A stretch of 64,000 bases of DNA from Bacteroidota bacterium (GTDB lineage Bacteria > Bacteroidota > Bacteroidia > Chitinophagales > Chitinophagaceae), in NCBI GenBank assembly GCA_018267675.1, contig JAFDYA010000038.1, positions 557 to 64,556 of the forward strand, written 5' to 3'. The translations under genes were made by a program, and so were the position numbers. How positions within the stretch are numbered: the stretch's first letter is position 1; each line of letters opens with the position of its first letter. Shown here piece by piece: positions 1-64,000 of the stretch. Below the pieces are notes generated by a model. That model searched no databases. It saw only the letters and a list, made by a program, of their open reading frames with translations, and was not told the origin of the DNA.

Positions 1-2160
1 AAAAGGGCGATTGTGCGCAATGCTCGTTCGCAATACGGAGAAGGGTTTGTGCATTCAGAGCAGATAAAGCGAAATGCGGACAATAGTATTTATGGCTGGC
101 ATAGTGTCTATACCACTTGTGCTTTGGATACGCCGCATTTTGGTATTCGGGCCAATAGAATTAAAATCATTCCCGGACAAATTATTGTTACAGGCTCCGC
201 TAATCTAACCGTAGAGGGCGTACCCACACCTATTTATCTGCCCTTTGGCGTCTTTCCTGTTTCGGAAACTCAGCGCTCCGGTTTTCGAATTCCGTCTTAC
301 ACAATTGAGGAAAGAAGAGGTTTGGGCATCACCAATGGTGGGTATTATTTCCACCTTTCAGACTATGCCGATTTGTTGTTGTTGGGTACATTTTATTCTA
401 AAGGGAGTTATAGTGCAAGCGCCGTGAGTACCTATGCAAAGCGATATCATTATACCGGCGGATTCTCCTTCAATTATGCCTACAACAAGCTGGGAGAAGT
501 GTATGAACCCGGCTCCTCCATTGATAAGCAATTTGCCCTTCAATGGCGTCATGCTACTGATGCTAAGGCGCACCCCGGACAGACTTTTAGCACGAATGTG
601 AACATTCAGAAGGGGAATTATTATTCCGACAATAGTTACAATCCCAACCAGATCACTCAGAATCAGTTTGCCAGCAGTATCAGCTACCAAAAAAACTGGA
701 AGAATAAGCCGTTTAGCTTCGCTGCCAGTGCGGATTTCAACCAGAATACTGCTACCCATGTGGCAGACCTTCAACTGCCAAATTTGAGCTTCTCTGTGGC
801 CCAAATCACACCATTTGCTAATAACAATCGGATAGGAAAGGCAAGGTGGTACGAGAAAATCTCCCTGAGTTACAGCTTTAGTGGTATTTCGCGAACTAGC
901 TTTTATGATACGGCCTTTCAACTCTCAAGGCTGAGTCTTAATGATTTTAAGTATGGTATTCGGCATACTGTGCCAATAAGCGCGTCCTATACCATGGCGA
1001 GATACATCAATGTGTCCTTCAACATTAATTACAATGAATATTGGCTCACAGAGCAACTCTATCAGTATTATAATAATGTTGACCAAAAACTGGATAGTGT
1101 ACAGCATCGCGGGTTTTTCACCGCCAGAGATATGAATGCAAGTGCCAATTTCTCTACTAGAATTTATGGTATCAAGCGTTGGAACTCCGGTACCCTTGCA
1201 GGTATTCGACACGTGCTCACCCCGAATGCAAGTTTTACCTACACACCTGATTTGGCAGCAAAGCCATTCAATAATGCGTACAAAACTTACCTTACCCCTG
1301 GCGGCAATTTTGGCTACTATTCGCCTTATACAAGCTCTGTGGTTGGGACGCCGGGCTTGGGGCAGTTTGGGAAATATGCCAGCACCATAAACTTTGGTCT
1401 CAACAACAATTTACAACTCAAAACCCGCAAGGGCAAAGACTCTACAGCCACCACAAAGAATATAACCTTGATTGATGGGTTGAGCTTGAATAGTGGCTAC
1501 AATTTAGCCGCTGATTCTTTCGGATGGTCGAATGTGACGATGTCTTTTCGGACCAATATTTTGGATAAAATCTCCATTAACGGCGGAGCAAATTTTACCC
1601 CCTACATTTTTGATCACGACCAGGGAAGGCCTATCAACCAGTTGGCTTGGAATAATGGTGGTTTCCTGAACTTTCAAAACGCCAACCTAGGGCTTAATTC
1701 CAGCTTTCGGGCTCCTCAGCGAAACAAAAACACCGAAACCAGCAGGACGGAACGTGAGGAAGTATCCCGCATGATGCGCTCGGGGTATGGGGATTATGTG
1801 GACTTCAACATTCCCTGGACACTGAATATAGGGTATAATTTATCGCTTAATAAACGGTATCGGACAACAGCATTGGGAGGGGATACCTTAGTGCTGGAGC
1901 ATAGTGCCCTTTTTAGTGGCGATTTTAATCTGACACCCAACTGGAAAGTAACCTTCTCTTCCGGTTACAATTTTACTACGCGCGATTTGTCCATGACCAG
2001 CATTAATATTTTGCGGGATTTACACTGCTGGGAGATGAGCTTGGGCACCTTTCCATTTGGCCCACGTAAAAGCTATAATTTTTCACTCAACGTGAAGGCT
2101 TCTGTGCTTCAAGATTTGAAATTGCTGCGGCGAAGAGATTATCGGGATGCGGCGTTTTAG
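1..2160 (+). CDS. LptD-like LPS-assembly outer-membrane protein, C-terminal ~719 aa (5' end upstream of window)
   Basis: Frame 1 is open from base 1, so the track ORF at 13 starts at an internal GTG. Long Asn/Tyr/Ser/Gly-rich beta-strand-type sequence ending in ...RDYRDAAF. Resembles the large 'putative LPS assembly protein LptD' of Bacteroidota. Confidence 0.6.
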   Translation, partial: KRAIVRNARSQYGEGFVHSEQIKRNADNSIYGWHSVYTTCALDTPHFGIRANRIKIIPGQIIVTGSANLTVEGVPTPIYLPFGVFPVSETQRSGFRIPSYTIEERRGLGITNGGYYFHLSDYADLLLLGTFYSKGSYSASAVSTYAKRYHYTGGFSFNYAYNKLGEVYEPGSSIDKQFALQWRHATDAKAHPGQTFSTNVNIQKGNYYSDNSYNPNQITQNQFASSISYQKNWKNKPFSFAASADFNQNTATHVADLQLPNLSFSVAQITPFANNNRIGKARWYEKISLSYSFSGISRTSFYDTAFQLSRLSLNDFKYGIRHTVPISASYTMARYINVSFNINYNEYWLTEQLYQYYNNVDQKLDSVQHRGFFTARDMNASANFSTRIYGIKRWNSGTLAGIRHVLTPNASFTYTPDLAAKPFNNAYKTYLTPGGNFGYYSPYTSSVVGTPGLGQFGKYASTINFGLNNNLQLKTRKGKDSTATTKNITLIDGLSLNSGYNLAADSFGWSNVTMSFRTNILDKISINGGANFTPYIFDHDQGRPINQLAWNNGGFLNFQNANLGLNSSFRAPQRNKNTETSRTEREEVSRMMRSGYGDYVDFNIPWTLNIGYNLSLNKRYRTTALGGDTLVLEHSALFSGDFNLTPNWKVTFSSGYNFTTRDLSMTSINILRDLHCWEMSLGTFPFGPRKSYNFSLNVKASVLQDLKLLRRRDYRDAAF

Positions 2161-2163
2161 GCA

Positions 2164-2550
2164 CTAACGATGTTCCTTCAATTTGCCATATCGTACAAAC
2201 ATATAGAGGTACAAAACGCGCGACCAACGCATGAGCCAGGGTTGGAGCAGCAAGGTGATTCCAATTGCTATTCCCAAATACCAGAAGGCACTATTGTCGT
2301 GAATGCTAAAGCCCCATAATACGGCGAATGCTACCGCCACAGCGGTCATCACAGCAATGGATAGGGCATAACTCACGTAGCCGGTACCAAAATAAAAGCC
2401 GGGTTCCAGTTCCATTTTTTGAGTACAAATAGGGCAGCGTTTCGGCATGTTGAGCATCCCAGTCAAAGGGAATACAGATGGCTGACTAAACATATTGCCC
2501 TTGCGACAACAAGGGCATTTCATCTTAATAATGGCAAGCAAGGCGGACAT
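2164..2550 (-). CDS. DUF983-family small membrane protein (two CxxC pairs plus 2 TM helices)
   Basis: 128-aa ORF with an ATG start. N-terminal CPCC...CPIC zinc-ribbon-like motif followed by two hydrophobic helices, the typical DUF983 architecture. Confidence 0.7.
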   Translation of the reverse strand: MSALLAIIKMKCPCCRKGNMFSQPSVFPLTGMLNMPKRCPICTQKMELEPGFYFGTGYVSYALSIAVMTAVAVAFAVLWGFSIHDNSAFWYLGIAIGITLLLQPWLMRWSRVLYLYMFVRYGKLKEHR

Positions 2551-2674
2551 AGAACGATCGGAGAATTCTCAGTTGCTGCAAAATTAATCTTAGATACTGT
2601 ACCTCCATTTTTATTACATCAAATAGGTGACTGTAAGGGCGGATATGCTGTTGTGACTTTTTGGGGAAGTAGCA

Positions 2675-4492
2675 TCAGTTGCCCTCAGGCGGGTGGAAGT
2701 ATGCGTGGACAATGCGGGCTTTACTGGCGCCGATTTGCGCGGTCAGCTCTCGTTCCGTAAGTTGTTTTATCTGGGCTACGCTTCGGAATCTTTGCAGTAA
2801 TTCTGTGGCAGTCTGTGGCCCGATACCGGGAATCGCTTCCAGCTCATTTTTTATCGTACCCTTACTCCGCAGTTGTCTGTGAAACGTGATACCAAAACGG
2901 TGCACTTCGTCCCGAATGCGGCGAATGAGCAGATGGGGTGCTGAGTCATAGGGGAGTTGTAGCCCCTCAGCATCCCCAGGGAAGAAGATGGTCTCTTCTT
3001 TCTTTGCTAGTCCGACAAGGGTCATCTTGCCTCGGATATTCAGCCGGTCAATGCTTGATAACGCTGCACCAAGTTGCCCTTTCCCGCCATCAATTATTAC
3101 CAGCTGTGGTAGGGGTTTTCCTTCGCGAAGCAGGCGACTATAACGACGATACACCACTTCAGCCATAGAAGCAAAGTCGTCAATCCCTTCTACTGTCTTT
3201 ACGTGGTAATGGCGATATTCTTTGTTTGCTGGTTTCCCACCTTTGAACACAACCATTGCGGATACGGGGTAGGATCCCTGAAAATTGGAGTTGTCAAAAC
3301 ATTCGATATGCTCCGGCAATTCCGATAGCGACAAGGCTTCCTGTAGTTGGGTTAGCACCTCTTGGTGTACCATCTGCTTCGTTGCTTCGCCGATCAATAG
3401 GCGGCTTCGTTTCAACATGTCTGCACGGAATATTTCAGCATTCTTCAAACTTAGCTCTACCAGTTTTTTCTTATCTCCGGCACGGGGGATGGTCAGCCGG
3501 ACATTAGGCTCAGCCAATGCAATCGCAATACTCGATATTATTTCAGTTGCTTGACTTCCGAAACGTTCCCGAAGATTGGCTACGGCTAGGGATAGAACAT
3601 CTTCCTCGGTTTCCTCAAGCTTACGCTCAATGTCTAAAGTCTGTGCGTAGATGACGGTACCATTGGCTACCATCATGTAGTTCACAAAGGCATGTTCTTG
3701 CTCCAAAATTATTGTAGCCACATCCAGGGTGCCCAGGCGCGGATTCACTACCGTGCTTTTGCTTTGGAAATTTTGCAGCGATTCAATTTTTTGGCGGAGT
3801 TGCTCGGCTTTTTCAAAATGGAGGTGGGTAGCAAGCTGTTGCATTTGAGCCTTCATTGAGCGGATCACTTCGCCGGTATTGCCTTTCAAGATATGGCGGA
3901 TATGCTGGAGGCCTTCATTGTAATCTTCCTCAGTCTGTAGTCCTTCACATGGGCCTTTGCAATTACCCAGATGATATTCCAGACAGACTTTGTATTTGCG
4001 TTTCGCAATCTGGCTAGGAGAAAGATTGAGCTTGCAATTACGAAGAGGTATGCTCTGCCGAATGAGTTCGAGTAGTTCCCGTACTCGGAAGATGCTCGTA
4101 AACGGGCCGATATATTCGGAGCCATCGCGGACAATGTTTCTTGTAAAAAAGACCCGCGGAAAATGCTCTTTTTTGATCACGACATAGGGGTAGGTCTTGT
4201 CGTCTTTGAGGTTGATGTTGTACCGAGGTTGATAGTGTTTGATCAGGGAGTTTTCCAGCAGAAAGGCATCATGTTCGGAGTCGGTAATCGTGAATTCAAT
4301 TTGGGCAATCTGGGCAACTAGTTTCTTTGTTTTGTAGCTGTCAAGATTCTTGTTGAAATAGGAGGAAACCCGCTTAAATAAATCTTTTGCTTTACCCACA
4401 TAAAGCAATTCACCCGAAGAACTGAAGTATTTATAGCAGCCGGGTTGGTGCGGAATAGACGAGGATATTTCCCTATACTGTTCTTTAGTCAT
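2675..4492 (-). CDS. uvrC: Excinuclease ABC subunit C
   Basis: 605 aa. N-terminal GIY-YIG region (PGCYKYF...LLYVGKAKDL...R), a UvrBC-interaction region, and a C-terminal (HhH)2 (IPGIGPQTATELLQRF). Confidence 0.95.
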   Translation of the reverse strand: MTKEQYREISSSIPHQPGCYKYFSSSGELLYVGKAKDLFKRVSSYFNKNLDSYKTKKLVAQIAQIEFTITDSEHDAFLLENSLIKHYQPRYNINLKDDKTYPYVVIKKEHFPRVFFTRNIVRDGSEYIGPFTSIFRVRELLELIRQSIPLRNCKLNLSPSQIAKRKYKVCLEYHLGNCKGPCEGLQTEEDYNEGLQHIRHILKGNTGEVIRSMKAQMQQLATHLHFEKAEQLRQKIESLQNFQSKSTVVNPRLGTLDVATIILEQEHAFVNYMMVANGTVIYAQTLDIERKLEETEEDVLSLAVANLRERFGSQATEIISSIAIALAEPNVRLTIPRAGDKKKLVELSLKNAEIFRADMLKRSRLLIGEATKQMVHQEVLTQLQEALSLSELPEHIECFDNSNFQGSYPVSAMVVFKGGKPANKEYRHYHVKTVEGIDDFASMAEVVYRRYSRLLREGKPLPQLVIIDGGKGQLGAALSSIDRLNIRGKMTLVGLAKKEETIFFPGDAEGLQLPYDSAPHLLIRRIRDEVHRFGITFHRQLRSKGTIKNELEAIPGIGPQTATELLQRFRSVAQIKQLTERELTAQIGASKARIVHAYFHPPEGN

Positions 4493-4497
4493 TTTTC

Positions 4498-5112
4498 TTA
4501 AATCCCCGATTCAATGTTGCTTTCAGTTTCCGGAAATCTAATTTCAACAATCAGGCTTTTGTCCTTGCCAATGAAGTAACCCTCATGCTCCTGAATTTGG
4601 ATGATGTTGTGGGGAATGAAGAGGAGCTTTTTATTGCTTGATGTCCAAAAATTTTTCCGAGCTGTTTCGATATAGATACTCGTAATCTTGTTGGTAAAGG
4701 GGTCAATACTGATCTGCAATTGTCGGGTATAGAGCTTAGGATTCTTGGCAGTATAGACAAAGCTGTGTGTACCGGTGATATTATCGTCAAACTGACTGAA
4801 TGCGTATTGGCCAAGGTATTTTCGTGTAGCAATATCACTTTCGTTGAAGGCATCAAAGATGGGTGCCCAATTCATACTGAGCATGTTGGTCATATTGCTA
4901 TCCTTAGTGCCATTTAGCTTACTCACTCGGATGAGGCTTATGGGCTGTCCTTGGTTGATTTCAATTTGGTCTTTAATAAATGATTTAATGGAAAAGTAGG
5001 CACTATCAGCAGGTAACGGGCGATCATCTGCTTTGATGGGGCTACAGGAAGATTGGAAAAATGCGAGAAATCCAAACAATAAAATGAAGTAGATAGCCAC
5101 TTTGTTCAACAT
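4498..5112 (-). CDS. Hypothetical lipoprotein
   Basis: 204-aa ORF. Signal peptide with a lipobox-like FFQSSC. No recognisable catalytic motif. Confidence 0.6.
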   Translation of the reverse strand: MLNKVAIYFILLFGFLAFFQSSCSPIKADDRPLPADSAYFSIKSFIKDQIEINQGQPISLIRVSKLNGTKDSNMTNMLSMNWAPIFDAFNESDIATRKYLGQYAFSQFDDNITGTHSFVYTAKNPKLYTRQLQISIDPFTNKITSIYIETARKNFWTSSNKKLLFIPHNIIQIQEHEGYFIGKDKSLIVEIRFPETESNIESGI

Positions 5113-5239
5113 GGAACGAAGGTAGTTATTCTAGCAAAGCGTATAACCGGCAACAGTATCGTGAAATGGTTTTTTGGGGGAAGAAATACCCCGTCTGGAT
5201 GCCGAGTTGCAGGTCAGCGGCCAATGTGCCGTGGCCAAG

Positions 5240-5818
5240 TCAATTCAGCTGCGGATCAATTGGGATATTCACCAGATAATTGAATTCTGCTCCCAAGGTC
5301 GCAATCGCTTCTTTCCATAGTTCTTCTGCCGGAGTATCAAAAATTAGTTTTTCTGTGGCATGGGCGACCACCCAAGAGCCTTCTTTCATTTCTTCAGCTA
5401 GCTGGTCCTTGCTCCAGCCGGAATATCCGATTAGGCAGCGAATATCTTTCGGATTGTACGTGTGTTGGGTAAGCGCATCTTGAAGCTGCTCCCAACTTCC
5501 ACCCCAATATACACCCGGCACGACTTCCGCCCCGCCAAGGTCAAGCGTAGGGCGGTGTAGGATATGTAGCGTATCTAGTTGAACAGGGCCGCCTTGAAAA
5601 ACGGTCAACTCCGGCGTGACCACTCCAGGTATCACATCACCAAGGGTGGCCGTGGTTGGACGGTCAAGGACAAAACCCATCGTTCCCTCTTCGCCATGTT
5701 CGCATATCAAGACGACACTCCTTGAAAAATTGGGATCATTGAGTAGGGGGGCTGCAATAAGCAGCTTCCCAATGCCGGGCGCAATACCGCTTTGTTTGCT
5801 AGGATTCAGAAAGTCCAT
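5240..5818 (-). CDS. YqgE/AlgH-family (UPF0301) protein
   Basis: 192 aa. Contains LLIAAPLLNDPNFSRSVVLICEHGEEGTMGFVLDRP, the characteristic N-terminal block of the family. Confidence 0.85.
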   Translation of the reverse strand: MDFLNPSKQSGIAPGIGKLLIAAPLLNDPNFSRSVVLICEHGEEGTMGFVLDRPTTATLGDVIPGVVTPELTVFQGGPVQLDTLHILHRPTLDLGGAEVVPGVYWGGSWEQLQDALTQHTYNPKDIRCLIGYSGWSKDQLAEEMKEGSWVVAHATEKLIFDTPAEELWKEAIATLGAEFNYLVNIPIDPQLN

Positions 5819-5975
5819 TTCGTTTTTAAAAAATACCCTTAAAAGTGCATAGAAAATTTGAACTCTGCTAACTTGGGTATCGTAAAAAGGGGGAAGCCTT
5901 GAAGGGTTATCGGCTTAATAGCCCAGTATTCAGCTAGTTTCAAGACAATAAAATATTTTTTTGAAAAAAAATTTG

Positions 5976-6019
5976 CGTAGCCAAATAGCTACGTTTATTT
6001 TTGTAGTCAAATAACTACA
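5976..6019 (+). promoter_or_regulatory. Twin palindromic operators flanking or overlapping a TAnnTTTG promoter box, upstream of the ArsR-family gene
   Basis: CGTAGC-CAAATA-GCTACG (5976..5993) and TGTAGT-CAAATA-ACTACA (6002..6019). Both have 6-bp inverted arms and an identical 6-nt spacer, 26 bp apart. TATTTTTG (5996..6003) matches the Bacteroidota -7 box TAnnTTTG. Confidence 0.6.
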
Positions 6020-6021
6020 CA

Positions 6022-6348
6022 ACGAACTTAAGACGCGACGCATTTCAAGCTATTTCCGACCCAACTAGGCGTGCGATTTTGCTCTTACTCACCGCACAGA
6101 CACTGTCAGCAGGTGCCATTGCCGCCAACTTCGACACGGCCAGGCCGACGGTTTCAAGACATCTACAAATCCTTACCGAATGTGAGCTGCTCCGGCAAAC
6201 GCAACGAGGTAGAGAAATTTACTATCAGATTAATGCAGAAAAAATGAAAGAGGTTGCGGATTTTATTGAGCCTTTTAGGCAGATGTGGGACGACAGGTTC
6301 AACAAGTTGGAAACTGTGATGAAAAATTATCAATCAAAAAATAAATAG
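6022..6348 (+). CDS. ArsR/SmtB-family winged-helix transcriptional regulator (no canonical start at the expected position; nearest canonical start is TTG 6079)
   Basis: The frame is open from 6007. Translation from 6022 reads (T)[25 protein letters not shown]...TVSRHLQIL. The conserved 'FxAxxDPTRRxIL' helix lies upstream of the track start at 6079. ACG occupies the position where homologs have ATG. Confidence 0.65.
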
Positions 6349-6350
6349 TA

Positions 6351-6818
6351 ATGAAAAACAGAACAAACATTAATGCAGCAGAAGACAGGCAAGACCTTTT
6401 AATTACGCGTGATTTCGACTTACCGGTCGAGCTCCTATTTAAGGCATATACTGAACCGGAATTACTGGAACAATGGATGGGAACAAAAGTGATCAAACTA
6501 GAAAATAGGAATCATGGAAGTTTTCAATTTGAGACTGCGCACAAAGGGAATATCGTGTTTAGAGCAAATGGAACGATCCATGAAATCATGCCGGATCAGA
6601 AAATCGTTAGAACCTTTGAAATGGAAAACGCAGAAATCGGGGTACAACTTGAATTTTTAGTGTTTGAAAAGATGAGTGATACCACGAGTAAACTTTCTAT
6701 TCATATCATTTACAAATCAGTAGCCCACAGGGCGGCGCAATTGAAACTACCCTTCGACTATGGTATTAATATGGCCCATGATCGCCTTCAGGAAATGTTT
6801 AACGAACTAAAAAAATAA
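6351..6818 (+). CDS. SRPBCC (AHSA1/START-like) domain protein
   Basis: 155 aa. Contains LLITRDFDLPVELLFKAYTEPELLEQWMG, typical of Aha1-like SRPBCC proteins that follow ArsR regulators. Lies 2 nt after the arsR-like stop. Confidence 0.8.
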   Translation: MKNRTNINAAEDRQDLLITRDFDLPVELLFKAYTEPELLEQWMGTKVIKLENRNHGSFQFETAHKGNIVFRANGTIHEIMPDQKIVRTFEMENAEIGVQLEFLVFEKMSDTTSKLSIHIIYKSVAHRAAQLKLPFDYGINMAHDRLQEMFNELKK

Positions 6819-6822
6819 AAAA

Positions 6823-7218
6823 ATGATAAAGAGAGAAAAAATCTTCTATTGGGTAGCTACTGCCTTGCTTGCGGCTGCCATGCTGAACAGTGGCATAATC
6901 CAACTATTCAGAATTAAAGCGGCTTTGTATGACGTAACTACGATGCCCCATTTAGGATACCCGATTTACTTTTTGACTATTTTGGGTGTTTGGAAGCTTT
7001 TGGGAGTCGTTGCCATTCTGGTACCAAGGTTTCCGTTGATAAAAGAGTGGGCTTATGCAGGCTTCTTTTTTACACTGTCCGGTGCAGCGATTTCTCATAT
7101 TGCCGTGGGTGATAAAGCGAATGAATGGGGGATTTCATTGTTTTTGCTCACCGTTACCGCAGTCTCTTGGTATTTTAGACCGGCAACAAGAAAATTTTCA
7201 ATTTCTAAACTTGACTAA
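6823..7218 (+). CDS. DoxX-like family membrane protein
   Basis: 131 aa with four hydrophobic helices. Conserved position in the ArsR-SRPBCC-DoxX operon type. Confidence 0.7.
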   Translation: MIKREKIFYWVATALLAAAMLNSGIIQLFRIKAALYDVTTMPHLGYPIYFLTILGVWKLLGVVAILVPRFPLIKEWAYAGFFFTLSGAAISHIAVGDKANEWGISLFLLTVTAVSWYFRPATRKFSISKLD

Positions 7219-7228
7219 ATCCTCCGAA

Positions 7229-7531
7229 ATGGCAAACACAACAATTGAAGAAGGCGTAGTTCACACAGTAACGGATGATATCAAAGAAGCTTTGCTGTCC
7301 GATCCAGAGCTTTTGGCCAGATGGAATAAGCTAACTCCACTTGCGCGGAATGAGTGGATATGCTGGACGACAATAGTCAAGCAGGAAGCTACCAGAAAGG
7401 AACACGTCAAGCGACTAAGTGAAAACATACTTCAAGGAAAGAAGCGACCTTGCTGCTGGCCGGGCTGCCCGCACCGGAATGAGACAGCAAAAAAATGGTT
7501 TAAAAAATCGGAAACTTGTCACTTGGATTGA
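7229..7531 (+). CDS. YdeI/OmpD-associated family protein
   Basis: The internal ATG at 7229 of the track ORF 7055..7531 gives a 100-aa protein, MANTTIEEG...LTPLARNEWICWTTIVKQEATRKEHVKRL, which is family-typical. The longer version would overlap DoxX. Confidence 0.75.
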   Translation: MANTTIEEGVVHTVTDDIKEALLSDPELLARWNKLTPLARNEWICWTTIVKQEATRKEHVKRLSENILQGKKRPCCWPGCPHRNETAKKWFKKSETCHLD

Positions 7532-7633
7532 ACCCTGAATTAGTAGCAGATAAATAGTTTGAAGGAAATGCGGCCTCAAATTTTGAGCTTGTGTAGAAAT
7601 TGGCTATTCCGTTGGTAAATTGCAGGCTTGCCT

Positions 7634-8356
7634 ATGCATCTTGTACCCGATATTTTACTGTTTGTTGTGACGCTTTTGGGTGGGCTACTTCCCATTCTCA
7701 CGCCGCCACTCAATGACCAAAAGATGCACTTGCTCTTGGCGTTTTCAGGCTCATTTCTATTGGGTATCACTTGTCTGCATTTGTTACCGGAGACTTTTGT
7801 AGAACTCCCTGAGAAGGCAGGTGTTTATTTGCTTTTTGGTTTTTTTCTTCAGCTCATCATTCAGCGAGCGACACATGGCGTAGAACATGGTCATGCTCAT
7901 TTTCATGGGGATGCAAGAGCCACCATCGTGCCTATTTTGGTAGGCTTGTCCGTTCATGCCTTTATGGAAGGAATGCCGCTTGGCTTCAATTACCGGAATG
8001 CGGCTACTAATCCATCACTTTACCTTGCCGTAGGAGCACACAAACTTCCGGAAGCAATGCTCTTAGGGATCTTATTAAATCAAGCTTTTGGAAAGTCGAG
8101 AGCTTTGGTATTTGTTTTACTATTTTCATTGGTTACGCCCTGCTCTGCGTTGCTAGCCTCTTTTCTAGGTCATAATTTTGGTGCAATGGCTAATACGGTT
8201 GCCATCCTTGTACCTATAGTTGCCGGTGCATTTATTCATATCGCTACAACTATCTTTTTTGAGAGTGGTACCAAGCATCATTCTTTAACTCGGCAGAAAA
8301 TAGTGGCTATGATTTTTGGGATTGGGCTGGCTGCATTTACTCTTTTATTTGAATAG
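7634..8356 (+). CDS. ZIP-family divalent metal (Zn/Fe) transporter
   Basis: Polytopic membrane protein with HLLPE, a His-rich loop HGVEHGHAHFHGD, and HAFMEGMPLG/HKLPEA motifs. ATG at 7634; the track start 7628 is TTG. Confidence 0.85.
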   Translation: MHLVPDILLFVVTLLGGLLPILTPPLNDQKMHLLLAFSGSFLLGITCLHLLPETFVELPEKAGVYLLFGFFLQLIIQRATHGVEHGHAHFHGDARATIVPILVGLSVHAFMEGMPLGFNYRNAATNPSLYLAVGAHKLPEAMLLGILLNQAFGKSRALVFVLLFSLVTPCSALLASFLGHNFGAMANTVAILVPIVAGAFIHIATTIFFESGTKHHSLTRQKIVAMIFGIGLAAFTLLFE

Positions 8357-8362
8357 ATTTTT

Positions 8363-9241
8363 ATGAGAAAACTTTTTGCGTGTTCGGTTCTTGCCGGGCT
8401 TTCCATTTTATTGCTGACGGCCTGCCGAGCGGAGAAAACGGCAACTGATGACCGTTCTTTGTTGTGGCAAATTTCCGGTAAGGGTTTGGCTAAACCTTCC
8501 TTTCTGTTTGGTACGATGCATATCATTTGTAAGCAAGATTACCTCTGGACCGACGCTATGAAAAAGGCCTTGAGCGCCAGTGAAAAAGTCTGTTTTGAAA
8601 TGGATATGGACGATCCGGAAATGTTTAAACAAGCGGCTTTAGGCATGGAGGATACTTCGTCCAAAGCACTAAAAGATTATTTTTCTGTAGCTCAATATGA
8701 GCAATTGAAGCAGTTTATGCAAGATTCGCTTGGTGTAGATATTAGTCAGATGCCGGACATGAAGCCCATGATGCTGGAGATGATGCTCACGGCTAAGATG
8801 GTACCCTGTGCTATCCCCGAAAGCTATGAAGGCAATATCATGACGATAGCCTCCGGTGAAAAGAAAGAAATAGTGGGCTTGGAGACATTGGAAGAGCAAA
8901 TGAATTTGTTGAACAATGTACCGGATGATAGTGCTGCACAAAGTTTGCTTTCCTTGGCGGACTCTTTTAGCAAAAGCAAGGCTCAATACACACAGATGGT
9001 GGCCAGTTATAAAAATCAGGACTTACCCCAATTGTATGCCCAGGTGAAAAAATCTAAAGACGAGGGGCTAGATATGGATGCTTTTTTGGATGAGCGAAAT
9101 AAAAAGTGGATACCCAAAATAGAGGAGAAGGCGCAAAAAAATGCAGTGTTCTTTGCAGTGGGCGCAGCTCATTTATACGGCCCTGGCGGGGTGATTAATC
9201 TACTGCGTAAGGCGGGTTATACGGTTGTGCCGATAAAGTAA
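8363..9241 (+). CDS. TraB/GumN-family protein (lipoprotein signal)
   Basis: 292 aa. Signal ending LLLTAC, then LLWQISGKGLAKPSFLFGTMHI, the GumN signature block, and a C-terminal AVGAAHL. Confidence 0.8.
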   Translation: MRKLFACSVLAGLSILLLTACRAEKTATDDRSLLWQISGKGLAKPSFLFGTMHIICKQDYLWTDAMKKALSASEKVCFEMDMDDPEMFKQAALGMEDTSSKALKDYFSVAQYEQLKQFMQDSLGVDISQMPDMKPMMLEMMLTAKMVPCAIPESYEGNIMTIASGEKKEIVGLETLEEQMNLLNNVPDDSAAQSLLSLADSFSKSKAQYTQMVASYKNQDLPQLYAQVKKSKDEGLDMDAFLDERNKKWIPKIEEKAQKNAVFFAVGAAHLYGPGGVINLLRKAGYTVVPIK

Positions 9242-9248
9242 GCTACCG

Positions 9249-10217
9249 CTATTTTTTTCCCGAGTGCTCCTGCACAAACTTGACTACCGCTTCCACGAAT
9301 TGACCGGCAATTGGCGCTTCGGGGTCGGAATAGGTGATCATATTTTCTTGTGGCGTATTGCCCGCTACGTCCCGGAATATATGGTTCATCATTGGGAGGA
9401 ACACTAGTTCGGCCTTTGGCTGAGCAGCTTTTAGATTTACTGCCTGAATAGTGTCCATTTGCAAGTCCTTCTTTCCCTGAATCAGTAGGATGGGTAGCTT
9501 CAATTTTTTGATTTCTTCGCGCGGGTCGTATTTGAACCACGATGCGACATAGCCCTGTATGGAGTTGCGGAAAAGCATCTGATAAATGCCTGTTGGCACA
9601 TGGTCATAATGGCCATACTTCTTCAGTGAATCCATGATAAGCAGCATGGAATCTACCATCACCTTAGGGTTGTTTGGGTTCCAGCTTAGTTGCCGTGCTA
9701 TCATCACATCGGCAGGCTCTGCGGTGCCTGCAATTGAGATAAATCCTGCAGCATTTTCTTTTTGAAGTGCAAGCATTGCTACTAGAGATCCTTCGCTATG
9801 GCCGGCTACGAATACCTTTTTGAAGCGTTTGTCCTTCTTTAAAAGTTTAATCCAATCAGCTGCATCAGCTCCATAGGTATCAAAACGAAGTTCGCTTTCT
9901 CCTTTTACAGCTTTCTCACTGGCGGCAAGACCACGCTTATCAAAACGCAAGCTGGCAATATCATGTTCTGCCAGGGAGTCACTAAATATTCGAAGTGTAT
10001 TGTTTACAAAAACACCATTATTCCCATCGCGGTCTGTGGGGCCGGAGCCGGGAATAACCAAAACCACAGCATCCCATACTTTCTTATTATTTGATGGTAA
10101 GGTGAGCGTACCGAAGATATCGCCGGTAGGAGTATGCAGTACCATGCTATCCCTAACTTGTGCCATACAGGTTAGTGCCAGAAAAGAAAACAGAATACTA
10201 AGTGTGAATTTTTGCAT
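9249..10217 (-). CDS. Secreted alpha/beta-fold hydrolase
   Basis: ATG at 10217 gives MQKFTLSILFSFLALTCMAQ (signal peptide). Has a GHSEGS nucleophile elbow. The track's longer start at 10298 adds a non-signal extension. Confidence 0.75.
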   Translation of the reverse strand: MQKFTLSILFSFLALTCMAQVRDSMVLHTPTGDIFGTLTLPSNNKKVWDAVVLVIPGSGPTDRDGNNGVFVNNTLRIFSDSLAEHDIASLRFDKRGLAASEKAVKGESELRFDTYGADAADWIKLLKKDKRFKKVFVAGHSEGSLVAMLALQKENAAGFISIAGTAEPADVMIARQLSWNPNNPKVMVDSMLLIMDSLKKYGHYDHVPTGIYQMLFRNSIQGYVASWFKYDPREEIKKLKLPILLIQGKKDLQMDTIQAVNLKAAQPKAELVFLPMMNHIFRDVAGNTPQENMITYSDPEAPIAGQFVEAVVKFVQEHSGKK

Positions 10218-10549
10218 GAGGCAAATGTAGGAGAGAAAGCATGTCCTAATGTAACTGTGTTGTAATGGCTTTGTTCCTTCAAAGCGAAAGTTATTCAAAG
10301 AAGTAAACGGCTAAGCGGAACGAAGTCTAAATGCGATTTTAAAGCGGGTAGGGTATTGGTGTAAGGAGTTTGGCTTTCGTTCTGATTTTAGCCTCGCTAA
10401 GATGCCATAATTAGGGTGATTGATACTATTCGAATCAGTTGGCTGTATGCGATACAAGTATAGTGAGTAACGGGTTTTGAGCTTTAATGCAGATATGGAG
10501 TAGTATTGCAAAGCAGCAAAAAGCCTACTGCAAGATCCTGGTTTAGCCT

Positions 10550-11542
10550 ATGAATGCTCCGAAACGTATTCTCATCAGCCGTTGTGACGCCATTGGTGAT
10601 GTAGTCTTGACATTACCCTTAGCTGCTATTCTAAAGCAACGGTTCCCGAATGTTGTTATTGGGTTTTTAGGAAGGAGCTACACTAAAGCTGTGATAGAAT
10701 GCTGTGCTGCTGTGGATGTTTTTGTTGACTTAAACGACTTCCTCCAGGCCGAAAATGGTGCCAATAAAGAGTGCCAAATTTGGGATGCGATCATTCATGT
10801 ATTTCCGCGCGCGGATATTGCACGAAAGGCCTTGCAGTTGCGTATTCCCTGGCGAATAGGTACGCGGAGTAGAGCTTATAATTGGCTTTATTGTAACAAA
10901 CGAATTGTCTTGAGTCGTAAACATTCTGACTTGCACGAAGCTCAACTCAACACTAAGTTGTTGGCTCCTTTTGGTATTCAGCAAGGGTTCTCAAAGGAAC
11001 AGTTAGGGGCTTTATTTGCTTTTACAGCAATACCGGAGTTGGCGAGGCAATTTCGGGCATTACTTAGTCCGGGAAAAAGGCATATTATTCTTCATCCAAA
11101 AAGTCAGGGAAGCGCTCGGGAGTGGGGTTTGGAGCATTTTGAGGCACTGATAAAGTTGTTGCCACAGGAGCAGTATCAGGTGTTCATTTCCGGTACTAAA
11201 GCTGAGGGTGAATTGATGCGCGATTTCTTGCTTCGTGTAAAGCATTTGGTTACCGATATTACCGGCTTGATGGACCTCAGTCAATTCATCGCATTTATTC
11301 ACGCTGCTGATGCCTTGGTGGCGGCGAGTACGGGGCCGCTCCATTTGGCCGCTGCATTGGGTAGAAAGGCTATTGGGATCTATCCACCGATTCGTCCGAT
11401 GCACCCAGGGCGCTGGGCGCCGCTTGGCCCATTGGCTGTTGCCCTTGTGTTGCCCGATTCCTGCACTGCTTGTCGAGCCGATGCGAGCACCTGTTCCTGC
11501 ATTCAGGGCATCAGCCCGGAAACAGTTGCGGCTTTGTTGTAG
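10550..11542 (+). CDS. Glycosyltransferase family 9 (LPS heptosyltransferase-like)
   Basis: 330 aa. Contains ILISRCDAIGDVVLTLPL, the GT9 N-terminal motif, and a C-terminal ...AASTGPLHLAAALG. Confidence 0.85.
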   Translation: MNAPKRILISRCDAIGDVVLTLPLAAILKQRFPNVVIGFLGRSYTKAVIECCAAVDVFVDLNDFLQAENGANKECQIWDAIIHVFPRADIARKALQLRIPWRIGTRSRAYNWLYCNKRIVLSRKHSDLHEAQLNTKLLAPFGIQQGFSKEQLGALFAFTAIPELARQFRALLSPGKRHIILHPKSQGSAREWGLEHFEALIKLLPQEQYQVFISGTKAEGELMRDFLLRVKHLVTDITGLMDLSQFIAFIHAADALVAASTGPLHLAAALGRKAIGIYPPIRPMHPGRWAPLGPLAVALVLPDSCTACRADASTCSCIQGISPETVAALL

Positions 11543-11667
11543 TCAAGTGCTTACTCTTTTTGGGAGCACGCGAACTATTTACTGTCCAAACTCATTGTTT
11601 TTACTAATGGAGCTATGAAGCACGTTTTTAGTAGGCTAGTATCTTTGCAGCCTAAAACAAAGTTCAA

Positions 11668-12081
11668 ATGTATCCAGCAGAGATAGTGATGCCGATGAAA
11701 GGCGAAATGATCAATCAAGGTTTCGAAGATTTACAAACCCCAGAATCAGTAAAGGCGGTGATGGAAAAGGGTGGAACAACGTTACTGTTCATCAATTCCG
11801 TTTGCGGATGTTCCGCAGGTACTGCACGTCCAGGAGTGATTTTGGCAGTACAGAATGCTACCAAGAAGCCCGAACACTTAGCAACAAGTTTTGCCGGCTT
11901 TGATATTGATGCTGTCCAGGCTGCCCGTCAATATCTATTACCTTATCCTCCCTCATCTCCGTCTATTGCTTTGCTGAAGGATGGCCAGGTAGTGCACATG
12001 GTAGAGCGCCATATGATTGAAGGGTATGCTGCGCCACAAATAGCGGCAGGCCTCATTCAAGCCTTCAACGAACATTGCTAG
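11668..12081 (+). CDS. BrxA/BrxB-family bacilliredoxin (YphP/YqiW, DUF1094)
   Basis: 137 aa with the redox motif INSVCGCSAG (CGC) at the usual position. Confidence 0.8.
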   Translation: MYPAEIVMPMKGEMINQGFEDLQTPESVKAVMEKGGTTLLFINSVCGCSAGTARPGVILAVQNATKKPEHLATSFAGFDIDAVQAARQYLLPYPPSSPSIALLKDGQVVHMVERHMIEGYAAPQIAAGLIQAFNEHC

Positions 12082-12112
12082 AATAGGAGCACCTTAGCTT
12101 TCATTATTCAAT

Positions 12113-12150
12113 AAAAAAAAGGTCGACTTCTGAAGGAGTCGACCTTTTTT
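12113..12150. terminator. Bidirectional intrinsic terminator between convergent genes
   Basis: A8 tract, then GGTCGACT (12121..12128), an 8-nt loop, AGTCGACC (12137..12144), then a T6 tract. Confidence 0.8.
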
Positions 12151-12173
12151 GCGTTAACGAGGCTTCTGATTTT

Positions 12174-13022
12174 TTAGAACCTATAACCTATCTTGAAATT
12201 GAATTGGGCTAAGGGAGCGCCGTCAACAATAATGTCCTCCTCCTTATTGTTAGCGTAAATCAAGCCAAGCCCAAACTCTACACCGAGATATAAATGTTTT
12301 GATGCCATGAAGTTAATTCCGTTGTTTATTAAAACGCCAGTAATCTGGTATTTGTTTTCGGATACGTATTCACGGTAGTTGAGCGTAACAGGGTCATAGA
12401 CGTTGGTCACTCGATATTTCTCGCCAAAGGATATTGCAAAAGAAGCTCCTAAACTATATGAAACCCTCCGACCACTCCCCATGGGATAGAACTTGAAACC
12501 AGGAAAGAGGGATACGGAAGTTCTGTTTTTTGTCGTGCCAGCACCAATCCCAGGAGTTGGATAATCATCTTTAAAAAACGAAAAAGCTACAGGTAAGTAG
12601 AACGCAAATCTCCCGTGTGCATCCAATAGCCGCTCGTAATGTAGGCCTACACCAGAAACGCCTTCGATGGTCATCTGGATAGGAGCCAGTGAAAGGATAT
12701 TTTTTCCATAGCCGGCTTTTTCTAAGCTTTGTGTTTTCCAGCCATGCCTATTGGCGCTAAAATTACCGTTAGATTTACTACCCGATATAGTTTCGGATAT
12801 TCCATTTTCGTAAACAATTTTGTCTAAGTCGCGACGAGGTACCTGGTAATCTGCACCATTTAAATTGTCCCAACGCTTGTATGTTACTTCTCTAGGGCTC
12901 AATTTCAATACTTTTGCCTCTAGTACACTTCCGTTATTGAAATATATCTTATCCTGAGCTTGGCTCCGGATGGTGAAGCAAAAAACACCTGAAAAAATTA
13001 ATAGGAAAAATTGTATGCGCAT
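12174..13022 (-). CDS. Hypothetical outer-membrane beta-barrel protein
   Basis: 282 aa. Signal peptide (…RSQAQ), alternating beta-strand pattern, and a C-terminal ...KIGYRF aromatic terminus. Confidence 0.6.
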   Translation of the reverse strand: MRIQFFLLIFSGVFCFTIRSQAQDKIYFNNGSVLEAKVLKLSPREVTYKRWDNLNGADYQVPRRDLDKIVYENGISETISGSKSNGNFSANRHGWKTQSLEKAGYGKNILSLAPIQMTIEGVSGVGLHYERLLDAHGRFAFYLPVAFSFFKDDYPTPGIGAGTTKNRTSVSLFPGFKFYPMGSGRRVSYSLGASFAISFGEKYRVTNVYDPVTLNYREYVSENKYQITGVLINNGINFMASKHLYLGVEFGLGLIYANNKEEDIIVDGAPLAQFNFKIGYRF

Positions 13023-13046
13023 ACTTGATTTGTATATAAAAGTAAA

Positions 13047-13658
13047 TTAAAATAGTCCTCCGATCCGTAAGCCGAATTGAATGAAAAATCGGGTACCCTC
13101 ATATCTTTCCTGCATGGCACCTGTTTTAATATTGAAACCGAACTGAAAATTGTTTCGAATAAAGTTGAGTGAATTGTCCACGGCTATTCCATAAAGTGGA
13201 TAGTTGTAGTCGCTAGGAAGAGGTCGCGGGCCTCCGGAAATATTTTTTCCTTGATGATATACAAAAGACATGTTGCCCAATATTACGGAAGGGCCTGTTA
13301 CAAAATCTACTTTACTCCCTTTTTGAGCTGTATGAAACTGTAGCCCAGGAGCAATAAAATAGCAAGTGTGGGTTTGGTACGTGTCGTAATAATTACTATA
13401 ATCTTGATTGGGGTCAAAGCCATACACAATTGGGATATGAATGCCCAAACCTAGTTTTTTGCTGATAATATACTCATAGTCTAGGCCAACACCTGCGTTG
13501 AAATTGTTGAAGGCAAGAATGCCCGAAATAGGAGTAAGCGTAAATATATGGTCAAAGCCAAATTCATTTGGCTTTTCTTTTGGAATCTTGTTTTTCCCTT
13601 GTGCTGAAGTAGGCAAGCACAGCCCAAGAAAAAGAATATAAGTCAGGAGTAATTTCAT
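13047..13658 (-). CDS. Hypothetical outer-membrane beta-barrel protein
   Basis: 203 aa. Signal peptide (…PTSAQ), Gly/aromatic beta-strand pattern, and a terminal ...RIGGLF. Confidence 0.6.
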   Translation of the reverse strand: MKLLLTYILFLGLCLPTSAQGKNKIPKEKPNEFGFDHIFTLTPISGILAFNNFNAGVGLDYEYIISKKLGLGIHIPIVYGFDPNQDYSNYYDTYQTHTCYFIAPGLQFHTAQKGSKVDFVTGPSVILGNMSFVYHQGKNISGGPRPLPSDYNYPLYGIAVDNSLNFIRNNFQFGFNIKTGAMQERYEGTRFFIQFGLRIGGLF

Positions 13659-13874
13659 AGTGTTAGTTTATGGTACAATATTCATGCAAAATTGCTAGAA
13701 ACGATTATTTTGGCTAGAAATTGTTTTGGTCAAATTTATTTCGATTGTCGGTTTTTTTAATGATAATGCAAAGCTTGGATTGTAATGGTCTTAAATTACG
13801 TGGCTGATTTGGGAGGAAGAGGATCAATCGGGCTTTTTTTATTTCCACAATCAGGAATTAATTAAATTCAGTGC

Positions 13875-15098
13875 ATGAAGGCAGTTTTATTTTGTTTCGT
13901 AGGAGTTTTCTTTGGTCTGTTTTTCAACCCTAGATTAAGTTCAGCACAAATAAAATTGCAGGTACCTATCTCGGGAAGCTATGGTCGGGAATTTATTATC
14001 GTCAACTATGTGGACTGGGCTTTAGACAGCTCGTTCAGAGATAATCATTGCGGAACGAAAGCTTACGATGGTCATCAGGGTACTGATTTTGCGCTTCGCA
14101 ATTTTGCCTCCATGGATTCCGGTGTGGTTGTGAATGCTGCAGCCAATGGTCGCGTTATTTTCGTTAGGGATGGATTATTTGATCGGGAGAAAACTTCGGT
14201 TATTTCCAAGCAATTGGGCAATTATATTGGGATCACGCACCAAGGAAAATTACAAACCTATTATGGGCATTTACGTAAAAATTCCATCCTTGTAAAAAAG
14301 GGAGATTCGGTCGTTGCCGGCCAAGCGATTGCGCTTGTAGGCAGTAGTGGTAATAGTGAGTCACCCCATTTACATTTTGAGCTTTGGTATGATTCCACTT
14401 TTTACATTGATCCCTTTTCTGGTCCCTGCGGGAATAGCGGGACTTATTGGAAGTCGCCGCTGGCCTATGATACAAGCTATGCTATTTGGGGTAACGACGG
14501 GATGTCCAATTTTGTTTGCACTTTGGATACCTTAAAGGAAGGCTTGAAAAGTAAGGATACTTTTTACGCAAAGGATCCCGCAATTTCCTATTGGAATGTG
14601 CAGCGGGGTATCCGATCTGGGGATTCGCTTCGGGTAGATTGGTTGGATCCACTCGGCAATCTTTGGTATCGCTATTCGTATGCTACCATACGGGATTGGT
14701 GGCTGTATTATTACGCCAGCTACATCAACCCGCCAATTGCCGGCCTTGAGGGAAAATGGAAGGTCAATTTCTTTAGAAACAATACCTTGGTTGCAAGTCA
14801 AGCATTTTATTTTTTTCAGCGGTCGAATAGTATCCCCAAACCCACAGAAGCTGTTAATGACGCTTGGGCAGCAAGCTATCAATATGGCCAATTGCAGGTT
14901 CAGACTTTTGGGAAATCCGGAGATGTTGTTGTGTTTGACCTTTTAGGGAAGAGGCTATTTAGATCTTGGGTTTCCGGGAATAAACAACAAGCCTTTCCAT
15001 TGGACTTAGCATCGGGGAGCTATATTGTTATTTTTGAAGATCAATCGCACAAAGCAAGCCTTAGGCAAGTGCATCGTAGGCTGATTCAGGTTTTTTGA
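13875..15098 (+). CDS. M23-family metallopeptidase with T9SS-type C-terminal sorting domain
   Basis: 407 aa with a signal peptide. Has HQGTDFAL (HxxxD) and SPHLHFELW (HxH). The last ~70 aa (VVVFDLLGKRL...GSYIVIFEDQ...) look like a Por/T9SS CTD. Confidence 0.75.
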   Translation: MKAVLFCFVGVFFGLFFNPRLSSAQIKLQVPISGSYGREFIIVNYVDWALDSSFRDNHCGTKAYDGHQGTDFALRNFASMDSGVVVNAAANGRVIFVRDGLFDREKTSVISKQLGNYIGITHQGKLQTYYGHLRKNSILVKKGDSVVAGQAIALVGSSGNSESPHLHFELWYDSTFYIDPFSGPCGNSGTYWKSPLAYDTSYAIWGNDGMSNFVCTLDTLKEGLKSKDTFYAKDPAISYWNVQRGIRSGDSLRVDWLDPLGNLWYRYSYATIRDWWLYYYASYINPPIAGLEGKWKVNFFRNNTLVASQAFYFFQRSNSIPKPTEAVNDAWAASYQYGQLQVQTFGKSGDVVVFDLLGKRLFRSWVSGNKQQAFPLDLASGSYIVIFEDQSHKASLRQVHRRLIQVF

Positions 15099-15199
15099 CA
15101 AGCAGGAGTAACCCTTGGTATTGTGATAAACCTTTGCTGGAAGCAACTACACTCCAAGCAGTAGGAGCAAATAGTCAAATGTGGAATCCGTGATAATGG

Positions 15200-16372
15200 T
15201 TAGCTGTACTGGAAGCTGCCGTAGGGTCCCTCGATGATCAGTTCATTTTTTTCTGCTTGTTCAAAATGGCCGCTTATCGTGGCTTCTATGCCGAAGCTTT
15301 TAGATAGCGCGACAATGCCCTGAGCTGTTTCGGCATCGGTAAAGACTTCAAGTCGTGCGCCCATATTGAATACTTGATACATTTCTCGCCAATCCGTACC
15401 GGCAGATTTTTGGATTAATTTGAAAAGTGGCGGCACCGCTGGCAGATTATTTTTCACGACACGCAAGGGCTGGGGTAGGTAGTGCAGGCATTTCGTCTGA
15501 CCACCACCACTGCAATGGATAATGCCATGAATTTTGTCAAAATATTGTTCCAGCATTTTAAGCACCACAGGTGCATAGGTACGGGTGGGCGAGAGGATCA
15601 TTTTGCCTATGTCCAGACCAGTTTCAGTCGGGTCGCCAAGGCGGTAATCTCCATTATACACTACTTCGGGTGGTAGGTTGGGGTCCAGGCTTTCGGGATA
15701 TTGGCTTGCGTAGCTTTTGTGCAGGAGTTCATGACGGGCAGAGGTGAGGCCATTGCTTCCCATTCCGCTATTATAGCTGTCTTCGTAGTTCGCTTGGCCA
15801 TAGGAGGCTAGGCTCACGATTACATCTCCGGCTTTTACCTTTTCTGTGGTGACCAATTTATCTCGTCGCATTCGGCAGGCCATAGTGCCATCAACGATAA
15901 TAGTACGGACGACATCACCCACATCAGCCGTTTCTCCACCCATAAAATGCACATCGATACCATATTCCCGTAGGCGGTCGAAGTAGTGCTGGGAGCCATT
16001 GATAATGCGCGCTATTACTTCACCCGGAATCAAGCCTTTGTTCCGGCCAATTGTTGAAGAATAGGTAAAAGGCCCGGTAGCTCCCACGCACAGCAAGTCG
16101 TCGATATTCATCACGATGCTGTCAATGGCTATTCCTTCCCATACACTCAGGTCTCCGGTCTCCCGCCAATAGAGGTAGGCTAGGCTACTTTTTGTCCCGG
16201 CGCCATCAGCATGCATCAGGTTGCAATAGGCCGGGTCGTTGCCCCAGTAGTCGGGGTAAACCTTGCAAAAAGCTTTAGGGTACAATCCTTTGTCCAGTTG
16301 GGCTACAGCTTGGTGGACTTCTTCTTTTTGGGCGGATACTCCGCGTAAGGCATAACGATCAGGTGCAGGCAT
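15200..16372 (-). CDS. purM: AIR synthase (phosphoribosylformylglycinamidine cyclo-ligase), long Bacteroidota type
   Basis: 390 aa. Has the PurM-like N and C domains (DGAGTKS..., GGETADVGD, HCSGGGQTK). Confidence 0.8.
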   Translation of the reverse strand: MPAPDRYALRGVSAQKEEVHQAVAQLDKGLYPKAFCKVYPDYWGNDPAYCNLMHADGAGTKSSLAYLYWRETGDLSVWEGIAIDSIVMNIDDLLCVGATGPFTYSSTIGRNKGLIPGEVIARIINGSQHYFDRLREYGIDVHFMGGETADVGDVVRTIIVDGTMACRMRRDKLVTTEKVKAGDVIVSLASYGQANYEDSYNSGMGSNGLTSARHELLHKSYASQYPESLDPNLPPEVVYNGDYRLGDPTETGLDIGKMILSPTRTYAPVVLKMLEQYFDKIHGIIHCSGGGQTKCLHYLPQPLRVVKNNLPAVPPLFKLIQKSAGTDWREMYQVFNMGARLEVFTDAETAQGIVALSKSFGIEATISGHFEQAEKNELIIEGPYGSFQYS

Positions 16373-16503
16373 AAAAACAGCAGAAATGCGAATTTGCTGC
16401 GAAGATAAGGAGCGGAATATTGCTGCTCTGTTGGCTAGAGTTCGGGCTCTGGTTTCTGGCTATCGAGCCGGCCCTATTTTGCCAGTTATTTAGTGCTGTT
16501 CGG

Positions 16504-17343
16504 TTAACGTAACGTCACTGAATAACTTTTACCATTCACATTGATGCTTGCTTGATTGTCACACGCGCCGTTGCCGTAGTCCAGTGTGCGGGTCGTGCCG
16601 CCCTCTGGTGTGATTTGTACGATACCGCTTTCGATCCAGCGACAATCCAGGGCGATATGCAATGGGGTTGTAATATTCATTTGGAATGTTTTGCCATTTG
16701 CACGAGTCACACTTCCGCTTCCCGAGATTTCGTACACATCGTCATTCCATTGTGGGGTAGTGAAGCCTCCGAGCCATTTTCGGGTGCGGGTACTCACCCA
16801 AGAGATGGTACCGTTGTTGTTGGCTAGTATGATTTGGCCATTCACGACAATGTTATATTCCGGATTCCCGTTGATATCATTGTCCGCATAGGTTACCGTT
16901 TTCGTGCCGCTCACCTGATTATCATTTTGGTAGTAGTTGCTGAAACTAATGGTGTGGGTATGTCCCATTTCCCGATATCCGCCGGTATAGCTCACTAGGA
17001 TTTTTCCTCGCCGGTAGTTACCATCTTTACATAAGCAGTTTTGGCTTCCAAAGTCAATGGTGAGGAGGAGGGGTGATGCGTTTGTATCTCGTGTCACGGT
17101 AGCGCATTGGCTAAGGATATTTCCGTTTGGAATCATTTTGAACGTGCTCAGATCGCCTGTGGTGCCGGCTTCATCGGCGATACTTTGTGCATCAGAAAAT
17201 ACTTTTTCCAAAGTGGCATGATCTGATGCGTATCCTGTGTCTTCATCGTCGTGAAGGCGATCTTTTCGGCACGCACTAAAGCTAAATACGCCGATAAAAA
17301 TGCCTAAGCCGGCAAGTAATCCGATGGTTTTTGAAGTAAGCAT
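16504..17343 (-). CDS. Hypothetical lipoprotein
   Basis: 279 aa. Signal plus lipobox (FSFSAC). No recognisable motif. Confidence 0.6.
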   Translation of the reverse strand: MLTSKTIGLLAGLGIFIGVFSFSACRKDRLHDDEDTGYASDHATLEKVFSDAQSIADEAGTTGDLSTFKMIPNGNILSQCATVTRDTNASPLLLTIDFGSQNCLCKDGNYRRGKILVSYTGGYREMGHTHTISFSNYYQNDNQVSGTKTVTYADNDINGNPEYNIVVNGQIILANNNGTISWVSTRTRKWLGGFTTPQWNDDVYEISGSGSVTRANGKTFQMNITTPLHIALDCRWIESGIVQITPEGGTTRTLDYGNGACDNQASINVNGKSYSVTLR

Positions 17344-17451
17344 AGTCTTGAGTTTTGTTGTGCTTACTTTAGACTACCGAGCTTTTAGAGGGTTTAATTT
17401 CCGGATTGAATTTTTTTGGGATCGGGCAGTATCGGATTGTTTTTTTGCGGT

Positions 17452-18117
17452 TTAGTTTGCCCCTCCATCAAAAACGTACTGAATAAGATTGGTGCCCATC
17501 TTGAGTGCTTCCGTTCTTTTTTCGGGGCTATCATGGTGTACATCCGGGTCTTCCCAACCATCGCCCAAATCGGTATCGAAGCTGTAGAAGCATACTAGGC
17601 GGCCTTTCCAGATGAGTCCATAGCCGTGTGGAGGTCCGCCATCGTGTTCATGGATTTTAGGTAGTCCATTGGGGAAGTTGAATCGTTGATGGTAGATGGG
17701 GTGACTAAAGGGGAGCTCTACGAGGCTCAATTCCGGAAATATTTTCTTTAACGCCGGACGAACATATTGGTCCAAGCCGTAGTTGTCATCAATATGAAGG
17801 AATCCTCCGCTTTCCAGGTAAAGCCGCAGATTTTGTGCTTCTTCATCGGTGGGCGCCCAGCGTCCGTGGCCGGTCATGTGGATAAAGGGATAGTTGAAAA
17901 TATCGGGGCTACTTGCGTTGATTTGTCCTTCACCCACAGCCAGCCTTGTATGCAGTTGCTCATTGGCGAATGCTGCCAAGTTTTTGAGTGAGGTCGGGTT
18001 GGCATACCAGTCTCCTCCTCCGCTATACACCAGCAAGCCTAGCTTCATAGGCTGAGCCATGCTGCCAATCGCTAGAAGAAGTGAAATGAGCGCAAATAGC
18101 GTGTGTTTAATGTGCAT
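17452..18117 (-). CDS. DUF4159 domain protein
   Basis: 221 aa. Contains GGGDWYANP...YPFIHMTGHG...LRLYLESGGFLHIDDNYG, the family signature. Overlaps the rsmE stop by 11 nt. Confidence 0.8.
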   Translation of the reverse strand: MHIKHTLFALISLLLAIGSMAQPMKLGLLVYSGGGDWYANPTSLKNLAAFANEQLHTRLAVGEGQINASSPDIFNYPFIHMTGHGRWAPTDEEAQNLRLYLESGGFLHIDDNYGLDQYVRPALKKIFPELSLVELPFSHPIYHQRFNFPNGLPKIHEHDGGPPHGYGLIWKGRLVCFYSFDTDLGDGWEDPDVHHDSPEKRTEALKMGTNLIQYVFDGGAN

Positions 18118-18829
18118 GATTGAACAGGTAAAATTGGCTGATTGCAGCTAAGGCTGCGGTTTCGGTACGAAGGCGGTTACTGCCTAGGGAGATGGTTGTA
18201 GCACCTGCGGTTTTGGCTAGTTGTAGTTCGTGTTCGCTGAAGTCACCTTCCGGCCCAATGAAAAGTTGTGTGTCAAGCCCTTTTTTCAATGCTATTGATA
18301 TTGGCTGGCGGCTGGTATCGCTGGAAAGGCAATGTGCTAGCAGTTTTTGAGAAAATGAAGTGTTGAGCACAGCTTCCAGCGATTGAGTTGGACAAAGTTC
18401 TGGGAGCCAGGTTTGCTGGGATTGCAGCATTGCAGAAACTAGTATTTTTTGCCAACGTTCTTCCTTGTTTCGCTCGCGGTTGCTTCGATTACAGATGATC
18501 GGTTGGATGCTACTCACTCCGAGTTCTGTTGCTTTTTCAAGAAGCCATTCATTTCGGGCCGTATTTTTTGTAAAGGCAATACAAAGCTGTAGCCTAGGTT
18601 GTGGCTGTTCCTGAAAATCCATAGTACTTACACGAACCGTACACGTTTTTTTACCTGTGTCCGAGATGGCGCATTGGGCGCTATGTCCTATACCATCTAC
18701 CAATTGAAGGAGCTCTCCCGGCTTCATTCGGAGCACCTGTACCACATGTCGGGCTTCATCTTCCGGTAGGGAAAGCGTATCGTTTGCCCGTAGTAGCTCA
18801 GGGTAGTAAAATAGCGGTAATTCAGTCAT
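18107..18829 (-). CDS. rsmE: 16S rRNA (uracil1498-N3)-methyltransferase
   Basis: 240 aa. N-terminal PUA-like region (ARHVVQVLRMKPGE) and a C-terminal SPOUT knot (IGPEGDFSEHE...LGSNRLRTETAA). Confidence 0.9.
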   Translation of the reverse strand: MTELPLFYYPELLRANDTLSLPEDEARHVVQVLRMKPGELLQLVDGIGHSAQCAISDTGKKTCTVRVSTMDFQEQPQPRLQLCIAFTKNTARNEWLLEKATELGVSSIQPIICNRSNRERNKEERWQKILVSAMLQSQQTWLPELCPTQSLEAVLNTSFSQKLLAHCLSSDTSRQPISIALKKGLDTQLFIGPEGDFSEHELQLAKTAGATTISLGSNRLRTETAALAAISQFYLFNHAH

Positions 18830-18854
18830 TCGGAACAGAAAGTTGCGGTTCTTT

Positions 18855-20654
18855 TTACATTTTCTCCGGAAGGCGAATTCCCAATAAATTCATGCCTTGT
18901 CGGAGCACTTGTGCGGTCATTACGATAAGCATCAGCCGAAGGTTTTTCTTTTCGTCTGTAGCTGCCTTGGCTATCGGATGGTTGTCATAAAATGAATTGA
19001 ACAACTGTGCTAGTCCGAAGGCATAGTTACATACGATAGCCGGGCTATATTCATTGGCCGCGGCCTTCAATACTTCAGGGAATTGTTCTAATGAAAGCAG
19101 GAGTTTTCCTTCGGCATCTGTTAGTTTTTCCGATGCTACAAATCCTTGAAAATGGCTGCTGTCCGGCATTATGGGCAGATTTTCTCTCCTAAGGATGGAG
19201 CAAATCCGAGCATGGGCATACTGGATAAAGGTAGCAGTGAAGCCATGCAGGTCAATACTTTCTTTAGGGTCAAAGATCATTTTCTTTTTAGGCTCCACGC
19301 GGAGTAGATAGAATTTCAACGCGCCCATTCCGATCATCTCATACAAATCCTGCAATTCAGCATCGCTGAAACCTTCGGTCTTCCCGGCAGCTTCGGTTTG
19401 CTCCTTGGCGAGTACAATCATTTCATCCATCATATCATCGGCATCCACCACAGTGCCTTCACGGCTTTTCATTCTACCGCTTGGTAGCTCAACCATGCCA
19501 TAACTAAGGTGGTAGATGCCTTTCCAGCAAGGTTCTCCAAGTTTTTTGAGGATGATTTGTAGTACCTGCATGTGGTAGTTTTGCTCATCAGCAATCACAT
19601 AGATACTTTGGTCTATCCCATAGTCGTCATATTTCAGCTTGGCGGTGCCTAGGTCTTGCGTCATGTACACACTAGTACCGTCGCCGCGGAGCAGCAACTT
19701 TTGGTCAAGTCCTTCGTCGCTTAGGTCCACCCAGACGGAGTGGTCTTCTTTCTGATAAAGAATGCCATTAGCCAGCCCCGATTCTACCAATTGTTTGCCC
19801 AGTAAGTAGGTATTGCTTTCAAAGTAGTATTTGTCGAAATCTACACCAAGCCGGGCATAAGTGTTGTTGAATCCTTCATAGACCCAATCATTCATCATTT
19901 TCCATAGTTGCCGCACGTTTTCATCCCCTTTTTCCCAATCTCGGAGCATAGCTTGGGTAGCTTGCATGATTGGCGCTTCTTTCTCGGCTTGTGTGGCATC
20001 CATGCCTTGGCTCACGAGCGCAGCAATCTGTTTTTTGTATTCATTATTGAAACGGACATAGTAGTCGCCCACCAGATGATCTCCCTTGATGCCGGTACTT
20101 GATGGAGTGGCACCATTGCCGTAATCCTGCCAGGCGATCATGCTTTTGCAAATATGGATACCCCGATCGTTTACGAGGTTGGCTTTGATCACTTCCTGCC
20201 CATCGTTTTTTAGGATATTAGCTGTTGCGTAACCAAGAAAGATATTCCGGAGGTGGCCAAAGTGGAGCGGTTTATTGGTATTGGGCGAGGAGTATTCCAG
20301 CATCACCTTTTTGCTCTTTGGAGCAGCCTTACCAAAGTTGGGGTTGTTGAAGTTGTGCAGCAGTAGGTCGGTAAAAACCTGGTCTTTAATACTCAGATTG
20401 AGAAAGCCGGAAACCGTTTGGTGTGCTGAAAATAGGCTAGTGTGTGCCAAAAGATAGTCGCCCAATTTTTCCCCGAGTTCATTTGGCTTACAACGCAGCG
20501 TTTTTACAAAAGGGAAGAGCACTACAGTATAGTGACCAGTGAATTCAGGTTTGGTTTGATTGACTGCTATTTGGTCAAGTTCAAATGCTTGTTCAGGATA
20601 CAAGGCTTGTAAAGCAGCCAGAGATGCGGCTTTTATTTGCTGGTGGAGCGTCAT
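18855..20654 (-). CDS. argS: Arginine--tRNA ligase
   Basis: 599 aa. Has SSPNTNKPLHFGHLRN (HIGH region), MKSREG (the KMSKS equivalent), and a DALR anticodon-binding C-terminus. Confidence 0.95.
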   Translation of the reverse strand: MTLHQQIKAASLAALQALYPEQAFELDQIAVNQTKPEFTGHYTVVLFPFVKTLRCKPNELGEKLGDYLLAHTSLFSAHQTVSGFLNLSIKDQVFTDLLLHNFNNPNFGKAAPKSKKVMLEYSSPNTNKPLHFGHLRNIFLGYATANILKNDGQEVIKANLVNDRGIHICKSMIAWQDYGNGATPSSTGIKGDHLVGDYYVRFNNEYKKQIAALVSQGMDATQAEKEAPIMQATQAMLRDWEKGDENVRQLWKMMNDWVYEGFNNTYARLGVDFDKYYFESNTYLLGKQLVESGLANGILYQKEDHSVWVDLSDEGLDQKLLLRGDGTSVYMTQDLGTAKLKYDDYGIDQSIYVIADEQNYHMQVLQIILKKLGEPCWKGIYHLSYGMVELPSGRMKSREGTVVDADDMMDEMIVLAKEQTEAAGKTEGFSDAELQDLYEMIGMGALKFYLLRVEPKKKMIFDPKESIDLHGFTATFIQYAHARICSILRRENLPIMPDSSHFQGFVASEKLTDAEGKLLLSLEQFPEVLKAAANEYSPAIVCNYAFGLAQLFNSFYDNHPIAKAATDEKKNLRLMLIVMTAQVLRQGMNLLGIRLPEKM

Positions 20655-20949
20655 TATCAGTAAGGTGTTCGAGCTATTTGGGAAAGGTATTCCCTAGTCG
20701 GTTCAAAAAGCTTCAAAGATATTTATTGTAAAGGTCTTGTGCTTGATTTTGTAATTAACCCGGTTTTTACAGTAGGCGATTTGTAACAAGGCAATGCATC
20801 GTCCTATTTGCTGCAATAGTTAGGTGTTGTTATCGTTTTATTCAAGGATGCAGTATCCCTTCATGTCCTTAAGAAATCAAGACGGAGATAAATTTCAAAT
20901 GGTAAAGTAAAATACTTGTTGCGCCGGTTCAGATTTTGGCTTTATGTCC

Positions 20950-20957
20950 TACATTTG
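20950..20957 (+). promoter_or_regulatory. TAnnTTTG -7 promoter box for tRNA-Cys
   Basis: TACATTTG followed by CGC, 18 nt upstream of the mature tRNA 5' end. The same TAnnTTTGCGC arrangement precedes tRNA-Leu. Confidence 0.45.
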
Positions 20958-20974
20958 CGCACTTACAAAGCAAG

Positions 20975-21045
20975 GGTCGCGTAGCCGAGCGGTTAGGCAC
21001 AGCTCTGCAAAAGCTGCTACAGCGGTTCGAGTCCGCTCGCGACCT
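20975..21045 (+). tRNA. tRNA-Cys (GCA)
   Basis: 71 nt. Acceptor GGTCGCG/CGCGACC, anticodon arm CAGCT-CTGCAAA-AGCTG, T arm AGCGG-TTCGAGT-CCGCT. No encoded CCA. Confidence 0.95.
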
Positions 21046-21056
21046 CTGGGTTTTAG

Positions 21057-21090
21057 ACGACCGATACGAAAGTGTCGGTCGTTCTTTTTT
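21057..21090 (+). terminator. Intrinsic terminator after tRNA-Cys
   Basis: ACGACCGA, a 10-nt loop, TCGGTCGT, then TCTTTTTT. Confidence 0.8.
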
Positions 21091-21218
21091 GCAATAGGGT
21101 TTTTTCTACTCATTTCCCATCGTTGGAATTATGCTTCAGGTTTTTAAGGCAATATTTCGGTAGGGATCTAGGTTTAGATTTTTGTGCTGTTTGTACTATG
21201 TTCGCCAACTTTAGCACC

Positions 21219-22733
21219 ATGCAGGAGCAGGACTATGATGTTGTGATTATCGGTGCCGGCCTCGGCGGGCTACTTTGTGGTGTCCTCTTGGCCAAGGAGG
21301 GTAAGAAGGTGTGCATCTTGGAGAAGAATCGGCAGATTGGAGGCTGTTTGCAGACGTTTGCATTTCACAAGAAGGTGTTTGATGCTTGTGTGCATTACGT
21401 TGGTGGCCTCAGCGAAGGGACGGGCTTAAATAAAATATTGTCTTATGCCGGCATTTTAGATAGACTACCCTTGAAGTCTTTAAATCCTCAGCGTGTGGAT
21501 CTGATATCTTTTGCGGATGAGAAAGTGGAGTACCCAATAGCTACGCGCCCATTTTTTGTCGAACAATTGCTTCCATTTTTTCCAAAGGAAGAAGGGGCGC
21601 TGACTCGATATTTGGAACTCATTACTGATGTAGTGGCGCGCTTCCCGCTATATCACTTACGTGTGGGTTCGGCTGCGGAAAAGGACACAGTACTAGGCTT
21701 GGAGTTGGTACAAACTTTGCGGGGCTTGACTAAAGACGAACGGCTGATACAAGTACTGGCCGGAAACAATTTTTTGTATGCAGGTGTTGCGGGGCAAACG
21801 CCGTTTTATAATCATGCCTTGAGTCTGGATGGTTATTTGCATAGTGCAGATAAGGTGTTGCCTGGATCATCGCAAGTGGCCAAGTTGCTTTGGAAAGAGT
21901 TGCAGCATTTGGGAGGCTATATCCAACGGAATGCAAGGGTGGAGCGTCTTGTGGAGCAGGATGGGATGTTGCGCTATGCTGTGACTGATGATGGGCGGAA
22001 ATGGTTCGGAAAGGAATTTATTTCCGCTATCCCCACTTCGGCTTTGCTTTCAATTATTGAGAGTAGGGCATTTCGTCCGGCATTTCGGGAGCGGGTACAA
22101 GCTATGCCTCATACCCCGTCTGCGATAATGATTAATTTGGTACTTCGCCCAAAAACGATCGTTTATACGGGTAGCAATCATTATTGGCATCCCTCAGGGG
22201 CTGTCTTTGCAAAGCAACATTTGGGCAGTATTCAATGGCCGGACACGCAAGCTCTTTTTTTCAATGAAGACCCGCAACATCCAGGTTTTGCAGAGAGTCT
22301 TAGCATCTTGGTTTATTCCAGCTTCACTCATTTTGCAGCATGGGCAGAATCAGAGAATATTCTTGGCGTGCATCATTGTCGGGAGCTGGGTTATCAGGAA
22401 AAAAAAGAAGAATTTTTGGATAGTATTTTGGCAAAGACCTATCGGAAATTCCCAGAATTGCGTGGGGCTATTTTGGCAAGAAGTATGGCGTCGCCACTTA
22501 GCTTTCGGGACTATACAGGTACGCCAAATGGGTCGCTTTACGGCCCGGAAAAAAATGTTCATGCGCCAGCTCAAGCACAAATTGGTTTACGCACCAAGTT
22601 GCCCAACCTCTATTTCACAGGGCAGAATGTGAATCTGCATGGAGTAATGGGGGTAAGCATTACGGCTGTAGCCACATGCTGTGAGCTACTTGGGATGGAG
22701 TATTTGCTTGAAAAAATAAATGGCGAAACTTAG
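21219..22733 (+). CDS. NAD(P)/FAD-dependent oxidoreductase of the phytoene-desaturase/retinol-saturase family
   Basis: MQEQDYDVVIIGAGLGGLLCGVLLAKEGKKVCILEKN is a GxGxxG Rossmann N-terminus. ATG at 21219 (alternative 21198). The track's 21072 start overlaps the tRNA terminator. Confidence 0.8.
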   Translation: MQEQDYDVVIIGAGLGGLLCGVLLAKEGKKVCILEKNRQIGGCLQTFAFHKKVFDACVHYVGGLSEGTGLNKILSYAGILDRLPLKSLNPQRVDLISFADEKVEYPIATRPFFVEQLLPFFPKEEGALTRYLELITDVVARFPLYHLRVGSAAEKDTVLGLELVQTLRGLTKDERLIQVLAGNNFLYAGVAGQTPFYNHALSLDGYLHSADKVLPGSSQVAKLLWKELQHLGGYIQRNARVERLVEQDGMLRYAVTDDGRKWFGKEFISAIPTSALLSIIESRAFRPAFRERVQAMPHTPSAIMINLVLRPKTIVYTGSNHYWHPSGAVFAKQHLGSIQWPDTQALFFNEDPQHPGFAESLSILVYSSFTHFAAWAESENILGVHHCRELGYQEKKEEFLDSILAKTYRKFPELRGAILARSMASPLSFRDYTGTPNGSLYGPEKNVHAPAQAQIGLRTKLPNLYFTGQNVNLHGVMGVSITAVATCCELLGMEYLLEKINGET

Positions 22734-23503
22734 AAAAGGTATCTACCGTCGGGGCTGTATAGCACGGGCTTCAGCCGATGATTAGTTTCGAAATAATCAT
22801 ACTCTCGTTTCATGTTCACCCAGAATTTCTGTTTGGTAGTGTCGCTGCCATATTCTCGCCCTAAAAAGTCAAGGCCGGTACGGTCGAAGCGAATGGGGTA
22901 GATGTGCACCGGTATATTCGTTTCTCCGGCAAGGCGAGCGCTTAGGCAAAGCGTATAGAGCTCCATGATTACCGGGTCGGTCATCGGGATACAGCCGACG
23001 GTCACGCAGCCACCATGGATATAAATATTGCCACCGGGCTTGTCTTTGTCCCCTTTCACCAGGTCCGAATAGTTCGGATAGTTGAGCAAGAGTGAAAGAT
23101 AAAAGTCTGATTTTGGGTTGAAGTCTTCAATGAAGTAATAGCCTTCCGGAACCTGCCGATCACCTTCCCAACGCTTTGGGCCAAGTATTCCGGAAAGTGC
23201 GCACATCCGATAGTGTTTGATAAGCTTGTACTCGTCTTTTTTGCTTGCTCTTGCCCACAGTTCCCCTTCATTATGTGCCTTGAAGAAGCGAAGGAAAATA
23301 TCATTACATGGGTAGGGTATTTTCTGTGCTTCAAACAGTTTCTTGAGGGTATCATTGTATCGAGCGTAAGCCTGAGACACGCGGTTGAATGAAAATTGGA
23401 AGTTTTTCAGGGTGCTGGCATCGTCTTGCGCCTGTGCGGAAATTGAGGAAACAGCAAAAATAATTGCCAGGAAAATGGAGCGAAGCATTGAGCAGGAGGG
23501 CAA
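22730..23503 (-). CDS. L,D-transpeptidase (YkuD-like) catalytic-domain family protein, secreted
   Basis: 257 aa with a signal peptide. Contains IYIHGGCVTVGCIPM, which resembles the H-G...GC catalytic motif. The stop overlaps the convergent oxidoreductase stop by 4 nt. Confidence 0.65.
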   Translation of the reverse strand: MPSCSMLRSIFLAIIFAVSSISAQAQDDASTLKNFQFSFNRVSQAYARYNDTLKKLFEAQKIPYPCNDIFLRFFKAHNEGELWARASKKDEYKLIKHYRMCALSGILGPKRWEGDRQVPEGYYFIEDFNPKSDFYLSLLLNYPNYSDLVKGDKDKPGGNIYIHGGCVTVGCIPMTDPVIMELYTLCLSARLAGETNIPVHIYPIRFDRTGLDFLGREYGSDTTKQKFWVNMKREYDYFETNHRLKPVLYSPDGRYLF

Positions 23504-23569
23504 AAAATGGACTAAGATTTAAGTGCAGGGTGCGCAAATATAGGATGCTCTTGCTGCAAGAATTTTATA

Positions 23570-23612
23570 AAAGAAAAAGCCGGCAACACAAAATAATTGC
23601 TGTGTTGCCGGC
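23570..23612 (-). terminator. Intrinsic terminator after the PKD/T9SS gene
   Basis: 12-bp perfect stem GCCGGCAACACA/TGTGTTGCCGGC with a 10-nt loop, followed on the minus strand by TTTTTCTTT. Confidence 0.85.
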
Positions 23613-23630
23613 CAAAAATATAAACCAGGA

Positions 23631-25427
23631 TTATTGTAGTAAAAGCTTGGTGGTGATACCAGCAACGCTGCCTGTGCCATGCACAAAATAAAGTCCGCGA
23701 GCTAATGACGATACATCAATCTTTATTTCACCGGCATTGCCTTGGATAGATTGTGTCCGAAGCACTTCGCGACCAGAAATTGTAGTAATTACAAAGCCAC
23801 CATTTACGGTGTTTTTGCTATTCCATACTATGGAAATGCTATGCTGCGCAGGGTTGGGGGCAATGACAACAGCACAATTTTGCTGTACTCCCGGAGTAAT
23901 ACCTAATTTGTTTGGTGAAATCACTCGTAGGGCAACGTCTTTTGTAAAGTTGATGTCCGAGAAGGAAGGATGATTGGCATTAAGTAATATCGGTGTTACC
24001 GGAACAGTAGTATAGTTCAACAGTTCGGGGTAAATGCTATAATATCCCATTGGTAGGTTTGCAAAGAGATATTTTCCTGCAGTGTCGGTATAAGTCATGC
24101 CGATGATTTTCATGTCTCTGTCGCGGAGATATACAAGTTGATTTTTCACTTTGGTATTCGCATCCAGAATGATTTGGCCACCAATAAAGCCGACATCAGT
24201 ACCGACTACTTTCCCTGAATGCATATAGATATTGTTGCCTACACTGCCTCCTCCGTTATGTATGATGTTTCGTGCACCTGCCCAATAGGAATTGGAATCT
24301 AAATAAGTAGGAATAATTCCGGCACCATTGGTAGAGCCGATCCAAACCTCTGCGCGCACCTGATAGTTGCCGCTTGGATAGTTGGCAAAAGCATAATAAG
24401 GTACACTAGTGCTCGCGGTGAGTTGTGAGTCTATTATGGCCAATGCATTGGATGCAGAATCGTATTTGATTAGGTAAATGCTAAAGAAATTTGTGCCGTA
24501 AGTAGTATCATAAATCACGTTTCCGGCAATTAGGTTAGCTGGCGTAGGGATGGTAGTAATGGTGACCATCTTGGTGATAGAATCACGGCAACTGGTAGTG
24601 TTGAAGGAGTCGCGCCATTGCATTTTTAGCTTTACGAGATATACGCCTGGTGCGGTGTAGGTATGTGGTGGTGTATTGACACCGGTAGCGCTTGCGCCAT
24701 CGCCATAATCCCAATTAGCGACAGCGTAGTACTGTGAGCTGGCTATTGTGGAAGAAGTATTGGTGAAGCTGGCCACATTACCACTGACAGAACTAGTATA
24801 ATTGGCGAAAAGAGTACCGCAGTTGAGTGCTGGTGGTGGAATACTTACATAAATGTATTTAGTGTTGGTATAGCTACAGCCACCTTTAGTTGTCGTAAGG
24901 GTCACCAAATAGGGCCCGGCGGTAGCGTAAGTATGAGAGGGATTAGCGGAGGTCGATGTGCCACCATCGCCGAAGGTCCAAGCATAGCTTACACCACTGC
25001 TACCAGCTGGGATAAAAGAGCTGAAGGTTTTTGTTGCTCCAAATCCGGTCATGAATATTTGACTACCACAAGGCGTATAGGCCACAGTATCCTGAATAGA
25101 AACACTGTCTTTGCAGACAATAGTGTTGGTGACAGAGTCCTTGCTGATAATCACGATACTGACGGTGTACACACCTGGTGCAGCATAGATATGGGAGGGA
25201 ATGGTCGTGCCGCTCGTATTGTTGAAGGTTCCGCCATCGCCGTAATACCCATAAACGACATTTTTTTGACCGGTAAAGGGGAGCGAATAGGCCGAAGTGT
25301 TGGTGAAATCAACGTTGAGCAAGTTATTACCAGTAGGATTGGCAGTAGCAGTAAAAGAGCCATAGCATTGTGCTCCTGCTGCAAAAGACCCCAAAAGCAT
25401 AATTGCGCCGAGTAAAATCTTTCTCAT
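23631..25427 (-). CDS. Secreted multi-PKD-domain protein with T9SS C-terminal sorting domain
   Basis: 598 aa with a signal peptide. Three PKD-type repeats (PSHIYAAPGVYTVSIV / PSHTYATAGPYLVTLT / PPHTYTAPGVYLVKLK), a CarboxypepD_reg-like middle region, and a terminal APNPAQHSISIVW...GLYFVHG...KLLLQ. Confidence 0.8.
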   Translation of the reverse strand: MRKILLGAIMLLGSFAAGAQCYGSFTATANPTGNNLLNVDFTNTSAYSLPFTGQKNVVYGYYGDGGTFNNTSGTTIPSHIYAAPGVYTVSIVIISKDSVTNTIVCKDSVSIQDTVAYTPCGSQIFMTGFGATKTFSSFIPAGSSGVSYAWTFGDGGTSTSANPSHTYATAGPYLVTLTTTKGGCSYTNTKYIYVSIPPPALNCGTLFANYTSSVSGNVASFTNTSSTIASSQYYAVANWDYGDGASATGVNTPPHTYTAPGVYLVKLKMQWRDSFNTTSCRDSITKMVTITTIPTPANLIAGNVIYDTTYGTNFFSIYLIKYDSASNALAIIDSQLTASTSVPYYAFANYPSGNYQVRAEVWIGSTNGAGIIPTYLDSNSYWAGARNIIHNGGGSVGNNIYMHSGKVVGTDVGFIGGQIILDANTKVKNQLVYLRDRDMKIIGMTYTDTAGKYLFANLPMGYYSIYPELLNYTTVPVTPILLNANHPSFSDINFTKDVALRVISPNKLGITPGVQQNCAVVIAPNPAQHSISIVWNSKNTVNGGFVITTISGREVLRTQSIQGNAGEIKIDVSSLARGLYFVHGTGSVAGITTKLLLQ

Positions 25428-25508
25428 AAATGACTGTTATGGTTGACTGATTGATGGTTTGTACCCTACAAGACGGGTGGTCGTTGGGAAAAGTTAGGAA
25501 GATTTTAT

Positions 25509-25545
25509 AAAAAGAAATCCCTGCAAGATAATTCATGCAGGGATT
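25509..25545 (-). terminator. Intrinsic terminator after hppD
   Basis: 10-bp stem AATCCCTGCA/TGCAGGGATT (25516..25545) followed on the minus strand by TCTTTTT. Confidence 0.75.
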
Positions 25546-25570
25546 ATTCCGAACCTAATAGTTCGCATTT

Positions 25571-26701
25571 TTATAAGTTTCCTCTAAGTGCTTGTTCTCG
25601 CTCTATGCTTTCAAAAAGCGCTTTGAAATTCCCGGCACCAAAACTTTTAGCTCCTTTTCGTTGGATGATTTCAAAAAATAGTGTCGGGCGGTCTTCAACT
25701 GGCTTTGTAAAGATTTGCAATAGATAGCCTTCTTCATCGGTATCTACTAAAATCTTCAACTCCTGCAACTGGGCTACTTCTTCGTCGATATTACCGACAC
25801 GCTCAAGCAAGGTTTCATAATAAGTGTCCGGTGTGTCCAAAAATTCTACACCCCTTGATTTTAGCTCTTTCACCGTCTTAATGATGTCATGGGTTGCCAC
25901 AGCAATGTGTTGTACCCCTTCGCCTTCGTAGAAGTCCAGGTATTCTTCAATTTGGCTCTTCTTCTTTCCTTCAGCAGGTTCGTTAATTGGGAATTTTACA
26001 TAACCATTACCGTTACTCATCACTTTGCTCATCAATGCGGAGTATTCTGTATTGATTTGCTTGTCATCAAAGCTCAGAATATTGGCAAAGCCCATCACGT
26101 CTTCATACCATTTTACCGTTTCGTTCATCCGGTTCCAGCCTACATTACCCACACAATGGTCGACATACAAAAGGCCGGTTTCTGTAGGGTTGTAGTTTGA
26201 AGTCATCGCTTTGTAGCCGGGCATGAAAGGTCCCTTATAGTCTTTACGCTCTACAAACATGTGAACTGTTTCTCCGTAGGTATAAATACCACTCAAGACA
26301 ACTTTGCCATTTTCATCTTCGAGTGTTGTCGGTTCCATATAGGATTTTGCCCCCCGCTTGGTTGTTTGTTCGTAAGAGTAGGTGGCATCATCTACCCAAA
26401 GTGCCAAGATTTTCACCCCATCGCCGTGCTTGCGAATATGTTCGCTGATTGGCGAATCACTCTTCATGGGTGTGGTGAGCACCAGGCGGATCTTGCCTTG
26501 TTGTAGTACATAGCTGGCACGATCCCGAACACCGGTCTCAGGGCCGGAATAGGCTACTGTCTGAAAGCCAAAAGCGGTCTTATAATAATGAGCGCTTTGT
26601 TTTGCATTCCCTACATAAAACTCTACATAGTCTGTACCATTAATGGGCAGGAAGTCGGTAAGTTTCCGAGCTTCCAATTCTTTGGCGATAGTCGCTTCCA
26701 T
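25571..26701 (-). CDS. hppD: 4-hydroxyphenylpyruvate dioxygenase
   Basis: ATG at 26701 (MEATIAKEL...). Two VOC/glyoxalase-fold modules and the C-terminal block GVQHIA...LLQIFT...PTLFFEIIQR...GFGAGNFKALFESIE. Confidence 0.9.
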   Translation of the reverse strand: MEATIAKELEARKLTDFLPINGTDYVEFYVGNAKQSAHYYKTAFGFQTVAYSGPETGVRDRASYVLQQGKIRLVLTTPMKSDSPISEHIRKHGDGVKILALWVDDATYSYEQTTKRGAKSYMEPTTLEDENGKVVLSGIYTYGETVHMFVERKDYKGPFMPGYKAMTSNYNPTETGLLYVDHCVGNVGWNRMNETVKWYEDVMGFANILSFDDKQINTEYSALMSKVMSNGNGYVKFPINEPAEGKKKSQIEEYLDFYEGEGVQHIAVATHDIIKTVKELKSRGVEFLDTPDTYYETLLERVGNIDEEVAQLQELKILVDTDEEGYLLQIFTKPVEDRPTLFFEIIQRKGAKSFGAGNFKALFESIEREQALRGNL

Positions 26702-26916
26702 GATGCTATAAAATTTGGTGCAAAGGTACAAATGAATAACAACTAAAGGTAGTTGCGCATCATCTTAGTATTGCATTTGGAATAGGCTGAATATTGCATT
26801 TGGTCGCAGTGCATTTTCTGAGTTTTTGGGCTGCAATCGGCAGGAAATGGGGAGTTGGTCTGTTTAGGTATAATGTACCTAATGTAGCAAATGGAACAGG
26901 TGATTCCCCAACGGAA

Positions 26917-27849
26917 TTACTTTGCTTTAATACCGTAATCAGTAGCCGCTTTATTTTCTTTTTGAGCAATTTCAAATTGTAGTTCGCTTTCTCTTGGGCG
27001 GGGCAGCAGCTTGTGGTGACAGTGATACAGTACGGCAATGCTCAATATGGGTTTCATTTTAATCCCCGCTAATCGCAGACGGAATTCCACATCGGTATCT
27101 TCCCCAAATGTGGGCGCAGTATAGCGTTCGTCAAATCCGTTAATCAGGAGCAAGTCTTTCTTAAAGAGTGAAAAGTTGGCCCCGAGCAGGCCCCGATCAG
27201 CACGATTCAAGAATTTACGAATAATCGTGCTTTTGAAATAAATACCGTTCTTCCAATTCTGTAGATTATGAAAAAGGTAGTCTTTAAGCAGCAGCATTTT
27301 GCCACTAAACGTCTCCAATGTGCTCAGTTGGATCTTCTTTTTTAAAAGAGCTTGCGTAATCCCGGAAGATAAATCTACACGCCGCCCTACCAGGCAGTAT
27401 CCGGGTATTGATTCCTGAAGATGCTCGCTGACAAACTCAGCATGAGGAATACAGTCGCCATCCACAAAAATGAGGTAGTCTGATTGAGCTTTGACAACAC
27501 TACTATTCAGGATTTTATTTTTCCGAAAGCCATCATCAGGATGCCAGTTGTGCCGTATCGTTAAGGAGCTGTGCGCCATCAATTCCATTAACCCATCCTG
27601 GAAGGCTTTTCCAGAGCCATCATCAGAGATAATGAGCTCAAAATCTTTTTCTGTTTGCCGTTCAAATCCAGCTAAAACAAGTTTCAGAAACTCTAGGTTG
27701 TTGTAAACTGATATGATGATAGATGCTTTAAACGACACAGGGTAATGACCGGATATGAGGCCGCAAGGTAAGTTGGAAAATGAAGGAACTGTTTTTCCAA
27801 TTCTTCCAAACGATAGATTAGCCAATGCGGTAATAATCATTTTTTGCAT
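26917..27849 (-). CDS. Glycosyltransferase family 2
   Basis: 310 aa. Contains ASIIISVYNNLEFLKLVL...FELIISDDGS and a DGD motif (IFVDGDCIP). Confidence 0.85.
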   Translation of the reverse strand: MQKMIITALANLSFGRIGKTVPSFSNLPCGLISGHYPVSFKASIIISVYNNLEFLKLVLAGFERQTEKDFELIISDDGSGKAFQDGLMELMAHSSLTIRHNWHPDDGFRKNKILNSSVVKAQSDYLIFVDGDCIPHAEFVSEHLQESIPGYCLVGRRVDLSSGITQALLKKKIQLSTLETFSGKMLLLKDYLFHNLQNWKNGIYFKSTIIRKFLNRADRGLLGANFSLFKKDLLLINGFDERYTAPTFGEDTDVEFRLRLAGIKMKPILSIAVLYHCHHKLLPRPRESELQFEIAQKENKAATDYGIKAK

Positions 27850-27907
27850 TGACGGGAGTCATAAATAGGCTAGCAAAGCGACGGTTATTTTGATTTTCGT
27901 GTCCATA

Positions 27908-28297
27908 ATGCGCGCTTTTCTTCTTTTCCTTTGTTTGGCTTGTGCTGCCTTCACCGGCTTTGTCTATACAAGCGAAGGGCCAAGAACGGAAGCTGCACCA
28001 AGCCCTGCGGCGTTGGCGGGGATTCAGTTGTGGCAAGATAAAAATTGTCAGAGTTGCCATCAGCTTTACGGCTTAGGTGGCTATATGGGGCCGGACTTAA
28101 CAAATGTTGCGCGTAAGGGTGATCAGTACATGAGTTCGTTCCTAAAATCGGGCACAGAGCGGATGCCCAATTTTCAATTGTCGGAAAGTGAAATTGAAAG
28201 GATTTGTGCTTTCTTGCATTGGGTGGATCAGTCAGGAAGCGCAAGAGTATCCGCCGACGCTGTTCATTGGACCGGTAGTTACATTATTAAACCATGA
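27908..28297 (+). CDS. Membrane-anchored mono-haem c-type cytochrome, NorC-like
   Basis: N-terminal anchor helix. Has a CQSCH haem site inside LWQDKNCQSCHQLYGLGGYMGPDLTNV, then ERMPNFQLSESEIERICAFLHW. This pattern parallels NorC as recalled. ATG at 27908; the track start 27890 is TTG. Confidence 0.75.
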   Translation: MRAFLLFLCLACAAFTGFVYTSEGPRTEAAPSPAALAGIQLWQDKNCQSCHQLYGLGGYMGPDLTNVARKGDQYMSSFLKSGTERMPNFQLSESEIERICAFLHWVDQSGSARVSADAVHWTGSYIIKP

Positions 28298-29664
28298 GAC
28301 CCCTTCATCGACTTTTAGTCGGCTTTTCTTTAGCCCTACTCACACTGACCCTACTCGTAGGAACGATCTCGGCCTTTGCTTTTTTATTTCCAGAAGCTAG
28401 TAATCGTAGCATTCCGTTCTACATGCTTCGCCCGATGCATGTGTCTGCAGCATTGTTTTGGATCATCACCGGTGCTGTAAGTGGTATTTTGATCTATCTC
28501 CCAAAAGTGTATCCCTTCGCACAGCCGTCACCAAGGGTTGAGCGGAGCTTTGTGTTGCTCTGGCTCAGTACTATTGGCGTGATTTTTACTGCTTACGCGT
28601 TTAAAAAATTTGGTGGTCGTGAATATTGGGCATTTCCACCTTGGCTCGGCATACCCTTGTTAGTTGCTTGGGTATGCCTGTTGGTAGTTTATTTCCGAGC
28701 TTGGCGCAGTAGGAGCGATAGCCCATTATATGTCTGGATGTGGACGACCGGTGTTGTCGCATTCTTAGCAACATTCTTGGAGCAAAATCTTTATCATATC
28801 CCCTGGTTTCGGATGTCGTTCCTAAGAGAGCTGACGGTGCAATGGAAGAGTAATGGTGCGATGGTCGGTGCTTGGAATCAAATGATCTATGGTACGGCAC
28901 TTTTCCTGATGGTGCGCATTTCTGGAGATGAAAAGCTAGCAAAAAGCCGAAGTGCTTTTTTCTTCTATTTTCTTGGCCTGACCAATTTGATGTTCAACTG
29001 GGGGCATCATATCTACAACTTACCTACCAACCATTGGATTCGACATATTGCCTACGCCATTACCATGACGGAATGGATATTATTGGTCAATATTATCAGG
29101 GGGTTTCGAGCAAAATTGGCATCTGACCGAAAGTATCATTATCAGCTTCCATACCGCTTTCTAGCAGCGTCCGAATATTGGGTTTTGGCCAATCTCGTGT
29201 TGGCCTTATTTATGTCAATCCCGGCAATAAACAGATATACTCACGGCACGCATATTACAGTCGCTCACGCTATGGGGGCAACTATTGGCATCAATACCAT
29301 GATCCTTTTAGCTTCTTTTGGCTATGCCTTAAAAATTGACCGCTTAGGCTCAGCGCTTAGAAAGAACATTGCTAAATACTTCGTATTGGTGCAAGTTTTT
29401 CTGGTGATATTTTGGTTGGCGTTGATCAGTGCCGGTGTCCTCAAGGCATGGCGGGAGACGGTTTTGGGTATGAATTCATTTGACGAAATAATGAGGCCGG
29501 TTCGGGTGGTATTGTATTTGTTTGCCATCGCTGGCGTGGGCTTATTTTTCTCAATGTTGCCGATTATTCGGGCTTATTGGCTCGCCCTAAAACAACTAGG
29601 GCAGGGGGCAAAGAATGTGTCCCATAACACAATACAACAGCCAATGGAAGAGCAACCAAACTAA
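28294..29664 (+). CDS. Haem-copper-oxidase superfamily subunit I, NorB-like, with non-canonical active-site ligands
   Basis: 456 aa and about 12 TM helices. Has RPMH49, GRE109-110, WGH238H239 and THGTHITVAH325. The start overlaps the cytochrome c stop (ATGA at 28294..28297). Confidence 0.8.
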   Translation: MRPLHRLLVGFSLALLTLTLLVGTISAFAFLFPEASNRSIPFYMLRPMHVSAALFWIITGAVSGILIYLPKVYPFAQPSPRVERSFVLLWLSTIGVIFTAYAFKKFGGREYWAFPPWLGIPLLVAWVCLLVVYFRAWRSRSDSPLYVWMWTTGVVAFLATFLEQNLYHIPWFRMSFLRELTVQWKSNGAMVGAWNQMIYGTALFLMVRISGDEKLAKSRSAFFFYFLGLTNLMFNWGHHIYNLPTNHWIRHIAYAITMTEWILLVNIIRGFRAKLASDRKYHYQLPYRFLAASEYWVLANLVLALFMSIPAINRYTHGTHITVAHAMGATIGINTMILLASFGYALKIDRLGSALRKNIAKYFVLVQVFLVIFWLALISAGVLKAWRETVLGMNSFDEIMRPVRVVLYLFAIAGVGLFFSMLPIIRAYWLALKQLGQGAKNVSHNTIQQPMEEQPN

Positions 29665-29673
29665 TCCGGCTGT

Positions 29674-32571
29674 TTACAAAAATTGTCTGGTATAGCTTTC
29701 TTTCACGTGTTTCAAGCCTTCAGGGATGCCTTCATAAAGGATCTGGCCACCCTCGGCTCCGCCTTCGGGTCCTAGGTCTATCACCCAATCAGCCGATCGG
29801 ATAACGTCCGTATTGTGTTCGATGACCAGTATTGAATGCCCCCGATCTATTAGTGCATTAAAGGAGTTTAATAGTTTCTTGATGTCGTGGAAATGCAGGC
29901 CGGTGGTGGGTTCATCAAAAATAAAAAGTAGCTTTTCTGTAGTTTTCCCTTTGCCCAGAAAGGATGCCAATTTCACACGTTGGGCTTCGCCGCCGGAGAG
30001 GGTGTCTGAGCTTTGCCCCAGTTTCACATAGCCTAGTCCGACATCACTTAATGGCTGAATTGCTTGCGCTATTTTTTTGTCGGTGTTGAAAAATTCCAGA
30101 GCTTCATCAACACTCATTTCCAGTACATCAAAGATGCTTTTGTTGTGGAGTTTCACCTCGAGTACTTCGTCTTTAAAACGACGTCCTTTGCAGGTTTCGC
30201 AGAGTAGATGTACATCGGCCAAAAACTGCATTTCCACAATCACTTCTCCTTCGCCCTTGCAAGTGTCACAGCGCCCGCCATCAGTATTGAATGAAAAATG
30301 TCGGGCTTCAAATCCACGTATTTTAGACAGAGGTTGTTTTTCGAAAAGTTTGCGGATTTCGTCATAGGCCTTAATGTAGGTTACCGGGTTGGAGCGGGAG
30401 GATTTGCCAATCGGATTTTGGTCGATAAGTTCCACTCCTTTGATTGAATCTAAATCACCACTTAAGCTTTTAAAAATCCCAGGGCGATCAGTACCGGTAT
30501 TAAAATGCTGCATCAGCGCCGGGTACAGTGTTTGCTTTACTAGTGTTGTTTTCCCACTTCCACTCACGCCGGTCACGACACACAGGAGATTTAACGGAAA
30601 GGAAACCGAGAGATCCCTTAGGTTGTTTTGGCGGCAGCTATTTAGACGAATCGTATTGCTTGGCTTTCGCTGGATTTTTGGTGGGGCTATTTGCAGGGAA
30701 CCATTCAAATATTTGCCGGTGAGGCTTTGCTCCTGTTCCATGAGTTCGGCAGCTGTTCCTGCAGCTACAACTTCCCCGCCAAGGTGGCTTGCTAAGGGAC
30801 CCATGTCTATGATATGATCACACTCCCGCATCATGAGTTCATCATGCTCCACTACAACCACAGTATTGCCAAGGTCTCGTAGGTTTTTTAGCACACTGAT
30901 TAGGCGGGCAGTGTCTCTGGGATGCAGGCCAATGCTCGGTTCGTCTAGGATATAAAGTGAATCAGTGAGGTTGCTGCCTAAAAATTTTGTCAGTTGGATG
31001 CGTTGGCTTTCCCCGCCGGAAAGGGTATTGGCCGTTCGGTTGAGGCTAAGGTAGCCTAGCCCTACATCCAACAGTGTTTTTAACCGCTGATTGATTTCCA
31101 GAAGAATTCTTTTCCCAATTTCTTGCTCGTACTTATTCAGCTTGAGGTGTTGCATCCATTGTGCCAAGTCGGTAACAGGCATGGTCATCAAGTCGGCAAT
31201 GGTTGCGCTATTGATTTTTACATAGCTTGCTTCCTTTCGGAGCCTGCTGCCACCACACTCGTTGCACTGAGTACGACCTCGGTAACGGGCTTGGAGGATT
31301 CGGTATTGAATCTTGTAGAGATTTTGATTGACCATCTCAAAGAAGTCCGCTATGCCTTCCACCTTATCATTACCGTTCCAAAGCAGTTGAAAATCTTCCT
31401 TACTCAAATCCATGATTGGTTGGTGAATCGGAAAGTCAAATCGACTGGCACTTTGGATAAAATTGCGTAGCCATTCCCCCATCTTTTCCCCTTTCCAGCA
31501 GACCACGGCACCTTCGTACACGCTAAGTGTCTTGTTCGGGATCACCAAATCCGGATCCAAACCAAGTACTTGCCCAAATCCTTCGCAAGTAGGGCAGGCA
31601 CCATAGGGATTATTGTATGAAAATAGGTTGGGGCTTGGTTCTTCAAATTTGATTCCGTCTCGCTCAAAGCGGTTGTTGAAATGATGCAACTCCGGTCGTT
31701 CCATTTCCGCGCCTTGTAGAAAAAGCCAGCAATCACCCTCACTTTCATAAAAAGCCGTTTGTACCGAGTCCGCAAGGCGATGCATATCATCTTCGTCGAA
31801 TTCTTTCGCCACAATCCGGTCGATCAACAAGAAGTATTTCGCCTTCGGGATACTCGCTCCGTCTTGCAATAGGTCTTCAATACGCAATACTTCCTGGCTT
31901 TCATTAAGCACCCTAGAAAATCCTTTCTGCATCAGGATGTGTAACTCTTCGTCAATGCTGCGCCCAAAGCGGGTTTCCAACTTTACAACGATCTGGATTT
32001 TTGTTCCTTTTGCTGTGTTCTTAATGTATTCAACGACATCGGTAACACTATCTTTTTTTACTTCTTTCCCGGATATAGGTGAAATGGTGCGTCCAATTCT
32101 TGCAAAAAGTAACCGGAGGTAATCAAAAATTTCCGTCATTGAACCAACTGTACTTCTCGGGCTACGGCTGCTCACCTTTTGTTCAATGGCAATAGCAGGA
32201 CAAATGCCTCGAATATAATCCACATCAGGCTTGTCCATACGGGCAAGGAATTGTCGAGCATAGGCACTCAGGCTCTCAGCATAGCGACGTTGCCCTTCAG
32301 CAAAAAGGGTGTCCATAGTGAGTGAACTTTTCCCCGAACCGGATACGCCGGTAACAACAACCAATTTATTTCGTGGGATACTGACATCAATATTTTTAAG
32401 GTTGTGCATCCGCGCACCTTTGATGAAAATATCCTTTCCGGAACCCAATTTGGAAGCTGTGTGTTGCTCCAACTCGTCCTTTAAAGCCGCTTTATTGTCA
32501 ATATTTTTAGGGTTGCTCTTGCTTGATTTTTGCTGTTTCGGAGTTGTCGCAGCTTGATTTTTGGTGGCCAT
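29674..32571 (-). CDS. uvrA: Excinuclease ABC subunit A
   Basis: 965 aa. Two ABC modules ([23 protein letters not shown] signatures) and zinc-finger CxxC pairs. Confidence 0.97.
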
Positions 32572-32755
32572 GTCGTCTAAGATATAAAGGTACTGTATTG
32601 CAGCGTCAAGGCCTTGCTCATTTTTGCGCCAACCGGGTAGGGAGCATCCTGAAGTGTATTGAGCTATTTATACAGTTTTGCTTTTTGAAAAAAGATGTTG
32701 AATTCCTAAAGGATTTCCAAATTACCTTCTATCTTGTCGGCCAAAACTTAATTCA

Positions 32756-33559
32756 ATGCGATTTATTGGTACTAGATTGTTATGCTGCATAGCCCTTGTT
32801 TTTGGTAGTGTTTCCGTAGGGCAGGCTCAAGTCAATCTCCCTGGCTTTCTTCAAAATTTTGAAATAGGCTATGGCTATTCTTTAACCTGGGCGGATTATG
32901 CCAAGACTTTTCGGGCGGTGGATGTCAATGGGAAAGGCTATGATACCACGGTGACTAAAAATGTGAAGTCAGTTGGTGGGTTTAGTTATCAAGTTGGTAC
33001 TAGTATCAATCTTAAACGATTGGGAGAGAAGAGTCAGTTGGCGCTTGGCATTATGGGCGGCTACAACATCTATGGTTGGGATTTTGGCGTGGCTAATAAT
33101 GTTCGGTTGTCGGATACAGGTGCCATTTTTGATTATTCTCAGGGAACAACCTTTGACGGAATTACCATGAATGCAGGTATGGCTTTGAGTGCTGATTTTA
33201 AATTCGGTGCCGAGGCTATGATGGATAAGCAATATCGCTTGAGTTGGATTGGTGGCTTTGGGATTTTGCCTTCAATCAACTTGACATCAAGCATCGATGA
33301 TGCACAAATGAGTTTTGGCGTTCAGCCGTTTGTTAAGTCTGAGTTTGGAATTCGTGGTCCTATAGCCGCAAAGATTCGGCTCCTTTATGCTTTTGGAAAG
33401 TTGGATTATTTGAGCCTAACTGATCGGAACAATGTCTTCGGCATTCCAGGTGCAGAAAATGATACCAAACTAACCGGCAAAGGCAATTTTACAGTGTCCA
33501 TCATTTTGTTGCCCTTCTCGTGGGCCTATAAACACAGCCAATGGTATAATTCTTATTAG
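32756..33559 (+). CDS. Hypothetical outer-membrane protein
   Basis: 267 aa. Signal peptide (…SVGQAQ) and Gly/aromatic beta-strand periodicity. Confidence 0.55.
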   Translation: MRFIGTRLLCCIALVFGSVSVGQAQVNLPGFLQNFEIGYGYSLTWADYAKTFRAVDVNGKGYDTTVTKNVKSVGGFSYQVGTSINLKRLGEKSQLALGIMGGYNIYGWDFGVANNVRLSDTGAIFDYSQGTTFDGITMNAGMALSADFKFGAEAMMDKQYRLSWIGGFGILPSINLTSSIDDAQMSFGVQPFVKSEFGIRGPIAAKIRLLYAFGKLDYLSLTDRNNVFGIPGAENDTKLTGKGNFTVSIILLPFSWAYKHSQWYNSY

Positions 33560-33963
33560 TCGCTAAGCGCAAACCATACAGGAGCAGCATTGTTCCAGTC
33601 ACCATTATAGTTTATCGTAAGTTCTTCGCCCGCGTTAAGCGGGCGAATTGTTTGTATGTACATACGCCGCTCCTCATATTCCATGAAGTATTCGCAGTTG
33701 GATTCCGGAGCGTGGTTGTAGATGGAGAGGTAGCCAAGCGCCATACAGCATTGCTTTTCTTCTTCGGGTGTCCACTCGAAGATGTAGTCGTGGAGGAGCG
33801 TCTCATCAAGATGTTGGCGGGCAGCCCTGTCCATTACTAGCACGGGCGATATTTCCACACGCAATCCCTCCGGCAAAGCTTTGCGGGTGAAGACACCTAG
33901 TCCTTTATTTTTTGTAGGCAACACAACAAGTGCGGGATGAATGAAAAAGTCCATGGCCTGCAA
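33556..33963 (-). CDS. SET-domain protein (putative protein-lysine methyltransferase)
   Basis: 135 aa. Contains GLGVFT..., NHAPESNCEY and AGEELTINY, the classic SET motifs (NH..., ELxxxY). Confidence 0.75.
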   Translation of the reverse strand: MQAMDFFIHPALVVLPTKNKGLGVFTRKALPEGLRVEISPVLVMDRAARQHLDETLLHDYIFEWTPEEEKQCCMALGYLSIYNHAPESNCEYFMEYEERRMYIQTIRPLNAGEELTINYNGDWNNAAPVWFALSD

Positions 33964-33999
33964 AGATTATTGCCAAGTTTTAATTGGCCGGTATTTTCT

Positions 34000-36498
34000 C
34001 TATTCTTCTACAAATACCCGTTTTACTCGTGCTGAAATGCCGGTCATGATTTCATAGGGAATAGTGTGTGCCCATTGAGCAATCTGGGTGAGTGGTAGTT
34101 CGGATCCAAATACTTGTACCATGTCGCCTTCTTTTACATCGGGAATACCGGTAACGTCCACCATACACATGTCCATACAAACCACACCAACAATCGGCGC
34201 TGCATGCCCATGGATGAGTACATGCCCTCGCCCATGCCCTAATGCGCGTGGGTAGCCGTCTGCATAGCCCACAGATATTGTCGCAACCCTTCGCAAATGA
34301 GCTGCTGCATCTTGGTGGCCATAACCGATACCTTCATTTGCCGGCAATTCGTTGAGTTGTGCAATGCGGGTACTTAGGCTGCCAATGGGGCACAATTCTG
34401 TGTTGTCGGGGTTTCCGGCATCTATCCCATATAGCCCTAGTCCTAGTCGTACCATATCATAATGCAATTCCGGATGCCGAGTAATACCTGCAGTATTGCA
34501 AAGATGGCGAAGGGCAGGCTTGGGTAATATTTGGATGAGCTCGGCGCTCATGGCTTCAAAGCGCTCCGCCTGTCTGGCTGTAAAGCTGTCCAACTCGGAA
34601 GACTCAGACCCTGATAAGTGGGAAAAGATTGAAACAACTGATAAGTTGGGGCAAGCATTGAGTTTTGCACCAAGTGTTTGAATCGAATCGAGATCAAAGC
34701 CAAGCCGATGCATGCCGGTATCCAACTTGATATGGATTGGATATTGGTGAACGGAGAGCGTTGCGGCTACCTGGGCAAATGCTTCAAGCGATCGGAAATT
34801 GTAAATTTCCGGCTCCAATTTCCAAGCAATCATTCGGTCTATTGCCGATAGTTCCGGGCTCATCACCATGATAGGCACAGTGATACCCGCTTTGCGAAGC
34901 ACAATCCCTTCGTCGGTATAGGCCACTGTGAGGTAATCCACACCTGCATCTTGCAAGGCACCGGCAATCTCATGGCTGCCACTACCATAAGAAAAAGCCT
35001 TGACCATGGCCATAAGCTTCACACCCGGCGCCAACTTATTCCGGAAGTAATTGAGGTTTTGCCGAAGTGCAGGGAGACTTATACTGAGTACCGTTTGGTG
35101 CACTTCTTCATCTAGCAAGGCGGCAATTTTCTCAAAGTAGAAGCTGCGCGCACCTTTCAAAAGAATAACCTCGTCTTCAAAACTCAGGAGGTGAAACTTC
35201 TTCAAAAACTCTTCGGTACTCTTGAAAAAAATGCTTCGTAAGTCTTTGTGCTCCCGGAAAAGATTTTTGTGTCGGTATAATGCCGGGCCAATCCCAATGA
35301 ACCTTTTAATGTGTCGTTTGAGCAACATGGCCAATACTTCTTCGTACAATTCAGCGTCCGGGCGACCCATTTGGAGGATATCAGACAAGATTACGGTACG
35401 GCGCGAGTGTTGGCGTTGACTAACCAGATAATCCAGCGAGATGGCAAGGGAGGTGATGTCGGAATTATAAGCATCATTGATCACGGTGGAGTTCGCTATT
35501 CCTTTCCTTGTCTCTAAGCGCATCTCAATGGGTTGAAGTTGCAGCAAGCGAGTTTTTATTTGCTCCTGCTCAATATTCAGATGCAATAGACAACACCAAA
35601 CTTGAATGGCATTTTCTACCGACGCAGCATCGGTAAAGGGTATTCGTATATGCAGCGTTTGTTGCTGGTAGTCTGCCGTCAAATCTGTAAAATGTCCTGC
35701 TACAGCTAGCTCCCGAATGACCAAGGTGGCATCTCCCTTAAATGACCAGGTGAAGCAAGCCTTCTTTGGCTCAGTTTCACTCTTAGTATTGTTTACGAAT
35801 GTGGCAACACATTCATGCACGTCTGCGTAGTCCCGACAATAAATGAGTGTGGCTACATGACGGAACAAGATGAGCTTCTCATTTATTTTTTGCCGTTGGT
35901 TGAGGAATCCTTCGCTATGTGCAGCACCGATATTGGTAAATATGCCCAAACTGGGTCGGATAATCTTTTCTAGACGTTCCATCTCACCAGGTTGGGAGAT
36001 ACCGGCTTCAAAAATGCCTAATTGTGTTTCTTTTCTAAGCCGCCAAACGGATAGCGGCACCCCTATCTGGGAGTTATAGCTTTTGGGGTTCCGAGTAATG
36101 TTATAGTCTTCGGATAGCGCTTGATAGAGCCATTCTTTCACAATGGTTTTCCCGTTACTTCCCGTAATTCCGATTACGGGTATAGCGAAGGAGTTGCGGT
36201 GCTGTGCCGCTATTATTTGCAAAGCCTGTACGGTATCGTTTACTAATAATAGTCCGGCACCCGGGTATTGGGCCGCATCAATGCGGGTGCTGATAACAAA
36301 AAGGCGAATACCCGCAGCATAGGCAGCCGGCAAATAATTATGGCCATCTCTTCTTCCGGATTTGATGGCAAAGAAGGCAGCTTTTCCCGGGTTGTTTATT
36401 TTTCTGGTGTCAATACACAACTCCTGAATACGATGAACGGGGATTGTGCTTAGCCATTCTCCCTGTGTCCATTGTTTGAGTTGTTCCGGAGTTTGCAC
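34000..36498 (-). CDS. Bifunctional UDP-MurNAc-tripeptide--D-Ala-D-Ala ligase / alanine racemase
   Basis: 832 aa. The N-terminal ~450 aa are Mur-ligase-like (ITGSNGKT). The C-terminal ~370 aa are a PLP racemase (AMVKAFSYGSG ... VCMDMCMVDV). Confidence 0.9.
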   Translation of the reverse strand: MQTPEQLKQWTQGEWLSTIPVHRIQELCIDTRKINNPGKAAFFAIKSGRRDGHNYLPAAYAAGIRLFVISTRIDAAQYPGAGLLLVNDTVQALQIIAAQHRNSFAIPVIGITGSNGKTIVKEWLYQALSEDYNITRNPKSYNSQIGVPLSVWRLRKETQLGIFEAGISQPGEMERLEKIIRPSLGIFTNIGAAHSEGFLNQRQKINEKLILFRHVATLIYCRDYADVHECVATFVNNTKSETEPKKACFTWSFKGDATLVIRELAVAGHFTDLTADYQQQTLHIRIPFTDAASVENAIQVWCCLLHLNIEQEQIKTRLLQLQPIEMRLETRKGIANSTVINDAYNSDITSLAISLDYLVSQRQHSRRTVILSDILQMGRPDAELYEEVLAMLLKRHIKRFIGIGPALYRHKNLFREHKDLRSIFFKSTEEFLKKFHLLSFEDEVILLKGARSFYFEKIAALLDEEVHQTVLSISLPALRQNLNYFRNKLAPGVKLMAMVKAFSYGSGSHEIAGALQDAGVDYLTVAYTDEGIVLRKAGITVPIMVMSPELSAIDRMIAWKLEPEIYNFRSLEAFAQVAATLSVHQYPIHIKLDTGMHRLGFDLDSIQTLGAKLNACPNLSVVSIFSHLSGSESSELDSFTARQAERFEAMSAELIQILPKPALRHLCNTAGITRHPELHYDMVRLGLGLYGIDAGNPDNTELCPIGSLSTRIAQLNELPANEGIGYGHQDAAAHLRRVATISVGYADGYPRALGHGRGHVLIHGHAAPIVGVVCMDMCMVDVTGIPDVKEGDMVQVFGSELPLTQIAQWAHTIPYEIMTGISARVKRVFVEE

Positions 36499-36503
36499 GA
36501 CAT

Positions 36504-37583
36504 TTATTTTTTCAGGATTATCCCATGTGTGGTGACCTGTGGCGCTTTTGCAGTGGTGTCATCGGCCATGAAAAATTCGTAGCCTAGCCGAAAAATACGA
36601 GAAAATGTAGGGACTTGGACAGTAGTTGTGTCTTTATCCCCATTCATGACGGCATAGTATCTATCCGGATTAAAGTTGTCGCTAAACTCCCGAACTTCCT
36701 TGCCAAAATTTTTGCTTCGCTCGTCAATTGGGAAGTAATATACTTTCACGATGTTTTTCTGTCCCTTAGTATCGGTAATGGTGATGTAGCCTCTTGGAGG
36801 CATTTGCTTCAATGATTCATTGAGGTGATTAAATCCATTGACATAGCCTTCGTTATAAATCTTTTTAAACAAGCCGAGAAAAGTCTTAGCTCTGGATACA
36901 TTCAGTGGCTTTTGGCCAAAGTCCATAGCCGAATCCAGGGTAACCGTAAAATTTCCGTTCTGCTGTTTCAAGTCGAAAGAATTAAGTGGTTCTAAGGGAT
37001 ATTCCACTTTGATTTCTGCAATTTGATCGGGTGTATAGTCGAAGACAAGTCGGTCTCTCCAATTGTTTAGGTTGGTGGAGTAGCGGGTAGTCAGGTAGCC
37101 TTCAAATCCGGGAATCTGAACAACATAAGGTATTTCGGAGCCGTCCATAAGCATAGCGGTTCCTGCAAATTTGCCCATTTCGCCCCCTACATAGAATGTT
37201 CTGATCTTCCGCCCATCAACATCATAGATTTCTGTTTTTATTCCTGCGCCGGCGAGGCCTTTTATTACACTGTTTCTTTGGTTGTCCGGTACAGGGAACA
37301 AAGGCTCTTGAAGACGAATGGTATTGAGCAATTGGTCAAGCGTACTTTTAAGGACGGGATATTTCCCATTGAGCAGCCAGCCTTCTGGTTTTCGTTCTAG
37401 GAGGATCGTGTTGGGGTCATTGTTGGCGGCGAGGAAGATTTTGCCAATCGAGGCAGTATCCCGGACACCGAAGCCGGCATCAGCAGCGTTGTAGGTTCTG
37501 TCGCTTTTGTCACTGAACAAAAAGAACCAAACACCAAAGCCTAATAGCGCAAACAGGGTAAGGTAAATAAGTGTCTTAATCAT
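36504..37583 (-). CDS. DUF4340 domain protein
   Basis: 359 aa with an N-terminal TM anchor. Occupies the conserved position immediately downstream of gldG. Confidence 0.65.
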   Translation of the reverse strand: MIKTLIYLTLFALLGFGVWFFLFSDKSDRTYNAADAGFGVRDTASIGKIFLAANNDPNTILLERKPEGWLLNGKYPVLKSTLDQLLNTIRLQEPLFPVPDNQRNSVIKGLAGAGIKTEIYDVDGRKIRTFYVGGEMGKFAGTAMLMDGSEIPYVVQIPGFEGYLTTRYSTNLNNWRDRLVFDYTPDQIAEIKVEYPLEPLNSFDLKQQNGNFTVTLDSAMDFGQKPLNVSRAKTFLGLFKKIYNEGYVNGFNHLNESLKQMPPRGYITITDTKGQKNIVKVYYFPIDERSKNFGKEVREFSDNFNPDRYYAVMNGDKDTTTVQVPTFSRIFRLGYEFFMADDTTAKAPQVTTHGIILKK

Positions 37584-37604
37584 GTGCGGTCGGAGTAAAA
37601 AGAA

Positions 37605-39302
37605 TTAATGGGCACCATAACGGCGGCGACGGAAGAAGATAAAAGCTGAGGCGAAAATGAGTAATGCCGCAATAGGGATCACGATATTGATTATTTGCCA
37701 TTGATTCCGTTCGTTCTTCACGCGCCCGGCATCAAGCAGTCGGAGTCGGCTTTCTTTATTTCGGCTCTCAAGGATGTCTGTTTTGTCGGTCAGGTATTCC
37801 AGGCAATTCATTAGAAATGCTTTGTTGGCAAACCGAGCTTTGTCATATTCCCAATAGCCCAGTTCTTGCGGGCCTGTGCGGGGATTGAAACCATTCAAAA
37901 ACATATCGCCGTCGCTCACAACAATCACGGCTCCTTCACTGTCCGCCACAGGCCGATACGCATCATGCATTGAGTCTTTGAGAATGCGGAGGAAGTCGGG
38001 TGCCAACCGATCTTGAAATACGGATTGGAACTTGCCTTCCAAAAGAACAGCTGTCGGCTTATTCCCTTTGTTATATAATTCTTGTTTTGGCGCATAACGC
38101 AGCATACTCAATGAAATCCTTGCCGGTACCATCGTTGGTCGGCTATATTTTGAGGATGCGAGCAATATTGTTTTCTTGATTCCCGGCGTAGCAATCGTGT
38201 CGATAGTAGAGACGAAGTTGCTCATGATGGCATCCATATTCCGGACAATAGGATTACTGGATGTTGGTATGAATACCGGCATATAAAACCAGTTTTTAAG
38301 TTCTACTTGTGGCTGGTCGCCCACCATACCTGTTACCACGGGGATACGGTTGCTTTGTAAGTCTTCAATCAAGTCCGGATTGACTCTCGCTCCCCATTTA
38401 AACAAGAGATCATCCAGGTTGAGATCCAGCGGTGTGGCCAGGAATTCTTCGGAGTTTTTCTGAAGGCTATCCAATCCGGCATTAGCAGCATCCATCATCA
38501 GGAGTAGTTTTCCTCCTTTCATGATGTATTGATCCAGCTTGAATTTCTCTTTGTCATCAAATGCACGTTGTGGTTTCACGACTATGGCCGCGTCGTAAAT
38601 AATCGGGATGTGTGTGCCGGTGCTCAGGTCCACGGTATCTACATGATAGACTTTCTGTATGCTGGTAAGCGCACTATAAGTATGCCAGTCTAGCGGCTCC
38701 CCATTGCCCACTAGGTAGGCGAGGTGCGGCTTGTCCGGACGAAGTAGGGCACGGATGGCTGAGGCAAATTTGTATTCTAACTGGGACTCGGAATAGTTCA
38801 GGATTTCCAAAGGAGTATAGCCAAGGTGATTTTCAAGGAGCTTCACGGATTGCTCCCGGTCGCGGTATTTCACAATTGCAAACGGAAATACTATTTGCTC
38901 GGAATACTTATCAGAACCGGTCTCCCGGATATTCATCCCATTAACGCCCTTGTCTGCAAGTTCGCTGAACACTTTAGCTTTTCCGTCCTCACTCACACCA
39001 TCAAAAGGGTCGCGAAATTTGAAAATAATCTTACCACCTGAAGCATCTCGGAACGATTGGAGGCGTTCTCTAACAGACTCTTTCAATCGTTGGAAGCCCG
39101 CAGGGAAGTCTTTGCCGTCCAGCAAAACATCGACATACACTACCTCAGGTAGTTCTTTCAACATCTTTTTGGTAGGGGTGGAAAGCGTAAACCGTTGTTC
39201 ACTCGTCAGGTCAATGCCTTTATGAAAGCGACCGGCAAGCATATTGAGTAAGATCAAGACGCCAACTAAAATCAGGACTCGGAATCCGGCCTGACGATTC
39301 AT
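37605..39302 (-). CDS. gldG: Gliding-motility ABC-transporter accessory protein GldG
   Basis: About 565 aa with N- and C-terminal TM helices around a large periplasmic domain. Follows gldF. ATG at 39302; the track start 39323 is TTG. Confidence 0.8.
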   Translation of the reverse strand: MNRQAGFRVLILVGVLILLNMLAGRFHKGIDLTSEQRFTLSTPTKKMLKELPEVVYVDVLLDGKDFPAGFQRLKESVRERLQSFRDASGGKIIFKFRDPFDGVSEDGKAKVFSELADKGVNGMNIRETGSDKYSEQIVFPFAIVKYRDREQSVKLLENHLGYTPLEILNYSESQLEYKFASAIRALLRPDKPHLAYLVGNGEPLDWHTYSALTSIQKVYHVDTVDLSTGTHIPIIYDAAIVVKPQRAFDDKEKFKLDQYIMKGGKLLLMMDAANAGLDSLQKNSEEFLATPLDLNLDDLLFKWGARVNPDLIEDLQSNRIPVVTGMVGDQPQVELKNWFYMPVFIPTSSNPIVRNMDAIMSNFVSTIDTIATPGIKKTILLASSKYSRPTMVPARISLSMLRYAPKQELYNKGNKPTAVLLEGKFQSVFQDRLAPDFLRILKDSMHDAYRPVADSEGAVIVVSDGDMFLNGFNPRTGPQELGYWEYDKARFANKAFLMNCLEYLTDKTDILESRNKESRLRLLDAGRVKNERNQWQIINIVIPIAALLIFASAFIFFRRRRYGAH

Positions 39303-39371
39303 TATTTTCTGTTTACTGGACAAGGAATGAAAAACGTTTTAGGTTGTAAAGCAATCTATTTAATAGCAATA

Positions 39372-40103
39372 CTAGACGGCCCGACGGGCTAGTGAAATAC
39401 GGGTGAGGGCAATAAATAAGACAATTACCGACAGGAAATAGATAATATCCCGTGAGTCAATGAGGCCACGGCTAATGGAATTGTAATGGAACTGCATGCC
39501 GATCATGCTGAGGTAGTATTCAACGCTCCCTGTGAAGCTAGGAATCTTACTCAAGGCCTCAAAACCGGTATAGAATAGATAACAGGCGAAAAGAGCAATG
39601 AGGAAACCAACTACTTGATTGCTGGTAAGTGAGGAGCAAAAGACGCCAATCGCTGCAAAGCCGGCAGCAAGAAAGAAGAGGCCAATATAGGAACCAATGA
39701 TGCCTCCGGTATCTAGGCCGACATTTTCAGCAGCGAGATTGGAGATAGAGTAGAGGTAAACGAGTGTGGGCAAAAGTGCAAAGGCAATTAATGCAAGCGT
39801 CGCAAAATATTTTCCAAGTATGATGTCGGTATCCCGCAGGGGTTTGGTGGCCAGCCATTCAATTGTCCCGGCGCGCACTTCATCGGAGAAGGAACGCATG
39901 GTGACCGCCGGAATGAGCAGCATCAATAGCCACGGTGCCATTTCAAAAAACTTCTCCATGGAGGCATAGCCATAGTCCAGAAAATTATTGTCCGGCAATA
40001 CCCACAGGAAGAGCCAGCAGGCAGTCAGGAATACACCAATGGCCACATAGCCAATGATGGATGAAAAGAAGGAGCGGAGCTCCCGAAAAAATATCGGACG
40101 CAT
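39372..40103 (-). CDS. gldF: Gliding-motility ABC-transporter permease GldF
   Basis: 243-aa ABC-2-type permease with six TM helices, directly upstream of gldG. Confidence 0.8.
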   Translation of the reverse strand: MRPIFFRELRSFFSSIIGYVAIGVFLTACWLFLWVLPDNNFLDYGYASMEKFFEMAPWLLMLLIPAVTMRSFSDEVRAGTIEWLATKPLRDTDIILGKYFATLALIAFALLPTLVYLYSISNLAAENVGLDTGGIIGSYIGLFFLAAGFAAIGVFCSSLTSNQVVGFLIALFACYLFYTGFEALSKIPSFTGSVEYYLSMIGMQFHYNSISRGLIDSRDIIYFLSVIVLFIALTRISLARRAV

Positions 40104-40299
40104 GAAAGCAAGTAAAGAGGCGCAAAAATAGGATTTTCAAGTAGTGGTATTCCGGCTAATTTGCTATGCTACGCTTCTTTTTTGCAAACTCTTTGTTTTA
40201 TTTTCTTGAAGTGAGCCGAGGTGTGCCGGTCAATCCTTTTACTAGACTATGGAGATATTCGTGCGGTAGGTCTGTATCTTCGGGGTTCAATTCCACATT

Positions 40300-40842
40300 T
40301 TGACAGTTCAGGATTTGCCCTTGCCTTCGGCAAAATTGATTACGCTGCCGGCATTTCCGGATGACCGGGGTTTGTTTGTTAAGACCTTTCATCGTTCCAG
40401 TCTTCAAGCGGTCGGTGTTTCCTTTGAGTTGCAGGAGTCCTATTTTTCTTTTTCCAAAAAGGGAGTCATTAGAGGGATGCACTTCCAGAGGCCACCGTAC
40501 GAGCATAGCAAGATTGTGTTTTGCCCGGTAGGGGCTATTCTTGATGTGCTGCTGGATCTGCGTAGAGGTTCCCCAACTTTTGGGCAGTTTTGTGCTCGGG
40601 AGTTGAGTGCAGAAAATCATCAGGCTATTTTTATTCCGGAGGGCTTTGCTCATGGCTTCAAAGCATTGACCGAGGGGGCAATGACCTACTATTTGGTATC
40701 CTCGGAATATGATAAGGATTCGGACACGGGGGTTCGTTGGGATAGTTTTGGCTTTGATTGGGAGGAAGCTCATGCTGTCATTTCCCAAAGGGATCAACAA
40801 TTTTTGCCGCTGATTGAATTGGATAGCCCATTTTCTATTTAG
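40300..40842 (+). CDS. rfbC: dTDP-4-dehydrorhamnose 3,5-epimerase
   Basis: 180 aa. Contains FPDDRGLFVKTF...RGMHFQRPPYEHSKIVFCPVGAILDVLLDLR...IPEGFAHGF, the cupin RmlC signature. TTG start; no upstream in-frame ATG. Confidence 0.9.
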   Translation: MTVQDLPLPSAKLITLPAFPDDRGLFVKTFHRSSLQAVGVSFELQESYFSFSKKGVIRGMHFQRPPYEHSKIVFCPVGAILDVLLDLRRGSPTFGQFCARELSAENHQAIFIPEGFAHGFKALTEGAMTYYLVSSEYDKDSDTGVRWDSFGFDWEEAHAVISQRDQQFLPLIELDSPFSI

Positions 40843-41017
40843 TGCCTACTTGAAAAATTAGGTTTTTGATCAATAACTGCATTGAAAAAAGACAGTGTCC
40901 GTGTCCGTCCTCGCTTGGCTGCAACCGGACATCAAGAACGTTGCTTGCTTTACTTTTCAATATACTTGTTAAATGAATTGAAGGATCAGGAAATGATCGG
41001 GATTTGTTCAATCCGTG

Positions 41018-41158
41018 ATGCACCGCGTGAGGGATAGCAACGGAAAGCCCGCAGGCTGGCGGAGTGCAACGGAGCCAACCGAGGACTTGAAGTGGATAGC
41101 CCGACCTCCGCCGCTTGCTGGGAAGCGGCGGAGGACACGCCCCCCAAAAATGGCTTAG
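41018..41158. repeat. GC-rich intergenic repeat element (copy A) with a 12-bp perfect hairpin
   Basis: Two sub-units, each beginning GTG(A)GGATAGC...CCG and each ending GAGGAC. Hairpin CCTCCGCCGCTT-GCTGGG-AAGCGGCGGAGG at 41105..41134. Related in inverse orientation to 45518..45610. Lies between convergent genes. Confidence 0.6.
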
Positions 41159-41161
41159 GGT

Positions 41162-42529
41162 TTAATTTTCTTCTTCGATTTGTTCGTCTTTGTTGATGCT
41201 TACTTTCACGCGGGTAATGCGCATCTTGTCCAGCTCGAGTACAGTAAACTCATACTGTCGATAGTTGACGGTTTCGTTTACGGCGGGGAATTTTCCGGAT
41301 AGCTCCAAAATGAGTCCGCCTATGGAGTCGCTTTCTTCCCGAGCCTCGTCGAAAGTATCGGAGGGTAGGCCCATCATGCGGCACATGTCGTTGATGAGGG
41401 TTTTGCCTTCGAAGAGGTAGTTGTTGTCGTCTATCTTGCGGAACATGGGGTCGTCTTCGTCAAATTCGTCTTTGATATCGCCGATGATTTCTTCCATGAT
41501 ATCCTCTAGGGTGACGATGCCGGAGGTGCCGCCAAACTCATCGACAACAACAGCTAAGTGGTTGCGTTTTTGTTGGAATTCTACCAATAGGTCTTTAATC
41601 AGTTTGCCTTCGTGTACAAAGAATGCCGGGCGGATGAGGGTATGCCAATCAAAATGATTTTCTTCGGTATGGGGTAGGAAGTCCTTGGTGTGGATGACGC
41701 CGGCAACGGTATCTAGGCTTTCTTTATAGACGGGCATTCTGGAATAGCCGTTCTTTATGGCATATGCTTGCACTTCGGTGAAGTTCATCTCATAGTCCAC
41801 TGCGGCAACGTCCAGGCGGGTACGCATGATTTGGCGGGCGGTGATATTGCCGAAGAGTAGAATGCCTTTAAAGATATTGACTTCTTCGCGGGTGGCGGTA
41901 TGGCCTACGGTGAGTTCAATGGCCGTCTCAAAATCTTCGGCACTGAGGTTATTGTTGTTTCCTTTTTTGCTCAGTCTATTTTCAATAAAACTGGTGGAGG
42001 AGACGAGGGGGCGGCTTATTGGGCTGAATAGGCCATTCATCGTGCTGATAAATGGGGCGCTAAAAAGGGCCATGCGCATATTGTTTTGAGTGGCATAGAC
42101 CTTTGGCAGTACCTCGCCAAATAGTACGAGTAGGAAGGTGACTGCCACTACCTGAATTAGGAAGGAATAAGCAGCGGGAATAGTGTCTGGGAGTAGGGCG
42201 GAAACGAAGATATTGGTCGTGATAATGATGGCAATATTGATAAAGTTGTTGGCCACTAGGATAGTTGCAAGCAATAATTTAGGTTGCTCTAATAGGCGGA
42301 CAGCCGCTCTAGCGGCGGATTGCTCTTTTGTTTTCAGGTAGTTTATGTCCTTGTTTTTGAGCGAAAAGTAGGCTGTCTCGGCCCCGGAAGTGATGGCTGC
42401 GAGCAAAAGCAAAATCAATATAACAATCAATATGATTGTCAGTGCTGTGGGGGAAAAAGAACTACCGCTGCTTGCGGCTTGTAAGAGAAATGTTAGCGGG
42501 CCCGTCCCGCCTTCAGGGGCACTTTCCAA
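41162..42529 (-). CDS. CNNM(DUF21)-CBS-CorC/HlyC family membrane protein, GldE-like
   Basis: 455 aa. N-terminal 4-TM DUF21, a CBS pair, and a C-terminal CorC_HlyC domain. Has the mutY-ssb-gldE-type synteny common in Bacteroidota. TTG start. Confidence 0.75.
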   Translation of the reverse strand: MESAPEGGTGPLTFLLQAASSGSSFSPTALTIILIVILILLLLAAITSGAETAYFSLKNKDINYLKTKEQSAARAAVRLLEQPKLLLATILVANNFINIAIIITTNIFVSALLPDTIPAAYSFLIQVVAVTFLLVLFGEVLPKVYATQNNMRMALFSAPFISTMNGLFSPISRPLVSSTSFIENRLSKKGNNNNLSAEDFETAIELTVGHTATREEVNIFKGILLFGNITARQIMRTRLDVAAVDYEMNFTEVQAYAIKNGYSRMPVYKESLDTVAGVIHTKDFLPHTEENHFDWHTLIRPAFFVHEGKLIKDLLVEFQQKRNHLAVVVDEFGGTSGIVTLEDIMEEIIGDIKDEFDEDDPMFRKIDDNNYLFEGKTLINDMCRMMGLPSDTFDEAREESDSIGGLILELSGKFPAVNETVNYRQYEFTVLELDKMRITRVKVSINKDEQIEEEN

Positions 42530-42596
42530 AATGGATAGGAATTGGTGAATGGTACAAAATTAAAAGAAGGCGGCGAACATTTGAAATAAATGTGTC

Positions 42597-43013
42597 TTAA
42601 AATGAAAGAATATCGTCCTCTGCCAGATTTTCTTGAGCTTTCGGTGTTGTTGTGTCCAAGCTTAGTTCGGGCTCGCTGTCTTTGCGTTTGTCGAGTAGGA
42701 TGAGGTTGTCGCCGATGATTTCGGTGCAGCTTCTACGGATATTGTCTTTGTCTTCCCAATTTCTTGTGCGGAGCTTTCCTTCAATATAAACGGCGCTTCC
42801 TTTGTGTAGATATTTCTGTGCCAGGTCGGCAAGGCCGCGCCAAAGGACTACCGTATGCCATTCTGTTTGGTTGGTAATGTGGCCGCTCTTGTCTTTATAA
42901 CTTTCTGTGGTGGCTACTGTGAATTTGGCAATGTTGATTCCGCCTTCAAGTGTTTGCATTTCTGGGTCTTTGCCTAGGTTACCAATAAGCGTTACTTTGT
43001 TTACACCGCGCAT
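42597..43013 (-). CDS. ssb: Single-stranded DNA-binding protein
   Basis: 138 aa. OB fold (MRGVNKVTLIGNLGKDPE...TEWH) and an acidic C-terminal tip DDILSF. Confidence 0.95.
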   Translation of the reverse strand: MRGVNKVTLIGNLGKDPEMQTLEGGINIAKFTVATTESYKDKSGHITNQTEWHTVVLWRGLADLAQKYLHKGSAVYIEGKLRTRNWEDKDNIRRSCTEIIGDNLILLDKRKDSEPELSLDTTTPKAQENLAEDDILSF

Positions 43014-43019
43014 AGTCTT

Positions 43020-44129
43020 TTAAATATTTCGTGAAGTTCCAATCGCATTAAAAATACCTTTTTTCTCAAATAATTCTAAAATAGTCTTTGGAAAGGGTAA
43101 TGATTTGATGGTGTCCTTGTGCAACCAGCTACCACAGGGAGGCAGGCTGGGCGGCTGTTTGCAATGCTTGAAGTAGAGCTTGGAATGGACGAGTTGATGG
43201 CTGAGTCGTTGTCGGGTTTGTGCCACAATTGTAGCGGTGCCGGAGAGTTGAAGTCCTTGATAGGCGGCGTTCTTGTGGAGCGCTATATCGTTTAAATCTT
43301 TGTCTGTTTCTATTAGAAAGGGTTGGTAAAGTCCGTTCCAGATATCTTTTGTTTCCCGTCGTTCCAGCCAAATCTTGTCGCGACACTCTAGTAGAATGAA
43401 GTTGAAATAGCGGTGCTGAACTACGATTTTTTTACTCTTTAGGGGTAATATTTTTAAGAGTTCCGAATTTTTGGAATTGCAAGTATTGGAGAGCGGGCAA
43501 AGGCTGCACTGTGGTTTCCTTGGGCTGCAAATACTTGCTCCCAAATCCATGATTGCCTGATTGAATGTGGCGGGATTCTTTTTGTCGAGTACTTCGTCGG
43601 CAAGCTTCTGGAAGTGTTTTTTCCCCTGGAGGGTATCAATAGGGTGTTCATCCGCATAGTAGCGGGCGAGTACGCGATACACGTTGCCGTCCAGCACAGC
43701 GTGGGGTAAGCCGAAGGCAAAGGAGGCAATTGCAGCAGCCGTATAATCGCCAATACCCCGTAGGGCGCGGATATCAGCGTAGGTATTTGGGAATATGCCC
43801 CCTAGCTCGGTAGCAATGAGGCGTGCGGTAGCAAGCAGATTGCGGCAGCGTGTATAGTAGCCCAGCCCCTGCCAAAGCCGAAATACCTCGTCATCGTTTG
43901 CGGCAGCTAACGCATGTATGTTTGGGTACTGTTGGATAAATTTTAAGTAGTAGGGAATGCCCTGTTCGGCTCGGGTCTGTTGTAGGATGATTTCAGAGAG
44001 CCAGATTTTGTATGGATCATTTACTTTTTTCCAGGGAAGCGTCCGGAGCTTGGCTTGTTGATGCCATTCGAGGAGCGCCTGCGTAAATATTGTTTCTATT
44101 CTAGCTTTTTTCTTCACGAAATGCCGCAA
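43020..44129 (-). CDS. mutY: A/G-specific adenine DNA glycosylase
   Basis: 369 aa. HhH-GPD (LRGIGDYTAAAI), a 4Fe-4S cluster loop (CxxxxxxCxxCxxxxxC) and a NUDIX-like C-terminal domain. Confidence 0.92.
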   Translation of the reverse strand: MRHFVKKKARIETIFTQALLEWHQQAKLRTLPWKKVNDPYKIWLSEIILQQTRAEQGIPYYLKFIQQYPNIHALAAANDDEVFRLWQGLGYYTRCRNLLATARLIATELGGIFPNTYADIRALRGIGDYTAAAIASFAFGLPHAVLDGNVYRVLARYYADEHPIDTLQGKKHFQKLADEVLDKKNPATFNQAIMDLGASICSPRKPQCSLCPLSNTCNSKNSELLKILPLKSKKIVVQHRYFNFILLECRDKIWLERRETKDIWNGLYQPFLIETDKDLNDIALHKNAAYQGLQLSGTATIVAQTRQRLSHQLVHSKLYFKHCKQPPSLPPCGSWLHKDTIKSLPFPKTILELFEKKGIFNAIGTSRNI

Positions 44130-44215
44130 TTGCTCAAGTAATAGTCGGGCAATTTACCCACATAATTTTAAGTTGGCACCAAGCACCATTTTCCCTGACT
44201 ATCTTCGCGGCCATT

Positions 44216-45055
44216 ATGGAAATCTTGGATCTGCAGAATATGGCGACACAAGTTCGCCGCGATATCGTACGAATGGTTCATGGCGTGCAAAGCGGGCACC
44301 CGGGCGGCTCTCTTGGCTGTACCGATTTTTTGGTGGCACTCTACTTTGAGGTCATGAAGCACGATCCAAATTTTAATATGGATGGCAATGCTGAGGATAT
44401 TTTCTTCCTATCCAATGGGCATATCTCGCCGGTTTTTTATAGTGTTTTGGCTCGGTCCGGCTATTTCCCGGTAGCCGAGTTGGCTACTTTTAGAAAGTTG
44501 AATACGCGGCTGCAGGGGCACCCGACCACCCACGAAGGCTTGCCTGGGGTACGCGTGGCTTCCGGCTCTTTGGGCCAGGGCTTGAGTGTAGCTTGTGGTG
44601 CCGCTCTTGCTAAGAAGTTGAATGGCGATGATCGTATTGTTTATACGCTACATGGGGATGGGGAGCTACAAGAAGGCCAGAATTGGGAAGCAATCTTGTT
44701 TGCTGCCCATCATAAAGTTGATAATTTGATTGCCACAATAGATGTGAACGGGCAACAAATTGATGGTACCACTAAATCCGTCATGAACTTGGAGTCTTTG
44801 AAGCAAAAGTTTGAAGCCTTTAATTGGACTACTGTGGAAATGAAGGGTAATGATATGAATGATGTGCTTAAAGGGCTTGCTGCTGCTAAAGCCGCGACTG
44901 GCCAAGGTAAGCCGGTTGTGATCTTGATGAGCACTGAAATGGGATATGGTGTGAGCTTTATGCAGGGCACTCATGAATGGCATGGTATAGCTCCTAATGA
45001 TGCTCAATTAGCACAAGCACTTTCTGAATTACCCTCTGTTTTGGCGGATTATTAA
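44216..45055 (+). CDS. Transketolase, N-terminal (TPP-binding) subunit of a split enzyme
   Basis: 279 aa. Contains SGHPGGSLG...NGH...GSLGQGL...GDGELQEGQNWEA. Confidence 0.88.
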   Translation: MEILDLQNMATQVRRDIVRMVHGVQSGHPGGSLGCTDFLVALYFEVMKHDPNFNMDGNAEDIFFLSNGHISPVFYSVLARSGYFPVAELATFRKLNTRLQGHPTTHEGLPGVRVASGSLGQGLSVACGAALAKKLNGDDRIVYTLHGDGELQEGQNWEAILFAAHHKVDNLIATIDVNGQQIDGTTKSVMNLESLKQKFEAFNWTTVEMKGNDMNDVLKGLAAAKAATGQGKPVVILMSTEMGYGVSFMQGTHEWHGIAPNDAQLAQALSELPSVLADY

Positions 45056-45060
45056 AGGCT

Positions 45061-45507
45061 ATGTTAGGTCGCACACTCATCTTTCTTTGCTTGCTAGCGG
45101 CTATTGGTGCCGCTTCATGCAATCGGAAGGCTGACGCACCTGTTTTTTCAGCACGGGACAGTCTGTTGGGTAATTGGTCTCGAGTATTGCGTGCTTATGA
45201 CTATAATGGCAATCAACATCTGGACTCAGCGGAGATAAAATACGCACCGGCTACCGATACCTTTTTACTTTCCCTTTCAGCAGATGCCAGCTATCAGCGA
45301 GTTTTGACTTTTAAAAGTGTACAATTCCCTGAATCCGGGACCTGGCACCTTCAAAGTAATAGTACCGAAATCGTTTTTCAACCGAGCACTTCCACCTCGG
45401 TAGTTGATACCTTTCAATTTGATACCCTAAGCCAAAGCTATCTTCGTTTCCACCGAATCAGCGGCAATGATGTGTGGTATTGGGAAGATTATCGTCGTCC
45501 GCGTTAG
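45061..45507 (+). CDS. Hypothetical lipoprotein (lipocalin-like size)
   Basis: 148 aa. Signal plus lipobox (GAASC). Confidence 0.55.
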   Translation: MLGRTLIFLCLLAAIGAASCNRKADAPVFSARDSLLGNWSRVLRAYDYNGNQHLDSAEIKYAPATDTFLLSLSADASYQRVLTFKSVQFPESGTWHLQSNSTEIVFQPSTSTSVVDTFQFDTLSQSYLRFHRISGNDVWYWEDYRRPR

Positions 45508-45517
45508 CTATTTTGTT

Positions 45518-45610
45518 TGGGCGCCCGGGCCCGCTTTCGGTTACAATCCCCCTCACTCGTTGAGGGGGGAGATTTTCACTTCAATCGGTGGCGCGAGGAA
45601 ACTCGAGGAA
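45518..45610. repeat. GC-rich intergenic repeat element (copy B, inverted relative to copy A) with hairpin
   Basis: The reverse complement reads ...TTGAAGTGAAAATC...CGAGTGAGGGGGATTGTAACCGAAAGCGGGCCCGG. Compare copy A, CGCGTGAGGGATAGCAACGGAAAGCCCGCAGG and TTGAAGTGGATAGC. Hairpin CCCCCTCA-CTCGT-TGAGGGGG at 45547..45567. Lies between convergent genes. Confidence 0.55.
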
Positions 45611-45630
45611 ACAAGAATATTTTCAACTCC

Positions 45631-46848
45631 TCATGCACCAAATGCATAGTCGTGTAGGTACGTATAGTCGGGCATCAATTGCCCATCGCGACAGATAGTA
45701 GCCCGTTTCAGGATATCACTCACTTCATCTTTCAGCAGTTCCTTGAGTACATATTTCTGGATGTGCACTCCGAAATGTATTGAAGCATCACGTGGCAATT
45801 CGTTGGGTAGATTATCTACCGCCATAAGGTCAATGATGTTGTCGTCTTTTAGGAAGGCATCAGTGCGCGACAAGCTGAAGCGGTGTACACCATACACCGG
45901 ATCGGCAATGGTGCTTGCACCAAGATTTATCGGCACAGAGCCATCCACATCGCAGGTAATATCTGCAATAACATTCATCTTGTAGCCCGCAGCTTGAACA
46001 TCTGTTTTTTCAAACAATCTAGGCACTTTCCTATCCCAATAGATACCGTTCATTAGGATGTCTGTCCGGCTCAAAAATGGCTTGAAAACACACTGAAAAT
46101 CCTGGGGATTATTATGGAAGTCTTCGCGATGGTAGGCTTTCCCATCCTTACGCTCATAAAGCGACGCTCCTTTGAGGTGCGTATAGACAGGGTAGTCATA
46201 GTCAAATGAAAGGAAATCTTCGGGCTCAATAAAGTCCACATCAAAGTCATTCATCACCTCCACAATCCCGGAGGCTACCTTGCCGGAACCCGTCACTACA
46301 ATACGGATTGGCGGGAGCACCACCTCATCATATATAGCCTGCAAACCCGCAATAGAGCCAACTTCATGTGCCGGTGGTAAATTAAACCTGCCGGTTCGCT
46401 TCCCATAGGTGAGGAGGCCATTATGCGCACCCACCAAGCCGGCAAAAAACCCAAATCCAAGAATCCGCTGACCATCAGCATGGGTAAGACATTCATAGTC
46501 GATCATCCGGATCCGCTGGGCAATAAGCGCCTGCATCAATGGTTTGTTGTAGGGTTGTGCCTTCTTGGTATGCGAGAAGAAAAAGTAGGTTTTGCCCGGA
46601 AGTAAGTCTTTTATCGGCACTTCTTTAATGCCAAGGAGGATCGTGCAATCATGCAAGTCTTCCTGCAGCTTGATGCCTTCTGCTGCATACTCTGAATCAC
46701 TGAAACAGCGGATAGGGGAGGGCTGAACTACAATTTGTAGCCCTGGATATTCCTTCATCATTTCCACACATTGCTTCGGTGTGAGGGCTACTCTAGTGTC
46801 AGGAGGGGTCTTGCCTTCGCGGATAAGGCCGATGCGGGTGTTGTACAT
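45631..46848 (-). CDS. Alanine-dehydrogenase/PNT-fold oxidoreductase, lysine-ketoglutarate-reductase (saccharopine dehydrogenase, L-lysine-forming)-like
   Basis: 405 aa. Contains IGLIREGK...E.RVALTP, YFFFSHTKKAQPYN and VVTGSGKVASG (Rossmann). This pattern matches LKR-type enzymes. Confidence 0.65.
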   Translation of the reverse strand: MYNTRIGLIREGKTPPDTRVALTPKQCVEMMKEYPGLQIVVQPSPIRCFSDSEYAAEGIKLQEDLHDCTILLGIKEVPIKDLLPGKTYFFFSHTKKAQPYNKPLMQALIAQRIRMIDYECLTHADGQRILGFGFFAGLVGAHNGLLTYGKRTGRFNLPPAHEVGSIAGLQAIYDEVVLPPIRIVVTGSGKVASGIVEVMNDFDVDFIEPEDFLSFDYDYPVYTHLKGASLYERKDGKAYHREDFHNNPQDFQCVFKPFLSRTDILMNGIYWDRKVPRLFEKTDVQAAGYKMNVIADITCDVDGSVPINLGASTIADPVYGVHRFSLSRTDAFLKDDNIIDLMAVDNLPNELPRDASIHFGVHIQKYVLKELLKDEVSDILKRATICRDGQLMPDYTYLHDYAFGA

Positions 46849-46868
46849 TTGCCTGCAAAGATAAACCG

Positions 46869-64000: not shown

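What the first reader, a model, noticed from the sequence alone, without database searches (positions are those of the whole stretch)
27908..29664. NorC/NorB-like two-gene module whose catalytic subunit has Asn for the helix-VI metal ligand and Met for the second helix-X histidine
The small ORF is a membrane-anchored CxxCH cytochrome whose sequence tracks NorC. Compare LWQDKNCQSCHQLYGLGGYMGPDLTNV and ERMPNFQLSE..AFLHW with NorC VWEQNNCVGCHTLLGEGAYFAPELGNV and RAMPQFHLSE..EFLKW, as I recall them. It is translationally coupled (ATGA) to a 12-TM haem-copper-oxidase subunit I. I aligned that protein by eye to Pseudomonas NorB, recalled from memory. It keeps R-x-x-H49 (low-spin haem), GRE, the helix-VII pair H238-H239 and helix-X H325. 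A gap-free alignment back from the HH pair matches G192/G212, W194/W214 and RISG/KITG. That alignment puts N187 where cNOR has H207, and V191 and N195 where cNOR has the glutamates E211 and E215. The otherwise universal helix-X H-x-H reads H325-A-M327, implying a His/Met or otherwise altered low-spin haem. No norQ/norD (FeB-insertion) genes are adjacent; the flanks are a divergent GT2 gene and convergent uvrA. A bioinformatically proposed NOR-related family (called nNOR in the Hemp/Gennis-style classification, if I recall correctly) is described as having Asn at this ligand position and is biochemically uncharacterised. This module may belong to it. Its substrate (NO, O2, N2O or other) and active-site metal are open questions.
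Basis: partly seen in the sequence, partly recalled or inferred. Interest (0 to 1): 0.7.

Follow-up and report, generated by a model that had tools for sequence, protein, structure and literature searches.

The report
cNOR-like haem enzyme, remodelled active site
A two-gene membrane enzyme related to bacterial nitric-oxide reductase has lost key metal-binding residues; it belongs to a widespread, untested Bacteroidota family that may affect how much nitrous oxide (a greenhouse gas) soil and wastewater bacteria make or consume.

Summary
The module is real. It has a NorC-like monohaem cytochrome c (27908-28297) overlapping by ATGA a 456-aa haem-copper-oxidase subunit I (28294-29664). NorB of cNOR is the closest solved structure. 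No histidine occupies the helix-VI metal-ligand region. Helix X reads H325-A-M327, so the low-spin haem would be His/Met.

Two points change.
- Four of five alignments put Gly188, not Asn187, at the ligand position. Asn187 is conserved only in the Bacteroidota clade and is mostly Tyr elsewhere. Lys185, Gly188, Asn195 and Met327 are conserved much more widely.
- This is not nNOR. Published nNOR is B-family-related, has a CuA-type subunit and keeps three His plus Glu. The remembered "Asn" belongs to NO dismutase. The probable home is the uncharacterised cNOR-related family that Murali et al. (2024) call "N2O red".

At least 523 species genomes, almost all Bacteroidota, encode relatives. In 49 of 78 loci the module lies within 10 kb of nos genes or an Rrf2/RIC/hemerythrin set. 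A CRP/FNR-type box precedes it in 50 of 69 loci and in this window (27850-27861).

Best guess: a low-oxygen-induced, cytochrome-c-dependent NO reductase variant. Function is untested.

The parts
27850..27861 (.). CRP/FNR-type box TGACGGGAGTCA. Its centre lies 52 bp upstream of the ATG of the cytochrome c gene.
   Evidence: TGAYN4RTCA occurs within 150 bp upstream of the orthologous gene in 50 of 69 related loci, against 0.037 expected per 150 bp. The 64-kb window has only two matches.
27908..28297 (+). NorC-like membrane-anchored monohaem cytochrome c, 129 aa. An alternative TTG start lies at 27890.
   Evidence: Pfam Cytochrome_CBB3 at 5.7e-9. PDB NorC 3o0r_C at 8e-13 and 4xyd_B at 1.2e-7. A homologue sits immediately upstream of the large subunit in 70 of 78 loci.
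28046..28060 (+). Haem c attachment motif C47-Q-S-C50-H51. The axial Met candidate is M86 (28163-28165). Y59 aligns with the NorC Ca2+ ligand Tyr73.
   Evidence: Translation. Alignment to NorC. Motifs are conserved at 90% or more in 72 sequences.
28294..29664 (+). Haem-copper-oxidase subunit I of the cNOR/cbb3 branch, 456 aa and about 12 TM helices.
   Evidence: Pfam COX1. Family profile against PDB: NorB 6e-32 and 1.3e-24, CcoN 6.6e-22, qNOR 1.8e-18. AF2 pLDDT 83, pTM 0.87. Foldseek TM 0.75-0.79 to NorB and CcoN.
28438..28440 (+). H49, the first axial ligand of the low-spin haem (Pa NorB H60).
   Evidence: Invariant in A1 and A2. Alignments.
28846..28857 (+). K185-S-N187-G188 at the start of helix VI, where cNOR and cbb3 carry the FeB/CuB histidine.
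   Evidence: Translation. H207 aligns to G188, and to N187. K185 and G188 are conserved family-wide; N187 only in the Bacteroidota clade.
28876..28878 (+). N195, in place of cNOR E215.
   Evidence: All alignments agree. Conserved in 90% or more of A2.
29005..29010 (+). H238-H239, the retained helix-VII pair of non-haem-metal ligands.
   Evidence: Translation. Invariant in A1 and A2.
29071..29073 (+). E260, equivalent to cNOR E280 near the active site.
   Evidence: Alignment 'mtEwi' against 'alEpl'. Invariant in the K185-type group and Ala in the H185/D188 subgroup.
29266..29274 (+). H325-A-M327. H325 is the proximal ligand of the catalytic haem. M327 replaces the second low-spin-haem histidine (Pa H349).
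   Evidence: Translation. 'VAHAM' aligns with 'AAHGH'. M327 is present in nearly all 82 representatives.

Best explanation
The module encodes a two-subunit, cytochrome-c-dependent membrane reductase. It belongs to a distinct, uncharacterised sister family of cNOR within the haem-copper superfamily, probably the family listed as "N2O red" by Murali et al. 2024.

Inferred electron path: periplasmic donor, then haem c of the NorC-like subunit (C47xxC50H51, Met86), then a His49/Met327 low-spin haem b of raised potential, then a high-spin haem bound to His325.

The distal non-haem site is remodelled. H238, H239 and E260 (the E280 equivalent) are kept. The helix-VI His is replaced by Gly188, the Glu211 position is deleted and Glu215 is Asn195. 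An invariant Lys185, one turn upstream, is the candidate third ligand or proton and charge donor. Asn187 is a clade-specific neighbour.

Most likely function: reduction of NO to N2O under low oxygen or nitrosative stress, as detoxification or as a step of truncated denitrification. The N2O would feed the clade II NosZ that many of these genomes encode next door. Expression would be driven from a CRP/FNR-type box.

Shown: architecture, homology, residue pattern, conservation, gene context and the conserved box. Inferred: cofactor ligation, the role of Lys185, the regulator and the substrate.
For: - Homology to NorC and NorB.
- Retained cNOR features: R109-E110 (the Ca2+ site E135), NorC-type Tyr59, E179 (D198), H317 (H339) and E260 (E280).
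- The electron-entry chain is intact, which argues for a reductase rather than a dismutase.
- Family-wide conservation of K185, G188, N195, H238, H239, H325 and M327.
- Gene context in 78 genome loci: 33 have an Rrf2 regulator, 30 have RIC (TIGR03652, 228 bits), 25 have a hemerythrin, 17 have clade II NosZ (946 bits) and 28 have NosD/NosF. In all, 49 of 78 have nos genes or the Rrf2/RIC/hemerythrin set within 10 kb.
- A TGAYN4RTCA box lies upstream in 50 of 69 loci and at 27850-27861 in the window. The same box precedes HemN, a Crp/Fnr gene and the nos-linked cytochrome c.
- JGI annotates relatives as NorB.
- About 9% of Bacteroidota genomes with denitrification genes are reported to carry nir and nosZ but no recognised nor. 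An unrecognised NOR would fill that gap (10.1101/2025.01.07.631734).
Against: - No member has been assayed.
- The residues that mutagenesis and structures implicate in cNOR catalysis (H207, E211, E215) are all absent, so cNOR-type chemistry cannot be assumed.
- The only published suggestion for the probable family is N2O reduction, not NO reduction.
- FNR-type control fits a cbb3-like oxidase equally well.
- In this window the module stands alone. No nos, RIC or Rrf2 gene lies within 64 kb.
- The role of Lys185 rests on sequence alignment and on one phylogenetic split (K185/G188 against H185/D188), not on coordinates. I could not inspect model geometry.
- Cloacibacterium CB-01 is reported to have "cNor" but only minor NO reductase activity (PMC11168931). 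I could not check whether that gene belongs to this family.
Confidence: 0.45

Rival explanations
1. It is a membrane-bound, NosZ-independent nitrous oxide reductase. This is the speculative assignment Murali et al. gave to the cNOR-related family, prompted by the sulfide- and acetylene-insensitive, membrane-bound N2O reductase activity of Flexibacter canadensis.
For: - The published suggestion for a cNOR-related family lacking the Tyr cofactor.
- The family is essentially confined to Bacteroidota, including Sphingobacteriales, the group of F. canadensis.
- The FeB ligand set is lost, which points to chemistry different from cNOR.
- A high-potential His/Met haem b suits a very oxidising substrate.
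Against: - 32 of 78 loci carry nos genes within 10 kb (17 a clade II nosZ, 28 nosD/nosF), so an alternative N2O reductase would be redundant there.
- The tightest neighbours are the Rrf2, RIC and hemerythrin genes.
- I know of no biochemical precedent for haem-based N2O reduction in this superfamily.
- I could not test whether F. canadensis encodes the protein.
Confidence: 0.15
2. It is a divergent cbb3-like oxygen reductase or O2 scavenger induced at low oxygen.
For: - NCBI names it cbb3-type subunit I.
- Its fold is as close to CcoN as to NorB, TM 0.77-0.79.
- The helix-VI motif ELTVQW..G..VG matches cbb3 DAMVQWWYGHNAVG without gaps.
- Some relatives are fused to FixO/CcoO plus cytochrome c domains.
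- FNR-type boxes are typical of cco operons (established knowledge).
Against: - There is no CuB His on helix VI and no Tyr at the cbb3 Y251-equivalent position (L232), so no His-Tyr cofactor is possible.
- Bona fide ccoN genes coexist in the same loci (L019, L028).
- NCBI gives the same name to true NorB, so the name carries no information.
Confidence: 0.1
3. It catalyses some other reaction at a haem-only or Lys-assisted distal pocket, for example peroxide, nitrite or hydroxylamine turnover, or NO dismutation. Alternatively it acts as a haem-based sensor or electron sink.
For: - The ligand set is unlike that of any characterised family member.
- The pocket is rich in Asn: N187, N195, N231, N235, N242, N313 and N334 are all conserved in the near clade.
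- The putative NO dismutases show a comparable loss of one His.
- No NorQ/NorD metal-insertion genes lie nearby.
Against: - The complete electron-input chain (haem c and low-spin haem b) argues against a dismutase or a sensor.
- Gene context points specifically to N-oxide metabolism.
- Nothing positively indicates another substrate.
Confidence: 0.15
4. It is a member of the nNOR family.
For: His/Met ligation of the low-spin haem is also the published hallmark of nNOR.
Against: - nNOR is B-family-related, has a CuA-type cupredoxin subunit and keeps three His plus Glu.
- This protein groups with cNOR, cbb3 and qNOR. B- and A-family structures are far weaker matches.
- Its partner subunit is a NorC-like cytochrome c.
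- It lacks the helix-VI His and Glu.
Confidence: 0.03

Closest known systems
cNOR (NorCB), e.g. P. aeruginosa 3O0R and Roseobacter denitrificans 4XYD
   Same: - A two-gene norC-norB-like arrangement.
- A membrane-anchored monohaem c subunit with CxxCH, a Met ligand and the Ca2+-ligand Tyr.
- A 12-TM subunit I.
- Retained H60, H258, H259, H347, H339, R134/E135, D198 and E280 equivalents.
- The best sequence and fold match among solved structures.
   Different: - H207 is replaced by Gly188, with Asn187 adjacent and Lys185 upstream.
- The E211 position is deleted, or is Val191 in the gap-free register.
- E215 is replaced by Asn195.
- H349 is replaced by Met327.
- There is no norQ or norD.
- Only about 18-19% identity. 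Single-sequence phmmer against 1.84 billion representatives found only 326 proteins at E<=1e-3, so the family is a compact separate clade.
"N2O red" HCO family of Murali, Hemp, Gennis et al. 2024 (PMC11214002)
   Same: - Described as closely related to cNOR within the C-family branch.
- Lacks the active-site Tyr and is uncharacterised.
- The rationale comes from a Bacteroidota organism.
- The size is of the right order: 293 GTDB r202 genomes there, against at least 523 species in r232 here.
   Different: Identity with that family is inferred by elimination. The authors' HMMs, alignments and supplements were not available. The context found here favours NO handling rather than N2O reduction.
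nNOR (Murali et al. 2024)
   Same: The low-spin haem is predicted to be His/Met ligated, raising its potential.
   Different: nNOR is B-family-derived, has a CuA-type subunit II, keeps the three-His-plus-Glu site and has a conserved cytoplasmic proton channel. None of these applies here.
Putative NO dismutase (NOD; qNOR-like DAMO_2434/2437)
   Same: One of the non-haem-metal His ligands is lost (to Asn in NOD) and a catalytic Glu is substituted.
   Different: NOD is a fused qNOR-type polypeptide of about 800 aa, without haem c and without an electron-entry site. This enzyme has a separate haem c subunit and an intact low-spin haem.
cbb3 oxidase CcoN/CcoO (C family), e.g. 3MK7
   Same: Equal fold similarity, the shared helix-VI motif (D/E)xxVQW and a homologous cytochrome c partner. 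Some relatives are fused to FixO domains.
   Different: No CuB His207 equivalent, no Tyr251 equivalent, and Met instead of the second low-spin-haem His.
gNOR (Murali et al. 2024)
   Same: A precedent for replacing one active-site His in this superfamily (Asp in gNOR). The distant H185/D188 subgroup of the present family has Asp at the same column.
   Different: gNOR is B-family-derived, has a cupredoxin-fold subunit lacking CuA and is probably quinol-dependent.

Membership tests
cNOR (NorCB) | NorC-type membrane-anchored monohaem cytochrome c encoded immediately upstream of subunit I | tested here: met
   3o0r_C at 8e-13. CxxCH, Met86 and Tyr59 align. ATGA overlap.
cNOR (NorCB) | Subunit I with the HCO fold, closest to NorB | tested here: met
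   Family profile against NorB at 6e-32 and 1.3e-24. Foldseek top hits 4xyd_A and 3o0r_B.
cNOR (NorCB) | Six-histidine signature (Pa H60, H207, H258, H259, H347, H349) | tested here: not met
   Four of six are present. There is no His in residues 172-205, and H349 is replaced by M327.
cNOR (NorCB) | FeB carboxylate ligand E211 and nearby E215 | tested here: not met
   E211 is deleted or is V191. E215 is N195. This holds family-wide.
cNOR (NorCB) | E280 and the Ca2+ site (NorB E135, NorC Tyr73) | tested here: met
   E260, R109-E110 and Y59 align and are conserved.
cNOR (NorCB) | NO reductase activity | not testable with these tools
   No biochemical data were found for any member.
nNOR (Murali 2024) | [quoted passage not shown] | tested here: not met
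   The profile search finds only cNOR, cbb3 and qNOR. ba3 structures match at TM about 0.64 and E about 3e-4, against 5e-9 for cNOR.
nNOR (Murali 2024) | CuA-type (cupredoxin) secondary subunit | tested here: not met
   The partner is a c-type cytochrome.
nNOR (Murali 2024) | Active site identical to cNOR (three His plus Glu) | tested here: not met
   The helix-VI His and Glu are absent.
nNOR (Murali 2024) | His/Met low-spin haem | tested here: met
   H49 and M327 by alignment.
"N2O red" HCO family (Murali 2024) | Closely related to cNOR within the C-family branch, but distinct from cNOR, qNOR and NOD | tested here: met
   Paper text.
"N2O red" HCO family (Murali 2024) | No active-site Tyr able to form the His-Tyr cofactor | tested here: met
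   L232 occupies the cbb3 Y251 column, and no helix-VI His is available to cross-link.
"N2O red" HCO family (Murali 2024) | Scores best with the authors' family HMM, or is present in Flexibacter/Solitalea canadensis | not testable with these tools
   The supplements and HMMs are not held.
NO dismutase (NOD) | qNOR-type fused polypeptide without haem c and without an electron-entry site | tested here: not met
   A 456-aa subunit with a separate haem c subunit. Paper text.
cbb3 oxidase (C family) | CuB bound by three His, with a helix-VII Tyr cross-linked to the helix-VI His | tested here: not met
   G188 at the His column and L232 at the Tyr column.

The most novel reading that the evidence does not exclude
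The enzyme is a haem-copper-superfamily reductase whose distal site is built from two His plus a Lys, or has no second metal at all. It would carry out chemistry not known for this superfamily. The most consequential possibility is a NosZ-independent, acetylene- and sulfide-insensitive reduction of N2O to N2, which would be a second biological sink for this greenhouse gas. It is widespread in soil and wastewater Bacteroidota.
Probability: 0.15. Interest if true: 0.9.

Novelty: new member of a known kind. Interest (0 to 1): 0.55.

Why it matters
Bacteroidota make up the majority of the nosZ-carrying "terminator" genomes in one denitrification-gene survey, and about 9% of the Bacteroidota genomes that carry denitrification genes have nir and nosZ but no recognised nor.

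Relatives of this module are encoded in at least 523 species genomes and often lie beside nosZ. The family is invisible to, or mislabelled by, standard annotation: NCBI calls it "cbb3-type oxidase" and JGI calls it "NorB".
- If it reduces NO, gene-based budgets of N2O production miss a producer.
- If it reduces N2O, they miss a sink.

Mechanistically, it is a natural experiment on the binuclear centre: the canonical helix-VI His and both glutamates are gone, a conserved Lys appears and the low-spin haem becomes His/Met. Characterising it would test which features of the cNOR site are truly needed for N-N bond formation.

Tried and rejected
- **Model geometry.** I looked for AF2 coordinates to measure distances around K185, N187, H238 and H239. 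None are exposed, so the register question rests on sequence and profile alignments only.
- **NorB profile.** I spent one large protein search on P. aeruginosa NorB to build a NorB profile. The 120 hits listed were all at least 82% identical. The hhalign template profile is therefore shallow (Neff 1.6).
- **Literature.** The PNAS supplements and the 2022 BBA paper by Murali et al. are not held, so I could not read the published active-site description of the "N2O red" family. Searches for Flexibacter/Solitalea canadensis found nothing further.
- **Cloacibacterium lead.** Strain CB-01 is reported to have "cNor" but only minor NO reductase activity. I could not tie that gene to this family.
- **Upstream motif.** Naive k-mer counting did not reveal a motif. 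Reading the sequences did, and I then quantified it.
- **Promoter and terminator scan.** The sigma-70 scan was uninformative, and that promoter model is not the Bacteroidota type (established knowledge).
- **Window context.** tblastn of the conserved neighbour clusters against the window found only the two module genes.
- **Neighbour membrane proteins.** The 417-aa and 419-aa proteins are not detectably related to each other and match no Pfam or NCBIfam family.
- **Pseudogene or decay reading.** Rejected. Dozens of invariant residues are kept across 28 to 82 diverse sequences.
Full report
**1. What is in the sequence**

Two same-strand ORFs occupy the reported interval.
- The small ORF is 27908-28297 (129 aa from the ATG; a TTG lies 18 nt upstream).
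- The large ORF is 28294-29664 (456 aa).
- The stop of the first overlaps the start of the second as ATGA.
- The flanks are a divergent GT2 glycosyltransferase and a convergent uvrA.

The small protein has a hydrophobic N-terminus and one CQSCH motif. It matches Pfam Cytochrome_CBB3. Its best solved relatives are NorC of P. aeruginosa (3o0r_C, 8e-13) and of Roseobacter (4xyd_B, 1.2e-7).

The large protein matches Pfam COX1 (1.9e-21) but no NCBIfam model. A gene caller found exactly these two genes on an independent assembly of the same sequence.

**2. Family and nearest relatives**

An AlphaFold2 model built on 28 relatives is confident overall (pLDDT 83, pTM 0.87). It is weakest at residues 181-190 and 317-326, the stretches that would contact cofactors.

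| Comparison | Result |
|---|---|
| Foldseek, cNOR NorB 4xyd_A | E 5.2e-9 |
| Foldseek, cNOR NorB 3o0r_B | E 8.5e-9 |
| Foldseek, cbb3 CcoN | TM 0.77-0.79 |
| Foldseek, qNOR | ranked next |
| Foldseek, B- and A-family oxidases | far behind |
| 70-sequence family profile, NorB | 6e-32 and 1.3e-24 |
| Same profile, CcoN | 6.6e-22 |
| Same profile, qNOR | 1.8e-18 |

The family is compact. Single-sequence phmmer over 1.84 billion cluster representatives found only 326 at E<=1e-3.

It is nevertheless common.
- More than 3,000 clusters at 90% identity match at E<=1e-5.
- At least 523 species genomes carry the motifs HITVAHAM or TIGIN[TS]MI. Almost all are Bacteroidota: Chitinophagaceae, Flavipsychrobacter, Taibaiella, Flavobacteriales, Sphingobacteriales and Saprospiraceae.
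- Two are isolates: Chitinophaga silvisoli and Pararcticibacter amylolyticus.

**3. The active-site residues**

Features shared with cNOR and kept here (P. aeruginosa numbering in brackets):
- H49 (H60)
- R109-E110 (R134/E135, the Ca2+ site)
- E179 (D198)
- H238-H239 (H258/H259)
- E260 (E280)
- H317 (H339)
- H325 (H347)
- In the small subunit, Tyr59 and Met86 (NorC Tyr73 and Met112)

Features lost:
- Helix X reads H325-A-M327 where cNOR has H347-G-H349. Met is present in nearly all 82 full-length representatives.
- No His occurs anywhere in residues 172-205.

I rebuilt the NorB and CcoN sequences from the printed alignments. I checked them against residue numbers I know from the literature (H60, H207, H258/H259, H347/H349, E135 and E280 for NorB; Y251 for CcoN). 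All matched.

**4. Which residue replaces the helix-VI histidine?**

| Method | Residue opposite H207 |
|---|---|
| Family profile against Pa NorB | G188 |
| MAFFT --add | G188 |
| hhalign profile-profile | G188 |
| Family profile against two cbb3 CcoN chains, gapless (DAMVQWWYGHNAVG against ELTVQWKSNGAMVG) | G188 |
| Two genuine Bacteroidota CcoN sequences in my own alignment | column 188 |

The three NorB alignments that give G188 treat cNOR E211 as a one-residue insertion.

Conservation points the same way.
- N187 is invariant only in the near clade (28 of 28 in A1; 75 of 78 genome loci). In the wider family it is mostly Tyr and otherwise highly variable.
- K185 and G188 are conserved throughout the main group.
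- N195 and M327 are conserved across the whole family.
- A distant subgroup switches together to H185 (occasionally Q185), D188 and A260. That would restore a three-His-plus-carboxylate set. It suggests that columns 185 and 188 face the metal site.
- This is one phylogenetic split, so it is weak evidence.

My reading is that the ligand His has become Gly. An invariant Lys one turn earlier could reach into the vacated space. Asn187 is a clade-specific neighbour. I could not check geometry because model coordinates are not exposed.

**5. Gene context**

I called ORFs in 80 related genome loci and clustered them. Counts below are for the 78 loci in which my caller found the large subunit.

| Neighbour within 10 kb | Loci (of 78) |
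|---|---|
| NorC-like gene immediately upstream | 70 |
| Rrf2-family regulator | 33 |
| 417-aa membrane protein with no family match | 33 |
| DUF2249-ScdA-hemerythrin protein (RIC equivalog TIGR03652, 228 bits) | 30 |
| Small hemerythrin | 25 |
| NosD / NosF | 28 |
| NosY | 24 |
| Sec-type clade II NosZ (946 bits) | 17 |
| NosL | 17 |

- A frequent downstream gene string is hemerythrin, Rrf2 regulator, the 417-aa membrane protein, then RIC.
- The nos genes often sit convergently next to this string.
- In all, 49 of 78 loci have nos genes or the Rrf2/RIC/hemerythrin set within 10 kb.
- MbnP/MbnH-like pairs occur in 11-12 loci.
- None of the 36 commonest neighbour clusters, which I read or scanned, looks like NorQ or NorD.
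- In the window itself none of these neighbours occurs within 64 kb.

**6. A conserved regulatory box ties the window's copy to the others**

Reading the upstream regions showed a recurrent TGAYN4RTCA(T) palindrome. It has the TGA-N6-TCA core of CRP/FNR-family sites (established knowledge).

- It occurs within 150 bp upstream of the cytochrome c gene in 50 of 69 loci that have enough sequence.
- The expectation is 0.037 per 150 bp of locus sequence.
- It occurs upstream of 12.8% of the other genes in these loci.
- The centre usually lies 36-100 bp before the ATG. The consensus is aTaTGAYnnnnRTCATaTTTT.
- The window has TGACGGGAGTCA at 27850-27861, centred 52 bp before the ATG. It is one of only two matches in 64 kb.

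The same box precedes several neighbours.

| Gene | Loci with the box |
|---|---|
| Fasciclin-domain gene | 12 of 18 |
| Multicopper oxidase | 8 of 13 |
| Crp/Fnr regulator gene | 7 of 15 |
| MbnP | 7 of 13 |
| nos-linked cytochrome c | 6 of 11 |
| Oxygen-independent HemN | 4 of 5 |

This looks like a low-oxygen or denitrification regulon. The regulator and its signal are inferred, not shown.

**7. Comparison with the literature**

- Murali, Hemp, Gennis and co-workers (PMC11214002) define nNOR as B-family-related. It has a CuA-type subunit, the same three-His-plus-Glu site as cNOR and a His/Met low-spin haem. Only the last feature fits, so this is not nNOR.
- Replacement of a ligand His by Asn is the published trait of the qNOR-like NO dismutases (PMC3413370).
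- The 2024 paper and its preprint also list a family "closely related to cNOR". [quoted passage not shown] It counted 293 GTDB r202 genomes.
- Three things make that the probable home of this module: its position in the cNOR/cbb3 branch, its Bacteroidota distribution and elimination of the other named families.
- I could not confirm this, because the authors' HMMs and supplements are not held. I found no biochemical characterisation.

**8. Function**

The intact electron-entry chain argues for a reductase. The context (Rrf2 regulator, RIC, hemerythrins, nos genes, FNR-type box) points to N-oxide metabolism at low oxygen.

I favour NO reduction to N2O, with confidence of about 0.45.
- NsrR-type Rrf2 regulators and RIC proteins are hallmarks of the bacterial NO-stress response (established knowledge). 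I did not test whether this Rrf2 protein is an NsrR.
- nos genes next door make a second N2O reductase redundant in those loci. They would fit an enzyme that supplies NosZ with substrate.

N2O reduction (0.15), oxygen reduction (0.1) and other chemistry (0.15) are not excluded. The loss of H207, E211 and E215 means cNOR-type chemistry cannot simply be assumed.

**9. Verdict**

The interpretation needs three corrections:
- The residue at the ligand position is Gly188 with Lys185 upstream, rather than Asn187.
- The family is not nNOR.
- The family has probably already been flagged in the literature.

It is a member of a bioinformatically known but experimentally untouched family. Its active site is unusual, and it has a plausible link to N2O budgets.

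Noticed in passing
L006:14166-15419 (also 32 other loci); L070:15350-16609; L078:7656-9467: Three conserved neighbour families match no Pfam or NCBIfam model, even at E<=5. A 417-aa polytopic membrane protein lies between the Rrf2 regulator and RIC in 33 of 78 loci. A 419-aa membrane protein occurs in 10 loci. A 603-aa soluble protein lies upstream of the module in 14 loci, often with the FNR-type box. The two membrane proteins are not detectably related to each other.
   Followed up: partly
P0140, P0154, P0162, P0183 (relatives, about 790-824 aa): Some distant family members are single polypeptides that fuse the HCO subunit I to a FixO/CcoO-like domain plus further c-type cytochrome domains.
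   Followed up: partly
Alignment columns 185/187/188/260 of A2; representative P0232: Outside the Bacteroidota clade, position 187 is mostly Tyr, next to the missing His. A distant subgroup carries H185 (or Q185), D188 and A260 instead of K185, G188 and E260. Its representative P0232 has the same cytochrome c plus HCO gene pair with a 4-bp overlap, in a context unrelated to the nitrogen cycle.
   Followed up: partly
L014:3048-4847, L006, L013, L021, L031, L066, L067: An MbnP/MbnH-like pair lies directly beside the module in 11-12 loci, and the MbnP gene is often preceded by the FNR-type box. In methanobactin operons such pairs are linked to copper acquisition (established knowledge). This may hint at a copper requirement of the module or of the nos genes.
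   Followed up: no
window 34000-36498 (-): An 832-aa ORF combines Mur ligase middle and C-terminal domains with alanine racemase N- and C-terminal domains, according to the precomputed Pfam hits. This looks like a ligase-racemase fusion.
   Followed up: no
window 13405-13416: The only other exact match to TGAYN4RTCA in the window (TGATTGGGGTCA) lies inside the ORF at 13047-13658. It is probably a chance match.
   Followed up: no
Database names for P0001-P0120 and P0271-P0390: NCBI labels both this family and many genuine Pseudomonas NorB proteins as 'cbb3-type cytochrome c oxidase subunit I'. JGI labels this family 'nitric oxide reductase subunit B'. Neither name separates the two families.
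   Followed up: yes
window 27850-27907: The intergenic region between the divergent GT2 gene (start codon at 27849) and the cytochrome c gene is only 58 bp. The FNR-type box directly abuts the GT2 start codon, so either the GT2 start is mis-called or the two genes share a very compact control region.
   Followed up: no
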